NCBI GenBank assembly: GCA_965228485.1
Contig: OZ245819.1
Span: 780,001-812,000 of the forward strand
DNA length: 32,000 nucleotides
Direction of reading: 5' to 3'
Source of the DNA: Candidatus Saccharimonadota bacterium
GTDB lineage: Bacteria > Patescibacteriota > Gracilibacteria > UBA4473
The translations under genes were made by a program, and so were the position numbers. The notes under the pieces were generated by a model, which saw only the letters and a list, made by a program, of their open reading frames with translations, was not told the DNA's origin and did not search any database. This document shows, piece by piece, positions 1-32,000 of the stretch. Within the stretch, counting starts at the first letter, position 1; each line of letters opens with the position of its first letter.

Positions 1-1
1 G

Positions 2-2068
2 AGAAGAATCCCGGAGGTTCTTGATTGTTGGTTTGAGAGCGGAAGTATGCCCTATGCCAGCAGACATTTTCCATTTGAAAAAGAACATGATCAGTCTGCA
101 CAAGACTTCCGAAGTGCCAACTTTATTTCCGAAGGGATGGACCAAACTCGAGGGTGGTTTTACACTCTTCACGTTCTAGGAACGGCTTTGTTTGGTAAAA
201 ACATCTTCGATAATGTCATCTGTAGTGGAATAGTTTTGGCAGAAGACGGAGAAAAAATGTCAAAATCCAAAAAAAACTATCCTGACCCAGGACTAATCTT
301 TGAAAAATATGGAGCGGATGCCATGCGTTTTTACCTTCTACAATCTCCTGTGGCAACAAAAGGAGAAAATCTAAAATTTTCAGAAAGGGAAGTTGAGGAA
401 GTTCTAAAAAATATCATTCTTCCATTAAAAAATGCATACCAGTTTTTATCAATGTATGCCAATATCGATGGTTGGGCACCAACGAAGTTTACACTTATCC
501 GACACGGAGAGGCTGAGCACAATGTAGCCCGCATCTATTCTGGGAAAGCCTCAAACCCACACCATTTAACCAAAGATGGGAAAGTTCAAGCTGAAAAATT
601 AGCCCAGAACATTACCCCAGTAGACGTCCTTGTGGCTTCTCCACTAGTACGGACACAAGAGACCGCTAAAGTAATTGCCGAAGTACAAGGTTTTAACGAA
701 AAAATTATAACCGACGAACGATTTAAAGAAGTAGACTTTGGTGAACTTGAAGGGAGGACCTACATTGGACCAGAGCAAAGATTAAAAGAACCTTCTACCG
801 AGCCATTAGAATCAATTCAAAAACGTTCTCTGGCTGGACTCAAAGAATTAAAAGAAACTCATCAAGGTTCACACATCGGAATTGTAAGTCATGGAGGGAC
901 AATACGTAGCCTCCAAACAGCTTTACACGGAATCACGAAACAAGAAAAACACTTGGAGTTTCCAGCGATTGGAACTGGACAATCTCAGATTGCATTCTGC
1001 CCACCTGAAAGTGAAAATGAACTGGATCAATGGATTATGTCTGAATTACAGACACTAATTGAAAACTACAAAACAGACTTCGATCAATATGATACCGAAG
1101 GCGCGTGTAGGGCAATCTTGCCATTTATTGATAAACTAAATAATTGGTACTTGCGACGAAGCCGAAAGCGATTCTGGGCTGAAGGCTTGGATGCCGATAA
1201 GCAAAATGCCTACGAAACTCTACACTATACACTCTTTACGGTGAGTAAAATTCTAGCACCAATTATGCCATTTTTTGCTGATTGGCTTTACCAGAAAACT
1301 TCTGGTGAACAAAGTCGATCTGTTCATGTAGATTTTGTCCCATTTTCTATAACATCATATAAAAATGAAGCATTAGAAACAAAAGTGGGACTTGCTCGAG
1401 ACATTGTTCGGCTTGCCGCTTCTATTCGATCTCGTCAAAAAATAAAATTAAGACAACCACTACAAAAACTGCAGTTTGCTCTTACTCAAGAGGCGGATCT
1501 AGATCTTGAAACTATTGCCAATGAAGCCAATGTAAAAAAAGTTGAAATCCTCCAATCAGTTGATGGTATTGCTCAACAAATTATTAAAGTTGATGCCCGG
1601 AAAGTAGGACGAAAATTTGGAAAGAAAGTCCAAACATTAATCCAAGCAGGAAAGTCTGGTGATTTCAGTATCCTGCCAGACGGAAAAGTCGAAATCATGG
1701 ACGAAGTACTCGAAGCTGATGAATACGAGTTAGCTTTTATTACCGAAGAAGGAGTAGAGGCCGACGCCACCCCAGATGTAGTTGTGATTCTCAATACTGA
1801 AATAACAGAAGACTTAGCCCAAGAAGGACTTAGTCGAGAAGTTATCAGAAGTATTCAAGACTTAAGAAAACAAACCGGATTTGAAATTAGTGATCGCATT
1901 GAAATTATATTTGAAACTAATGATGAAATGCTCAAAACGATGTTTGTAAGTTTTGGGGATAACATTGCTCAAGAAGTTCTTGCTACAAATATTACAGAAG
2001 GATCGGGAGAACATCTCGTTGAAATTGAAGGAAGAAGCTTGAAGCTATCACTTAATAAACACTCATGA
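2..2068 (+). CDS. ileS: Isoleucyl-tRNA synthetase, 3' portion; the 5' end lies outside the window. Carries an internal inserted domain.
   Basis: The reading frame is open from nt 2 (RRIPEVLDCWFESGSMPYA...), so the ATG at 47 is internal. Has the class I KMSKS motif (GEKMSKSKKNYPDP), FISEGMDQTRGWFYTL, and an anticodon-binding region (LNNWYLRRSRKRFW), typical of type-2 IleRS. Confidence 0.93.
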   Translation, partial: RRIPEVLDCWFESGSMPYASRHFPFEKEHDQSAQDFRSANFISEGMDQTRGWFYTLHVLGTALFGKNIFDNVICSGIVLAEDGEKMSKSKKNYPDPGLIFEKYGADAMRFYLLQSPVATKGENLKFSEREVEEVLKNIILPLKNAYQFLSMYANIDGWAPTKFTLIRHGEAEHNVARIYSGKASNPHHLTKDGKVQAEKLAQNITPVDVLVASPLVRTQETAKVIAEVQGFNEKIITDERFKEVDFGELEGRTYIGPEQRLKEPSTEPLESIQKRSLAGLKELKETHQGSHIGIVSHGGTIRSLQTALHGITKQEKHLEFPAIGTGQSQIAFCPPESENELDQWIMSELQTLIENYKTDFDQYDTEGACRAILPFIDKLNNWYLRRSRKRFWAEGLDADKQNAYETLHYTLFTVSKILAPIMPFFADWLYQKTSGEQSRSVHVDFVPFSITSYKNEALETKVGLARDIVRLAASIRSRQKIKLRQPLQKLQFALTQEADLDLETIANEANVKKVEILQSVDGIAQQIIKVDARKVGRKFGKKVQTLIQAGKSGDFSILPDGKVEIMDEVLEADEYELAFITEEGVEADATPDVVVILNTEITEDLAQEGLSREVIRSIQDLRKQTGFEISDRIEIIFETNDEMLKTMFVSFGDNIAQEVLATNITEGSGEHLVEIEGRSLKLSLNKHS
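482..1006 (+). other. Histidine phosphatase (phosphoglycerate-mutase-like) domain inserted in-frame within IleRS
   Basis: FTLIRHGEAEHN (RHG at nt 500-508), ASPLVRTQETA, and IVSHGGTIRS (SHGG at nt 887-898). It lies between the IleRS segments ...SMYANIDGW and ...ELDQWIMSELQ. Confidence 0.8.
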
Positions 2069-2472
2069 AACCAAAAGTCTCTCTCATCAGTCTCGGGGTT
2101 AATGATTTAAAAATTGCTCGAAAATTTTATGAAGCCCTAGGTTTTGAAACTTTAACAGAAGAAAATACTGATAGTATTGTTTTTTTCAAACTGGCTAATG
2201 AAAATATGTTACTCGGACTTTATCCAAAAGATAAACTCGCTGAGGATGCTACTATTCCCAATGACGGCACCGGATTTTCTGGCTTTACCCTAGCACACAA
2301 TGTTGCTAATCCAGATCGTGTTGATCAGACTCTCCAAGAAGCCGTAAATGCCGGTGCAAAATTGGTAAAACCAGGGCAAAACGTCTTTTGGGGAGGATAT
2401 TCAGGATACTTTTCAGATCCAGATGGATTTTTATGGGAAGTAGCCCATAACCCTTTTATGGACCTCACATGA
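2065..2472 (+). CDS. VOC / glyoxalase-bleomycin-resistance family protein
   Basis: 135 aa. The N-terminal LISLGVNDLKIARKFYEALGFE and C-terminal GYFSDPDGFLWEVAHNP are typical of VOC beta-alpha-beta-beta-beta modules. ATGA overlap with ileS. Confidence 0.75.
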   Translation: MKPKVSLISLGVNDLKIARKFYEALGFETLTEENTDSIVFFKLANENMLLGLYPKDKLAEDATIPNDGTGFSGFTLAHNVANPDRVDQTLQEAVNAGAKLVKPGQNVFWGGYSGYFSDPDGFLWEVAHNPFMDLT

Positions 2473-2957
2473 AAACTGCAGAACTGATTTCTAGGTGGCT
2501 AGAGAATGAAAAAATTCCTTATGAAGTATTTCAACATCGAGCTTTCCACCGAGTAGAAGATACTATTGGAGAATATGAAAAGATGGGATTTTCTGATAAT
2601 AAGAGTCTGTTTTTAAGAGATGAAAAAAAACGGAAGTTTTTTCTTGTAGTTATGAAAGGAGAAACTCGAGCGGATCTAAAAAAAATTGCCGAAATTTTCG
2701 ATGAAAAACGGCTCAGCTTCGCCAATGACCAATTCTTAAATGACTATTTAAAAACAACACCAGGATCTGTATCACCATTAGGGCTAATTTTCGACATTAA
2801 TACCAGTATCCAGGTTTTATTTGATCAAGACTTATTAGATTCAGAATTTGTTGGGTTTCATCCCAATGACAACCAACAAACTTGGAAATTTTTGACGACT
2901 GATTTTGAAAAGTTTCTAGATTCTTTGCCTCACAATATAACTACCACTAGCCTATGA
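2469..2957 (+). CDS. YbaK/ProX-type aminoacyl-tRNA trans-editing deacylase domain protein
   Basis: 162 aa. KSLFLRDEKK...FLVV, a GSVSPLGL motif and the overall size match the YbaK/prolyl-tRNA synthetase-associated domain. ATGA overlaps on both sides. Confidence 0.72.
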   Translation: MKTAELISRWLENEKIPYEVFQHRAFHRVEDTIGEYEKMGFSDNKSLFLRDEKKRKFFLVVMKGETRADLKKIAEIFDEKRLSFANDQFLNDYLKTTPGSVSPLGLIFDINTSIQVLFDQDLLDSEFVGFHPNDNQQTWKFLTTDFEKFLDSLPHNITTTSL

Positions 2958-3529
2958 TACAATTGCAAAACCAAATCTATGTAATGCGCCACGGGCAGTC
3001 AGAAAATAATGTCCTAGGAATCGAATCCTGCCATATTGAAACTCAACAAAAATTTGGACTTACCGCTACTGGACAAGCCCAAGCACACCAAAGCGCCCAA
3101 CAGTTTTCTGAATTTGACATTATTTATAGCTCTCCTTTTCGAAGGGCCCAAGAAACTGCGGCCATCGTCCAAGAATATGCTCAGTGTGAAATTATAACCG
3201 AACACGGATTTCGTGAATATAATATGTGCTATTTTGATCAACGCCCGTATCACGAAGCCGATCAATATATTCATGATCCTGCTAATAATATTTTTAATAC
3301 CCCGGTTGGCAAAGGAGATAGCTTCTTGACTATGTACGATCGCATGAAAAATGCCTTACTAGAAGTTGATGATACTCACGAAAATCGATCTATTCTTGTT
3401 GTAAGCCACGGTTCTCCAATTGAAGCCTTACTGCAATTGATGAAAAACGAATGCAACGGCTTTGGACCTTTTGAAAATATCCCAAAAAACGCTGAAATAA
3501 TTCATCTCAATAACCTCCTATTTAAATGA
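2954..3529 (+). CDS. Histidine phosphatase family protein (PGAM-like), free-standing
   Basis: IYVMRHGQSENN (RHG), SSPFRRAQETA and LVVSHGSPIEAL (second catalytic His). 191 aa. Confidence 0.85.
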   Translation: MIQLQNQIYVMRHGQSENNVLGIESCHIETQQKFGLTATGQAQAHQSAQQFSEFDIIYSSPFRRAQETAAIVQEYAQCEIITEHGFREYNMCYFDQRPYHEADQYIHDPANNIFNTPVGKGDSFLTMYDRMKNALLEVDDTHENRSILVVSHGSPIEALLQLMKNECNGFGPFENIPKNAEIIHLNNLLFK

Positions 3530-4779
3530 TGTTTAACCAAAAAGTTGAAACCGTAAAAGAAAGCTTGAGAAGCCTCTTTCCTGCTACTCCACTACAGTAT
3601 AATCATTTTCTATCTAAAAAATATGAGGCTGATATTTACATAAAAAGAGAAGACCTTACTCCTGTACGAAGCTATAAAATTCGTGGAGCTTTTAACCTTA
3701 TTTCATCAATTTTAGAAGCCGATAAATCTGCCAATGAAGCTCAATTTGTTTGTGCTAGTGCGGGAAATCATGCTCAAGGATTCGCCTATGCCTGTAAATT
3801 TTTTAAAGTAAAAGGCACGGTTTTCATGCCCGTTACGACCCCCCAACAGAAAATTAATAAAACTCGAGTCTTTGGTGGAAAATATGTAGAGATAAAACTA
3901 ATAGGAGATATCTTCGACCAGGCATATATTGCCGCTCAAGAATTTTGCAAAGAAGTAAATGGAACTCTTGTTCCCCCTTTTGATCATCCTAAAATTATAG
4001 AGGGGCAGGCCACAGTGGCGGCAGAAATACTCAATCAAATAAAAGATCCTATCGATTATCTTGTTATGCCCGTTGGAGGTGGCGGATTATCAGCTGGAGC
4101 TTCTGAATTTTTTCGAGCAGCCTCTCCGCAAACCAAACTCATTTGCTGTGAACCAGCAGGAGCCCCAAGTCTAGCTAAAAATCTTACAGAAAAAAAACAT
4201 TTTTCTTTAGATTCTATAGATACTTTTGTTGATGGAGCCTCCGTCGCACTTATTGGAGAACACAATTACGAAATCCTCAGTAAAAATATTAAGGAGCCCG
4301 TAAAACTAGTGCCAGAAAATCGCCTTTGCTCAACTCTTTTAGAATTCTTAAATCATGAAGGAATCGTTCTTGAGCCAGCAGGAGCTCTTTCCATCGATGT
4401 ACTCAAAAATTTTGACCCAGCAGAACTCAAAAACAAAACTATTGTTTGTATTGCCTCCGGGGGAAACTTTGATTTTGAAAGACTCCCAGAAGTAAAAGAA
4501 CGATCTATGAAATATGAAGGATTAAAAAAATACTTCATACTCAGACTACCTCAACGTCCAGGAGCCTTGAGAGAGTTCTTGAATTTATTGGGGCCAAATG
4601 ATGATATTTCACGGTTTGAATACCTAAAAAAATCTTCTAAAAACTTTGGATCCATCTTGCTTGGGATAGAGACATCGAATAGAGACAATTTTGAGACCTT
4701 ACGTGAAACAATGGAGCAGCATGGATTCCGCATGAAAGACGTAACTCATGATGAGATTTTAGCAGACTTTATTATCTAA
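3526..4779 (+). CDS. ilvA: Threonine ammonia-lyase (threonine dehydratase), short form with one C-terminal regulatory domain
   Basis: PLP-dependent fold: IYIKREDLTPVRSYKIRGAFN, SAGNHAQG, and a GGGGL glycine loop. The C-terminal ~90 aa are ACT-like. At 417 aa it resembles the Bacillus-type IlvA. Confidence 0.9.
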   Translation: MMFNQKVETVKESLRSLFPATPLQYNHFLSKKYEADIYIKREDLTPVRSYKIRGAFNLISSILEADKSANEAQFVCASAGNHAQGFAYACKFFKVKGTVFMPVTTPQQKINKTRVFGGKYVEIKLIGDIFDQAYIAAQEFCKEVNGTLVPPFDHPKIIEGQATVAAEILNQIKDPIDYLVMPVGGGGLSAGASEFFRAASPQTKLICCEPAGAPSLAKNLTEKKHFSLDSIDTFVDGASVALIGEHNYEILSKNIKEPVKLVPENRLCSTLLEFLNHEGIVLEPAGALSIDVLKNFDPAELKNKTIVCIASGGNFDFERLPEVKERSMKYEGLKKYFILRLPQRPGALREFLNLLGPNDDISRFEYLKKSSKNFGSILLGIETSNRDNFETLRETMEQHGFRMKDVTHDEILADFII

Positions 4780-4844
4780 AAGCTGTCACAAAATAATCAG
4801 ACTATCGTAAAAACTATTGAATTTCGCTTTATATAAGGAAATTA

Positions 4845-4873
4845 TTGACATATTCCGAGCGATTTTCTAAATT
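4845..4873 (+). promoter_or_regulatory. Sigma70-like promoter, TTGACA-17 nt-TAAATT
   Basis: TTGACA at 4845-4850, 17-nt spacer, TAAATT at 4868-4873, about 35 nt upstream of the ATG at 4908. Confidence 0.45.
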
Positions 4874-4907
4874 GATGTCCGAAAAATCATTTTATTAACC
4901 TACATTA

Positions 4908-5327
4908 ATGATGAACAAAACTCTACTGATGGCCGCTTTACTCGCAGCGCCAAGCCTAACTTTCGCGGGTGGAATGGGAAACATGAGCTACTCTGATATG
5001 ATGAATCGAGCTCAATCTGGTACAACAACAGTTAACGCTCCTTCATTTGGAAGTACTGAAGATCCAGCAAGTATTCTCGAATCTCGAGAAGTAACTGGAT
5101 CTGAAAACGAAGATTACGTTCGATACAGTTTTGGATACATCCCAAATAGTTACTGGGATCAATATCTAGACCTAGGAGACGTAAATGGTTTCGTTGAACT
5201 AGAAGAATACCTAGGAGAAACTGAACGAGAAGTTTACACGGCAGGAGAAGATTCTGAACGAGAAGCTGAACGACAAGAACGAGCTCGAAACAAAGCTCTT
5301 CGACTTCGATCAACTTACGGATACTAA
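4908..5327 (+). CDS. Small secreted acidic protein, unknown function
   Basis: N-terminal signal peptide (MMNKTLLMAALLAAPSLTFAGG) and an acidic, charged C-terminus. Has its own promoter and terminator. Confidence 0.6.
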   Translation: MMNKTLLMAALLAAPSLTFAGGMGNMSYSDMMNRAQSGTTTVNAPSFGSTEDPASILESREVTGSENEDYVRYSFGYIPNSYWDQYLDLGDVNGFVELEEYLGETEREVYTAGEDSEREAERQERARNKALRLRSTYGY

Positions 5328-5345
5328 TCCTTTAGAAAGATTAAA

Positions 5346-5383
5346 TAAAAAAGAACGACTCAGCTGAGTCGTTCTTTTTTTGT
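5346..5383. terminator. Bidirectional intrinsic terminator
   Basis: Perfect 13-bp palindrome AAGAACGACTCAG/CTGAGTCGTTCTT (5351-5376), flanked by an A-run and a T-run, between convergent genes. Confidence 0.75.
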
Positions 5384-5389
5384 TCTTAA

Positions 5390-6646
5390 CTAATTTTTTC
5401 GTTTTACCTTAGGTTGATCCAATTGCCAATTAACAAGTTTTTGCTGACCGATCCCAAAGATTGTTGATGTTAACCAGTAAACTCCAACTGCGGCTGGAAA
5501 AGTTGCGGTAAATACTGCAATCATAACCGGTAACATCCACAGCATCATTTTTTGCATTTGTTCCATTTGTGCCTGCATACCTTCTACACCACCCGTATTG
5601 GCTTTTTTATCTTTTCCTTTAGACTTATTGTCATTGTTTTTCTTCGCCGCAATCATTGAAAGCTTAATGGCCAAGAATTGGGCCGCCCCAACAAGTACCG
5701 GCAGAACTAAAACATTTGGAACTTCCAGGTTGAGTCCAAAAAAGTAGTGATCTACCAATGATAGATCAAAATTACTAAAAAAAGAATAAAGCAAGTGATT
5801 CTGATGCGGAGAGAGTCCATCTTTGACTACTAGATAGATACCAATTAAAAACGGCATTTGCATAAGCATTGGCCAACAAGAACTCATGGGGTTTATCTTG
5901 TGCTTTTTATAGAGCTCCATTGTTTTAAGCGCCAAAACTTGTTGATTTTTCCCATGCTTTTTACGGATAGCTTCCATCTCTGGTTGCATCTTTTGAAGCT
6001 TTCTTTGAGACTTCATCGCCGTTTGATTCCAAGGAAACAAAATAATTCGAACAACAATGGTCATACAAATAATCGCCCACCCAAGCACATGTCCTGGTAA
6101 ATACTCTAAAAAGAATACTAAAAGGTTAAACAATGGTTGGGTAATAAGCGTTCTGAAAGTTTTTCTTATAAATCCTGCTTCTTTTACTTCCAGAATATCT
6201 GTGGTTACACTTTGATTTTCACCACCAGAAACAAAGTTTAAAGTCGCTTCATAATCGCCCGCTTCTTGCCAGAGAATATGGTTTATCTCAGGAAAAGCCA
6301 AAACTGCAGATTCTCCCGCTGGAAGCACTAACTCGGCAGTACTACTACATTCTGGAATCTCCAAAGCTAGATTTTTCCCACTAATTTTACGATTTACACT
6401 CAAACTTTCCGTATTTTGACAAACAGAACTCCATCCAACGGCTTGATCTGTAAAATTTGTAACTTTTAACCGAACAAGCTGCCCAGAAACTGGCGTTTCA
6501 TCTACCCATTCCAAAATAATACCTTCTAGAGTTGGTTTATCGGCCTCTTTCTTGTCTTGCCATAAAGAGTATCCCCAAAACATAAGGTAAAAAAGACTGA
6601 ACCAAATAATAAAGTTCTTCAGCGCATCCAAGATATTCTTATTCAT
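5390..6646 (-). CDS. yidC: Membrane protein insertase YidC/Oxa1 family with an N-terminal extracytoplasmic domain
   Basis: FPWNQTAMKSQRKLQKMQPEMEAIRKKHGKNQQ...MELYKKHKINPMSSCWPMLMQMPFLIGIY. Lies downstream of rnpA, the conserved arrangement. Confidence 0.9.
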   Translation of the reverse strand: MNKNILDALKNFIIWFSLFYLMFWGYSLWQDKKEADKPTLEGIILEWVDETPVSGQLVRLKVTNFTDQAVGWSSVCQNTESLSVNRKISGKNLALEIPECSSTAELVLPAGESAVLAFPEINHILWQEAGDYEATLNFVSGGENQSVTTDILEVKEAGFIRKTFRTLITQPLFNLLVFFLEYLPGHVLGWAIICMTIVVRIILFPWNQTAMKSQRKLQKMQPEMEAIRKKHGKNQQVLALKTMELYKKHKINPMSSCWPMLMQMPFLIGIYLVVKDGLSPHQNHLLYSFFSNFDLSLVDHYFFGLNLEVPNVLVLPVLVGAAQFLAIKLSMIAAKKNNDNKSKGKDKKANTGGVEGMQAQMEQMQKMMLWMLPVMIAVFTATFPAAVGVYWLTSTIFGIGQQKLVNWQLDQPKVKRKN

Positions 6647-6664
6647 CTAATGAAAATTAAATAT

Positions 6665-6997
6665 TTATTTTTTGAGATAATTGACGAATGATTCTACCGC
6701 CAAATCCAAATCCCCGCTATTGTCTGGAATCGAGCTTCCTTTGTAAAGACAGATTACGTTAAAAGGTATTTTTGAATCGAGTAATTTTTCGCGAAACAAG
6801 GCGTAAACTTTTCTTCTAAAGGCATTTCTTTTTACCGCTCGTTTATCAGCCTTCTTGCTAATAACCACCGCATACTTTGGTGGAAAATTTCTACTGGGAC
6901 TATATAAAAACAAAAAATCCCTCGTTCGGAAGGATTCCATGCGTTTTCTGAAAAGCTCAAAGTTATCCCGAGTAAACCGGTGAACCTTCGGTAACAT
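6665..6997 (-). CDS. rnpA: Ribonuclease P protein component
   Basis: 110 aa, basic. Starts MLPKVHRFTR and has a KKADKRAVKRNAFRRK motif. Sits between rpmH and yidC. Confidence 0.85.
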   Translation of the reverse strand: MLPKVHRFTRDNFELFRKRMESFRTRDFLFLYSPSRNFPPKYAVVISKKADKRAVKRNAFRRKVYALFREKLLDSKIPFNVICLYKGSSIPDNSGDLDLAVESFVNYLKK

Positions 6998-7003
6998 AAT
7001 AAA

Positions 7004-7156
7004 CTAAGTCCAAGGATTTTCTTTTGGAGTCACGGTTAAACGTTTTCGCCCTTTAGCTCTCCGTCGAGCCAATACTGCTCGTCCGTTTTTCGTTTGCATT
7101 CGAGCCCGGAACCCGTGAGTTCGCATTCGTTTTCTCCAACGTCGTTTTGCAAGCAT
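7004..7156 (-). CDS. rpmH: 50S ribosomal protein L34 (not in the ORF track because it is too short)
   Basis: Hand translation gives [50 protein letters not shown]. It contains the L34 signature [28 protein letters not shown]. Confidence 0.93.
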
Positions 7157-7165
7157 GTTTTTTAA

Positions 7166-7196
7166 ATTATCGTCAAGAGTGTCGGCAATCTAGCAA
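7166..7196 (-). promoter_or_regulatory. Candidate rpmH promoter, TTGCTA-19 nt-GATAAT (weak)
   Basis: On the minus strand, GATAAT at 7166-7171 lies only 9 nt from the rpmH ATG, and TTGCTA is at 7191-7196. The 19-nt spacer is long. Confidence 0.25.
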
Positions 7197-7303
7197 AGTC
7201 GAGATTAATGTCAAATCTTATTGATGTAGTACAAACGACTTTATCTTTTTTGTTTTCGCAAAAAATACGAATATTATGTGGCCAAATTTGTACAAACAAA
7301 AAC

Positions 7304-8605
7304 ATGGCTCCTTCTCAAACGGCTTTCGATAATTTTTTGAAGAATCTATACGAAGCGGCACAAATACTCTCTCTAGAAGATAAAATTGTTCAAAAAATAC
7401 AAACCCCCGAAAATATTTTTGAAAAAGAAATTAGCTTCAAACGAGACGATGGAACCATAGAGACTGTCAATGGTTATCGAGTACAACACAACTCTTCTCG
7501 AGGACCTTACAAAGGTGGTATACGATTTCACCCAGAAGCAGATCTAGAGGAGGTAAAAACTCTCGCTTCATTGATGAGCCTCAAATGTGCTGTTGTAAAT
7601 ATTCCCCTTGGAGGCGGAAAAGGAGGAGTCCAAGTAAATCCTAAGGGACTTTCTAAAAAAGAGCTTGAACAGCTTTCCCGAGCCTATTTTAAGGCCGGAA
7701 CTGAAGCCAAAATTTTTGGAGAACAAAAAGATATCCCCGCTCCTGATGTCTACACCAATCCTCAAGTGATGGCCTGGATGATGGATGAATATGAAACTAT
7801 CGTTGGCTACAAAGCCCCTGGAGTTATAACTGGGAAGCCAGTAGAAATCGGTGGAAGCCTTGGAAGAAACTACGCTACGGCTCAAGGGGGATTTTTTGTT
7901 CTTCAAGATTATCTTAAAAAAACAGGGAAAAAACCTGAAGAAACAACTATTGCTATCCAAGGATTTGGTAATGCTGGAGCTTATTTTGCAGAAATTGCTG
8001 ATCGAGCAGGATTTAGAGTTGTCGCTGCTAGTGACTCTAGTGGAGCTATTTTTTGTGCAGGAGATCAATGTGAAATTCCAAAACTTAAAGAGTATAAAAC
8101 AACCTTTGGATCCTTAAGGGGAAACTTTTGCGAGGGAGATCTTTGCGATATCGAAAAAATGTCTGCCGAGAAGGTAAAAATACTCACTAACGAAGAACTT
8201 TTGCATCTTGATGTAGACGTTTTAGTGCTTGCTGCACTCGATGGAGTGATTAACAAAGAAAATGCTGAGACGATAAAAGCTCCTATTATTCTAGAGCTAG
8301 CCAACGGACCAGTAACAAACGAAGCTGATCAAATTCTCTTTAAAAACGACATTACCGTTATTCCTGATATTTTGGCTAATGCTGGAGGAGTAACCGTTTC
8401 TTATTTTGAATGGGTTCAAAACAGGTCCGGTGATGTCTGGGAAGAAAATTATGTGAATGAAAAATTACACAAGGTTATGAGTAATGCCTTCACAGATTTA
8501 CTAAAAACCCAATCTAGTTACGAATCTATATCACTGCGTCAGGCCGCTTTTGTGTTATCACTCGAAAGAATTATAAACGCTATGCAACTAAGAGGTCAGC
8601 TCTAA
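7304..8605 (+). CDS. gdhA: Glutamate dehydrogenase (Glu/Leu/Phe/Val dehydrogenase family)
   Basis: GYRVQHNSSRGPYKGGIRFHP, NIPLGGGKGG (catalytic Lys region) and GFGNAG (Rossmann fold). The ORF opens at 7208, but family N-termini align with the Met at 7304 (MAPSQTAFDNF...). Confidence 0.9.
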   Translation: MAPSQTAFDNFLKNLYEAAQILSLEDKIVQKIQTPENIFEKEISFKRDDGTIETVNGYRVQHNSSRGPYKGGIRFHPEADLEEVKTLASLMSLKCAVVNIPLGGGKGGVQVNPKGLSKKELEQLSRAYFKAGTEAKIFGEQKDIPAPDVYTNPQVMAWMMDEYETIVGYKAPGVITGKPVEIGGSLGRNYATAQGGFFVLQDYLKKTGKKPEETTIAIQGFGNAGAYFAEIADRAGFRVVAASDSSGAIFCAGDQCEIPKLKEYKTTFGSLRGNFCEGDLCDIEKMSAEKVKILTNEELLHLDVDVLVLAALDGVINKENAETIKAPIILELANGPVTNEADQILFKNDITVIPDILANAGGVTVSYFEWVQNRSGDVWEENYVNEKLHKVMSNAFTDLLKTQSSYESISLRQAAFVLSLERIINAMQLRGQL

Positions 8606-9249
8606 CGATCCACAAAGCTTTTCTCTAGGGCATCAAAAGCTACCTGAATATCTGATCGATCAATATACACTGAAAACTCAGAATAGGTTGAGCTGGCTTC
8701 AATCACATTAATTCCCTGGAAAGTTAACACCCTTAGGATTGCATATAAAAATCCTGGCTGCTCAGCATAGGCCTTAGGAAATTTAACCACTAAAACGGCT
8801 ACCGAATTCTTTTCGTACTTAGCGGGTTCAGTCAACATTTCTCTTACTTCACTTTCCAAACGCTGTTCAAAAACGACGGTAAATTCATTCATTCCGTCCA
8901 TTAAACCAAAATAGCCGTTTCTACTTCTTACAAAGTGATGAAGTTTCTGTACTAACTTTCCAGTTCGATCATTTTTATAAAAAGTCATTGTCATCAGATT
9001 TGATTGAATCGTAATATTTTCAATTTCAAAATTTACTACAGACTTCAAAAATTTCATTTGTTGTTGTTGCAAACGAGAAAGACTCATCAAAATAGCGGAT
9101 GTTTTTACCTCTTTCTGAATTCGCACTTCCACCATTGGCTGTAAGAACTTTGCTAGCTGAGTGAGATTAAAAAGGCCATTTGAAATCCCAAAACTTAGTT
9201 GTGGATTTCCTTTAATTAGATCACGAACTACATCAGATATTTTTATCAT
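8602..9249 (-). CDS. ACT-domain-like small-molecule-binding protein (tentative)
   Basis: 215 aa. The C-terminal part (VAVLVVKFPKAYAEQPGFLYAILRVLTFQGINVIEASSTYSEFSVYIDRSD) looks like an ACT fold. No catalytic motifs recognised. Confidence 0.45.
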   Translation of the reverse strand: MIKISDVVRDLIKGNPQLSFGISNGLFNLTQLAKFLQPMVEVRIQKEVKTSAILMSLSRLQQQQMKFLKSVVNFEIENITIQSNLMTMTFYKNDRTGKLVQKLHHFVRSRNGYFGLMDGMNEFTVVFEQRLESEVREMLTEPAKYEKNSVAVLVVKFPKAYAEQPGFLYAILRVLTFQGINVIEASSTYSEFSVYIDRSDIQVAFDALEKSFVDR

Positions 9250-9261
9250 TATTTATAACAA

Positions 9262-9289
9262 ATATTAAATATAAGGGCTTTTTTTGTAA
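9262..9289 (-). promoter_or_regulatory. Candidate promoter, TTACAA-16 nt-TAATAT
   Basis: On the minus strand, TTACAA at 9284-9289 and TAATAT at 9262-9267. The -10 box ends 12 nt from the ATG at 9249. Confidence 0.35.
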
Positions 9290-9375
9290 CAAAATATATT
9301 TTTTATAACTTTTTTAATATAAAAAATTAAACAAATTCAATTATTAGTTATTAATATAGAAAAGAAAAGGAAAAA

Positions 9376-9573
9376 ATGAACAAAACCCCACCAAATAACA
9401 CTTCCGACCAGTGGGATCGAGACTTCATTAAACAGTATGAAGTTCTCGAAGCCACCTTCGAAGCTCACGGCCTTGAAGTTCCGAGCATTCGGATAAGCCA
9501 TCCAGCGGAAACCATTCTCCGGATGCAAAAAATACTCCACGATTTCAACCGAAGACGAGCGTTCGTAGGCTAA
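9376..9573 (+). CDS. Hypothetical small protein (65 aa)
   Basis: Preceded by a purine-rich tract, GAAAAGGAAAAA, before the ATG. No recognisable motifs. An antisense ORF (9337..9540) competes with it. Confidence 0.35.
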   Translation: MNKTPPNNTSDQWDRDFIKQYEVLEATFEAHGLEVPSIRISHPAETILRMQKILHDFNRRRAFVG

Positions 9574-9606
9574 AAACCACTAGACAATAGCTACTACAAA
9601 AATAGT

Positions 9607-10353
9607 ATGGCTGATGTCTGCATGAATTTTCCTGACAAAATAAATCGTTGGCTTAAAAATAATTATTGCCCTCAAAGATGTCTGTTTTCGGGGGTTAATA
9701 CTTTTGAATTAGCCGTAAAATTAGCTACACAACTTAACCACTGCTCAGAACAAAACATTCTAAGAAATGCAGAAAGTGATGTACTCTGCCTTGAAGACAA
9801 TGGAGAAAGCTTTCGTATTGGAGACGAACACAAACCAGAGAGAAACTCTGCCCGAGGGCTTATTCATTGGGTGAGTCAAAAACCTATTGCCCCACATCGT
9901 ATTGTTATTTTAGAGAATTTTGAAAGAGCCTCTCGAGAAGCCCCTCAAACACTTCTCAAGGTTTTGGAAGAACCTCCTTCAAAAGCTATATTTTTATTTA
10001 CCACAAAAAATCATCATCAAATTTTGCCCACAATCCTTTCTCGGATGACGGTTGTATCAGTTTCTCAGAATTACGATCAATTCGAAATAGACCCAGAAAT
10101 TAAACATTTTTTTGAGCCTGGAGCGCTTCTTACAAAACTTAAAAAAATTGAACAAATAGAAAGTCTCATTAAAAAAGAAGGTGATAAAACCATTCTACAT
10201 GAATTTATTGCTGAATTATTACTTCACAGTCGCTACTTTCCTCAATATCAAAAACATCTTGAATTAATATTCCGTGCACAAGAACAAATAAACCGAAATA
10301 TTAATCATCGTCTTATACTAGAACAACTTGCTATTAACCTGGCAACTCGCTAG
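9607..10353 (+). CDS. holB: DNA polymerase III delta-prime subunit (short form)
   Basis: PQTLLKVLEEPPSKAIFLFTTKNHHQILPTILSRMTVV is the clamp-loader sensor-1/SRC region. Followed by a PSP1/YaaT gene, as in Firmicutes. Confidence 0.85.
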   Translation: MADVCMNFPDKINRWLKNNYCPQRCLFSGVNTFELAVKLATQLNHCSEQNILRNAESDVLCLEDNGESFRIGDEHKPERNSARGLIHWVSQKPIAPHRIVILENFERASREAPQTLLKVLEEPPSKAIFLFTTKNHHQILPTILSRMTVVSVSQNYDQFEIDPEIKHFFEPGALLTKLKKIEQIESLIKKEGDKTILHEFIAELLLHSRYFPQYQKHLELIFRAQEQINRNINHRLILEQLAINLATR

Positions 10354-10362
10354 ATTAACCAT

Positions 10363-11235
10363 ATGAAAATTATTCAGGTAAGAGATATTATCCGATATAA
10401 AACCCTCACTATTCCAGCTCCAGAAACAGAGCTAGAATTTCATCAGAAAATTCTTATTGGAAGTAAAAAAGAGCAGGCTGTTGCAGAAATTGTTGGCCTC
10501 GCAAGAGAATTGCCAGGGGCAAAAGTAGATGAAGAATTTACGTTTAAGCGTCTACTAAAAGAATCAGAGATCAGCGAATTTGATGCCCTCCAAGAAGGAG
10601 AAATAGAACGTTTGAGGGACATTCAATCTGAAGCTGACAAACTTGAACTTGATATGCACTTTTTCGCCTCCAAGATTGGATGGCAGGGAAAAGTCTATGC
10701 TTTTCTTTTTACCTCAGATCAACCTGTCGATTTTAGGAGCTTACTCAAGAGTGTAACAAAAAAATTCTCTGGACGGGTACATCTACAAAGAGTTGATGTT
10801 CGAGATCGAGCGGACCTAATCGGTGGACCTGGGTGTTGTGGACGACCGGAATGCTGTGGATTCCCTTTTTCCAAACAAAAAGTAACACTCAATGCTGTTC
10901 GAGATCAGGGAATTATGATCAAAGGAAACGAGAAAATATATGATGTCAGTGGGAAACTAAAACGATGTTTAATGTATGAAGTTGATCTTTATAAGGAATA
11001 TCGAAAATACCTTCCACATCTAAAACAAGAAGTTACCATTGACGGAAAAAAAGCGCGAGTTATCGGTTTAGATATTCTAAATCAAAGAGTAAAAGTAAAT
11101 TTCTTTGATAATGATGTCACCGACATTTATCCTGTTGCTGAAGTAGAGTACCCAAATAAACAGACCTTAAAAATTGAGCCACTAGAAATATCAACTCCAG
11201 AGGTCTCTCTAGAAGGGAACAGTGTTCCTGTCTAA
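10363..11235 (+). CDS. PSP1 domain protein (YaaT/RicT-like)
   Basis: VDFRSLLKSVTKKFSGRVHLQRVDVRDRADLIGGPGCCGRPECCGF...KLKRCLMYE parallels the B. subtilis YaaT segment VDFRELVKDL...IELRQIGVRDEAK..GPCGR.LCC...GRLMCCLKYE. Confidence 0.8.
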   Translation: MKIIQVRDIIRYKTLTIPAPETELEFHQKILIGSKKEQAVAEIVGLARELPGAKVDEEFTFKRLLKESEISEFDALQEGEIERLRDIQSEADKLELDMHFFASKIGWQGKVYAFLFTSDQPVDFRSLLKSVTKKFSGRVHLQRVDVRDRADLIGGPGCCGRPECCGFPFSKQKVTLNAVRDQGIMIKGNEKIYDVSGKLKRCLMYEVDLYKEYRKYLPHLKQEVTIDGKKARVIGLDILNQRVKVNFFDNDVTDIYPVAEVEYPNKQTLKIEPLEISTPEVSLEGNSVPV

Positions 11236-11837
11236 TGAACAAAATACTTTAGCCCAAAAAACACAAGCAGCATTAGCAAAACTAGTATCCAAAAAAAGTG
11301 CAGCTTAGGGGTTGGTATTAATGCCTTATCTTTAATCACCCTTTCAAGAGTTGCTTCTAGTTCTTGTGGTGTGATTTGGGGGTTTTTACTGAAAACAGTG
11401 GTTAGGAAAGAGAGATCAATCTTTGATAAAATTAAACGAACAAAGAAAGGAAGTTCTTTCAAGACTTTTGATTGTTTGAATTTTTGAGTACTCATTATCA
11501 GTTCTCTATGCTGACAAGCTTGCTGAGAACAGGTAAATAATATTGGGTGCTTATATTTTTGATAAAATTCATTTAGTACTTTTTCTAAAGCATAACTTCT
11601 ACCAAACAAAAAAAATAAAATTGGACACACAATGGCTAAAAAAATAATTCCACAAAACAGAACCACACATTGCAAAGCCGCCTGTCCTCCTAGTCCACAA
11701 TGAGAAAATAGTGGTAATAACATTACCCACAGAATCAGAGAAAATATTCCTCCGCCCAAAATAATCGCCACTGTTTTTGTAATAACTTTAAAGGCTATCT
11801 TTCCCGAGTAAGCAATAATGTCGTCAATTTTGTTCAT
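11232..11837 (-). CDS. Hypothetical multi-pass membrane protein
   Basis: Several hydrophobic helices (AIILGGGIFSLILWVMLLPLF, VVLFCGIIFLAIVCPILFFLF, FFWILVLLMLLVFFGL). No family recognised. Confidence 0.55.
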   Translation of the reverse strand: MNKIDDIIAYSGKIAFKVITKTVAIILGGGIFSLILWVMLLPLFSHCGLGGQAALQCVVLFCGIIFLAIVCPILFFLFGRSYALEKVLNEFYQKYKHPILFTCSQQACQHRELIMSTQKFKQSKVLKELPFFVRLILSKIDLSFLTTVFSKNPQITPQELEATLERVIKDKALIPTPKLHFFWILVLLMLLVFFGLKYFVH

Positions 11838-12024
11838 CCACTATACTTAATACTTTTGTGCCTATTTTTTCAATGACTTTAGGAATATACCAAATCCCAG
11901 TTTCCAAATCTTGGACAGCCTCCAATGTTTCTCCCAAAAATACTGGCTCTGTTGGAAATTTTCTAAAGCTTTCTTCTTCAAACTCTAATGGACGATCAAA
12001 AAAATAAAATCGTTTGTAGATCAT
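11824..12024 (-). CDS. Hypothetical small protein (66 aa)
   Basis: Sits 5 nt downstream of purH and overlaps the next gene by 14 nt, consistent with an operon. No motifs recognised. Confidence 0.4.
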   Translation of the reverse strand: MIYKRFYFFDRPLEFEEESFRKFPTEPVFLGETLEAVQDLETGIWYIPKVIEKIGTKVLSIVDEQN

Positions 12025-12029
12025 GGGGT

Positions 12030-13553
12030 TTAGTGCAGAAAACTTCTCATCCCAGTAAGAACCGTAGCTATTCCAAGCTCATCACACTTTGCAAAAACTT
12101 CAGTATCCCCTTTGGCTCCTCCAGGCTGAATAAAAGCAGCAATCCCAGCCTGTCCAGCCGCCTCTACACTATCTGGGAATGGGAAAAAAGCATCAGAGGC
12201 AATAACCGCTCCTTTCGCCTTGTCTCCTGCATGAGAAAGGGCAATTTCCATAGCTTCTACACGCGAGGTTTGTCCTCCCCCTTTCCCGATCATGACACCA
12301 TCTTTAACTACCACAATAGCATTAGATTTTACAATTTTCACCATCTTCCAAGCCGCTATCAAGTCTTGCATTTCAACTTCCGTTGGCTTCTTTTTTGTTG
12401 GAATTTTCAGAGAATCAAAGTCTGGAATTTGAATATCAGCCTCTTGTGCGAGAGTCCCTCCTCGAACTCTTTTTAGTACCAAATCTCTTGTTTGTCCTGA
12501 AGCAAAACTTGGTATCTCTAAGACCCGAAGATTTTGTTTAGTTTTTAAAACTTCAAGAGCTTCTTCATCATACCCTGGAGCCATAACAATCTCATTGAAA
12601 AAAGAAACAATTTTCTCAGCAGTCGCCTTATCACAAACTCTATTCAGAGCAATAACTCCCCCAAAAGCTGACAGTTGATCCGCCTCATACGCTTTTTTAA
12701 ATGCCTCACTAATAGTTTCTCCAATAGCCGCTCCGCAAGGCGTTGCATGTTTAATAATAGTAGCAAAAGCTGGATCATCCTCTCCTGCAAAACTAAGCGC
12801 TAGTTCAAGTGCTCCACTACTATCTCCAAAATTATTATAACTCAAAGGTTTTCCGTTTAACTGCTTTGCCCCGACTAACAATGGTCCATGAGCGAATGGA
12901 TCTACCAAAGTAACCGCGGTTTGATGCGGATTTTCTCCGTAACGCAACTGACCTTTTTCTTCTGAATCTTTCGTCTCTTCTGCCCAGAACTTAGCAATTA
13001 AAAGATCGTAGTGGGCCGTCATTTCAAATACCTTTGTAGCGAGCTCTTTCCGAGTAGCCATTGACACGTTTCCATCTGATTCAATCTCTTGAACCACTCT
13101 ATCGTAGTCAACAGGATCCACTACAGGAGCACAAAATTCATAATTTTTTGCGGCCGCCCGAATCATTGAAGGGCCTCCAATATCGATATTTTCTACTTTG
13201 TCCTCAAAAGTCTTTGAACTATCTTCGTAGGTAGATTTGAATGGATAAAGGTTTACACAAACAATATCGATGTTTTCGATTTTATTACTTGCACAAAATT
13301 CTTGATGATTTTCGTTATTTCGAAGGTTTAAGATCCCTCCAAAAATCTCAGGAGTAAGTGTTTTAATTCTTCCGTCTAACCCCTCTGGAAAACCAGTAAA
13401 ATCAGCTACTTCCAGAAGATTATTTATTCCCGCTTCTTGCAAAGCTCGAAATGTTCCTCCTGTAGATAAAATTCGAAATCCTAAACGTTCAAGTTTTTTT
13501 CCAAAATCAACAATCCCTGTTTTATCAGAGACAGAAAGTAGTGCTGTTTTCAT
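12030..13553 (-). CDS. purH: Bifunctional AICAR transformylase / IMP cyclohydrolase
   Basis: N-terminal MGS-like domain (ALLSVSDKTGIVDFGKKLERLGFRILSTGGT), GGPSMIRAAAKN, and the C-terminal AICARFT region (GGGQTSRV, ASDAFFPF). Confidence 0.95.
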   Translation of the reverse strand: MKTALLSVSDKTGIVDFGKKLERLGFRILSTGGTFRALQEAGINNLLEVADFTGFPEGLDGRIKTLTPEIFGGILNLRNNENHQEFCASNKIENIDIVCVNLYPFKSTYEDSSKTFEDKVENIDIGGPSMIRAAAKNYEFCAPVVDPVDYDRVVQEIESDGNVSMATRKELATKVFEMTAHYDLLIAKFWAEETKDSEEKGQLRYGENPHQTAVTLVDPFAHGPLLVGAKQLNGKPLSYNNFGDSSGALELALSFAGEDDPAFATIIKHATPCGAAIGETISEAFKKAYEADQLSAFGGVIALNRVCDKATAEKIVSFFNEIVMAPGYDEEALEVLKTKQNLRVLEIPSFASGQTRDLVLKRVRGGTLAQEADIQIPDFDSLKIPTKKKPTEVEMQDLIAAWKMVKIVKSNAIVVVKDGVMIGKGGGQTSRVEAMEIALSHAGDKAKGAVIASDAFFPFPDSVEAAGQAGIAAFIQPGGAKGDTEVFAKCDELGIATVLTGMRSFLH

Positions 13554-13571
13554 AAGGGTAATAATTAGTAA

Positions 13572-14822
13572 CTAGGCAAAATCAGGGTAAGCCATATACA
13601 GCTCTCCTGCATTTGGATTACAAAATAATCCGTTCTTTAGAATTTTTTCAATATCTTCGGTTTCTCCTGTATCACAAAAATCCCAAGCCTTGAATTGCCG
13701 TACCGTAATTTGTTTATCTAGAACCTGATAAAGTTGTTCTGATAAATGTAACGCTTCATCGTCCTCAAAAAGAGAAACAAGAACTTGGTTTGGTTTTGGG
13801 GAAAATAAAACAGACTGCTCTTTGTTGGGATTAGCGAGTATACCTGTGTCTAAAATTTCTTTTTCAGAAACTTCACCAGAAATAGCATAAACTACCGATT
13901 TATTAAGCTCTAAACTATGTCCAACAATATTTTCTGCGGTACTTTTTACAGAAAAATTCTCATTATCAGTAATAATTAATTTTTTTTCTAGGTAGAGGGT
14001 TCCCGATGCTTTTTCAAGCTTTTTAACCTCAGGAGCTGCTTGTGACGATAGATCTCCAATCTCAACAGAACTAGGGGAAGCACTCTTCAATATCCAATCC
14101 TTCATAGAGGCTAAAACCTGATCCCCTTCAGTGAGTTTATAAAACCTCTCTGGATGAGGCATTATCGCTCCAATAGTTCCTTCTGCATTTACAATCATGG
14201 CAACCGCTGACTTTGCTCCATTTGGAGTCACTGGGTATTTTTCTGAGACTTTTCCAGTTTCATCACAATATCGAAACGCCACATGCTGATTTGAATCGAG
14301 AGCAGACAACACTTCTGGTTTTTGAGTCGTAAAACGACCCTCTCCATGAGCAATAGGTACTTTTATAACTTCCTGACATCCTTGAGTAAAAGCCGTGTCG
14401 GTTCTTTCAACTTTTAAGTTACACCATACATTATAATATCCGGTACCAATAACATGATCCTCAGTATCACGTCTAACATTTTCTGCTAACGATAAAGGCA
14501 GAGAATCTCCTGCAATTGGAATAAGTCCTGACTCCACAATCATTTGAGCGCCATTACAAATTCCTAAGATAAGTTTTCCTTTCTTCGCTTCTTTCCTTAA
14601 AGCGTCAAAAATTGGCTCTCTGGCGGCAATAGAACCTGATCTTCCTCGATCTTCAAAAGAGAAACCTCCCGGTAAAATATAAGCATCAAAATTGTCCACT
14701 CTATCTATTTCGTTCCAACGCAAAATTTCAGCATCGAAACCATTTCTTCGTGCAGCACGAGCAGTTTCTATTTCACAATTATTTCCAGGAAAGGCGATAA
14801 CAGCTAATGTAGGATTTTTCAC
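13572..14822 (-). CDS. purQ: FGAM synthase glutaminase subunit PurQ fused to a C-terminal tandem PurS-like region
   Basis: GTG start. Class I amidotransferase motifs: FPGNNCE, GICNGAQ (nucleophile Cys) and MPHPER. Residues ~274-413 form two PurS-like repeats, each ending in an (L/F)xNPN motif (GILANPNKEQ and GLFCNPNAGE). Confidence 0.85.
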   Translation of the reverse strand: MKNPTLAVIAFPGNNCEIETARAARRNGFDAEILRWNEIDRVDNFDAYILPGGFSFEDRGRSGSIAAREPIFDALRKEAKKGKLILGICNGAQMIVESGLIPIAGDSLPLSLAENVRRDTEDHVIGTGYYNVWCNLKVERTDTAFTQGCQEVIKVPIAHGEGRFTTQKPEVLSALDSNQHVAFRYCDETGKVSEKYPVTPNGAKSAVAMIVNAEGTIGAIMPHPERFYKLTEGDQVLASMKDWILKSASPSSVEIGDLSSQAAPEVKKLEKASGTLYLEKKLIITDNENFSVKSTAENIVGHSLELNKSVVYAISGEVSEKEILDTGILANPNKEQSVLFSPKPNQVLVSLFEDDEALHLSEQLYQVLDKQITVRQFKAWDFCDTGETEDIEKILKNGLFCNPNAGELYMAYPDFA

Positions 14823-14903
14823 GAATAAAGGTTACTAATTTTTTAAAAAAATAAAATTTTGTTATGGTGTTTTTGAAGGTTTAGATCATCAGTTTAAAAT
14901 ATA

Positions 14904-14931
14904 TTGACATTTTTTATTTTTTACATATTTA
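14904..14931 (+). promoter_or_regulatory. Candidate promoter, TTGACA plus an AT-rich -10 (TATTTA)
   Basis: TTGACA at 14904-14909. The best -10-like hexamer is TATTTA at 14926-14931 (16-nt spacer), 7 nt from the ATG at 14939. Confidence 0.3.
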
Positions 14932-14938
14932 AGTAATA

Positions 14939-15535
14939 ATGAAAAGATTTGGAATCTCAACGACTTCTCTAGCCGCCGCCGCTCTGGCCCTACCGGCACA
15001 GGCGAGCCTACCTCCAGCGAGTGAATCTTTTGACTTAGAGCTCTTTAGCTACACTGAACCAGCACCACCAAGTCGAGACCAGCTAATCCAAAGCTTCTGG
15101 GAGCAATATCAGTCTCAGGTTACAAAGTGTATTATTCCTGCAGGTACTCCGAATGAAGTCTCTCTAGTTCAAAGCCCTGAAATAGGTCTTAACATTACAG
15201 CCACTTGTGATGGCTATCTGGATTACAATACGGAAACCTACAATCAAATGATGGCTACTGGAGAACTCATTATGCAAAGTACTTCTATCCAGTGTGGATA
15301 CATAACAATGCAAGCAGGTAAAAACCACGACATCCAAGTCATCTCCAGGACTTTTGATGGAGTGCCTGATTGTGCAAAACCTCTTGAAAAAGCCTTCCCT
15401 GGATACTCTTTTTCAGACTATGAACATATGGACCCAGAACCTGAAAACTTTAATCCAGAGATGTGCAAAGACACAAATCATAACGATGAAGAAATTGCAG
15501 ATCTCTGCTGGCAATTAAGAGGACCTCTCGACTAG
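14939..15535 (+). CDS. Secreted cysteine-containing protein, unknown function
   Basis: Signal peptide MKRFGISTTSLAAAALALPAQAS and six Cys in the mature part. No family recognised. Confidence 0.6.
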   Translation: MKRFGISTTSLAAAALALPAQASLPPASESFDLELFSYTEPAPPSRDQLIQSFWEQYQSQVTKCIIPAGTPNEVSLVQSPEIGLNITATCDGYLDYNTETYNQMMATGELIMQSTSIQCGYITMQAGKNHDIQVISRTFDGVPDCAKPLEKAFPGYSFSDYEHMDPEPENFNPEMCKDTNHNDEEIADLCWQLRGPLD

Positions 15536-16602
15536 TGATTTTCCCAATCAGCCTTATCTAAATTTTCAACCGCTAACTGAAGCAAATCCATAGCAGCAAC
15601 AATGTCTGTTTCATGACAGAGTTCTACTTCTTGATGCATATTCCTGAGTGGAACAGAAATGCCCCCAGTAATACATCCCTGCTCTGTCATCATTTGCATC
15701 GCCCAAGCATCCGTCCCCCCCGCATCCATAGCTTCAATTTGATAGGGCACTTTTTTCTTTTCTGCCAAATCTTTTAAATAAGCCACTAACCGAGTATCCG
15801 CAATTACCACTTTGTTTAAAACATCAATAGAAACTCCTTTCCCCAGCTTATTAATCTGGTCATGATCCGGAACCCCAGGGGTATCATTGGCCAATGTTAC
15901 ATCTAATCCAATTCCGATATCCGGTTGAATTCTATGAACCGCTACTTTCGCTCCACGAATCCCAACTTCTTCCTGTACGGTAAAAACCGCATAAAAATCA
16001 TAAGGGACTTTTTTTAATCGTTTCAAAACTTCTATAAGCACAAAAACCAGCATTCGATTATCCAAAGACTTCCCATTCACACATTTCCCCATCGTTAAAA
16101 AATCCCGCTTTCGAGTAATTGAGTCTCCAACGGAAATTAATTTTTCTACCTCTTTCTTTTCTAGCCCTGTATCAATAAAAAAGTCTTTCAACTCTGGTCC
16201 TTTTTTACGATCAGATTCAGTCATCAAATGGGCGGCTTTTCCTCCAATAATTCCAATCACATCTTCTCGACCATGAATAATTACTCGTTGAGAGGCGAGT
16301 GTTTTGGGATCAAATCCTCCCAAAGGACAAAAACGAATAAATCCGGCTTGGTCAATATGCTGAACCATAAAACCAATTTCATCCATATGAGCGGCGACCA
16401 TAATTTTCTTTTTGTTCTTTTTGGCTGTTCCTTTTTTGATCGCGATGAGATTCCCCATATTATCCACCTCGATCGAATCAACATGCGCTTCAATTTCTCG
16501 ACGAACGATGGCTCTAATTCTCTGTTCGAATCCTGGAGCTCCAGCGGTTTCTGATAACTCCTTAAGTAAATCTAAATTAAGTTTGCTGCCTTTTCTTACC
16601 AT
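15532..16602 (-). CDS. M42 family metallo-aminopeptidase (FrvX/CelM/PepA-like)
   Basis: LLKELSETAGAPGFEQRIR, AHMDEIGFMV, DNRMLVFVLIEVLK and FTVQEEVGIRGA are characteristic M42 motifs. Confidence 0.85.
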   Translation of the reverse strand: MVRKGSKLNLDLLKELSETAGAPGFEQRIRAIVRREIEAHVDSIEVDNMGNLIAIKKGTAKKNKKKIMVAAHMDEIGFMVQHIDQAGFIRFCPLGGFDPKTLASQRVIIHGREDVIGIIGGKAAHLMTESDRKKGPELKDFFIDTGLEKKEVEKLISVGDSITRKRDFLTMGKCVNGKSLDNRMLVFVLIEVLKRLKKVPYDFYAVFTVQEEVGIRGAKVAVHRIQPDIGIGLDVTLANDTPGVPDHDQINKLGKGVSIDVLNKVVIADTRLVAYLKDLAEKKKVPYQIEAMDAGGTDAWAMQMMTEQGCITGGISVPLRNMHQEVELCHETDIVAAMDLLQLAVENLDKADWENH

Positions 16603-16686
16603 TGTTATTTAGGGTTATATCTTCCCAATACTATGCAAACAAACAAAAGTCTCAAGAAGAAGCTATCTAGAAGACATCAAACCAAC

Positions 16687-16715
16687 TTCATTTTTTTACT
16701 AAAATAGTGTATAAT
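16687..16715 (+). promoter_or_regulatory. Candidate promoter with a consensus TATAAT -10 box
   Basis: TATAAT at 16710-16715 lies only 6 nt upstream of the ATG at 16722. The -35 (TTCATT at 16687-16692) is weak. Confidence 0.35.
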
Positions 16716-16721
16716 TAAGGG

Positions 16722-17465
16722 ATGAATCTAATTCCAAAAATTAGTAAACCCAAGCTACCCAATCTAAAAACAGAAAATGGAAAGTGGTGGAGAGTTTTGA
16801 GATTCAAACGAGACAAAACCGCAAGAGTAGCGGTAGATAGTCTTATGGAAAACTCTCGTCTGGAAGCTAGTTTTTTTGTTATGTGTACGCTCTCTGGAGT
16901 ACTGGCAACCCTCGGAATACTTCTAAACGACGTAGCTATTTTGATTGCAGCCATGGTGCTTGCTCCACTTTTAAACCCAGTTCTGGCCTTTGCGGCAGGA
17001 ATTTCAATAATGAATAAAAAGCTGGTTGCATATGCCACAAAGAGCTTTCTAGGGAGTGTTTTATTTGTAATTTTGATTGCGGCCATTACTACTCAGCTCT
17101 TGGTGTTATTAGGATATAATTTTGATATCAAGCCATTTGAACAGAAGTTCAACAATCTGGATCATTTATTCTTTTTAGCGGCATTTGTATCGGGTTTCTC
17201 AGGAGTCTACGCCTGGCTTCGAGATATCAACTCTACCAATATTGTTGGCGTCGCAATTGCTGTTTCTCTTATCCCTTTCGTGAGTTTTATGGGAATCCTC
17301 GTTGGACTCGAAAAGTACAGTGAAATAGACTGGTATCTTTTCAATTTTAGTGTGAATATTGCGACAATTATTTTAGGAGCTACATCAGCCTTTTTGCTTC
17401 TTGGCTTCTCGCGACAAAAAAAGGTACTTGATGCCGAAGTTGCTCATAATACAGACGAAGACTAA
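16722..17465 (+). CDS. DUF389-type integral membrane protein
   Basis: ASFFVMCTLSGVLATLGILLNDVAILIAAMVLAPLLNPVLAFAAGI matches the DUF389 core (...IGAMLIAPLM.PI...). Multiple transmembrane helices. Confidence 0.6.
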   Translation: MNLIPKISKPKLPNLKTENGKWWRVLRFKRDKTARVAVDSLMENSRLEASFFVMCTLSGVLATLGILLNDVAILIAAMVLAPLLNPVLAFAAGISIMNKKLVAYATKSFLGSVLFVILIAAITTQLLVLLGYNFDIKPFEQKFNNLDHLFFLAAFVSGFSGVYAWLRDINSTNIVGVAIAVSLIPFVSFMGILVGLEKYSEIDWYLFNFSVNIATIILGATSAFLLLGFSRQKKVLDAEVAHNTDED

Positions 17466-18322
17466 CGAGGCTTCCAAAATATACGGTTTGGGATTCTTAA
17501 ATCGACATGTTCCATGCCTTTTGAGTAAACTCCTATTTCATCCGCCGCCAGATCTAATTTTCGTAATTGTTCAGTAATATCCAATTGTAGATCCAGCCAA
17601 TAAGCCGTATTTTTAGGCGTTACTAAATGTAATTCTTGAGCTAATGGTAACAATCTGATTTCTTCAGCAACCAAAGAAAGTTCTTCGATAAAAATAGTGC
17701 GAGCTATTTCGATTTTTTCGATAGTAGATTTATCCAAAAAACGAGTCCCTGCCACCAAAGGTCGGTCATATCCCTCAAGCTTAATGAGTGGCAGCGTGTC
17801 ATCGGCTAACTCCTCCAAAATTACTCCGTCTTCAGACATTACAGAAAAAGTAGCATCAAAGTTATTTGTCAGCGTAAACATCGGAGGAGAAAGATTAATC
17901 TTTATCTCCAAAGCATCTGGCCATTTTTCTTTCAGAATAACCTCTCGAAACTCTGGGAAGGTTTCGAGCAAAACGCTCTGAGCCTCTTCCTTGTCTAAAA
18001 AAAGTAAATTTTGACCGTAAAAATCTTCTAATGATGAATCTACTGCCGCAACATCTATATGAGGATTATCACGCAAAACAGTTACTCTTTTAAGGTTAAA
18101 ATAAGGAGAAAAGATAGCAAAGAGTACGAAGGTTGCCATAAGTATACAGACTCCAGATAACAAAATTGATCCTCGAAGAAATCGCGCTAGATGACGAATT
18201 AACAAAAAACTAGAAACTGTGTTCAAAAAACGATTTCTAGCTCTTTTCGGCTTACGACGAACCGTCTGGTTCGAATCCAGTAAAAAATATTTTCGACGAG
18301 TACGTGAAGATTTTGAAGACAC
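17462..18322 (-). CDS. ftsQ: Cell division protein FtsQ/DivIB-like (POTRA domain)
   Basis: GTG start, basic N-terminus and one transmembrane helix. Then a POTRA-like segment: FNLKRVTVLRDNPHIDVAAVDSSLEDFYGQNLLFLDKEEAQSVLLETFPEFREVILKEKWPDALEIKI. Confidence 0.7.
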   Translation of the reverse strand: MSSKSSRTRRKYFLLDSNQTVRRKPKRARNRFLNTVSSFLLIRHLARFLRGSILLSGVCILMATFVLFAIFSPYFNLKRVTVLRDNPHIDVAAVDSSLEDFYGQNLLFLDKEEAQSVLLETFPEFREVILKEKWPDALEIKINLSPPMFTLTNNFDATFSVMSEDGVILEELADDTLPLIKLEGYDRPLVAGTRFLDKSTIEKIEIARTIFIEELSLVAEEIRLLPLAQELHLVTPKNTAYWLDLQLDITEQLRKLDLAADEIGVYSKGMEHVDLRIPNRIFWKPR

Positions 18323-18330
18323 GGCGAGTT

Positions 18331-18873
18331 TTAGACTTTCAAGATGTCAGCTTCTTTGGCTTTTGAGATTACCTCTATTTCTTTATTAGCTTCATCTACT
18401 AGATCTTGTACTTCTTTTTCTAATCGTTTTTGCTCATCTTCTGAAATTTCTTGATTATCCTTTTGAGATTTGATTCTTTTCAGTACATCGTGACGAGCGT
18501 TTCGAATAGAAATTCTTCCTTTCTCGGCTAATTCGTGTACAAGTTTTACCATATCCCTCCGTCGTTCCTCTGTCATTGGAGGTACTGGCAAAAATAGATG
18601 CTCTCCCATATTCTGAGGATTAATCCCAATATTGGCTTCTTGAATAGCCTTCTCAATATTAGCTAAAACTGACTTATCCCAAGGCTCTACTTTAATAGTT
18701 TTTGCATCAGGACAAGAAATATTCGCAACGGATTTAAGTGGCATCATAGAGCCATAGCTTTCTACTTCAATTTCATCAACGAGTGCTGTATTGGCTCGAC
18801 CAATCTGCAGCTTTCCACACTCTTGTTTAAGGTGTTCAATTGCTTTTGAAATTTGTGATTTTAAATCTGTCAT
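18331..18873 (-). CDS. frr: Ribosome recycling factor
   Basis: 180 aa. LQIGRANTALVDEIEVESYGSMMPLKSVANI...PPMTEERRRDMVKLV...IRNARHD is canonical RRF. Confidence 0.93.
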   Translation of the reverse strand: MTDLKSQISKAIEHLKQECGKLQIGRANTALVDEIEVESYGSMMPLKSVANISCPDAKTIKVEPWDKSVLANIEKAIQEANIGINPQNMGEHLFLPVPPMTEERRRDMVKLVHELAEKGRISIRNARHDVLKRIKSQKDNQEISEDEQKRLEKEVQDLVDEANKEIEVISKAKEADILKV

Positions 18874-18921
18874 AAACCTGTAATTAAGGATGTCCGAATG
18901 CTAGAATTTTTTGTTAAAAAA

Positions 18922-20388
18922 TCAAGCCGCCACTTTATTTTCCTCCAGTAGATCATGATCTTTGGCAAATTGAAGAATCTCTCGAGCTACCTCTCGATCA
19001 TCAAAAGGAATCTTCTTCGGACCGATAGTCTGAACGGCTTCATGCCCCCTTCCTGCGATAAGAACACAGTCTCCTGGATCGGCCACAAAAATAGCATATC
19101 GAATGGCCTCATAGCGATCTTCAATTTCAAAAAAAGCTTCTCCTTCTTTTCGATCTAGCGCTGTTTTTATCTTTTGAGCAATTGCTTTCGGATTCTCATC
19201 TAATGGGTCATCCGTGGTCAGGACAAACTCATGCGCTAGTTGATCAATTGTATGAGCGGCTTCGATATGATTTTCTTTGCTTCGTCCTCCAGCTCCTCCC
19301 CACACACAAATAATTCTTCCATCCACCATGGTTCGAAGCGTATTTAGTACCGCCTGAAGTCCACTAGGCTTATAGGAAAAATCAACAATCACCGAAAATT
19401 TTTGTTCTTCATTGACTGGTTCTAGTCTTCCAGGAATTCCTTGAAAAGATTTGAGAAGTTCTTCAATTTTTTCAACGGTTACTCCGTTGGCCGCAACCGC
19501 GGCAATAGCCGCTAGCATATTTTCTACATTATGCTGCCCGACAACTGGTGTTTTGATATCTAAACGATGGTTTGGAAGTTTTACCACAAAGCTACTTCCA
19601 TGAGCCGTGAGCTCTAGATTTTCAACCGAAACTTCTGAAGGTCTTTTGGTTGAATAGCTCCATTTCCTATCAGCTGGAAACTCTGCGAAAAGATCATAAT
19701 TCTCATCGTCTTGATTAAGAATCATAACTTTTGATACATTTGGTTTTCGATAGCTGGCATTTAAATGCTTAAACAACTGCATTTTAACCCGTACATACTC
19801 CGCAAAAGTTTCATGATAATCTAGGTGTTCGTTGTCATGAACGTTCGTGAGTACCACGGTATCGAAAGGAATCCCCCAGAGTCTATTTTGGTCTATAGCG
19901 TGAGATGAAACCTCTATAATGGCAAATTCACAACCCGCTTTTACCATTTGTTTCAAAAGTTTTTGGGTGTGCCACGGACGAAGGGTTGTTCGAAGTGTTC
20001 CATTGTGCTGTTTTCTATTTCCAACACTAAACTGAATACCCGATATAGCTCCAGCTTTTACTCCAGATTCTTGTAATAAATGGTGAATTAACTCTACCGT
20101 CGTTGACTTGCCAGAAGTCCCTGTTACTCCAATAACCTTGAGCCTGTTAGCTGGGAACCCATGCAGTATGGCGGCCGCCATACTAGAGTACTTATGGTAC
20201 AGTAGACGAAGAGGGGATCGTTCAGGAATTAATTTTCTTAGATAGTTGAGCATCATATAATGACCCAAAGTGTTAGTAAAATCTTGCCCTAGTATATGAG
20301 TATTCCCCTCTTCAGTCCAAAAAATATCTTGTGCAAGCTCCTTGCAATAATTTGAGCTTTCCCTAAGTTCGGTACGATATGTCACCAT
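18922..20388 (-). CDS. murE: Mur ligase, MurE-type (UDP-MurNAc-L-Ala-D-Glu : diamino acid ligase); start uncertain
   Basis: P-loop VIGVTGTSGKSTT, HNVENMLAAIA, IPGRLE, VDFSYKPSGL and LTTDDPLDENP (the MurE DNPR-like region). The longest ORF overlaps the der start by 10 nt. The Met at 20256 (MMLNYLRKLIP...) is a plausible true start. Confidence 0.82.
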   Translation of the reverse strand: MVTYRTELRESSNYCKELAQDIFWTEEGNTHILGQDFTNTLGHYMMLNYLRKLIPERSPLRLLYHKYSSMAAAILHGFPANRLKVIGVTGTSGKSTTVELIHHLLQESGVKAGAISGIQFSVGNRKQHNGTLRTTLRPWHTQKLLKQMVKAGCEFAIIEVSSHAIDQNRLWGIPFDTVVLTNVHDNEHLDYHETFAEYVRVKMQLFKHLNASYRKPNVSKVMILNQDDENYDLFAEFPADRKWSYSTKRPSEVSVENLELTAHGSSFVVKLPNHRLDIKTPVVGQHNVENMLAAIAAVAANGVTVEKIEELLKSFQGIPGRLEPVNEEQKFSVIVDFSYKPSGLQAVLNTLRTMVDGRIICVWGGAGGRSKENHIEAAHTIDQLAHEFVLTTDDPLDENPKAIAQKIKTALDRKEGEAFFEIEDRYEAIRYAIFVADPGDCVLIAGRGHEAVQTIGPKKIPFDDREVAREILQFAKDHDLLEENKVAA

Positions 20389-21821
20389 CTTTACCTATTG
20401 TCGCTATTGTTGGACGCCCAAATGTTGGGAAATCGACGCTTTTTAATGCCATCATTGGGCAGAGAAAATCGATCGTATCAGATATTGCTGGAACCACTCG
20501 AGACAGCGTTATGGAAAAGGTAGAGGATTTAGGCGAAATCCCTTTTTGGCTCGTTGATACCGCAGGACTTAGTGACTTCGGAGACAACTCTCTTGAAGAA
20601 GAAATTCAGACTCAAGCTCGAGTCGCTATTGAAAATGCAGACTGTATTATTTGGGTTGTGGACGGAAAAGGAGAGCTTACTCAGGATGACTATGATGTTG
20701 CAGAAATCCTCAGAACTCAATCAAAAAAGGTAATTTTCTGTGCCAACAAGATTGATGATGGAAATCCTCAAAAAACTTATGATTTTGCGACTCTTGGTTT
20801 TGGACTTCCTGAAACCATCTCGGCAAAAAATAACTTTGGGTTTTGGGAATTCACCGAAAGCATCAGCAATAAGCTCAAAGAACTCGACCTAGGAGCTGAT
20901 GAAGAAGCCGAAGCAACCGAAGAAGATATTATTAAAATTGCTCTAGTGGGAAGACCAAATGTTGGTAAATCAACGCTTTTTAATCAAGTTTTGGGACAAA
21001 AAAGAAGTGTTGTTTCAGATGTGGCTGGGACCACTCGAGATGCCATCGATACAGAATTTGCAGATGAAAACGGCCAACGGTACCTTTTCATAGATACCGC
21101 AGGGGTGCGAAAACGAGGAAAAGTTGGTCGAGAAATGGAATTCTGGAGTGTTGTAAGAACTCAAAAATCTATTGAAAGAGCTGATATCTGCCTTCTTCTA
21201 ATCGACAGCTTGGACGGAGTCACCCATCAAGATTTAGCTCTTGCTGGAGAAGTAGTTGAGGCTGGAAAAGGTCTGATTATTGGAGTGAATAAATTCGATT
21301 TGGCACGAGAGAAAGCTCGAACAGAAGAAGAGTCTGATGAACGAGAACTTGATGATGTTCCAATGTGGGACGAAGATATCGCAAAAATTCGAGACCGATA
21401 TCTAAACTACCTACACAGAAAAATTACATTTATTCCTTGGGCGCCGGTTCTTTTCTTTTCTGGAAAAACAGGAAAAGGAGTTCAAGATATTTTTGACTCA
21501 ATTAAAGGAATTAAAGCCGAACAAACAAAGCGAATTCCAACACGTGAACTCAACCTCATGATTCCAGACATCTACTACCAACATGTTTCTCCAAGCATTG
21601 GAACCAAAAAAGGAAAGATCAAATATGCTAGTCAGGTAGATACTTGTCCGCCTAAATTTATTTTCTTTGTAAACAATAAAGAAGCCTTTCACTTTTCTTA
21701 TAAAAGATATATCGAAAATCGAATTCGAGAAAAATACGGCTTTCTTGGAACGCCAATCATTGTTGAAATGCGAGACTCTATGGGAAGGTGGAAAGACAAT
21801 CCCGACAACCAAGAAGACTAG
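20379..21821 (+). CDS. der: Ribosome-associated GTPase Der/EngA (tandem GTPase domains plus a KH-like domain)
   Basis: Two G domains: IVAIVGRPNVGKSTLFN...DTAG...NKID and IALVGRPNVGKSTLFN...DTAG...NKFD. C-terminal KH-like region. Confidence 0.93.
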   Translation: MSPSLPIVAIVGRPNVGKSTLFNAIIGQRKSIVSDIAGTTRDSVMEKVEDLGEIPFWLVDTAGLSDFGDNSLEEEIQTQARVAIENADCIIWVVDGKGELTQDDYDVAEILRTQSKKVIFCANKIDDGNPQKTYDFATLGFGLPETISAKNNFGFWEFTESISNKLKELDLGADEEAEATEEDIIKIALVGRPNVGKSTLFNQVLGQKRSVVSDVAGTTRDAIDTEFADENGQRYLFIDTAGVRKRGKVGREMEFWSVVRTQKSIERADICLLLIDSLDGVTHQDLALAGEVVEAGKGLIIGVNKFDLAREKARTEEESDERELDDVPMWDEDIAKIRDRYLNYLHRKITFIPWAPVLFFSGKTGKGVQDIFDSIKGIKAEQTKRIPTRELNLMIPDIYYQHVSPSIGTKKGKIKYASQVDTCPPKFIFFVNNKEAFHFSYKRYIENRIREKYGFLGTPIIVEMRDSMGRWKDNPDNQED

Positions 21822-22885
21822 AGCTCTATCACCTGTACTTCGCTTTTGAAGTCATCAAAATGGTCTTTGTGTGTGGTCGTATAAAAAGTCTGACAACCTT
21901 CTGCCAGAGCTTCTAAGTGTGTTTGACGATCCGCATCTAACTCCGAAAAAACATCATCCAAAAGCACGATAGGGTTTATCCCCTTCGCGTCTTTTAAAAA
22001 ATGCTTCTGAGCTGAAACTAATGCGAGTAAAATAGATCTGCTTTCTCCTCTTGAAGCCGTTTCTGTGAGCAGTTTGTCACGATACATAAATTCGAAGTCA
22101 TCTCGATGAGCCGCCAGAAAGTTCTTTTTTGCGGCAACCTCTCTCTGCCATGTTCTGTCAAAAAAAGATAAAATACTTTCCTCCTCCAGACTAACGAACT
22201 CTGCAGGTTTTATCTGAATAGTAATTGATTCATCAATCCCAGAAATTTTTTGCAGTTCAGCGGCAAAAAATGGATTAAGGGCTTCTAAAAAAGATCTTCT
22301 AATTTCATCTAAAACTGGCAAGTTTTCCACAAGCACTTGATTCCAGGGAGCTAAAAGACTTTTTACCACCTTCTCGTCCCAAAGATGTTCTTCGCTCAAA
22401 TTTTTAAGTAGCTTTGTTTTTTGTTTGTGAGCCTTATTCGCTCTGAGCAGGGCTTCTCTGTACCGAGGGTATACTTGTACCAAAAAACGATCAAAGAAGC
22501 CCACCCGGTCTGTTTTTGTCCCAGAAAACAGATGAATAAACTCTGGACAAAAAAGCAATGTCGGAACCTGTCCAAAAAAGCGTGTTCGAGGCAATGGTTT
22601 GTCATTTCTATAGAACTGACGACTTCGAGGTTGGAATTTTATTTTAAACTGATCGCTGCTACTGGTTTTTGCTTCCAGGATAGCTGATGACTCCCCATGA
22701 CGAATTAAGGTCTCAGCATTATGCTCTCGCCAACTCTTCCCCACACTCAGAAGAGAAATAGCTTCTAGGATGTTTGTTTTCCCCTGCCCATTATCCCCAC
22801 AAAACACCACTTTATCACTCGTAAAATCAAAAGACTGGTTTGAATAGTTCCTGAAGTCCTTAAGCGTTAGAGAAGTAATTTTCAT
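21818..22885 (-). CDS. recF: DNA replication and repair protein RecF
   Basis: MKITSLTLKDFRNY, Walker A (GDNGQGKTNILEAI), signature (SRGESRSILLAL) and Walker B (VLLDDVFSELD). Confidence 0.9.
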   Translation of the reverse strand: MKITSLTLKDFRNYSNQSFDFTSDKVVFCGDNGQGKTNILEAISLLSVGKSWREHNAETLIRHGESSAILEAKTSSSDQFKIKFQPRSRQFYRNDKPLPRTRFFGQVPTLLFCPEFIHLFSGTKTDRVGFFDRFLVQVYPRYREALLRANKAHKQKTKLLKNLSEEHLWDEKVVKSLLAPWNQVLVENLPVLDEIRRSFLEALNPFFAAELQKISGIDESITIQIKPAEFVSLEEESILSFFDRTWQREVAAKKNFLAAHRDDFEFMYRDKLLTETASRGESRSILLALVSAQKHFLKDAKGINPIVLLDDVFSELDADRQTHLEALAEGCQTFYTTTHKDHFDDFKSEVQVIEL

Positions 22886-22893
22886 GCTTTGTT

Positions 22894-22918
22894 GTCATTC
22901 TGAGTTTACGAAGAATCT
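22894..22918 (+). repeat. Hairpin repeat, copy 1 (GTCATTCTGAGTTTACGAAGAATCT)
   Basis: Lies between the recF start and the GIY-YIG stop. Internal inverted repeat ATTCT...AGAAT. Confidence 0.8.
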
Positions 22919-22924
22919 TCCCTA

Positions 22925-23212
22925 TTACCAATCAAGTGATAAGTCTTTTAACTGAGGGTTATTTTGTTTTATGAGGTTTTCTTTTTTCATTCGCTTCCAC
23001 CCCTTTAGTTCTTTTTCTCTCTCAATAGCTGAATCAGCACTACTTGTTTCTTCAAAATACAATAGATCCATACAATTATATTTTTTAGTAAAACCTTCTA
23101 CGAGCTTATTTTTATGTTCATAAATTCTTCTCTCAAGATCGTTGGTGACACCAATATATAAAACTGTTCTTTTGTAATTTGAAAGAATATACACAAAATA
23201 TTGTTTTTGCAT
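22925..23212 (-). CDS. GIY-YIG nuclease family protein (small, UPF0213-like)
   Basis: YFVYILSNYKRTVLYIGVTNDLERRIYEHKN, then ...AIEREKELKGW. The ORF extends to 23248, but the Met at 23212 (MQKQYFVYIL) fits the family N-terminus. Confidence 0.85.
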   Translation of the reverse strand: MQKQYFVYILSNYKRTVLYIGVTNDLERRIYEHKNKLVEGFTKKYNCMDLLYFEETSSADSAIEREKELKGWKRMKKENLIKQNNPQLKDLSLDW

Positions 23213-23262
23213 GTTTTTAATTATTAGGGAAACACAGACCATCCACAAGGTTCTTTGTGTCA

Positions 23263-23286
23263 GTCATTCTGAGGCACGAAGAATCT
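23263..23286 (+). repeat. Hairpin repeat, copy 2 (GTCATTCTGAGGCACGAAGAATCT)
   Basis: Same orientation as copy 1, immediately upstream of the GIY-YIG gene. Differs only in the loop. Confidence 0.8.
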
Positions 23287-23344
23287 ATCATCGTTTTTTT
23301 AGAGGGGCTCAAATATTATCAAGTTTCTCATACAAAAAAACAAA

Positions 23345-23369
23345 GGATCCTTCGCAAGCTCAGGATGAC
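23345..23369 (-). repeat. Hairpin repeat, copy 3, inverted (GTCATCCTGAGCTTGCGAAGGATCC on the minus strand)
   Basis: 20/25 identical to copy 1. All differences are transitions, including the paired change ATTCT/AGAAT to ATCCT/AGGAT. Confidence 0.75.
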
Positions 23370-23401
23370 AATACCGACATTCAAAGCAAAAATACAAATA
23401 C

Positions 23402-23435
23402 AAAAAACCCCCGAGACAAAAGCCTCGGGGATTTT
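23402..23435 (-). terminator. Intrinsic terminator of the SLH surface-protein gene
   Basis: CCCCGAG-N8-CTCGGGG stem (23409-23430). On the minus strand it is followed by TTTTTTG. Sits about 45 nt after the stop at 23477. Confidence 0.75.
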
Positions 23436-23476
23436 GAGTTATTCAGCCAAGTAGGCTAAGAATTTAAGAATAAAAA

Positions 23477-26400
23477 TTATTCAGAAATTCCAGCTGATTG
23501 ACTTGGAAGTACTAGTTCAAAACCATTTAGGTATTGACCTGCTCCTCCATTATTTGATCGATCAGACCAAACGATAGAGTCTCCTGAACCAACTGCACCA
23601 GCTGTACCAGCAGCACTAACCGCTGTAGCATCATTTACAAGAGTACCCGTCACACTATCATTATCAGAAGCTCCGTTGTTGTAACCACCTTGAATTCGTA
23701 CTTCGTAGTAGTTAGTTCCATCAACTTCGTCGCCCATTCCAGTAAATGCAACATCAACAGATCCTGCAACCAAAGTTGCAGTTACACCTGTAACTAGATC
23801 AGTAGGTGTACCAGAGTAATCAGAACTTGAATATTTAACTAGGTCAAATGTTTCAGCTCCATTAGCAATTACGTCGACAGCTGAAGAAGTCACTTTAACC
23901 GTAACATCTTCTAGGATTGCTTCGTAAGCAGCATCATTAGACACCGTGAATCGGTAAATCGCCGCTTCACCAGCTGTAGATACGAAAGATGGTTGAGAAG
24001 CCGCGTTAGCGAATGTCAACATTGTTCGATAAGCCACATAGCTTTCTGATCCATTTGTATTATTAACAACACTTGTTAAATCAGAACCAGTAGAAGCTGT
24101 AACCGCTTCTACACCAGTAGTAGCTTCCGAAAGATCAGATACTACTCGTAGTCGTTGAGCTGTTTGAGATGCTTCGGTAATGTCTCGAGCATCAACTTTT
24201 AGAGTAACTGTTGTAGAGTTATCTTTTGGAACTTGGATTCGATCAGCATTAGCTAATTCAAAGTGAAGTTGCCCTCCTGTCATTTGTTTCGTTTGGATTA
24301 GGTTTCCAGCTTCATCGTAAAGTTTGAAGTTGAATCGATCTCCTCCGTCTGAATCAAGAGCAGAAACCGTAGCTGCAGCAGTGTAATCCACCGTACCAGC
24401 AGCACTATAAGTTGCATTTGGAGCAGTAAAAGCTGTTACTGTTGCAACTGTAGTAGGAAGACCTGCTTCTTCGATAACAATTTTATCTCCAACAGCAAAA
24501 GTAACTCCCCCTGCATCTACTACATCATCTGCTGTAGCATTGTCAGTTTGGATTGCTGGATCCGCCCCTACCGTAGTTGGAGCAGAAGAAGCATTTACAA
24601 AGTAAAAATCTTTAACTTCTACGTCATCGTTAGCGGCAGAAAGTCGGATTTTGTAAACCTCAATTTCTGTAGAGTTAGCTACGATAATGTTCGTAGAGTT
24701 AACGATAGTCGCTCCATCAGCAATAGTAAGCGTTCCTGATTGGACAAAAGTGTATGTTACAGAATCTACTGAATCTGTCCCAATAGTATCACCTAGAGCA
24801 GTACTTGTCCCAGCAAGATGAACTTCTACTTCATTACCGTTCTCTACATTGTCAGCGTTTGCTGCTGTAACAGAAATAGCAACATCATCAGAAGCACCTG
24901 TACCATCAGCTAGTGATTCCAGTGTATCCACTACTAGTTCAAATTCTTTTTGACCTGCAGATGGGATAACCACTGATAGGTCATTGAATGTAGCTTCACC
25001 AGAAGTGTTAAGGTTTCGAGATGAACCTTGTTGTACACCATCTACGAAAATTGCAGCTGTATATTCACCATAATTCTCGGCAGCACTAGTAGCAGTAGCA
25101 TTAGCTTCAATCGAAATTGAAGTAACATTTACATCTCCTGAATCATTGTTATCGAGAACAAATTTCATGAAAGTAACGTCATCTACTCCCGCTACGATAG
25201 TTTCAGCAGAGAAACCATCAGTTCGAGCGATTTCAAGAATAGATTGTTGTACTTCTACAAAAGAAGCTACTGCAGAACCAAGAACTTGGTCCGCAGGGAT
25301 TTGGTCTCCTGTAGAGATGTACTCTGGAGAATCAAATGCTGTTTTAGCGATTTGAAGTTTGATACCATCTGCATTATCTGCAGAGCTGTCAACATTACCT
25401 ACAAGCTTAATTACTGAAGTTCCAGCAAGTTCGAATGTAGTGTTGAAATCTAGGTAAGCATTCCCAGCAGTACCAGGAACAGCTCCCATAGCAGTACCTC
25501 CAAATTCGTTTTCTGTATCGATTAGTTTGTCGTTAACATAAAGTCGGAAATTATCAAAAGCGCCATTCAAACCAGCAAGAGTTGTAAGGTCTGTATTATC
25601 AGCTGGAGTCGTACCATTTGCAATAGCATTAACTTCAACTTTAACTCCATCAACGATCACTGGTTGATCAACGACTACTCGAGCCGTTAGGAATACAACA
25701 TCGTTAGAACCAGGAGCGTACTCTTGGTTAGATAGAGATGAAGGATCTCGTGAAATGTTGATGTCTCCTGCGTCAATAGTGTACATAGTTAGACGAGCAC
25801 AATCATCTTCAGCGTCATCACCAGAAGCACAAGTTACTCCTGTACCAGTAGTTTTAGTGCTGTCAGATGGGTCGATTTGAAGACCATCCCCATCAGACTT
25901 AGCTCGTACTCCGAATGCTGTACCGATTTCAACCGCTACAACGTCTTCGAAGTTATCAACCTTGAAGTTGATTGTATCTCCTTTTTCAGCAGAAACGATG
26001 TCTGTTCGGATAGAGAAGATTTTAGAGTCTCCGTCTTCGATGATGTAACCACCAGTTACACCGTTATCAAGTCGGAAAGTAACGTAGTCTCCGTCGATGA
26101 TAGTTTCAGCAGAAACTTGTTCACCAGAAACGTATAGACCAACATTTTCAAGAGTGTCTTCTAGTTCAGCGGTACCATCATTTTTGAAAGTAATAGCTCG
26201 AACTTCAACATCTTTATTAGTTGTAGATTGGTTTTCCATTTTGAATTTACCGATCTCAACGAAAGCATCACCAACTTCTACAGTTGTATCTGAACCAAGT
26301 TCGTCGAACTCCATAGATGTAACTTCGTAGCTAGCGATTTCCATTTCTTCACCTTCAACTGGGAAGTCTCCAGCAATGTTTGCTGCAGAAGAAACGATGT

Positions 26401-27427
26401 CATCAGCCGAAACAAGAACGAATCGGTTGTGGTGACCAGTATTTGTGTCTGTGTCAGAGAACTTCATAGAAGCAACAACATCAGCAACGATAGTTTGTCC
26501 AGCAGGAACAACGATAGGTGGGTTGAATCGTAGTTCAACAACATCATCATTGTTTACTGATTTATCGTTACCAACTTTGAATCCGTCAATTTCTAACCAA
26601 ACGTTTTCAAAATCGTCGTTGTCCCCTAGACCTAGACGAGTGAAAGTCATAGAAGAAATTTCTACGTCAGCATCATCAGAAGCTGTTAGCTCAACAGTAG
26701 TGAACGGAACTGAAGTAGCGTTGAAAGGAATGTTTGTTCCTCGTGGAGTATCATTAGATAGAGCCACTTCAACAGTACCTTCAGCGATTCCGTTGAATCC
26801 ACCAAGAGCTACCAGTTGACAATCGTAAACGATTTTAACAGTTTCAGCACGTGTTACAGCGTTTCCAGGACCGAAAGTCCCGTCACCGTAACCTCGCATA
26901 CAACCGTTGTTGTAGATAGTTTCTACGTAACCGTAGAACCAGTCTCCTGAAGTAACGTCATCAAAATGAGGTGCTCCAGAAAGGTCTTGATCAAGTTCAA
27001 AACCATTTACAACCATTTTAGCGATTTCAGCTCGGTTGATTCCAACACCTGGTCGGAACATTCCGTCTGGGTAACCGTTAATCCATCCTTGGTTGTACAT
27101 TGTTTCGATGTAGTCGTAGAACCAAGCTTCTTCAGCCACATCTGGGAAGTGAGGACCTCCCGTAGTATCCATATCGATTCCAGTAGCAAGAACGATGATT
27201 TTAGATACTTCCGCTCGATTTAGTTGTCGATTTGGTGCGAAAGAACCGTCATCATTTCCTCCTACAACTCCTTGGTCCATAAGTTCTTCAATCGCTTCTT
27301 CAGCCCAAGATGGGATTTCAGCGTCATCTGTGAATCCTAGAGAGGCAGCAGAAGCTACTCCGAAGAAAGCCACAGAAGAAAGAGCTACAGACGCAAGTCC
27401 TTTTTGTAAATGCGTAAGCAATTCCAT
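23477..27427 (-). CDS. Large secreted S-layer / surface protein with three N-terminal SLH domains
   Basis: Signal peptide (...FFGVASAAS). Three SLH repeats (aa ~32-82, 93-142, 153-201), each with W/F..Y..........G...G...G.F.P....NRAE. Then ~1100 aa of acidic, Thr/Val/Ala/Asp-rich sequence in recurring ~110-130 aa modules. Confidence 0.85.
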   Translation of the reverse strand: MELLTHLQKGLASVALSSVAFFGVASAASLGFTDDAEIPSWAEEAIEELMDQGVVGGNDDGSFAPNRQLNRAEVSKIIVLATGIDMDTTGGPHFPDVAEEAWFYDYIETMYNQGWINGYPDGMFRPGVGINRAEIAKMVVNGFELDQDLSGAPHFDDVTSGDWFYGYVETIYNNGCMRGYGDGTFGPGNAVTRAETVKIVYDCQLVALGGFNGIAEGTVEVALSNDTPRGTNIPFNATSVPFTTVELTASDDADVEISSMTFTRLGLGDNDDFENVWLEIDGFKVGNDKSVNNDDVVELRFNPPIVVPAGQTIVADVVASMKFSDTDTNTGHHNRFVLVSADDIVSSAANIAGDFPVEGEEMEIASYEVTSMEFDELGSDTTVEVGDAFVEIGKFKMENQSTTNKDVEVRAITFKNDGTAELEDTLENVGLYVSGEQVSAETIIDGDYVTFRLDNGVTGGYIIEDGDSKIFSIRTDIVSAEKGDTINFKVDNFEDVVAVEIGTAFGVRAKSDGDGLQIDPSDSTKTTGTGVTCASGDDAEDDCARLTMYTIDAGDINISRDPSSLSNQEYAPGSNDVVFLTARVVVDQPVIVDGVKVEVNAIANGTTPADNTDLTTLAGLNGAFDNFRLYVNDKLIDTENEFGGTAMGAVPGTAGNAYLDFNTTFELAGTSVIKLVGNVDSSADNADGIKLQIAKTAFDSPEYISTGDQIPADQVLGSAVASFVEVQQSILEIARTDGFSAETIVAGVDDVTFMKFVLDNNDSGDVNVTSISIEANATATSAAENYGEYTAAIFVDGVQQGSSRNLNTSGEATFNDLSVVIPSAGQKEFELVVDTLESLADGTGASDDVAISVTAANADNVENGNEVEVHLAGTSTALGDTIGTDSVDSVTYTFVQSGTLTIADGATIVNSTNIIVANSTEIEVYKIRLSAANDDVEVKDFYFVNASSAPTTVGADPAIQTDNATADDVVDAGGVTFAVGDKIVIEEAGLPTTVATVTAFTAPNATYSAAGTVDYTAAATVSALDSDGGDRFNFKLYDEAGNLIQTKQMTGGQLHFELANADRIQVPKDNSTTVTLKVDARDITEASQTAQRLRVVSDLSEATTGVEAVTASTGSDLTSVVNNTNGSESYVAYRTMLTFANAASQPSFVSTAGEAAIYRFTVSNDAAYEAILEDVTVKVTSSAVDVIANGAETFDLVKYSSSDYSGTPTDLVTGVTATLVAGSVDVAFTGMGDEVDGTNYYEVRIQGGYNNGASDNDSVTGTLVNDATAVSAAGTAGAVGSGDSIVWSDRSNNGGAGQYLNGFELVLPSQSAGISE

Positions 27428-27471
27428 GAGTGTAAAAATTAGAAAATAATTCTTTTGTTAGATTATCGAAC

Positions 27472-27487
27472 CATGGCGAACGCCATG
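27472..27487 (-). promoter_or_regulatory. GC-rich hairpin in the surface-protein leader (CATGGCG-AA-CGCCATG)
   Basis: Perfect 7-nt inverted repeat about 45-60 nt upstream of the ATG at 27427. Its function (5' stabiliser or operator) is unknown. Confidence 0.4.
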
Positions 27488-27492
27488 CTTCG

Positions 27493-27522
27493 TCTATAAA
27501 AAATTGATAATCTCGTCGTCAA
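27493..27522 (-). promoter_or_regulatory. Proximal candidate promoter, TTGACG-18 nt-TATAGA
   Basis: On the minus strand, TTGACG at 27517-27522 and TATAGA at 27493-27498. It would place the hairpin at the mRNA 5' end. Confidence 0.25.
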
Positions 27523-27811
27523 AAACTATTTCGTAGTAATCATTTTGCGAAAGGCAAAACTCAACATACTTCATAGCCTTTTTCTCTTCCTCATAAAAGC
27601 GCGCTTAAGAACTCCAAACAATCGTTTGTCGCTCTCCGCTTTTATTCGGTGAAGAAATTCAATTTGTTTTATTTCTAGAAAAAACTTATTGAGAAAGCCT
27701 CTTCCGGCCTGAATTTTAAAGAACTTTTCTTTTTGTCACGGAGGACTGAATTCCTCGCGCGGACTGGGAGAAAATTGTTTCACCAATTCTCAAGCCAATC
27801 AGAACGGCGGA

Positions 27812-27840
27812 ATCTTAGTTGAAAACTGACACAAAGTCAA
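27812..27840 (-). promoter_or_regulatory. Distal candidate promoter, TTGACT-17 nt-TAAGAT
   Basis: On the minus strand, TTGACT at 27835-27840, 17-nt spacer, TAAGAT at 27812-27817. It would give a leader of about 375 nt. Confidence 0.4.
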
Positions 27841-27896
27841 ATTTTGATACCAGCGAAACCGCGCGAATTCTTGAACGACTAAAATCCTAAAATGTT

Positions 27897-27927
27897 ACGA
27901 AAAAAAGTAGACATTTTGCCTACTTAT
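27897..27927 (-). terminator. Intrinsic terminator after the lipoprotein gene
   Basis: On the minus strand, AAGTAG-GCAAAATGT-CTACTT followed by TTTTTTTCG, about 25 nt after the stop at 27952. Confidence 0.6.
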
Positions 27928-27951
27928 TTCAAAACACAAAAAGCCAGACTA

Positions 27952-28338
27952 CTACCGCTCCCCTGTGGTTACTGCTTCTTTCAGATCTTTTCCAGCCTGA
28001 TTAAGTTTATCGAGTGCAGCTTTTGTCTCTTCGTAGGCCTGTTGAGCAGCTTTTAGCTTTGCCTGAATCTCATCAATTTTCTCTAAACCTTGATCCTTCT
28101 TCGTTTTAAGGGTTGTTTGAAGTTCTGAAATCTCCGTTTCGAGCGTTTCATATTTTTGCTGTAGAGACTCTAAATCAAAATCTCCAACTTTATCCTGAAT
28201 CCCTGAAGCTACATCAGGAATTTTTTCTCCCACCTCCTGAATAGTTTCCGTTCCCTGATTAATAATTTCTTGAGTTTGAGCTGGATTTGTACAAGCCCAA
28301 ACACCAACAGCGATAATAAGTACGAGTAAAAATCTCAT
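27952..28338 (-). CDS. Small coiled-coil lipoprotein or secreted protein
   Basis: MRFLLVLIIAVGVWAC has a lipobox-like Cys. The rest is heptad-like and Glu/Lys/Gln-rich (LESLQQKYETLETEISELQTTLKTKKDQ...). Confidence 0.55.
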   Translation of the reverse strand: MRFLLVLIIAVGVWACTNPAQTQEIINQGTETIQEVGEKIPDVASGIQDKVGDFDLESLQQKYETLETEISELQTTLKTKKDQGLEKIDEIQAKLKAAQQAYEETKAALDKLNQAGKDLKEAVTTGER

Positions 28339-28340
28339 GT

Positions 28341-28673
28341 TTATTTAAATAAATCCTCAACACTATGCCCCTTAAAATCATTTACAGCATTTTTTATGTT
28401 TTCTAAGTCTTGATTGTGCAAAGACCTCTTTCCAAGCTCCAAAGAAAAGGACTGCCCTGGTTCAAGCTTTGGTGCCGACGGACTTGTCGCTCCAATCTCT
28501 GCTGAAATATGTGCTTTTGCAGCACATACTCGGCAACCAGAACTGAATTCCACTTGGTTTCCTTTCACTGAATTAATTTCAATATCCTCTCGTAAGAAAC
28601 GAGCCTTACACTTTGGACAATGAATCTGATTCTGAATTCGATCAATAATCTTCTGTAAATGTTCAATTTTCAT
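28341..28673 (-). CDS. Zinc-ribbon-like hypothetical protein
   Basis: CPKC...(24 aa)...CRVC forms a four-Cys pair. 110 aa. Only a 2-nt gap to the downstream lipoprotein gene. Confidence 0.5.
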   Translation of the reverse strand: MKIEHLQKIIDRIQNQIHCPKCKARFLREDIEINSVKGNQVEFSSGCRVCAAKAHISAEIGATSPSAPKLEPGQSFSLELGKRSLHNQDLENIKNAVNDFKGHSVEDLFK

Positions 28674-28681
28674 AACTCTAT

Positions 28682-28710
28682 TTTATACCTAATTTTTATA
28701 ACTAGAACAA
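28682..28710 (-). promoter_or_regulatory. Candidate promoter, TTGTTC-17 nt-TATAAA
   Basis: On the minus strand, TTGTTC at 28705-28710 and TATAAA at 28682-28687. The -10 box ends 8 nt from the ATG at 28673. Confidence 0.35.
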
Positions 28711-28739
28711 ATTTTTTTATATTTTTCAAGAGTTGGAGA

Positions 28740-30206
28740 CTATCCACGATAATTTGGGGCTTCTTTCAGAATAGAAATATCGTGCGGATGCGATTCACGA
28801 AGTCCGGCTCCTGTAATCTGAACAAAGTGAGCTTTTTCTCTATAAGCTTTAATATCGGGTGCACCACAATACCCCATTGAACTCCGAATTCCTCCACAGA
28901 TCTGAAAGATCTCTCCAGAAGCACATCCTTTTAGCAAGATTTTTCCTTCGATTCCCTCTGGGACCAACTTTTCGTCAGCGACATTACTTTGAGCATATCG
29001 CTCCTTTCCTCCTCTTTTCATGGCCGCAATAGACCCCATTCCACGATAGTATTTATAAGTTTTCCCTTCAGCGTAAATAATCTCTCCAGGGGATTGCTCT
29101 GTCCCAGCCAGCAAAGAACCAACCATTACACAACTAGCTCCTCCCGCCAAAGCTTTTGCCGCATCTCCAGAATATTTAATCCCTCCATCGGCAATCACTG
29201 GCACCCCTTGAGCGTTTGCCATTTTTGCCACATTCATAACGGCTGACAATTGAGGCACTCCCACTCCTGCAATAATCCGAGTCGTACAAATTGACCCCGG
29301 ACCAATTCCAACTTTTACCCCATCAGCTCCCGCATCGATAAGCGCTTGAGCGGCTTCGGGCGTTGCAATATTTCCCCCAATTACATCTACTGATTTATAC
29401 GTTTTTTTAATATACTTAACAGTATCCAACACCCCCTTAGAGTGACCATGAGCTGTATCAACTACAAGCACATCGACTCCTGCACCAACTAGAAGCTTTA
29501 CACGCTCTTCCATGTTATGAGCTGGGCCAACTGCGGCCGCAACCAACAATCTCTTATGCTTGTCTTTTGCTGCATTTGGATAATCTTCATTTTTCTCCAT
29601 ATCTTTCCGAGTCATCAATGCGTGCAATGTTCCATCTTCATTTAGAATTAAAAGCTTTGAATGTTTTGATTCTTCCAAAACATCATTGGCCTCAGAAAGT
29701 TCTAAAGGAGCTTTTGCTGTCAGCAAGTTTTCCACTGGACGCATTCTGTCTGCAATCTTCAGATTACTATGTTTTTGCTTCAAGTAATCATTACGAGTGA
29801 TAAGTCCTACAACTTTCGAATCAAGAGTCCCATCCTGAGTAATCGGAACGGCCTTAAATCCATGACACTCTCTAATAGCGATTACTTCTTCAATAGAATC
29901 TTCTGGAGAAAGCACGATGGGGTCGTGAATAAAACCATTCTCAAATCGCTTTACCTTTGCCACCATGACAGCCTGATCCTCTGGATCACAATTTTTATGA
30001 ATCACTCCAATTCCTCCATGTAAGGCCATGTGAATCGCCATCTTCTCTTCGGTTACTGTATCCATTGCCGCTGATACTAACGGGATATTCAATTTGATGT
30101 TTCGAGTAAATTGAGTCTCCAGAGAAACCTGTTTAGGTAAAATTTCTGAATACTGAGGTACCAGTAAAACATCATCAAACGTCAGCCCTTGAGAAAGATT
30201 AGTCAT
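28740..30206 (-). CDS. guaB: Inosine-5'-monophosphate dehydrogenase with a CBS pair
   Basis: [39 protein letters not shown] (catalytic Cys loop) and YRGMGS. The CBS subdomain is at about aa 90-200. Confidence 0.95.
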
Positions 30207-30269
30207 GTGATATCAAAATATTTCTGATACCCTAAATAATCAGTGTCTGAAGTCAAATTTTATTGTTAT

Positions 30270-31613
30270 CTAAAACAAACTATCTATTTTCTCCGATAAA
30301 ATTTTTGCTAGATCTGGAGCCAACATATCTTCGAGCCTTAACAAGAACTTCTGAGAAGCATCATTTACCGGCAATTCATCCACAGTATTTTTCAGCATAG
30401 CAATCTGATCAATTTTAACAGGTTCATTCTGAATCTTCCGAAGTAAACCAATAACATAGTTATCGGCTAAGTACTGAATAATCTCTTCTTGATGAGGCTC
30501 TCCTAGGCTGGCTAGATAATTGAGCAATACATAACGATCAAAAGCCTCAACTCCTGTATCTACTGGAGCAAAAGCCAAACTGTTTTTATTCTGAGATAAG
30601 ACCATAAACACGGCCTCTAAAGCTTTCGTCTCCGTAAGCACATCTACACGATCCGTCTTAGCTGCTAATTGTTCATAAACTTCTCCAAGAAGGATTTGAT
30701 CTAAGTTCTTCTTTGGTACAAAACTTAAATCTCTAGAAGATCCCAATACGGCGACAACGGATAAATAAGTTTTTTCTGCCGATAAGATATCTCTGTTTGC
30801 TGCCACCCTTTCTCCGTGAGAAGATTTTTCTATTCCCGTAAGAACCTTGGTTCGAGTAATGGCTAGTTTCCCTAGGATTGATTCAATCTGAGCATTAGAA
30901 AGACTAATTCCTTCAGGAATCTCCACCTCCCTTAAGCGAGTATCGCTCCGCAGTGTAATCACATCACCTTTTTCAGCAATCAGTTTTCCACTGTGAAGAT
31001 CTACCACCTGCACTGTTTTTTCTAAAGGATGTACCGTTGTTTCTCCCGTAGAAGAAACTACCACTTCCACTCCACTTCCTCTCTCTCCCATAATAGAAGC
31101 TCTCTCTGTTTTGATCTGAGTGACTCCAAGATTTTCTCCCTGAAGAGCGCCTCTAACAACAAATAATTCATCTCTAGCTTCTACCTTAAATTCTGTTCCT
31201 TCTTGAGCTTTAGAGATCAAGCTATCAGTCACCAAGATGGCATTTCCACGATGTCCAATCTTGACAATATCTCCAACACGAACCTCTAATTCATCTTTAA
31301 CCAAAAAACTTTCATTCCCACGAATGACTTCTACGACCCCACTATTGGACTTAATTGTCCCGGCCACCATCTGATTAGAAAGAAATGGAGCTTCGACAAT
31401 CCCTAAAAAAGACAGCCCTACAAAAGCCATCATTGAAAAAGCCGAAAAACGCATAATCCAGTGTCGCCAAGTAAGCCACTTTAAATGACCATGTTCCCGA
31501 CGATAAGCATCTACTACCTGCTCTCTAACCCGAACCTTCGTGGCAACTGTTGCCTCAGGTGCGTGGTATATATAGTACTTCTTGATTAATGATTTTAGGT
31601 CTTCAAAGCTCAT
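30270..31613 (-). CDS. Hypothetical membrane-anchored protein (N-in, single TM, large extracytoplasmic part)
   Basis: One transmembrane helix (FSAFSMMAFVGLSFLGIV). Then a beta-rich, FecR-like stretch (GTIKSNSGVVEVIRGNESFLVKDELEVRVGDIVKIG) and a helical C-terminal half. The family assignment is tentative. Confidence 0.45.
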   Translation of the reverse strand: MSFEDLKSLIKKYYIYHAPEATVATKVRVREQVVDAYRREHGHLKWLTWRHWIMRFSAFSMMAFVGLSFLGIVEAPFLSNQMVAGTIKSNSGVVEVIRGNESFLVKDELEVRVGDIVKIGHRGNAILVTDSLISKAQEGTEFKVEARDELFVVRGALQGENLGVTQIKTERASIMGERGSGVEVVVSSTGETTVHPLEKTVQVVDLHSGKLIAEKGDVITLRSDTRLREVEIPEGISLSNAQIESILGKLAITRTKVLTGIEKSSHGERVAANRDILSAEKTYLSVVAVLGSSRDLSFVPKKNLDQILLGEVYEQLAAKTDRVDVLTETKALEAVFMVLSQNKNSLAFAPVDTGVEAFDRYVLLNYLASLGEPHQEEIIQYLADNYVIGLLRKIQNEPVKIDQIAMLKNTVDELPVNDASQKFLLRLEDMLAPDLAKILSEKIDSLF

Positions 31614-31648
31614 TTGCGCTGTAGAGAAACGCTAAGTGTAAATTTTTG

Positions 31649-31987
31649 TTACAACTTTTTCACTAAATCTTTTCCTTCTCCTAACCATTTAGTGAGAACA
31701 AAATCCAGAATCATCCCCCAGACAGCTCCTTCCACCATCAATAAAAACACCGGAGCTCCTGTAATTGCGACATAAGTGCCACTCATAAATTCAAAAGCTG
31801 TAGAAATATCATCATAAATTAAAAGCGCTAACACTAGATTTAAACCAGCTCCAACCAAGGCCCCTCGAAGTAGTGCTGGCATTGGCAAGCCTAAAATTGG
31901 ATGCTCTCTGTAAATACCCATGAAAGCAATAACCGCCCCAAACATAGTATACCAAAGCCAGATACCAAACCCTGTAAGCAGATTCAT
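31649..31987 (-). CDS. Small hydrophobic membrane protein (112 aa)
   Basis: Three to four predicted transmembrane helices. No motif recognised. Confidence 0.45.
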   Translation of the reverse strand: MNLLTGFGIWLWYTMFGAVIAFMGIYREHPILGLPMPALLRGALVGAGLNLVLALLIYDDISTAFEFMSGTYVAITGAPVFLLMVEGAVWGMILDFVLTKWLGEGKDLVKKL

Positions 31988-32000
31988 TTGAGGGCTCAGT

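Follow-up and report, generated by a model that had tools for sequence, protein, structure and literature searches.

The 32,000-nucleotide stretch of DNA that we analysed (the window) opens inside ileS, the gene for an isoleucyl-tRNA synthetase (IleRS). On the + strand, frame 2 stays open from nt 2 as far as a TGA stop at nt 2066–2068 and encodes the C-terminal 688 amino acids of a type-2 IleRS, the 5′ part of the gene being cut off by the window edge. The visible protein begins at RRIPEVLDCWF, and the N-terminal ~515 aa lie upstream of the window. TGA serves as a stop codon in the source organism, and the gene encodes one uninterrupted polypeptide, as a preliminary description of this DNA had read it. 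Three further genes follow on the + strand: a VOC/glyoxalase-family gene (2065–2472), a YbaK-like tRNA_edit gene (2469–2957, with a weak YbaK_EbsC match) and a free-standing histidine phosphatase of 191 aa (2954–3529), all assigned with Pfam (His_Phos_1, E 3.9e-33, for the last). The ileS TGA overlaps the next ATG, and 4-nt ATGA overlaps join the genes between ileS and the free-standing phosphatase into a tightly coupled operon. A tRNA_edit gene was also found 3′ of ileS in one relative (L022). The gene neighbourhoods share no kinase, toxin or other conserved partner, and PADLOC returned no defence match.

Two segments of the polypeptide are ordinary type-2 IleRS. The C-terminal part of the catalytic (Rossmann/SC-fold) body spans nt 2–475 (aa 1–158), as delimited by a tRNA-synt_1 match (aa 2–118) and alignment to the IleRS2 structure 8c9d. 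It carries KMSKS at nt 254–268 (aa 85–89) and terminates in a long helix (aa 128–156 in the AF2 model) and a YANIDGW motif (nt 455–475). The anticodon-binding helical domain and the type-2 C-terminal domain occupy nt 1016–2068, opening with NELDQWIMSEL (NELDQW, nt 1016–1033), continuing through LNNWYLRRSRKRFW (nt 1136–1177) and matching Anticodon_1 at aa 342–489 and DUF5915 at aa 503–686. The best PDB match of the fragment was 8c9d itself (E 7e-91), aligned over the whole visible length, with query residues 1–162 corresponding to 508–665 and 339–655 to 672–995. In its visible part the window protein shares KMSKS, the helical domain that binds the anticodon and the type-2 C-terminal domain with Priestia megaterium IleRS2 (8c9d) and Thermus thermophilus IleRS (1ile), placing the host in the eukaryote-like, mupirocin-resistant type-2 group. 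The best NCBIfam matches were ileS, MupA and MupB, all below cutoff because the visible protein is a fragment with an insert. HYGH, WTTTPWT, GTGIVH and KMSKS are kept in P0003 (1203 aa), P0131 (1379 aa) and P0133, relatives that carry the insert and are available at full length. The host retains KMSKS and its tRNA-binding domains, and full-length relatives retain HIGH and the editing motifs.

Between these two segments lies a nested histidine phosphatase domain (His_Phos_1, PhoE-type) with two short linkers of 5 and 8 residues, at nt 476–1015 (aa 159–338). The insert of ~180 aa takes the place of a ~6–12-aa loop that connects the KMSKS/SC-fold helix to the anticodon-binding domain; 8c9d and 1ile have a loop of ~6–10 residues there. 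Alignment to 8c9d fixed the boundaries and gave ~175 window residues in place of ~6, in agreement with the size first proposed. The same loop measures 9–20 residues in insert-less relatives vs. 175–203 in 15 relatives, a difference far beyond chance. The His_Phos_1 core (PF00300) covers aa 164–315 (nt 491–946; E 8.2e-31, 107.6 bits vs. a cutoff of 21.7) and profile positions 2–165 of 194. Modelled alone with AF2, the insert reached a pLDDT of 94 and a pTM of 0.90, with the alpha/beta/alpha sandwich of the family. The 688-aa model had a pLDDT of 89 and a pTM of 0.86, with pLDDT values of 94–98 over both insert junctions. Foldseek matched the insert best to PhoE (1h2e; TMq 0.81, probability 1.00). 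It returned 304 PDB matches with E ≤ 1e-3, and every one of the 50 best listed belonged to the histidine phosphatase superfamily, with PhoE 1h2e, CobC 6e4b, PspA 4ij6, Entamoeba histolytica PSP 6m1x, HFP 9mmh and GpgP 4qih at the top. The region is therefore not a known IleRS-specific loop, and an intein was rejected as well: Pfam gave His_Phos_1 alone in the insert and reported no intein family, and what is present is a complete metabolic-enzyme fold rather than a splicing domain.

All residues expected of branch 1 of the superfamily are present. The RHG motif at nt 500–508 supplies R167, H168 (the predicted phospho-accepting nucleophile) and G169, and N174 (nt 521–523) follows 3′ of it. SPLVRTQETA (nt 638–667), in which S, R and T are invariant, carries the second phosphate-binding arginine, R217 (nt 650–652). 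E243 (nt 728–730), the predicted general acid/base glutamate, lies inside KEVDFGELEG (nt 725–754) and corresponds to the invariant columns E87 of alignment A1 and E82 of A2. SHGG (nt 887–898) holds the invariant second catalytic histidine, H297 (nt 890–892). The catalytic set is invariant in 16 IleRS homologues with an insert at the same site (site 3), and likewise when 26 nested copies covering every insertion site are compared. That these residues are kept at only ~25–40% identity and at different sites indicates selection on catalysis. The nested domain is thus complete, is predicted to fold confidently alone and keeps all the catalytic residues of its family. The preliminary description had claimed just such a domain, in-frame between the catalytic body and the anticodon-binding domain, had named SPLxRxxETA and had placed RHG and SHGG exactly where we find them. 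Profile searches (tRNA-synt_1, His_Phos_1 and Anticodon_1 were all found), alignment, structure prediction, in which the insert folds independently in a surface loop, and the survey of relatives all agree with it.

In that survey, 127 of the 266 proteins examined were IleRS with a nested histidine phosphatase. The nested copies sit in at least four different IleRS loops, with up to three to four copies per protein and two or more in 13 proteins. GNAT, alpha/beta-hydrolase, P-loop and Nudix domains are co-nested in some of these synthetases, and P0001, P0144, P0155 and P0209, which are close to the window protein, carry a nested GNAT domain; the histidine phosphatase is by far the commonest nested family. 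Across 1.84 billion representatives, the closest relatives of this phosphatase type had IleRS exclusively as host. A word-indexed search with the insert alone returned 10 free-standing phosphatases, and a profile of the 26 nested copies returned generic PhoE-like proteins; neither result bears on fusions to other synthetases. In a scan of genome contigs, IleRS matches were distant, insert-less and from unrelated phyla. The visible 688 aa of the window protein contain one nested domain; the s2b loop, an insertion site in relatives, is uninterrupted, and the Nudix, s1 and s2 sites lie in the ~515 aa outside the window, a part that could hold more nested domains or a defective HIGH or editing site.

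The domain has also been lost. P0008, an insert-less IleRS, is as close to the window protein as any insert-bearing relative (59% in alignment A3) and is nested among them in the neighbour-joining (NJ) tree. Its 34-residue loop opens with the linker and strand beta1 (“GWKPKEFSFL” vs. “GWQPTKFLMLRHG” in the window) and, to judge from its sequence, is a deletion remnant of the phosphatase domain. This loss indicates that the phosphatase is dispensable to IleRS. A free-standing Ser-hydrolase-like gene lies beside the P0008 ileS; its comparison with the hydrolase that P0134 carries as a nested domain revealed no similarity. The NJ domain trees contain shallow site-specific clades (bootstrap 77–100) and deep nodes without support, and so do not discriminate between a single insertion that then hopped within the gene and several captures that occurred independently. 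Nesting of a histidine phosphatase in IleRS belongs to a lineage-wide pattern in Gracilibacteria, Absconditabacteria and Peregrinibacteria, with repeated gain, multiplication and loss in several loops, gains and losses being read from NJ trees with weak deep support. The free-standing phosphatase of the window may be part of this pattern. Its identity is 29% to the nested copy (BLASTP E 1e-16) and 32–34% to the s2b copies of P0131 and P0133, with scores of 85–90 bits against the latter vs. 70 bits against the window insert. It groups with the s2b copies in the NJ tree at a bootstrap of 8–26%, a hint that it could be equivalent to them.

The architecture is not unprecedented, although the preliminary description knew of no such IleRS. 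In the literature searched, it is on record through one sentence in Kantor et al. 2013 (PMC3812714), who mentioned, without sites, residues or distribution, an “unusual isoleucine-tRNA synthetase” of SR1 and ACD80 that one Nudix and two phosphoglycerate mutase (PGM) domains divide into four regions. The SR1 (Absconditabacteria)/ACD80 proteins resemble ours in their in-frame domains of the phosphoglycerate-mutase (histidine phosphatase) family and in coming from the same broad CPR group, and the window protein has the in-frame histidine-phosphatase interruption that marks CPR IleRS with nested enzyme domains. They differ in that those organisms read UGA as glycine, and in carrying Nudix and two PGM domains where the visible part of the window protein has one nested phosphatase, at the junction of the SC-fold and the anticodon domain, and no s2b insert. 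We found no functional study of a phosphatase-bearing IleRS in that literature. A curated precedent for an IleRS with an extra small-molecule enzyme domain is NF040702 (ileS_w_GNAT, [quoted passage not shown]), but the inserted family is another one; the window fragment matches it weakly (55.9 bits vs. a cutoff of 1999) and its visible part contains no GNAT. The window protein also matches NF005567, the bifunctional RNase H/acid phosphatase of the Rv2228c type, a precedent for fusing a histidine phosphatase to a nucleic-acid enzyme, although end-to-end rather than nested and with a partner other than IleRS. Domain nesting is already known from class-Ia synthetases (PMC13114784). The CP1 editing domain and other connective-peptide insertions are nested in them as our insert is, but CP1 is of ancient origin, occurs universally and forms an integral part of the proofreading mechanism.

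Taken together, we consider it likely that the window encodes a bifunctional type-2 IleRS with a self-contained, predicted catalytically competent PhoE-type phosphatase that is autonomous, tethered to IleRS and dispensable to it. The phosphatase sits in the surface loop that leads from the last KMSKS/SC-fold helix to the first helix of the anticodon-binding domain. It would hydrolyse a phosphomonoester by way of phosphorylated His168, E243 serving as the general acid, and it would act as an autonomous module, co-translated with the synthetase and outside the mechanism of aminoacylation. The topology of the fold would put the active site at the beta1 end remote from both attachment points, where it is probably open to solvent. 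For the substrate, a small phosphorylated metabolite or a nucleotide is more probable than 2,3-BPG/3-PG. The roles first proposed (acting on Ap4A-type nucleotides or phospho-amino acids, or regulation) would be speculative. PhoE-group enzymes (PhoE/YhfR of Geobacillus stearothermophilus, 1h2e and 1ebb; CobC; PspA; GpgP; HFP) align with the insert at a TMq of 0.73–0.81, fall in a similar size class and share the RHGxxxxN…R…E…H set and probably the phospho-histidine mechanism. However, they are free-standing proteins of ~200 aa with assigned substrates, whereas the window domain is nested, 25–28% identical and below every equivalog cutoff. Likeness to CobC and PspA is one of fold only (ribazole_cobC, 78.5 bits vs. 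162.9; PspA, 59 vs. 350; both NCBIfam).

We weighed this reading against less favourable accounts of the insert. It might be the organism's cofactor-dependent phosphoglycerate mutase (dPGM), a glycolytic enzyme fused into IleRS. This is what the JGI and Kantor labels imply (“bisphosphoglycerate-dependent phosphoglycerate mutase” in the database, “phosphoglycerate mutase domains” in PMC3812714), and the shared superfamily, the RHG…N signature and a weak NCBIfam dPGM_arch similarity speak for it. Yet every dPGM equivalog scored far under its cutoff (dPGM_arch, 73.9 bits vs. 225; GpmB, 55.1 vs. 261; another, 32 vs. 316), the domain has ~175 aa where dPGM has ~230–250, and its nearest structures are ~200-aa phosphatases. 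Typical dPGM motifs are “ERHYG” and “HGNS”, against “EVDFGELEG” and “SHGG” in the insert. Two to four copies per protein would be senseless for one pathway step. Moreover, Gracilibacteria and Absconditabacteria largely lack glycolysis or the neighbouring glycolytic enzymes (PMC8406219, PMC7304191). We therefore regard a glycolytic mutase as very unlikely, and of the original label “PGAM-like” the superfamily assignment stands while the mutase part gives way, on fold, equivalog scores and lineage metabolism, to a PhoE-type phosphatase. Marginally less probable still is an inert pseudo-phosphatase that is kept as a spacer in the structure, to sense phospho-ligands or as a surface for binding RNA or protein. 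The insert does evolve faster than its host (30–42% identity to relatives vs. 62–76% for the flanking core) and is dispensable in P0008, but R, H, N, R, E and H do not vary over divergent copies at different sites; a sensor whose chemistry is intact would still be conceivable. As for an assembly chimera or frameshift artefact, in which unrelated IleRS and phosphatase genes would have been joined, the metagenome-type sequence gives some reason to consider it, and exact searches with the downstream VOC protein and with a 60-nt piece did not recover the window's own contig. Against it, the in-frame junctions and flanking motifs recur, at insert identities of 30–47%, on many independently assembled contigs of Candidatus Gracilibacteria, Peregrinibacteria and Peribacteria from NCBI, JGI, ENA and Logan, some of 0.6–1 Mb. 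Insert and flanks are equal in GC content, with no compositional anomaly, and IleRS sequence restarts precisely at the loop end in the 8c9d alignment. Misassembly is hardly credible on this evidence. As a trace of an insertion mechanism, the sole junction repeat pair (10 nt, 90%; 448–457/1026–1035) is consistent with chance.

A more serious competitor, though we still think it improbable, holds that the phosphatase is functionally coupled to IleRS and acts on something that the synthetase makes, binds or suffers from. Candidate targets would be a phosphorylated inhibitor, a mimic of the adenylate, a nucleotide formed as a by-product, a tRNA-Ile whose 3′ end is damaged or phosphorylated, or IleRS itself at a phosphorylated residue. 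Together with the inserts of relatives (GNAT, Nudix, hydrolase and kinase), the phosphatase might form a built-in protective or salvage toolkit. The constancy of IleRS as host, recurrent insertion into at least four loops that surround the catalytic body in its C-terminal half, and the retention of multiple copies favour such coupling. So do the co-nested domains, whose chemistries are typical of small-molecule modification and detoxification, the patchy gain and loss and fast evolution, which would fit an arms-race trait, and the second phosphatase gene kept in the ileS operon of the window. The restriction to IleRS together with repeated insertion is hard to square with a mere passenger and hints at a functional tie to IleRS, isoleucine or tRNA-Ile. 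However, site, copy number and domain family all vary, which argues against precise geometric coupling, and the close relative P0008 has the domain deleted. The lack of a PADLOC match and of a conserved kinase or toxin partner also weighs against coupling, as does the fact that, to our knowledge, none of the known IleRS ligands and inhibitors is a phosphomonoester. More doubtful again is the broader idea that IleRS is a dedicated scaffold in the Gracilibacteria–Absconditabacteria–Peregrinibacteria, with domains captured in at least four to five loops working with the synthetase as a built-in system. The captured set would comprise one to four copies of the histidine phosphatase, Nudix, GNAT, alpha/beta-hydrolase and a P-loop kinase. 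Its task might be to break down toxins aimed at IleRS or mimics of the adenylate, to clear nucleotide by-products or to repair tRNA-Ile, and some genomes, including that of the window, may encode equivalent modules as separate ileS-operon genes.

Aminoacyl-tRNA synthetases are among the most conserved enzymes, and new catalytic domains nested in a bacterial core enzyme are rare. In eukaryotic synthetases, the study of added domains has usually led to new biology, for example in editing, signalling or resistance. In the present case, an apparently active phosphatase lies within an essential synthetase of a poorly understood, uncultured and host-dependent bacterial group, and in the wider family several enzyme types have been gained, duplicated and lost repeatedly in one protein. 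CPR annotations now label such proteins plain “isoleucine--tRNA ligase”, or gene callers mis-split them. If the nested domains are passengers, they would constitute a natural experiment in domain-insertion tolerance, of use for protein engineering and CPR genome annotation. If they are coupled to IleRS, they would represent a new way of protecting or servicing translation, and if IleRS does serve as a scaffold for them, a new class of synthetase-embedded protective enzymology.

Within the window, a frame on the + strand stayed open from nt 2 until a TGA stop at 2066-2068 and encoded 688 aa of a type-2 IleRS (ileS), the N-terminal part of which falls outside the left edge of the window. Pfam placed tRNA-synt_1 at aa 2-118 of this fragment, His_Phos_1 at aa 164-315 (E 8.2e-31; 107.6 bits vs. 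a gathering cutoff of 21.7), Anticodon_1 at aa 342-489, and DUF5915, the type-2 C-terminal domain, at aa 503-686, with the synthetase and phosphatase models matched in a single frame on the + strand. The preliminary description had proposed exactly such an in-frame insertion, and the motifs on which it relied were all found at the bases it gave: KMSKS (nt 254-268), YANIDGW (455-475), RHG (500-508), SPLVRTQETA (638-667), SHGG (887-898), and NELDQW (1016-1033), all on the + strand. When aligned to 8c9d, the solved type-2 IleRS of Priestia megaterium, query residues 1-162 matched residues 508-665 and query residues 339-655 matched residues 672-995; therefore, ~175 window residues take the place of ~6. 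A MAFFT alignment of the best 120 homologues agreed, with a loop of 9-20 residues in insert-less IleRS vs. 175-203 in 15 relatives.

An assembly artefact was rejected as the source of this arrangement because the same in-frame junctions recur on independent contigs from NCBI, JGI, ENA, and Logan, and because the insert has the same GC content as its flanks (0.41-0.43). Contigs sharing these junctions bear the names Candidatus Gracilibacteria, Peregrinibacteria, and Peribacteria, with lengths of 0.28-1.06 Mb for some of them. TGA serves as the stop in 5 of the 30 ORFs of the window, including ileS, indicating the standard code. In at least one relative, a Candidatus Gracilibacteria (locus L022), the tRNA_edit gene at 13627-14208 contains an in-frame stop when read with table 11, consistent with the UGA=Gly code that some Gracilibacteria use. 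IleRS with a nested phosphatase therefore occurs in lineages of both codes.

Modelled alone with 15 homologues, the insert was predicted to fold as an independent domain (pLDDT 94, pTM 0.90). The model of the whole fragment (pLDDT 89, pTM 0.86) maintained a confidence of 94-98 across both junctions, where 5 linker residues connect helix 128-156 to strand 162-167 and 8 residues connect strand 328-331 to helix 340-361. The top structural neighbour in the PDB was PhoE (1h2e, TMq 0.81), and CobC (6e4b), PspA (4ij6), the E. histolytica phosphoserine phosphatase (6m1x), the riboflavin-pathway HFP (9mmh), and GpgP (4qih) were also among the best. All belong to the superfamily's short phosphatases, and the longer dPGM mutases ranked lower. 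The catalytic His and Arg held up on careful alignment, as R167, H168, G169, N174, R217, E243, and H297 showed no variation in 16 IleRS with an insert at this site or across 26 nested copies from all insertion sites. Between relatives, identity was 30-42% in the insert vs. 62-76% in the flanking catalytic core. Judged from these alignments, an invariant catalytic set in a fast-evolving remainder is a signature of selection on catalysis. Alignments and models together show a complete histidine-phosphatase active site on a stable domain, joined by short linkers to an otherwise normal type-2 IleRS.

This insertion is recurrent. His_Phos domains were present in 41 of the 120 best IleRS homologues, though not in every case at the window's site. 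A query across the junction was then run against 1.84 billion representatives and combined with local HMM layouts; of the 266 proteins examined, 127 were complete or partial IleRS with at least one nested copy. Mapped on P0062/8c8v, the sites were s1, the commonest, within the Cys4 zinc knuckle directly before DLHKPYIDEV; s2, directly past the knuckle, before RIPEVLDCWFESG; s2b, in the HYPFEN...FPADFIAEG loop; and s3, the site of the window insert. At least two copies were carried by 13 proteins; Pfam confirmed three in P0060 and two each in P0035, P0042, and P0131, and P0139 appears to have four. The 1419-aa form P0133 was found in six assemblies, once on a 1.06-Mb contig. Other enzymes were nested in IleRS as well: a GNAT acetyltransferase in P0001, P0144, P0155, and P0209, a Ser_hydrolase alpha/beta domain in P0134, an AAA_18/AAA_33 P-loop domain in P0153, and a Nudix box (GGKVEKWESLEKALYRETKEELG) in P0252. 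P0144 is 1859 aa long and has stretches lacking a Pfam match at 670-905, 933-1022, and 1579-1727. Among the nearest full-length relatives, P0003 and P0005 (~1200 aa) carry s3 only, and P0131 (1379 aa) carries s2b and s3; the s3 copy of P0131 is the closest to the window insert (47% identity, bootstrap 56). The s2b loop of the window's ileS is uninterrupted, and because the window starts exactly at the s2 boundary, further inserts upstream are possible.

At locus L028 (5506-10435), a 484-aa ORF upstream of the three-phosphatase P0060 encodes the N-terminus of IleRS in a different frame. Since the conserved motif DWAISRNRYWG continues into the frame of the downstream gene, a ~1620-aa gene is split in this MAG by a frameshift, which is either real or introduced during assembly. 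The representative search also returned free-standing proteins of ~405-430 aa with two tandem His_Phos domains (P0157, P0159, P0163, P0166, and ~30 others). They count among the closest relatives of the nested copies and could be the source or the product of multi-copy inserts.

An NJ tree built from the host sequence interleaved insert-bearing and insert-less IleRS, and full-length insert-bearing relatives retain HYGH, WTTTPWT, and KMSKS. P0008 (L029 8001-11321), an insert-less protein, is as similar to the window IleRS as any insert-bearing relative. Its s3 loop of 34 residues starts GWKPKEFSFL, compared to GWQPTKFLMLRHG in relatives, and is a deletion remnant (GWKPKEFSFLPCDILDD...) in which the linker and strand beta1 were retained and the remaining phosphatase domain was lost. 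Since P0008 is without the domain, a working IleRS can dispense with it. Directly downstream of this ileS, on the opposite strand, is a free-standing Ser_hydrolase-like gene. Domain trees gave shallow site-specific clades (bootstrap 77-100) and deep branching without resolution, with which independent colonization of the sites and intragenic movement are both compatible. In the window, a 10-nt imperfect direct repeat (448-457, ATCAATGTAT; 1026-1035, ATCAATGGAT) flanks the insert in the coding sequence just outside it, the first copy ending in codon 1 of YANIDGW and the second covering the last three codons of NELDQW; it is short enough for chance.

Downstream, ileS is tightly coupled to four further genes (2065-4779, +) in an isoleucine-themed operon, linked by 4-nt ATGA start/stop overlaps: a VOC/glyoxalase-family gene (overlap at 2065), a YbaK-like tRNA_edit gene (2469), a free-standing 191-aa His_Phos_1 (2954-3529, overlap at 2954), and the threonine ammonia-lyase IlvA (3526; 580 bits vs. 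a cutoff of 421). Located 900 bp downstream of the ileS that carries the nested copy, the free-standing phosphatase shares only 29% identity with that copy. It scored best against the s2b copies of P0133 and P0131 (85-90 bits vs. 70 for the nested window copy) and grouped with them at a bootstrap of 8-26%, a weak hint that one phosphatase module may be either nested or operon-encoded. A YbaK-like trans-editing gene also trails ileS in L022; apart from this, no conserved partner gene was found in the ileS neighbourhoods of relatives. The branched-chain amino-acid character of the region is reinforced by two convergent genes a few kb from ilvA, one for a Glu/Leu/Phe/Val-family amino-acid dehydrogenase (7208-8605, +) and one for an ACT-domain protein (8602-9249, −). 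A 1316-aa protein at 23477-27427 (−) has three SLH repeats near its N-terminus as its sole Pfam match, with the other ~1100 aa unannotated, and SLH proteins also adjoin ileS in the relatives' loci L025 and L028.

The nested domain would hydrolyze phosphomonoesters via a phospho-His168 intermediate, with E243 as the putative general acid. Its pocket probably faces the solvent, since the fold topology (rather than coordinates) puts the RHG loop at that end of beta1 which is remote from both attachment points. The domain is unlikely to serve as a glycolytic mutase given its size and its NCBIfam scores, which were far under the cutoff for the dPGM, GpmB, CobC, PspA, and SixA equivalogs, and given that most of glycolysis is reported missing in Gracilibacteria and Absconditabacteria (PMC8406219, PMC7304191). 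A phosphatase tied to IleRS biology, through inhibitor detoxification, nucleotide clean-up, or tRNA repair, would suit a recurrent insertion with IleRS as its exclusive host, but we regard it as doubtful; the analyses run gave no evidence for any particular substrate. Because the site, the copy number, and even the enzyme family differ among relatives, and because the domain can be deleted, we infer that the phosphatase would act autonomously from IleRS.

The structural reading given in the preliminary description is supported. Although that description knew of no IleRS with this architecture, Kantor et al. (PMC3812714) had noted it earlier. NCBIfam holds a curated IleRS family containing a GNAT domain, and class-Ia synthetases are recognized hosts of nested domains (PMC13114784). 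The window protein thus adds a new member to an architecture previously noticed and never analysed. A full-text literature search found no functional study of an IleRS with a nested phosphatase, and in the literature searched we found no description of the several sites, multiple copies, several enzyme families, or loss remnants, nor of the invariant catalytic residues or the assignment as a phosphatase rather than a mutase. The nested domain represents an unusual, conserved, and probably active enzyme-in-enzyme design within an essential translation factor.

Follow-up and report, generated by a model that had tools for sequence, protein, structure and literature searches.

Why should the gene for isoleucyl-tRNA synthetase (IleRS) be followed, in one closely packed row, by a glyoxalase-fold protein, an aminoacyl-tRNA deacylase, a histidine phosphatase and a threonine ammonia-lyase? 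In the window, by which we mean the whole analysed stretch of 32,000 nucleotides, these five co-directional genes lie on the plus strand in the order ileS, VOC, tRNA_edit, His_Phos_1 and ilvA (Table 1). The initial annotation had described them as a five-gene block joined by four ATGA overlaps, and this description holds, as the open reading frame list matches the earlier coordinates and the four stop/start junctions were read directly at window positions 2065, 2469, 2954 and 3526. By crude gene calls across the genome, a 4-nt overlap is found in 31 of 688 co-directional neighbour pairs, and runs of four such junctions are expected by chance about 0.003 times (688 x 0.045^4). The block is the longest run of 4-nt overlaps in the 1.3-Mb genome, the next longest comprising three genes, and it exceeds chance. 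The reading that we favour, with a probability of roughly 0.55, is a single ileS operon under a T-box-like leader, in which ileS and a deacylase of the ProXp-ala family form the core, ilvA is co-regulated, the phosphatase is a partner and the VOC protein is an accessory.

Table 1. Coordinates of the ileS block and of the signals behind it (window positions).
Feature	Position	Strand	Evidence
ileS, 3' two-thirds, type-2 IleRS	1..2068 (ORF listed 2..2068)	+	TIGR00392, 303.8 bits on fragment
In-frame histidine-phosphatase domain in IleRS, "site A" type	476..1015	+	PF00300, 107.6 bits
VOC/glyoxalase-fold protein, 135 aa	2065..2472	+	PF00903, 50.3 bits
ProXp-ala-family aminoacyl-tRNA deacylase (predicted), 162 aa	2469..2957	+	PF04073, 81.3 bits
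Free-standing histidine phosphatase, "free type", 191 aa	2954..3529	+	PF00300, 115.2 bits
ilvA, threonine ammonia-lyase, THD1 type, ends TAA	3526..4779	+	NF006390, 580.6 bits (cut-off 421)
Promoter-like site of next gene (139-aa secreted protein)	4845..4873	+	TTGACA-17-TAAATT, 10/12 matches
Intrinsic terminator, strong, bidirectional; first downstream of block	5347..5380	.	15-bp stem, T runs on both strands

The host, a Patescibacteria bacterium labelled as Gracilibacteria, uses the standard code. The TGA that ends ileS within its ATGA is read as a true stop because RF2 is encoded (448 bits in a genome search), a search of the genome found no tRNA with the anticodon UCA, and orthologues in relatives stop at the same residues using TAA or TAG. 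No convincing promoter or terminator was detected within the five-gene block, and its 3' limit is likely marked by the promoter-like site of the next gene, with no terminator-like site found between 4779 and that site at 4845. We infer a single transcript for the five genes, most likely starting at the T-box-like leader and terminator directly before the ileS ATG. The coding density of the genome is 91%, and only about 5% of its genes carry a Shine-Dalgarno-like motif; since the genome is almost without such sites, the ATGA overlaps would tie the translation of each downstream gene to the termination of the preceding one.

The full ileS encodes 1220 aa and starts 1594 nt ahead of the window, at genome position 778406, while the fragment in the window displays the Pfam domains tRNA-synt_1, His_Phos_1, Anticodon_1 and DUF5915. 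In Firmicutes and Actinobacteria, T-box-regulated ileS and ilv operons sense the charging of the cognate tRNA through a T-box sequence in the leader together with a terminator. The leader of the present ileS harbors AGGTTGGCACCGTCC, then a hairpin and a run of seven T immediately before the ATG, with the T-box-like AGGTTGGCACCG preceding this hairpin; of 11 ileS leaders inspected, 8 showed a TGG[TC]ACC core, in most cases extended to TGG[TC]ACCGT. The likeness to the known operons would be that synthetase and biosynthesis genes stand under a T-box-like leader and terminator, whereas here a single operon combines ileS and ilvA with genes for editing, a phosphatase and a VOC protein, and the leader gave no match to the Rfam T-box model RF00230 at E<=1. 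We consider the leader to be probably T-box-like and shared by ilvA. With such a leader ahead of ileS, uncharged tRNA-Ile would induce all five genes together.

Comparison with relatives agrees with the proposal of one packed operon, its order being conserved in "Candidatus Gracilibacteria" genomes and metagenome contigs: the gene order is identical in two genomes (G002 and G003) and varied in five others (G001, G004, G015, G024 and G048) and in three contigs (L057, L070 and L071). A deacylase gene lies on the same strand within 1.5 kb 3' of ileS in 14 of 27 informative family genomes and additionally in G011, covering nine genera, while 13 family genomes have none behind ileS. VOC, free phosphatase, GNAT or MBL genes, ilvA and small ORFs come and go in this slot, and phosphatase and GNAT appear in it as free genes or else as in-frame inserts of IleRS. 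Such variability would suit a reading, in our judgement quite unlikely, in which unrelated small genes piled up at a tolerant site next to an essential gene with strong expression, became compacted and were kept by descent only. The genes upstream of ileS are also syntenic across genera, so part of the operon's conservation is inherited synteny, and the IleRS of relatives carries even IS200-like and MuF_C inserts. The VOC gene points the same way. It has no NCBIfam equivalog match and is missing from the operon of three genomes (G001, G024 and G014), and its more than 7994 homologues, 60-65% identical and in uninformative gene contexts, occur in Proteobacteria and Cyanobacteria; it is probably a variable passenger or accessory that was horizontally acquired. 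Against mere descent, however, all family deacylase genes with examined context, the unlinked ProXb clade excepted, lie directly behind ileS across nine genera with the sole exception of G013; the free-type phosphatase switches between adjacent gene and in-frame IleRS insert; and catalytic residues are kept in all copies. In the favoured operon reading, the evolutionarily stable core would be ileS together with the deacylase.

Within the superfamily of this deacylase, the established substrate of ProXp-ala is Ala-tRNAPro, ProXp-x is an Abu-tRNA deacylase and YbaK is a Cys-tRNAPro deacylase. The initial annotation had labelled the protein YbaK-like, a label that does not survive, as TIGR00011 scored only 31.9 bits against a cut-off of 153.25. 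An Abu-specific ProXp-x identity was also rejected, since 2CX5, the representative ProXp-x structure, gave no phmmer match at E<=1 and ranked only 16th by structure (TM 0.74, rmsd 3.4, 19% identity). ProXp-x and YbaK (1DBU) share the superfamily and the catalytic Lys with our protein, but show no sequence match to it at E<=1 and a TM of only 0.74. In contrast, the best and only significant phmmer matches in the PDB were 5VXB (3e-18), which like 1VJF is Caulobacter crescentus ProXp-ala, and 1VKI, which is Agrobacterium Atu3699. Its AlphaFold model (pLDDT 93.8) has the single-domain INS-superfamily fold of ProXp-ala (ProX/PrdX) enzymes, with Foldseek TM values of 0.89 for 1VKI (rmsd 1.7), 0.91 for 1VJF and 0.81-0.87 for 8HUZ. 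The residues K45, G99..P103 and H131 do not vary among 16 family deacylases and 54 wider homologues; their counterparts in ProXp-ala are the strictly conserved catalytic Lys (K45), the GXXXP loop and the gatekeeper His (H130) (PMC10164551). Moreover, K45, R50 and R81 align with K45, K50 and R80 of the C. crescentus enzyme, which bind A76 and C1:G72 (PMC10164551), so that Arg stands at both the R80 and K50 positions; a Thr occupies the pocket position that is Gly32 in Caulobacter. Sequence, fold and key residues all place the deacylase in the ProXp-ala family.

The substrate is most likely a tRNA bearing a small mis-attached residue of the Ala/Ser type, and the default candidate would be tRNAPro, the host tRNAPro(UGG) having C1:G72 and A73. 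ProXp-ala normally accompanies a ProRS without INS editing domain (PMC3973320). In the host, the 569-aa ProRS contains an INS-like domain (tRNA_edit, 60.5 bits), although in an hhalign alignment (probability 85%) this domain has Gln where the gatekeeper His is expected and Ser in place of the loop Pro; a second deacylase paralogue is also present in the genome. Because of the INS-like domain and the second paralogue, a plain Ala-tRNAPro role looks redundant, and it leaves the fixed position of the deacylase behind ileS unexplained. The locus differs in both respects from known ProXp-ala genes: the deacylase occurs alongside a second paralogue and a ProRS with an INS-like domain, and it is fixed directly 3' of ileS, probably under an isoleucine T-box-like leader.

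These features invite an alternative, unlikely in our estimate, in which the deacylase was re-targeted to tRNA-Ile or to a product of IleRS and, joined by phosphatase, VOC, GNAT and MBL-fold proteins, forms a T-box-switched accessory set of the synthetase. Such a set would proofread, repair or detoxify when the charging of tRNA-Ile fails, acting, for example, on a wrongly charged tRNA-Ile, on a tRNA with a damaged end or on an inhibitor of IleRS. In its favour, the deacylase lies behind ileS rather than proS in nine genera, the host ProRS carries its own INS-like domain, phosphatase and GNAT alternate between free gene and IleRS insert, and an MBL/Apyc1-like gene occupies the slot of contig L071. 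The monophyly of the ileS-linked deacylase copies, which stand apart from the unlinked ProXb paralogue clade, is also not rejected (p-AU 0.158). However, R81 and R50, which read C1:G72, are kept here while the host tRNA-Ile has G1:C72 (PMC10164551), and its pocket is lined by small residues like those of ProXp-ala (T32, H131). More distant ileS-linked copies have K, S or N at the C1:G72-reading position. The full IleRS sequence, moreover, retains intact CP1 editing motifs, WTTTPWT and GTGIVHFAPSFGAED, and PADLOC models gave no match for the VOC protein, the deacylase, the phosphatase or five slot proteins of relatives.

The phosphatases connect the slot to the synthetase itself. In-frame within IleRS, the "site A" insert sits between KMSKS and the anticodon-binding domain, with His_Phos_1 at fragment residues 164-315 and intact RHG and SHG motifs, and the same type is found in the IleRS of all relatives examined; ValRS also carries histidine-phosphatase insertions. 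Interruption of IleRS by phosphoglycerate-mutase-family domains has been described in CPR bacteria (Kantor et al. 2013, PMC3812714). The embedded histidine-phosphatase domain is the point of likeness, whereas here a second, free-standing phosphatase type is added in the same operon, a type that is elsewhere an IleRS insert. These two are the only His_Phos_1 members in the host genome, both within the ileS operon, and the RHG and SHG/THG motifs are present in all 20 phosphatase copies compared. With these motifs and their PF00300 scores, both members fall in branch 1 of the histidine phosphatase superfamily. The suggestion that the second phosphatase is akin to the IleRS-embedded family was supported, as the free-type clade includes in-frame IleRS inserts of G024 (site-B) and G014 (site-B2), with support of 89/82. 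Since the same type serves as an IleRS insert in other genomes, the free phosphatase is tied to IleRS, and in the favoured reading it would act as an IleRS partner. Its close homologues number only 18, and those whose gene neighbourhood was inspected lie in ileS operons.

Identification of the free phosphatase as CobC, PspA, GpmB or SixA was rejected, as all NCBIfam equivalogs fell below cut-off, the best being ribazole_cobC with 77 against 162.9 bits. Its best solved relatives (E 1.8e-10 to 1e-6) are 4IJ5, 1H2E and 6NRU/6E4B, the structures of H. thermophilus phosphoserine phosphatase iPSP1, PhoE and CobC, respectively. It resembles these small branch-1 phosphatases in the RHG and second-His catalytic motifs, but lies far below all the equivalog cut-offs. 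The host genome encodes iPGM and a SerB-like HAD phosphatase near a SerC-like gene; therefore, those housekeeping roles are probably filled already.

Finally, the presence of ilvA needs to be accounted for. Its assignment as threonine dehydratase was confirmed, TIGR02079 giving 570.6 bits (cut-off 440.55) besides the NF006390 match, and the protein comprises a PALP domain and one C-terminal regulatory Thr_dehydrat_C domain. As had been stated, the window harbors no other ilv genes; a search of the rest of the genome located further pathway genes at about 418 kb (ilvC), 536 kb (ilvD), 673 kb (BCAT, a class IV aminotransferase) and 1219 kb (AHAS). Because ilvBCDE-type genes exist elsewhere in the genome, IlvA is of the biosynthetic type, and with the full isoleucine pathway present, shared regulation by tRNA-Ile charging suffices to explain ilvA in the ileS operon. 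In some genera ilvA would have been recruited so that the isoleucine-committed step is induced by the IleRS signal, a supply-and-demand co-regulation with the rest of the pathway elsewhere. Against this stands the fact that ilvA is linked to the operon in only about four of the nine genera having ilvA.

The initial annotation had proposed instead that 2-oxobutanoate production is coupled to translational quality control, and had held that a deacylase falling in a clade with an unrelated established substrate would refute this; its placement, run as a check, was with ProXp-ala and Ala-tRNAPro. On the version that we weighed, the deacylase clears 2-aminobutyryl-tRNA, or a similar product, formed when IlvA raises 2-oxobutanoate. 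Mischarging of Abu has been reported for ProRS, ValRS, LeuRS and IleRS (PMC11295145), and human ProXp-ala acts on Abu-tRNAPro, 20-fold more slowly than on Ala-tRNAPro (bioRxiv 10.1101/2020.09.11.293571). IlvA and deacylase share an operon in genus g1, in the genomes G015, G024 and G048, and on three metagenome contigs. Their occurrence is nevertheless independent: the deacylase lies behind ileS in four genomes without IlvA (G011, G014, G020 and G023), IlvA is found without such a deacylase in two (G010 and G016), and ilvA stands away from ileS in six genomes. The coupling is therefore unsupported, and as the deacylase lies outside the Abu-specific ProXp-x family and the full isoleucine pathway is present, we regard it as very unlikely.

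ProXp-ala trans-editing factors are understood as ProRS partners, and a copy directly 3' of ileS across nine genera, behind an apparently isoleucine-sensing leader, is unexpected. With the attractive idea of 2-oxobutanoate and Abu quality control removed, shared regulation is the simplest account of the presence of ilvA. The locus is a compact and testable setting for two questions: the role of the phosphatases so widely embedded in synthetases of CPR bacteria, and the ability of ProXp-ala enzymes to work for a class I synthetase. It is a rather unlikely proposition that the deacylase, re-targeted from tRNAPro, the free or embedded phosphatase and the variable VOC, GNAT and MBL proteins constitute a lineage-specific IleRS helper set induced by uncharged tRNA-Ile; if true, the set would represent an undescribed trans-acting layer of proofreading, tRNA-end repair or inhibitor detoxification on a class I synthetase.

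It was observed that the five-gene block at the start of the window, running from the 3' part of ileS to ilvA, is real and conserved and most likely forms a single ileS operon, and that its stable core consists of ileS and a deacylase gene of the ProXp-ala family. ORF calls confirmed the five genes of the initial annotation, and direct reading found the ATGA that it had placed at each of the four junctions (2065, 2469, 2954 and 3526). The complete ileS encodes 1220 aa, with its start codon 1594 nt before the window. In the genome of origin (G000, one contig of 1,295,315 bp with 38.5% G+C, on which the window spans positions 780001-812000), 4-nt overlaps were noticed in 31 of 688 co-directional neighbour pairs from crude gene calls, and the five-gene run is the longest, followed by runs of three genes. 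The lack of Shine-Dalgarno sites at the junctions fits translation by termination-reinitiation, though it is unremarkable because only about 5% of the genes in the whole genome carry such a motif upstream; Shine-Dalgarno analysis of the block is uninformative in a genome that hardly uses these sites.

Positions of the features in the window, the G000 genome and related loci (G, related genomes; L, loci or contigs from them or from metagenomes)
Feature	Sequence	Position	Strand	Size	Remarks
ileS fragment	window	2-2068	+		type-2 IleRS; in-frame His_Phos_1 domain between KMSKS and anticodon-binding domain (domain searches)
VOC protein	window	2065-2472	+	135 aa	domain searches
tRNA_edit protein (deacylase)	window	2469-2957	+	162 aa	domain searches
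Free His_Phos_1 protein	window	2954-3529	+	191 aa	domain searches
IlvA	window	3526-4779	+	417 aa	above two NCBIfam equivalog cut-offs
Promoter-like site of gene after ilvA	window	4845-4873
Strong bidirectional terminator downstream of block	window	5347-5380
ProRS	G000	~245.9-247.6 kb			INS-like editing domain
Unlinked ProXp-ala-like paralogue	G000 (L001)	321945-322436 (1384-1875)		163 aa
RefA9 match	G000 (L056)	776766-776832 (267-333)			between two upstream genes
SerB-like HAD phosphatase and SerC-like aminotransferase	G000	825182-828164			<3 kb apart; ~13 kb beyond window end
IleRS	L034 (G024)	4561-8853		1430 aa	two or three in-frame histidine-phosphatase domains, two insertion sites
IleRS	L036 (G014)	3676-8385		1569 aa	two or three in-frame histidine-phosphatase domains, two insertion sites
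IleRS	L070	3381-7538		1385 aa	two or three in-frame histidine-phosphatase domains, two insertion sites
IleRS	L076 (G010)	69-5201		1711 aa	two GNAT inserts and IS200-like Y1 transposase domain
IleRS	L077 (G055)	2101-7464		1788 aa	GNAT insert and MuF_C-like stretch
IleRS	L038 (G004)	3257-7453		1398 aa	GNAT insert
ValRS	L073 (G002)	2154-5483			in-frame His_Phos_1
ValRS	L074 (G023)	2327-5419			in-frame His_Phos_1
ValRS	L075 (G016)	1947-5267			in-frame His_Phos_1
MBL-fold protein	L071	7767-8483			match to Anti-Pycsar Apyc1 Pfam family

As the relatives bear the label "Candidatus Gracilibacteria" and TGA is decoded as Gly by many bacteria of that group, the genetic code was tested in G000. The alternative code was ruled out, as RF2 was found at 448 bits, no tRNA with anticodon UCA was detected in the genome, and the relatives' IleRS, VOC and deacylase orthologues end in TAA or TAG at the same residues. 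TGA is thus a stop in G000, and a rare one, closing 75 of 1076 crude gene calls, 33 of these as ATGA overlaps with a downstream ORF.

The five block proteins were searched by tblastn on neighbourhoods taken from related genomes, and the gene order proved to be conserved in relatives. All five genes occur in identical order in G002 and G003, of the same genus as G000, and variants were noticed elsewhere: the block lacks VOC in G001, reads ileS-VOC-147-aa ORF-deacylase-ilvA without the free phosphatase in G004, and carries a 175-aa ORF of no assigned family at the phosphatase position in G015. G024 displays ileS-deacylase-ilvA-second deacylase and G048 ileS-deacylase-gap-ilvA, while among the metagenome contigs L057 harbors ileS-VOC-deacylase-ilvA, L070 a version with two additional small ORFs, and L071 a version in which an MBL/Apyc1-like gene separates VOC from the deacylase and a reversed His_Phos_1 gene comes after ilvA. 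On the low-coverage long-read contig L072, the PALP and regulatory domains of ilvA are encoded by separate ORFs, which lie on the strand opposite to the free phosphatase and adjoin a resolvase gene; this is probably a sequencing error or a rearranged locus.

When the 3' end of ileS was scanned in 43 family genomes, of which 27 were informative, a ProXp-ala-like gene on the same strand and at most 1.5 kb downstream was detected in 14 of the 27, plus G011 on a short contig, covering nine genera; 13 family genomes had no such gene within this distance. With the clade of an unlinked paralogue set aside, the family deacylase genes with examined context lie behind ileS, the one exception being that of G013, which is downstream of a free phosphatase gene. 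Outside the family, ileS adjoins neither of the two ProXp-ala-like genes inspected, nor does it adjoin the Firmicutes-type homologues. Part of the block conservation is inherited synteny; conservation across genera extends to the two genes upstream of ileS, and that of the downstream yidC-rnpA neighbours does not reach beyond the genus. A locus search with a narrow deacylase alignment returned four loci, and no ileS-ProXp-ala operon was described in the literature searched.

In the 262-nt ileS leader, AGGTTGGCACCGTCC precedes a hairpin (tacgaaat...atttcgta) and T7 that lie immediately before the ATG. A TGG[TC]ACC core, mostly TGG[TC]ACCGT, was present in 8 of 11 ileS leaders examined, often followed by a hairpin and T run. 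Judging from these leaders, the operon is probably T-box-controlled; the Rfam T-box model gave no match in the leader or the upstream 2.5 kb. The sole Rfam match there was a sub-threshold one to RefA9, an Enterococcus sRNA (41.8 bits vs a gathering score of 49), which resembles a terminator hairpin. A sequence scan revealed no convincing promoter or terminator within the block.

The deacylase had been labelled YbaK-like, and this placement did not hold. Its PDB sequence matches were only of ProXp-ala types (5VXB/1VJF at 3e-18, 1VKI and human 8HUZ), with none to YbaK or ProXp-x at E<=1, and its AlphaFold model (pLDDT 93.8) superposed with TM 0.89-0.91 on 1VKI and 1VJF, against 0.74-0.76 on ProXp-x (2CX5, 2Z0K) and YbaK (1DBU). 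For homologues outside the lineage, databases give the names Ala-tRNA(Pro) deacylase or prolyl-tRNA synthetase associated domain protein. K45, the G99..P103 loop and H131 are invariant in the alignments; R81 and R50 occupy the alignment positions of two Caulobacter ProXp-ala residues, R80 and K50, that read the C1:G72 pair of tRNAPro (PMC10164551), and T32 corresponds to the pocket residue G32 (bioRxiv 10.1101/2020.09.11.293571). G000 tRNAPro has C1:G72 and A73, and tRNA-Ile has G1:C72 and A73. Based on the PDB matches, fold, key residues and acceptor bases, we place the deacylase in the ProXp-ala family, with Ala/Ser-tRNAPro as its predicted default substrate. It is no obvious replacement for lost cis-editing, because the CP1 editing motifs are intact in G000 IleRS. 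The unconstrained tree split the ileS-linked deacylases into two clades, and a constrained single clade was not rejected (p-AU 0.158).

The initial annotation had also proposed that 2-oxobutanoate production by IlvA is coupled to translational quality control. This 2-oxobutanoate/Abu coupling is not supported, because the two proteins occur independently and the deacylase belongs with ProXp-ala: in G011, G014, G020 and G023 ileS is followed by the deacylase without IlvA, and G010 and G016 have IlvA without the deacylase. IlvA was found in 15 of the 43 family genomes, linked to ileS in genus g1, G015, G024 and G048, and unlinked in G042, G010, G013, G016, G043 and G041; its tree requires at least two linkage-state changes, compatible with ancestral linkage or repeated recruitment. 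The search for the other ilv genes located ilvC, ilvD, the AHAS large subunit and a class IV aminotransferase, all scattered elsewhere in the genome, so IlvA feeds a complete Ile pathway. Shared regulation with IleRS is the best explanation for the presence of ilvA in the block.

VOC is a variable operon member and probably a horizontal acquisition. Its family is very large, with 60-65% identity across Proteobacteria and Cyanobacteria, and offered no named function or informative neighbourhood in the other phyla examined. Membership in a known defence system was rejected, as the slot proteins gave 0 matches to PADLOC models.

G000 harbors exactly two His_Phos_1 members, both within the ileS operon. 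A tree of 20 phosphatase copies, all keeping the RHG and second His, recognized two types (support 89/82): a "site A" type, embedded in every IleRS examined, and a "free" type, to which belong the free-standing copies in G000-G003 and G013 as well as, within IleRS, the G024 site-B insert and one G014 insert. Because this free type alternates with an in-frame IleRS insert, a link of the Rosetta-stone type, the free phosphatase is predicted to be an IleRS-linked partner. Across the family, most His_Phos_1 matches are parts of ORFs 1000-1800 aa long; G000 ValRS has no such domain, and in G020 a free GNAT gene stands between ileS and the deacylase. Embedded phosphatases were mentioned in passing by Kantor et al. 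2013 (PMC3812714), and the literature search found no role described for them. Among solved structures, the free phosphatase comes closest to the phosphoserine phosphatase iPSP1, PhoE and CobC, and it scored below every NCBIfam equivalog cut-off; it is unlikely to serve as glycolytic dPGM or as phosphoserine phosphatase, since iPGM and a SerB-like HAD are encoded elsewhere in the genome. The SerB-like and neighbouring SerC-like proteins, both below equivalog cut-offs, may form a serine-pathway cluster.

Two oddities accompany the ileS-linked ProXp-ala enzyme, namely a ProRS bearing an INS-like domain and a second paralogue. A low-reliability profile alignment puts Gln in place of the gatekeeper His and Ser in place of the loop Pro, which suggests that this INS-like domain is without both residues. 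The unlinked paralogue overlaps the end of a gene for a 422-aa secreted/membrane protein, carries Lys, not Arg, at the R80 position that reads G72, and forms a separate, well-supported clade. It is unexpected that a ProXp-ala enzyme should adjoin ileS and not proS.

Follow-up and report, generated by a model that had tools for sequence, protein, structure and literature searches.

An Ssn-type GIY-YIG nuclease gene and its associated hairpin repeats in an uncultured CPR bacterium

The spacer between recF and a surface-protein gene

The window, meaning the whole stretch of 32,000 nucleotides that was analysed, includes an intergenic spacer filled by a small nuclease gene and three hairpin repeats. 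Directly downstream of this cassette lies recF (21818-22885, minus strand), recognised by its matches to PF02463 (SMC_N) and AAA families. On the other side is a surface-protein gene (23477-27427, minus strand) encoding 1316 aa with three SLH domains, and its intrinsic terminator (23404-23435, minus strand) forms the upstream limit of the spacer. The initial annotation had correctly placed the cassette between this terminator and recF. It had also described the site as the position usually occupied by dnaN. In this genome, dnaN is located at approximately 476 kb, far from recF, and consequently this description is meaningless here.

The nuclease gene, ssn (22925-23212, minus strand; stop codon at 22925-22927), is present in one copy in the genome and encodes a single-domain GIY-YIG protein of the Ssn family. 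The open reading frame has 95 aa, one fewer than previously given, and its GIY-YIG assignment was borne out by a Pfam match to PF01541 (E = 1.3e-17) covering residues 4-79. The second and last Pfam match, to T5orf172 (PF10544; 20.2 bits), overlaps the same stretch. The protein is a bare GIY-YIG domain lacking an extra DNA-binding domain, and its predicted catalytic residues are Y8, Y19, and E66.

The pattern GTCATYCTGAG-N(3-6)-CGAAGRATC has exactly three matches in the window and none in 100 dinucleotide-preserving shuffles. Each repeat unit is 23-25 nt long and is built from AT plus three variable pairs, followed by G.A/A.G and a loop-closing G-C pair. Copy 1, GTCATTCTGAGTTTACGAAGAATC (22894-22917, plus strand), has the T-type stem ATTCT/AGAAT and is antisense to ssn. 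It begins 7 nt past the ssn stop codon, and 8 nt separate its GTC end from the recF start codon. The terminal ATGAC of the element was considered as a supplier of the recF start codon and rejected, as 13 nt separate its ATG from that of recF and the two are not in the same reading frame. Copy 2, GTCATTCTGAGGCACGAAGAATC (23263-23285, plus strand), is likewise T-type and antisense to ssn, has a 3-nt loop, and precedes the ssn start by 50 nt. Copy 3, GTCATCCTGAGCTTGCGAAGGATC (23346-23369, minus strand), has the C-type stem ATCCT/AGGAT and is found upstream of ssn in the sense orientation. Copies 2 and 3 together form a gene-less inverted pair of 107 bp (23263-23369), with the GTC ends outermost and copy 2 as the right end. 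The three copies are those reported around the gene in the initial annotation. The paired T>C and A>G change described for copy 3 is real, and the 25-nt units of copies 1 and 3 do differ at five positions, every one a transition.

A genome-wide count shows that the repeat is dispersed, as the annotators had thought worth checking. The 1.3-Mb genome contains 13 copies at 9 loci, all of them intergenic, in a sequence of which crude ORF calls assign about 93% of bases to coding regions. A GIY-YIG gene is present at only one of the approximately nine loci. Consequently, the association between gene and hairpin is visible across genomes and not within this one. Apart from the gene-bearing cassette, the genome has four gene-less inverted pairs, including the one in the window, and a few solo hairpins. 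Three of the four pairs combine a C-type end with a T-type end; the exception (1268219/1268280) has a mismatched stem, ATCCT/AGAAT, in its second unit. The spacer between the hairpins is partly conserved from one gene-less pair to another; for example, the window pair and the pair at genome positions 89948-90043 are 70% identical over 133 aligned positions. The window pair has the appearance of a non-autonomous cassette derivative. According to GC skew, three of the unpaired copies are on the lagging-strand template and two are not, a reading based on five copies only.

Hairpins beside homologues and membership in the Ssn family

Association of the repeat with GIY-YIG genes of this type, which had been proposed as a check, proved tight across many phyla. 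Around 80 homologues, GTCAT words are enriched approximately ten-fold within 250 nt on both sides. The most common layout has the gene preceded at about 24 nt by a sense hairpin and followed at about 10 nt by an antisense one (median distance of the latter, 10 nt). In the window, this layout is matched by the upstream, sense copy 3 together with the antisense copy 1 in the usual downstream place, and copy 2 is an extra antisense unit. The nearest hairpin upstream of ssn is therefore antisense, a departure from the usual arrangement of the homologues. The orientations assigned in the initial annotation were right, and its pairing of copies 1 and 2 around the gene has to be replaced by the family-type pair of copies 3 and 1.

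The stems of these hairpins covary. Among 853 candidates selected by the anchors only, complementary stem triplets occur in 344, compared with 44 in shuffles (maximum 70), and the 344 hairpins include 16 stem types. Across 93 sequences, double-sided changes number 24-44 in four stem columns; the observed covariation score was reached in none of 500 shuffles, and slid controls scored far lower. The covariation suspected from copy 3 is thereby statistically supported. Stem classes vary between genomes, as seen in 40 relatives. A rule that both ends always differ in stem type was rejected, since 18 hairpin pairs in relatives differ and 15 are alike. Nearest-neighbour folding energies of the hairpins as DNA are weak, ranging from -0.9 to -1.9 kcal/mol with z-scores near 0, and the units folded as ssDNA or as RNA were not better than shuffles. 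Support for the structure therefore comes from covariation, with thermodynamics offering neither support nor an explanation.

Covariation by itself does not separate RNA from ssDNA, and the hairpins could in principle function as RNA, for instance by regulating flanking genes in cis, stabilising their transcripts through a stem-loop, or terminating their transcription. Structured RNAs often contain tandem G.A pairs, and some copies are situated 6-15 nt from gene ends, in likely untranslated regions. However, copies occur in both orientations relative to their neighbours, between convergent, divergent, and co-directional genes, and the strand-specific unpaired GTC and C are kept regardless of the direction of transcription. 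The repeats are not followed by a T-tract, and their RNA folding energy, as noted, is no better than that of shuffles. Rfam 15 gave zero matches in the window at gathering thresholds and, at E up to 10, none on the three repeats except loose rimP and His_leader alignments anchored on the terminator. In addition, the characterised Ssn member does not bind RNA (PMC11893778). A function as RNA is hardly credible on this evidence.

The initial annotation regarded the mechanism of such an element as not characterised. This statement is outdated, as the Ssn system and its NTS/SRM repeats were described in 2025 (Chenal et al., Nat Commun 2025;16:2388; PMC11893778), and the window protein is 47% identical to the gonococcal orthologue. 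SsnA of Neisseria meningitidis (NMV_0044; CDD cd10448, GIY-YIG_unchar_3) is a site-specific ssDNA endonuclease that binds NTS-type hairpins and cuts just 5' of GTC (PMC11893778). In vitro, the hairpin is bound only as ssDNA, not as RNA or dsDNA, and is cut a few nucleotides upstream; mutant data identify Y6, Y17, and E64 as the catalytic residues (PMC11893778). The characterised enzymes of the family come from Neisseria and Wolbachia, and homology to Ssn was defined in that work by tblastn or blastp at E < 1e-10 (PMC11893778).

A tblastn search of a 7.3-Gb collection with the window protein gave a match in N. gonorrhoeae at E = 7e-20, below the published limit of E < 1e-10. In a direct BLASTP comparison, the 94-aa gonococcal ORF showed the 47% identity mentioned above over 91 aa, gapless, with E = 6e-30, and its Y6, Y17, and E64 align with Y8, Y19, and E66 of the window protein. 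This orthologue was taken from two chromosome-sized records filed under plasmids. It was recognised as SsnA not by accession, but by its length of 94 aa, the residues Y6/Y17/E64, and 13 flanking NTS repeats, which lie within 1.7 kb. The Neisseria NTS core, GTCATTCCCGCGMAVGCGGGAATC, recurs letter for letter in the upstream and downstream hairpin positions of homologues at 57-61% identity, and the window repeat and NTS have the frame GTCAT + 3 + 3 + loop + 3 + 3 + ATC in common. The window gene is thus very probably an Ssn-family (SsnA-like) endonuclease gene, with the repeats as the NTS/SRM-type hairpins cognate to it. To judge from the characterised members, its product would cleave ssDNA. In practical terms, routine annotation should name the gene as an Ssn-family ssDNA endonuclease and the repeats as its cognate hairpins.

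The published SRM search sequence, HGTCWYN(0-2)YYVSBRHN(0-5)WNVSBRGN(0-2)RNCYNB (PMC11893778), is a heuristic and not a definition of the family. It matches none of the 13 genome copies of the repeat. Its single match in the whole genome is not at a repeat and is at chance level (2.3 in shuffles), and it matches 11 of the 344 hairpins beside homologues. The window repeats fall outside this pattern because of two symmetric G.A positions, the sole positions that fail. N. meningitidis SsnA is inactive once the palindrome sequence is altered, even with the hairpin preserved (PMC11893778), and consequently its specificity is not simply transferable to the window protein. Tandem-G.A hairpins beside close homologues in many phyla offer candidate enzyme/site pairs with a new specificity and possible ssDNA tools, a use of Ssn enzymes already envisaged by the authors of the published study (PMC11893778).

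Possible movement of the cassette

Evidence on mobility comes from relatives. One of them, G021, contains three cassettes that are 88-96% identical over 377-402 bp in unrelated flanks. In two of the three comparisons, similarity ends 2-3 nt outside both GTC ends; in the remaining one, the L106/L107 pair, it extends about 27 nt further on one side. Boundaries 2-3 nt outside GTC are consistent with cutting a few nucleotides upstream of the repeat. The three closest homologues of the window protein (76, 73, and 69% identity) occur in three unrelated gene neighbourhoods. The 24-mer of copy 3 is also found 24 nt upstream of the first two (L113 and L114), and the 24-mer of copy 1 upstream of the third (L115). 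These comparative data support the view that hairpin, gene, and hairpin may move as one unit. The combination of sharp boundaries and identical hairpins by 69-76%-identical genes in unrelated neighbourhoods would suit a very small mobile element, and they make the earlier proposal of a selfish or mobile cassette a sensible one.

At the recF/SLH locus itself, neither a target-site duplication nor an empty site could be demonstrated. The comparison with relatives suggested in the initial annotation yielded no empty site in four congeneric genomes, whose recF orthologues are 51-58% identical. SLH/recF synteny is retained only in G004, where another element occupies the spacer; the other three genomes have different recF neighbours (the gene upstream of recF was examined closely only in G001). 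Since this genome has a single ssn copy, the cassette's own boundaries are undefined. The element in the G004 spacer is an IS200-like gene flanked by palindromes. Two different hairpin-plus-small-nuclease cassettes in one spacer of two congeneric species hint at a shared landing-site preference.

This G004 gene also bears on the question of which enzyme moves the repeats. They could be the ends of a MITE- or REP-like element moved by a Y1 transposase (RAYT) or a dsDNA transposase, with the GIY-YIG gene as cargo or neighbour. Inverted pairs with outward ends do recall MITEs or REPINs, and the genome contains one weak Y1_Tnp-like ORF (at approximately 328 kb; 26.9 bits). However, no hairpin adjoins this ORF, the sole PF01797 match in the genome, the nearest one being 29 kb away, and the G004 palindrome, CAAGTCCGGACTT, is unrelated to the window repeat. 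The hairpin accompanies the GIY-YIG gene across many phyla in fixed positions and orientation. Moreover, covariation within the unit speaks for folding of a single strand, something that plain dsDNA terminal inverted repeats do not require. Movement by another enzyme is thus very improbable.

If the Ssn protein acts as its counterparts from Neisseria and Wolbachia do, it would bind the repeat only as ssDNA, on the strand 5'-GTC-stem-loop-stem-C-3', and would nick a few nucleotides 5' of GTC. The probable recognition elements are the stem with G.A/A.G and the closing G-C, the unpaired GTC, and the C that follows the stem. The hairpin-ssn-hairpin unit may then behave as a very small insertion-sequence-like cassette, with the nuclease as its putative mover. 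We know of no ligase or strand-transfer activity of an Ssn nuclease. Under this scheme, the genome would hold one gene-bearing cassette in the recF/S-layer-gene spacer together with the four gene-less pairs and a few solo hairpins, all of which a single nuclease could serve in trans.

A different explanation concerns only the maintenance of the system, with the same biochemistry. The nuclease may have been domesticated by the host to cut incoming hairpin-bearing ssDNA in natural transformation, modulating recombination near, for example, the S-layer gene, and the hairpins would be maintained by host-level selection. CPR bacteria commonly encode DNA-uptake machinery. The sole in vivo function shown for Ssn comes from N. 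meningitidis, where it restricts transforming DNA that bears NTS and where the repeats cluster by surface-protein genes (PMC11893778), and the cassette described here abuts the SLH gene. However, 13 hairpins per 1.3 Mb are far too few to touch most incoming DNA. Some congeneric genomes have no such gene or just pieces of it, copy number across the 40 relatives spans 0 to 9 matches, and the closest homologues are without conserved synteny. The cassette-sized duplications in G021 also fit a mobile element better. Domestication is therefore regarded as rather unlikely, although it deserves consideration.

Returning to the mobile-cassette reading, it may be combined with the hairpin class described above. 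The joint proposal, which is put forward tentatively and may well be wrong, is that hairpin-ssn-hairpin is an autonomous mobile element of approximately 370-480 bp that uses an ssDNA route and only a 95-aa nuclease, and that the tandem-G.A hairpin defines a large class within the Ssn family, distinguished by specificity. If so, a single autonomous copy in the genome would be accompanied by four gene-less, MITE-like derivatives with ends that are usually C-type versus T-type. The tandem-G.A class would prevail beside the closest homologues, those from Chloroflexota, Clostridia, Bacteroidota, and CPR, and would have been missed by the published SRM census, so that the repeat load and host range of the Ssn family would be substantially underestimated.

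Comparison with known systems

Small GIY-YIG proteins of the UPF0213/YhbQ type are similar to the window protein in size and fold class. To our knowledge, no association with hairpin repeats has been described for that family. A PDB sequence search with the window protein returned no Ssn structure and only a weak match to Bacillus halodurans BH0048 (PDB 1zg2; E = 7e-4, 22.8 bits).

GIY-YIG homing endonucleases, such as I-TevI and the phage T4 Seg proteins, share the catalytic domain and a selfish-element lifestyle. In contrast to the bare 95-aa domain found here, they bind DNA through a distinct C-terminal domain and cleave the cognate allele as dsDNA. Assignment to this group was rejected on account of the single domain and a score of 18.8 bits against NCBIfam TIGR01453 (group I intron endonuclease), for which the cut-off is 56; the NCBIfam search of the ssn protein gave nothing beyond this sub-threshold match.

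The REP/BIME (REPIN)-RAYT and IS200/IS605 systems are closer in organisation. They also have a small nuclease gene between short hairpin repeats as well as gene-less inverted intergenic pairs, and their hairpins are recognised as ssDNA, as in Ssn; the analogy to REP/RAYT is drawn by the Ssn paper itself (PMC11893778). The chemistry differs, as RAYT and IS200/IS605 enzymes form an HUH/Y1 covalent intermediate, whereas Ssn proteins nick hydrolytically through a GIY-YIG domain. The end hairpins of IS200/IS605 are on the same strand, whereas the ends of the window cassette are inverted. A REP/RAYT system proper was rejected, since no Y1 gene is flanked by the repeats and the only PF01797 match is 29 kb away.

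The closest counterpart is the Ssn/NTS system. Both have a single-domain GIY-YIG protein of 94-95 aa with aligned catalytic Tyr, Tyr, and Glu, oriented hairpins on both sides of the gene that follow the order 5'-GTCAT, stem, short loop, complement, and ATC, and repeats that are dispersed, intergenic, and often arranged as inverted pairs. They differ in the two innermost-but-one stem pairs, which are tandem G.A/A.G here and G-C there, and in copy number, with 13 here as opposed to hundreds in pathogenic Neisseria. The host differs as well, being a small-genome uncultured bacterium of the CPR, a group absent from the text of the published study (PMC11893778). Taken together, the gene and its repeats are a further case of the already published Ssn system, here in an uncultured CPR bacterium.

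The window locus and the Ssn nuclease family

A 95-aa GIY-YIG ORF (22925-23212, minus strand; Pfam GIY-YIG, E = 1.3e-17), here called ssn, lies between two hairpin repeats, copy 1 (22894-22917, plus strand, GTCATTCTGAGTTTACGAAGAATC) and copy 2 (23263-23285, plus strand, GTCATTCTGAGGCACGAAGAATC), and a third, copy 3, follows in inverted orientation (23346-23369, minus strand, GTCATCCTGAGCTTGCGAAGGATC). The three units reported in the initial annotation are confirmed at these positions, with no match in 100 dinucleotide-preserving shuffles, as is the paired stem change that it described in copy 3, where the stem reads ATCCT/AGGAT (C-type) against ATTCT/AGAAT (T-type). Downstream of the ORF, recF (21818-22885) is likewise encoded on the minus strand. 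Upstream, at 23477-27427, lies the gene of a 1316-aa protein carrying three SLH domains; the intrinsic terminator of this gene occupies 23404-23435. The 476 bp from copy 1 to copy 3 fill the recF/terminator spacer save 8 nt and about 35 nt. Copy 1 stands downstream of ssn, as is usual for the family; copy 3 is a sense unit upstream of the gene, and copy 2 an additional antisense unit that forms, together with copy 3, an inverted pair lacking the gene. Since dnaN lies at about 476 kb, recF of this genome stands outside any dnaA-dnaN-recF cluster. Cumulative GC skew is lowest near 850 kb and peaks near 240 kb.

SsnA of N. meningitidis is a 94-aa single-domain GIY-YIG protein, CDD cd10448 (PMC11893778). 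Its ligand is the 28-nt hairpin repeat NTS (CGTCATTCCCGCGMAVGCGGGAATCYRG), which is bound as single-stranded DNA only and not as dsDNA, RNA or reverse strand. Cleavage occurs a few nucleotides upstream of NTS; the three bases preceding the palindrome count for cutting, and the C right after it for binding (PMC11893778). In many bacteria, SsnA homologues have related 'SRM' hairpins beside them, 42% being flanked on both sides, and the authors noted an insertion-sequence-like architecture and an analogy with REP/RAYT, mobility not being demonstrated (PMC11893778).

Neisseria sequences for comparison came from a plasmid collection (NZ_CP119140.1 and NZ_CP119142.1, N. gonorrhoeae); both records are labelled plasmids and, being 2.17 Mb long, are evidently misfiled chromosomes. 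In a tblastn search of this collection, the window protein matched one N. gonorrhoeae record (E = 7e-20). The ORF found there has 94 aa, carries Y6, Y17 and E64, which are the residues mutated in SsnA (PMC11893778), and has 13 NTS repeats within 1.7 kb. BLASTP aligns the two proteins without gaps at 47% identity over 91 residues, with Y8, Y19 and E66 of the window protein opposite the catalytic residues; the E value of 6e-30 makes it a homologue by the definition of the Ssn paper. The repeat also shares the NTS frame, namely GTCAT, three stem bases, three inner bases, a loop, the complements and ATC. Judged by sequence, the window feature can be identified as a further Ssn nuclease with its hairpin repeats. 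The view that the mechanism of such an element is uncharacterised does not hold, as gene and repeat are of the Ssn kind published in 2025 (PMC11893778).

Repeats across the genome and beside homologous genes

The genome is a single contig of 1.295 Mb with 38% G+C. A degenerate search, in which the Y and R positions were left free and two substitutions per arm were tolerated, gives 13 repeat copies at nine loci; the whole-genome count proposed in the initial annotation thus shows that the repeat is not unique to this locus. T-A or C-G pairing is retained in 12 of the 13 copies, and all 13 are intergenic, with crude ORF calls spanning about 93% of genome bases. At four of the nine loci the repeats form inverted pairs of 62-107 bp with GTC at the outer ends. 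Three of these pairs combine a C-type with a T-type unit; at 1268219/1268280, the fourth, the C-type unit faces one with the mismatched stem ATCCT/AGAAT. Their spacers are partly conserved, with 70% identity, for example, between the window pair and that at 89948-90043. Besides UvrC, the window gene is the only GIY-YIG gene in the genome, and therefore the repeats there mostly do not stand beside a nuclease gene. A Y1 transposase is unlikely to mobilise the hairpins, the single, weak Y1_Tnp ORF of the genome being 29 kb from any hairpin. Two solo hairpins outside the window (497193-497261 and 500092-500160), about 2.9 kb apart, have almost the same 5' flank over about 45 nt, gtggaatgataatttaagaaa[c/a]ttttaaaacgcttcat[t/c]aaattt, and so belong to a duplicated unit that is longer than the hairpin.

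Scanning one genome per species yielded 566 confirmed relatives of the nuclease, the best 80 of which (55-70% identity) were analysed; they span Chloroflexota, Clostridia, Bacteroidota, Proteobacteria, Spirochaetes, CPR and other groups. GTCAT...ATC hairpins adjoin the gene in nearly all of these 80, so the suspected link between repeat and GIY-YIG gene is borne out across genomes. Relative to its reversed control, the word GTCAT is in roughly ten-fold excess within 250 nt on each side and returns to background by about 500 nt. The most frequent arrangement, seen at 33 of 80 loci, places a sense hairpin before the start (median distance 24 nt) and an antisense one after the stop (median distance 10 nt). 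In several homologues of 57-61% identity, the exact Neisseria NTS core occupies those positions. One homologue from the same class (G034:C34:10966-11241) contains four in-frame TGA codons, which suggests that this relative reads TGA as a sense codon, like some Gracilibacteria-type lineages.

For covariation, every GTCAT...ATC at the 80 loci was taken as a candidate whatever its stem triplets, so that pairing was not selected for. Perfectly complementary triplets occur in 344 of 853 candidates, whereas shuffling the 3' triplets gives 44 on average and 70 at most, and the 344 include 16 distinct stems, many found in several genomes. Among 93 distinct 25-mers picked by their anchors alone, double-sided changes number 38 in columns 6-22, 24 in 7-21, 38 in 8-20 and 44 in 11-17. 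None of 500 shuffles reaches the observed covariation score, which gives the compensatory changes first noted in the window statistical support, and the score drops by about half or more once the partners are shifted by one to three columns. About two thirds of the 93 have G.A and A.G at columns 9-19 and 10-18. These counts and shuffle controls show that the hairpin structure is under selection. Nearest-neighbour energies indicate no stability of the hairpins, either as DNA or as RNA. A selected yet thermodynamically unstable hairpin fits a structure that is read or held by protein. A function as RNA is unlikely: the hairpins have no Rfam match, lie in either orientation relative to transcription and are not followed by a T-tract, and the characterised Ssn enzyme ignores RNA (PMC11893778).

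Cassettes in related genomes

Evidence for mobility is drawn from relatives rather than from the window locus itself. The number of ssn matches ranges from 0 to 9 among 40 related genomes; in the genus itself, matches are absent from one genome and limited to fragments in another. One genome of the same family (G021) holds three hairpin-ssn-hairpin cassettes on different contigs, 88-96% identical over 377-402 bp, with unrelated flanks. In two of the three pairwise comparisons, similarity sets in 2-3 nt ahead of the sense-hairpin GTC and stops about 3 nt past that of the antisense hairpin; in the third (L106/L107), it extends about 27 nt further downstream. This boundary agrees with the published site of Ssn cleavage. 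The genes of the three proteins closest to that of the window (76, 73 and 69% identity) are found in unrelated neighbourhoods: one follows a Mur ligase gene, one is within the ispH-ispG cluster, and one stands between genes for a glutamine amidotransferase and an aminotransferase. Even so, the hairpins flanking them are identical to window copy 3 or copy 1. At the ispH-ispG cassette, that of the 73%-identical homologue (L114:3166-3190), which lies between ispH and ispG, the ATG called as the start of ispG is the one inside the ATGAC that ends the antisense hairpin; the equivalent ATG in the window is out of frame with recF.

A complete congeneric genome (G004) retains the SLH/recF synteny, with a 202-aa IS200-like Y1_Tnp ORF instead of the Ssn cassette in the spacer (L102:2544-3200, syntenic with window 22886-23476; PF01797, E = 1.6e-8), bordered on both sides by the palindrome CAAGTCCGGACTT. 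Two unlike cassettes of small nuclease gene plus hairpin therefore share a site in one genus. No empty site of the cassette was found among four congeneric genomes, of which only G004 keeps the SLH/recF synteny, its spacer holding this other element.

Low copy number, patchy distribution and absent synteny lead us to favour a selfish cassette. Domesticated restriction of incoming ssDNA, as in Neisseria, would involve the same biochemistry; the same three features speak against it, and we regard it as the less likely of the two. Gene-less hairpins may persist where no close ssn gene is present, at least in the 98%-complete assembly of G024, from the same family. Its sole nuclease match is weak (E = 3.5e-7), and it has several C-type and T-type hairpins, including a C-type/T-type inverted pair (G024:C17:21448-21546).

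Just outside many full hairpins are one to several tandem 'stutter' copies, consisting of the hairpin 5' half plus 9-14 nt, such as GTCATCCCGCATTGTACCCTTT twice ahead of a full unit. They occur at L106:700-1190, L108 (reverse complement) 1058-1110, L011, L013, L014, L015, L017, L018, L024, L026, L051, L071 and L075. Such copies recur across phyla, and none was seen in the window. They may have been left by repeated rounds of cleavage and repair, or by switching of the template at the hairpin.

Relation to the published repeat motif

The window repeats belong to a tandem-G.A class, which misses the degenerate SRM pattern of PMC11893778 at exactly the two symmetric G.A positions. This pattern matches none of the 13 genome copies, its one match elsewhere in the genome being at chance level, and fits just 11 of the 344 hairpins beside the best 80 of 566 homologues. 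CPR and Bacteroidota are absent from the text of PMC11893778. The window repeat is a variant of the Ssn repeat class and no separate system. The gain is consequently modest: a G.A hairpin class overlooked by the published motif, and comparative backing for the mobility of the cassette.
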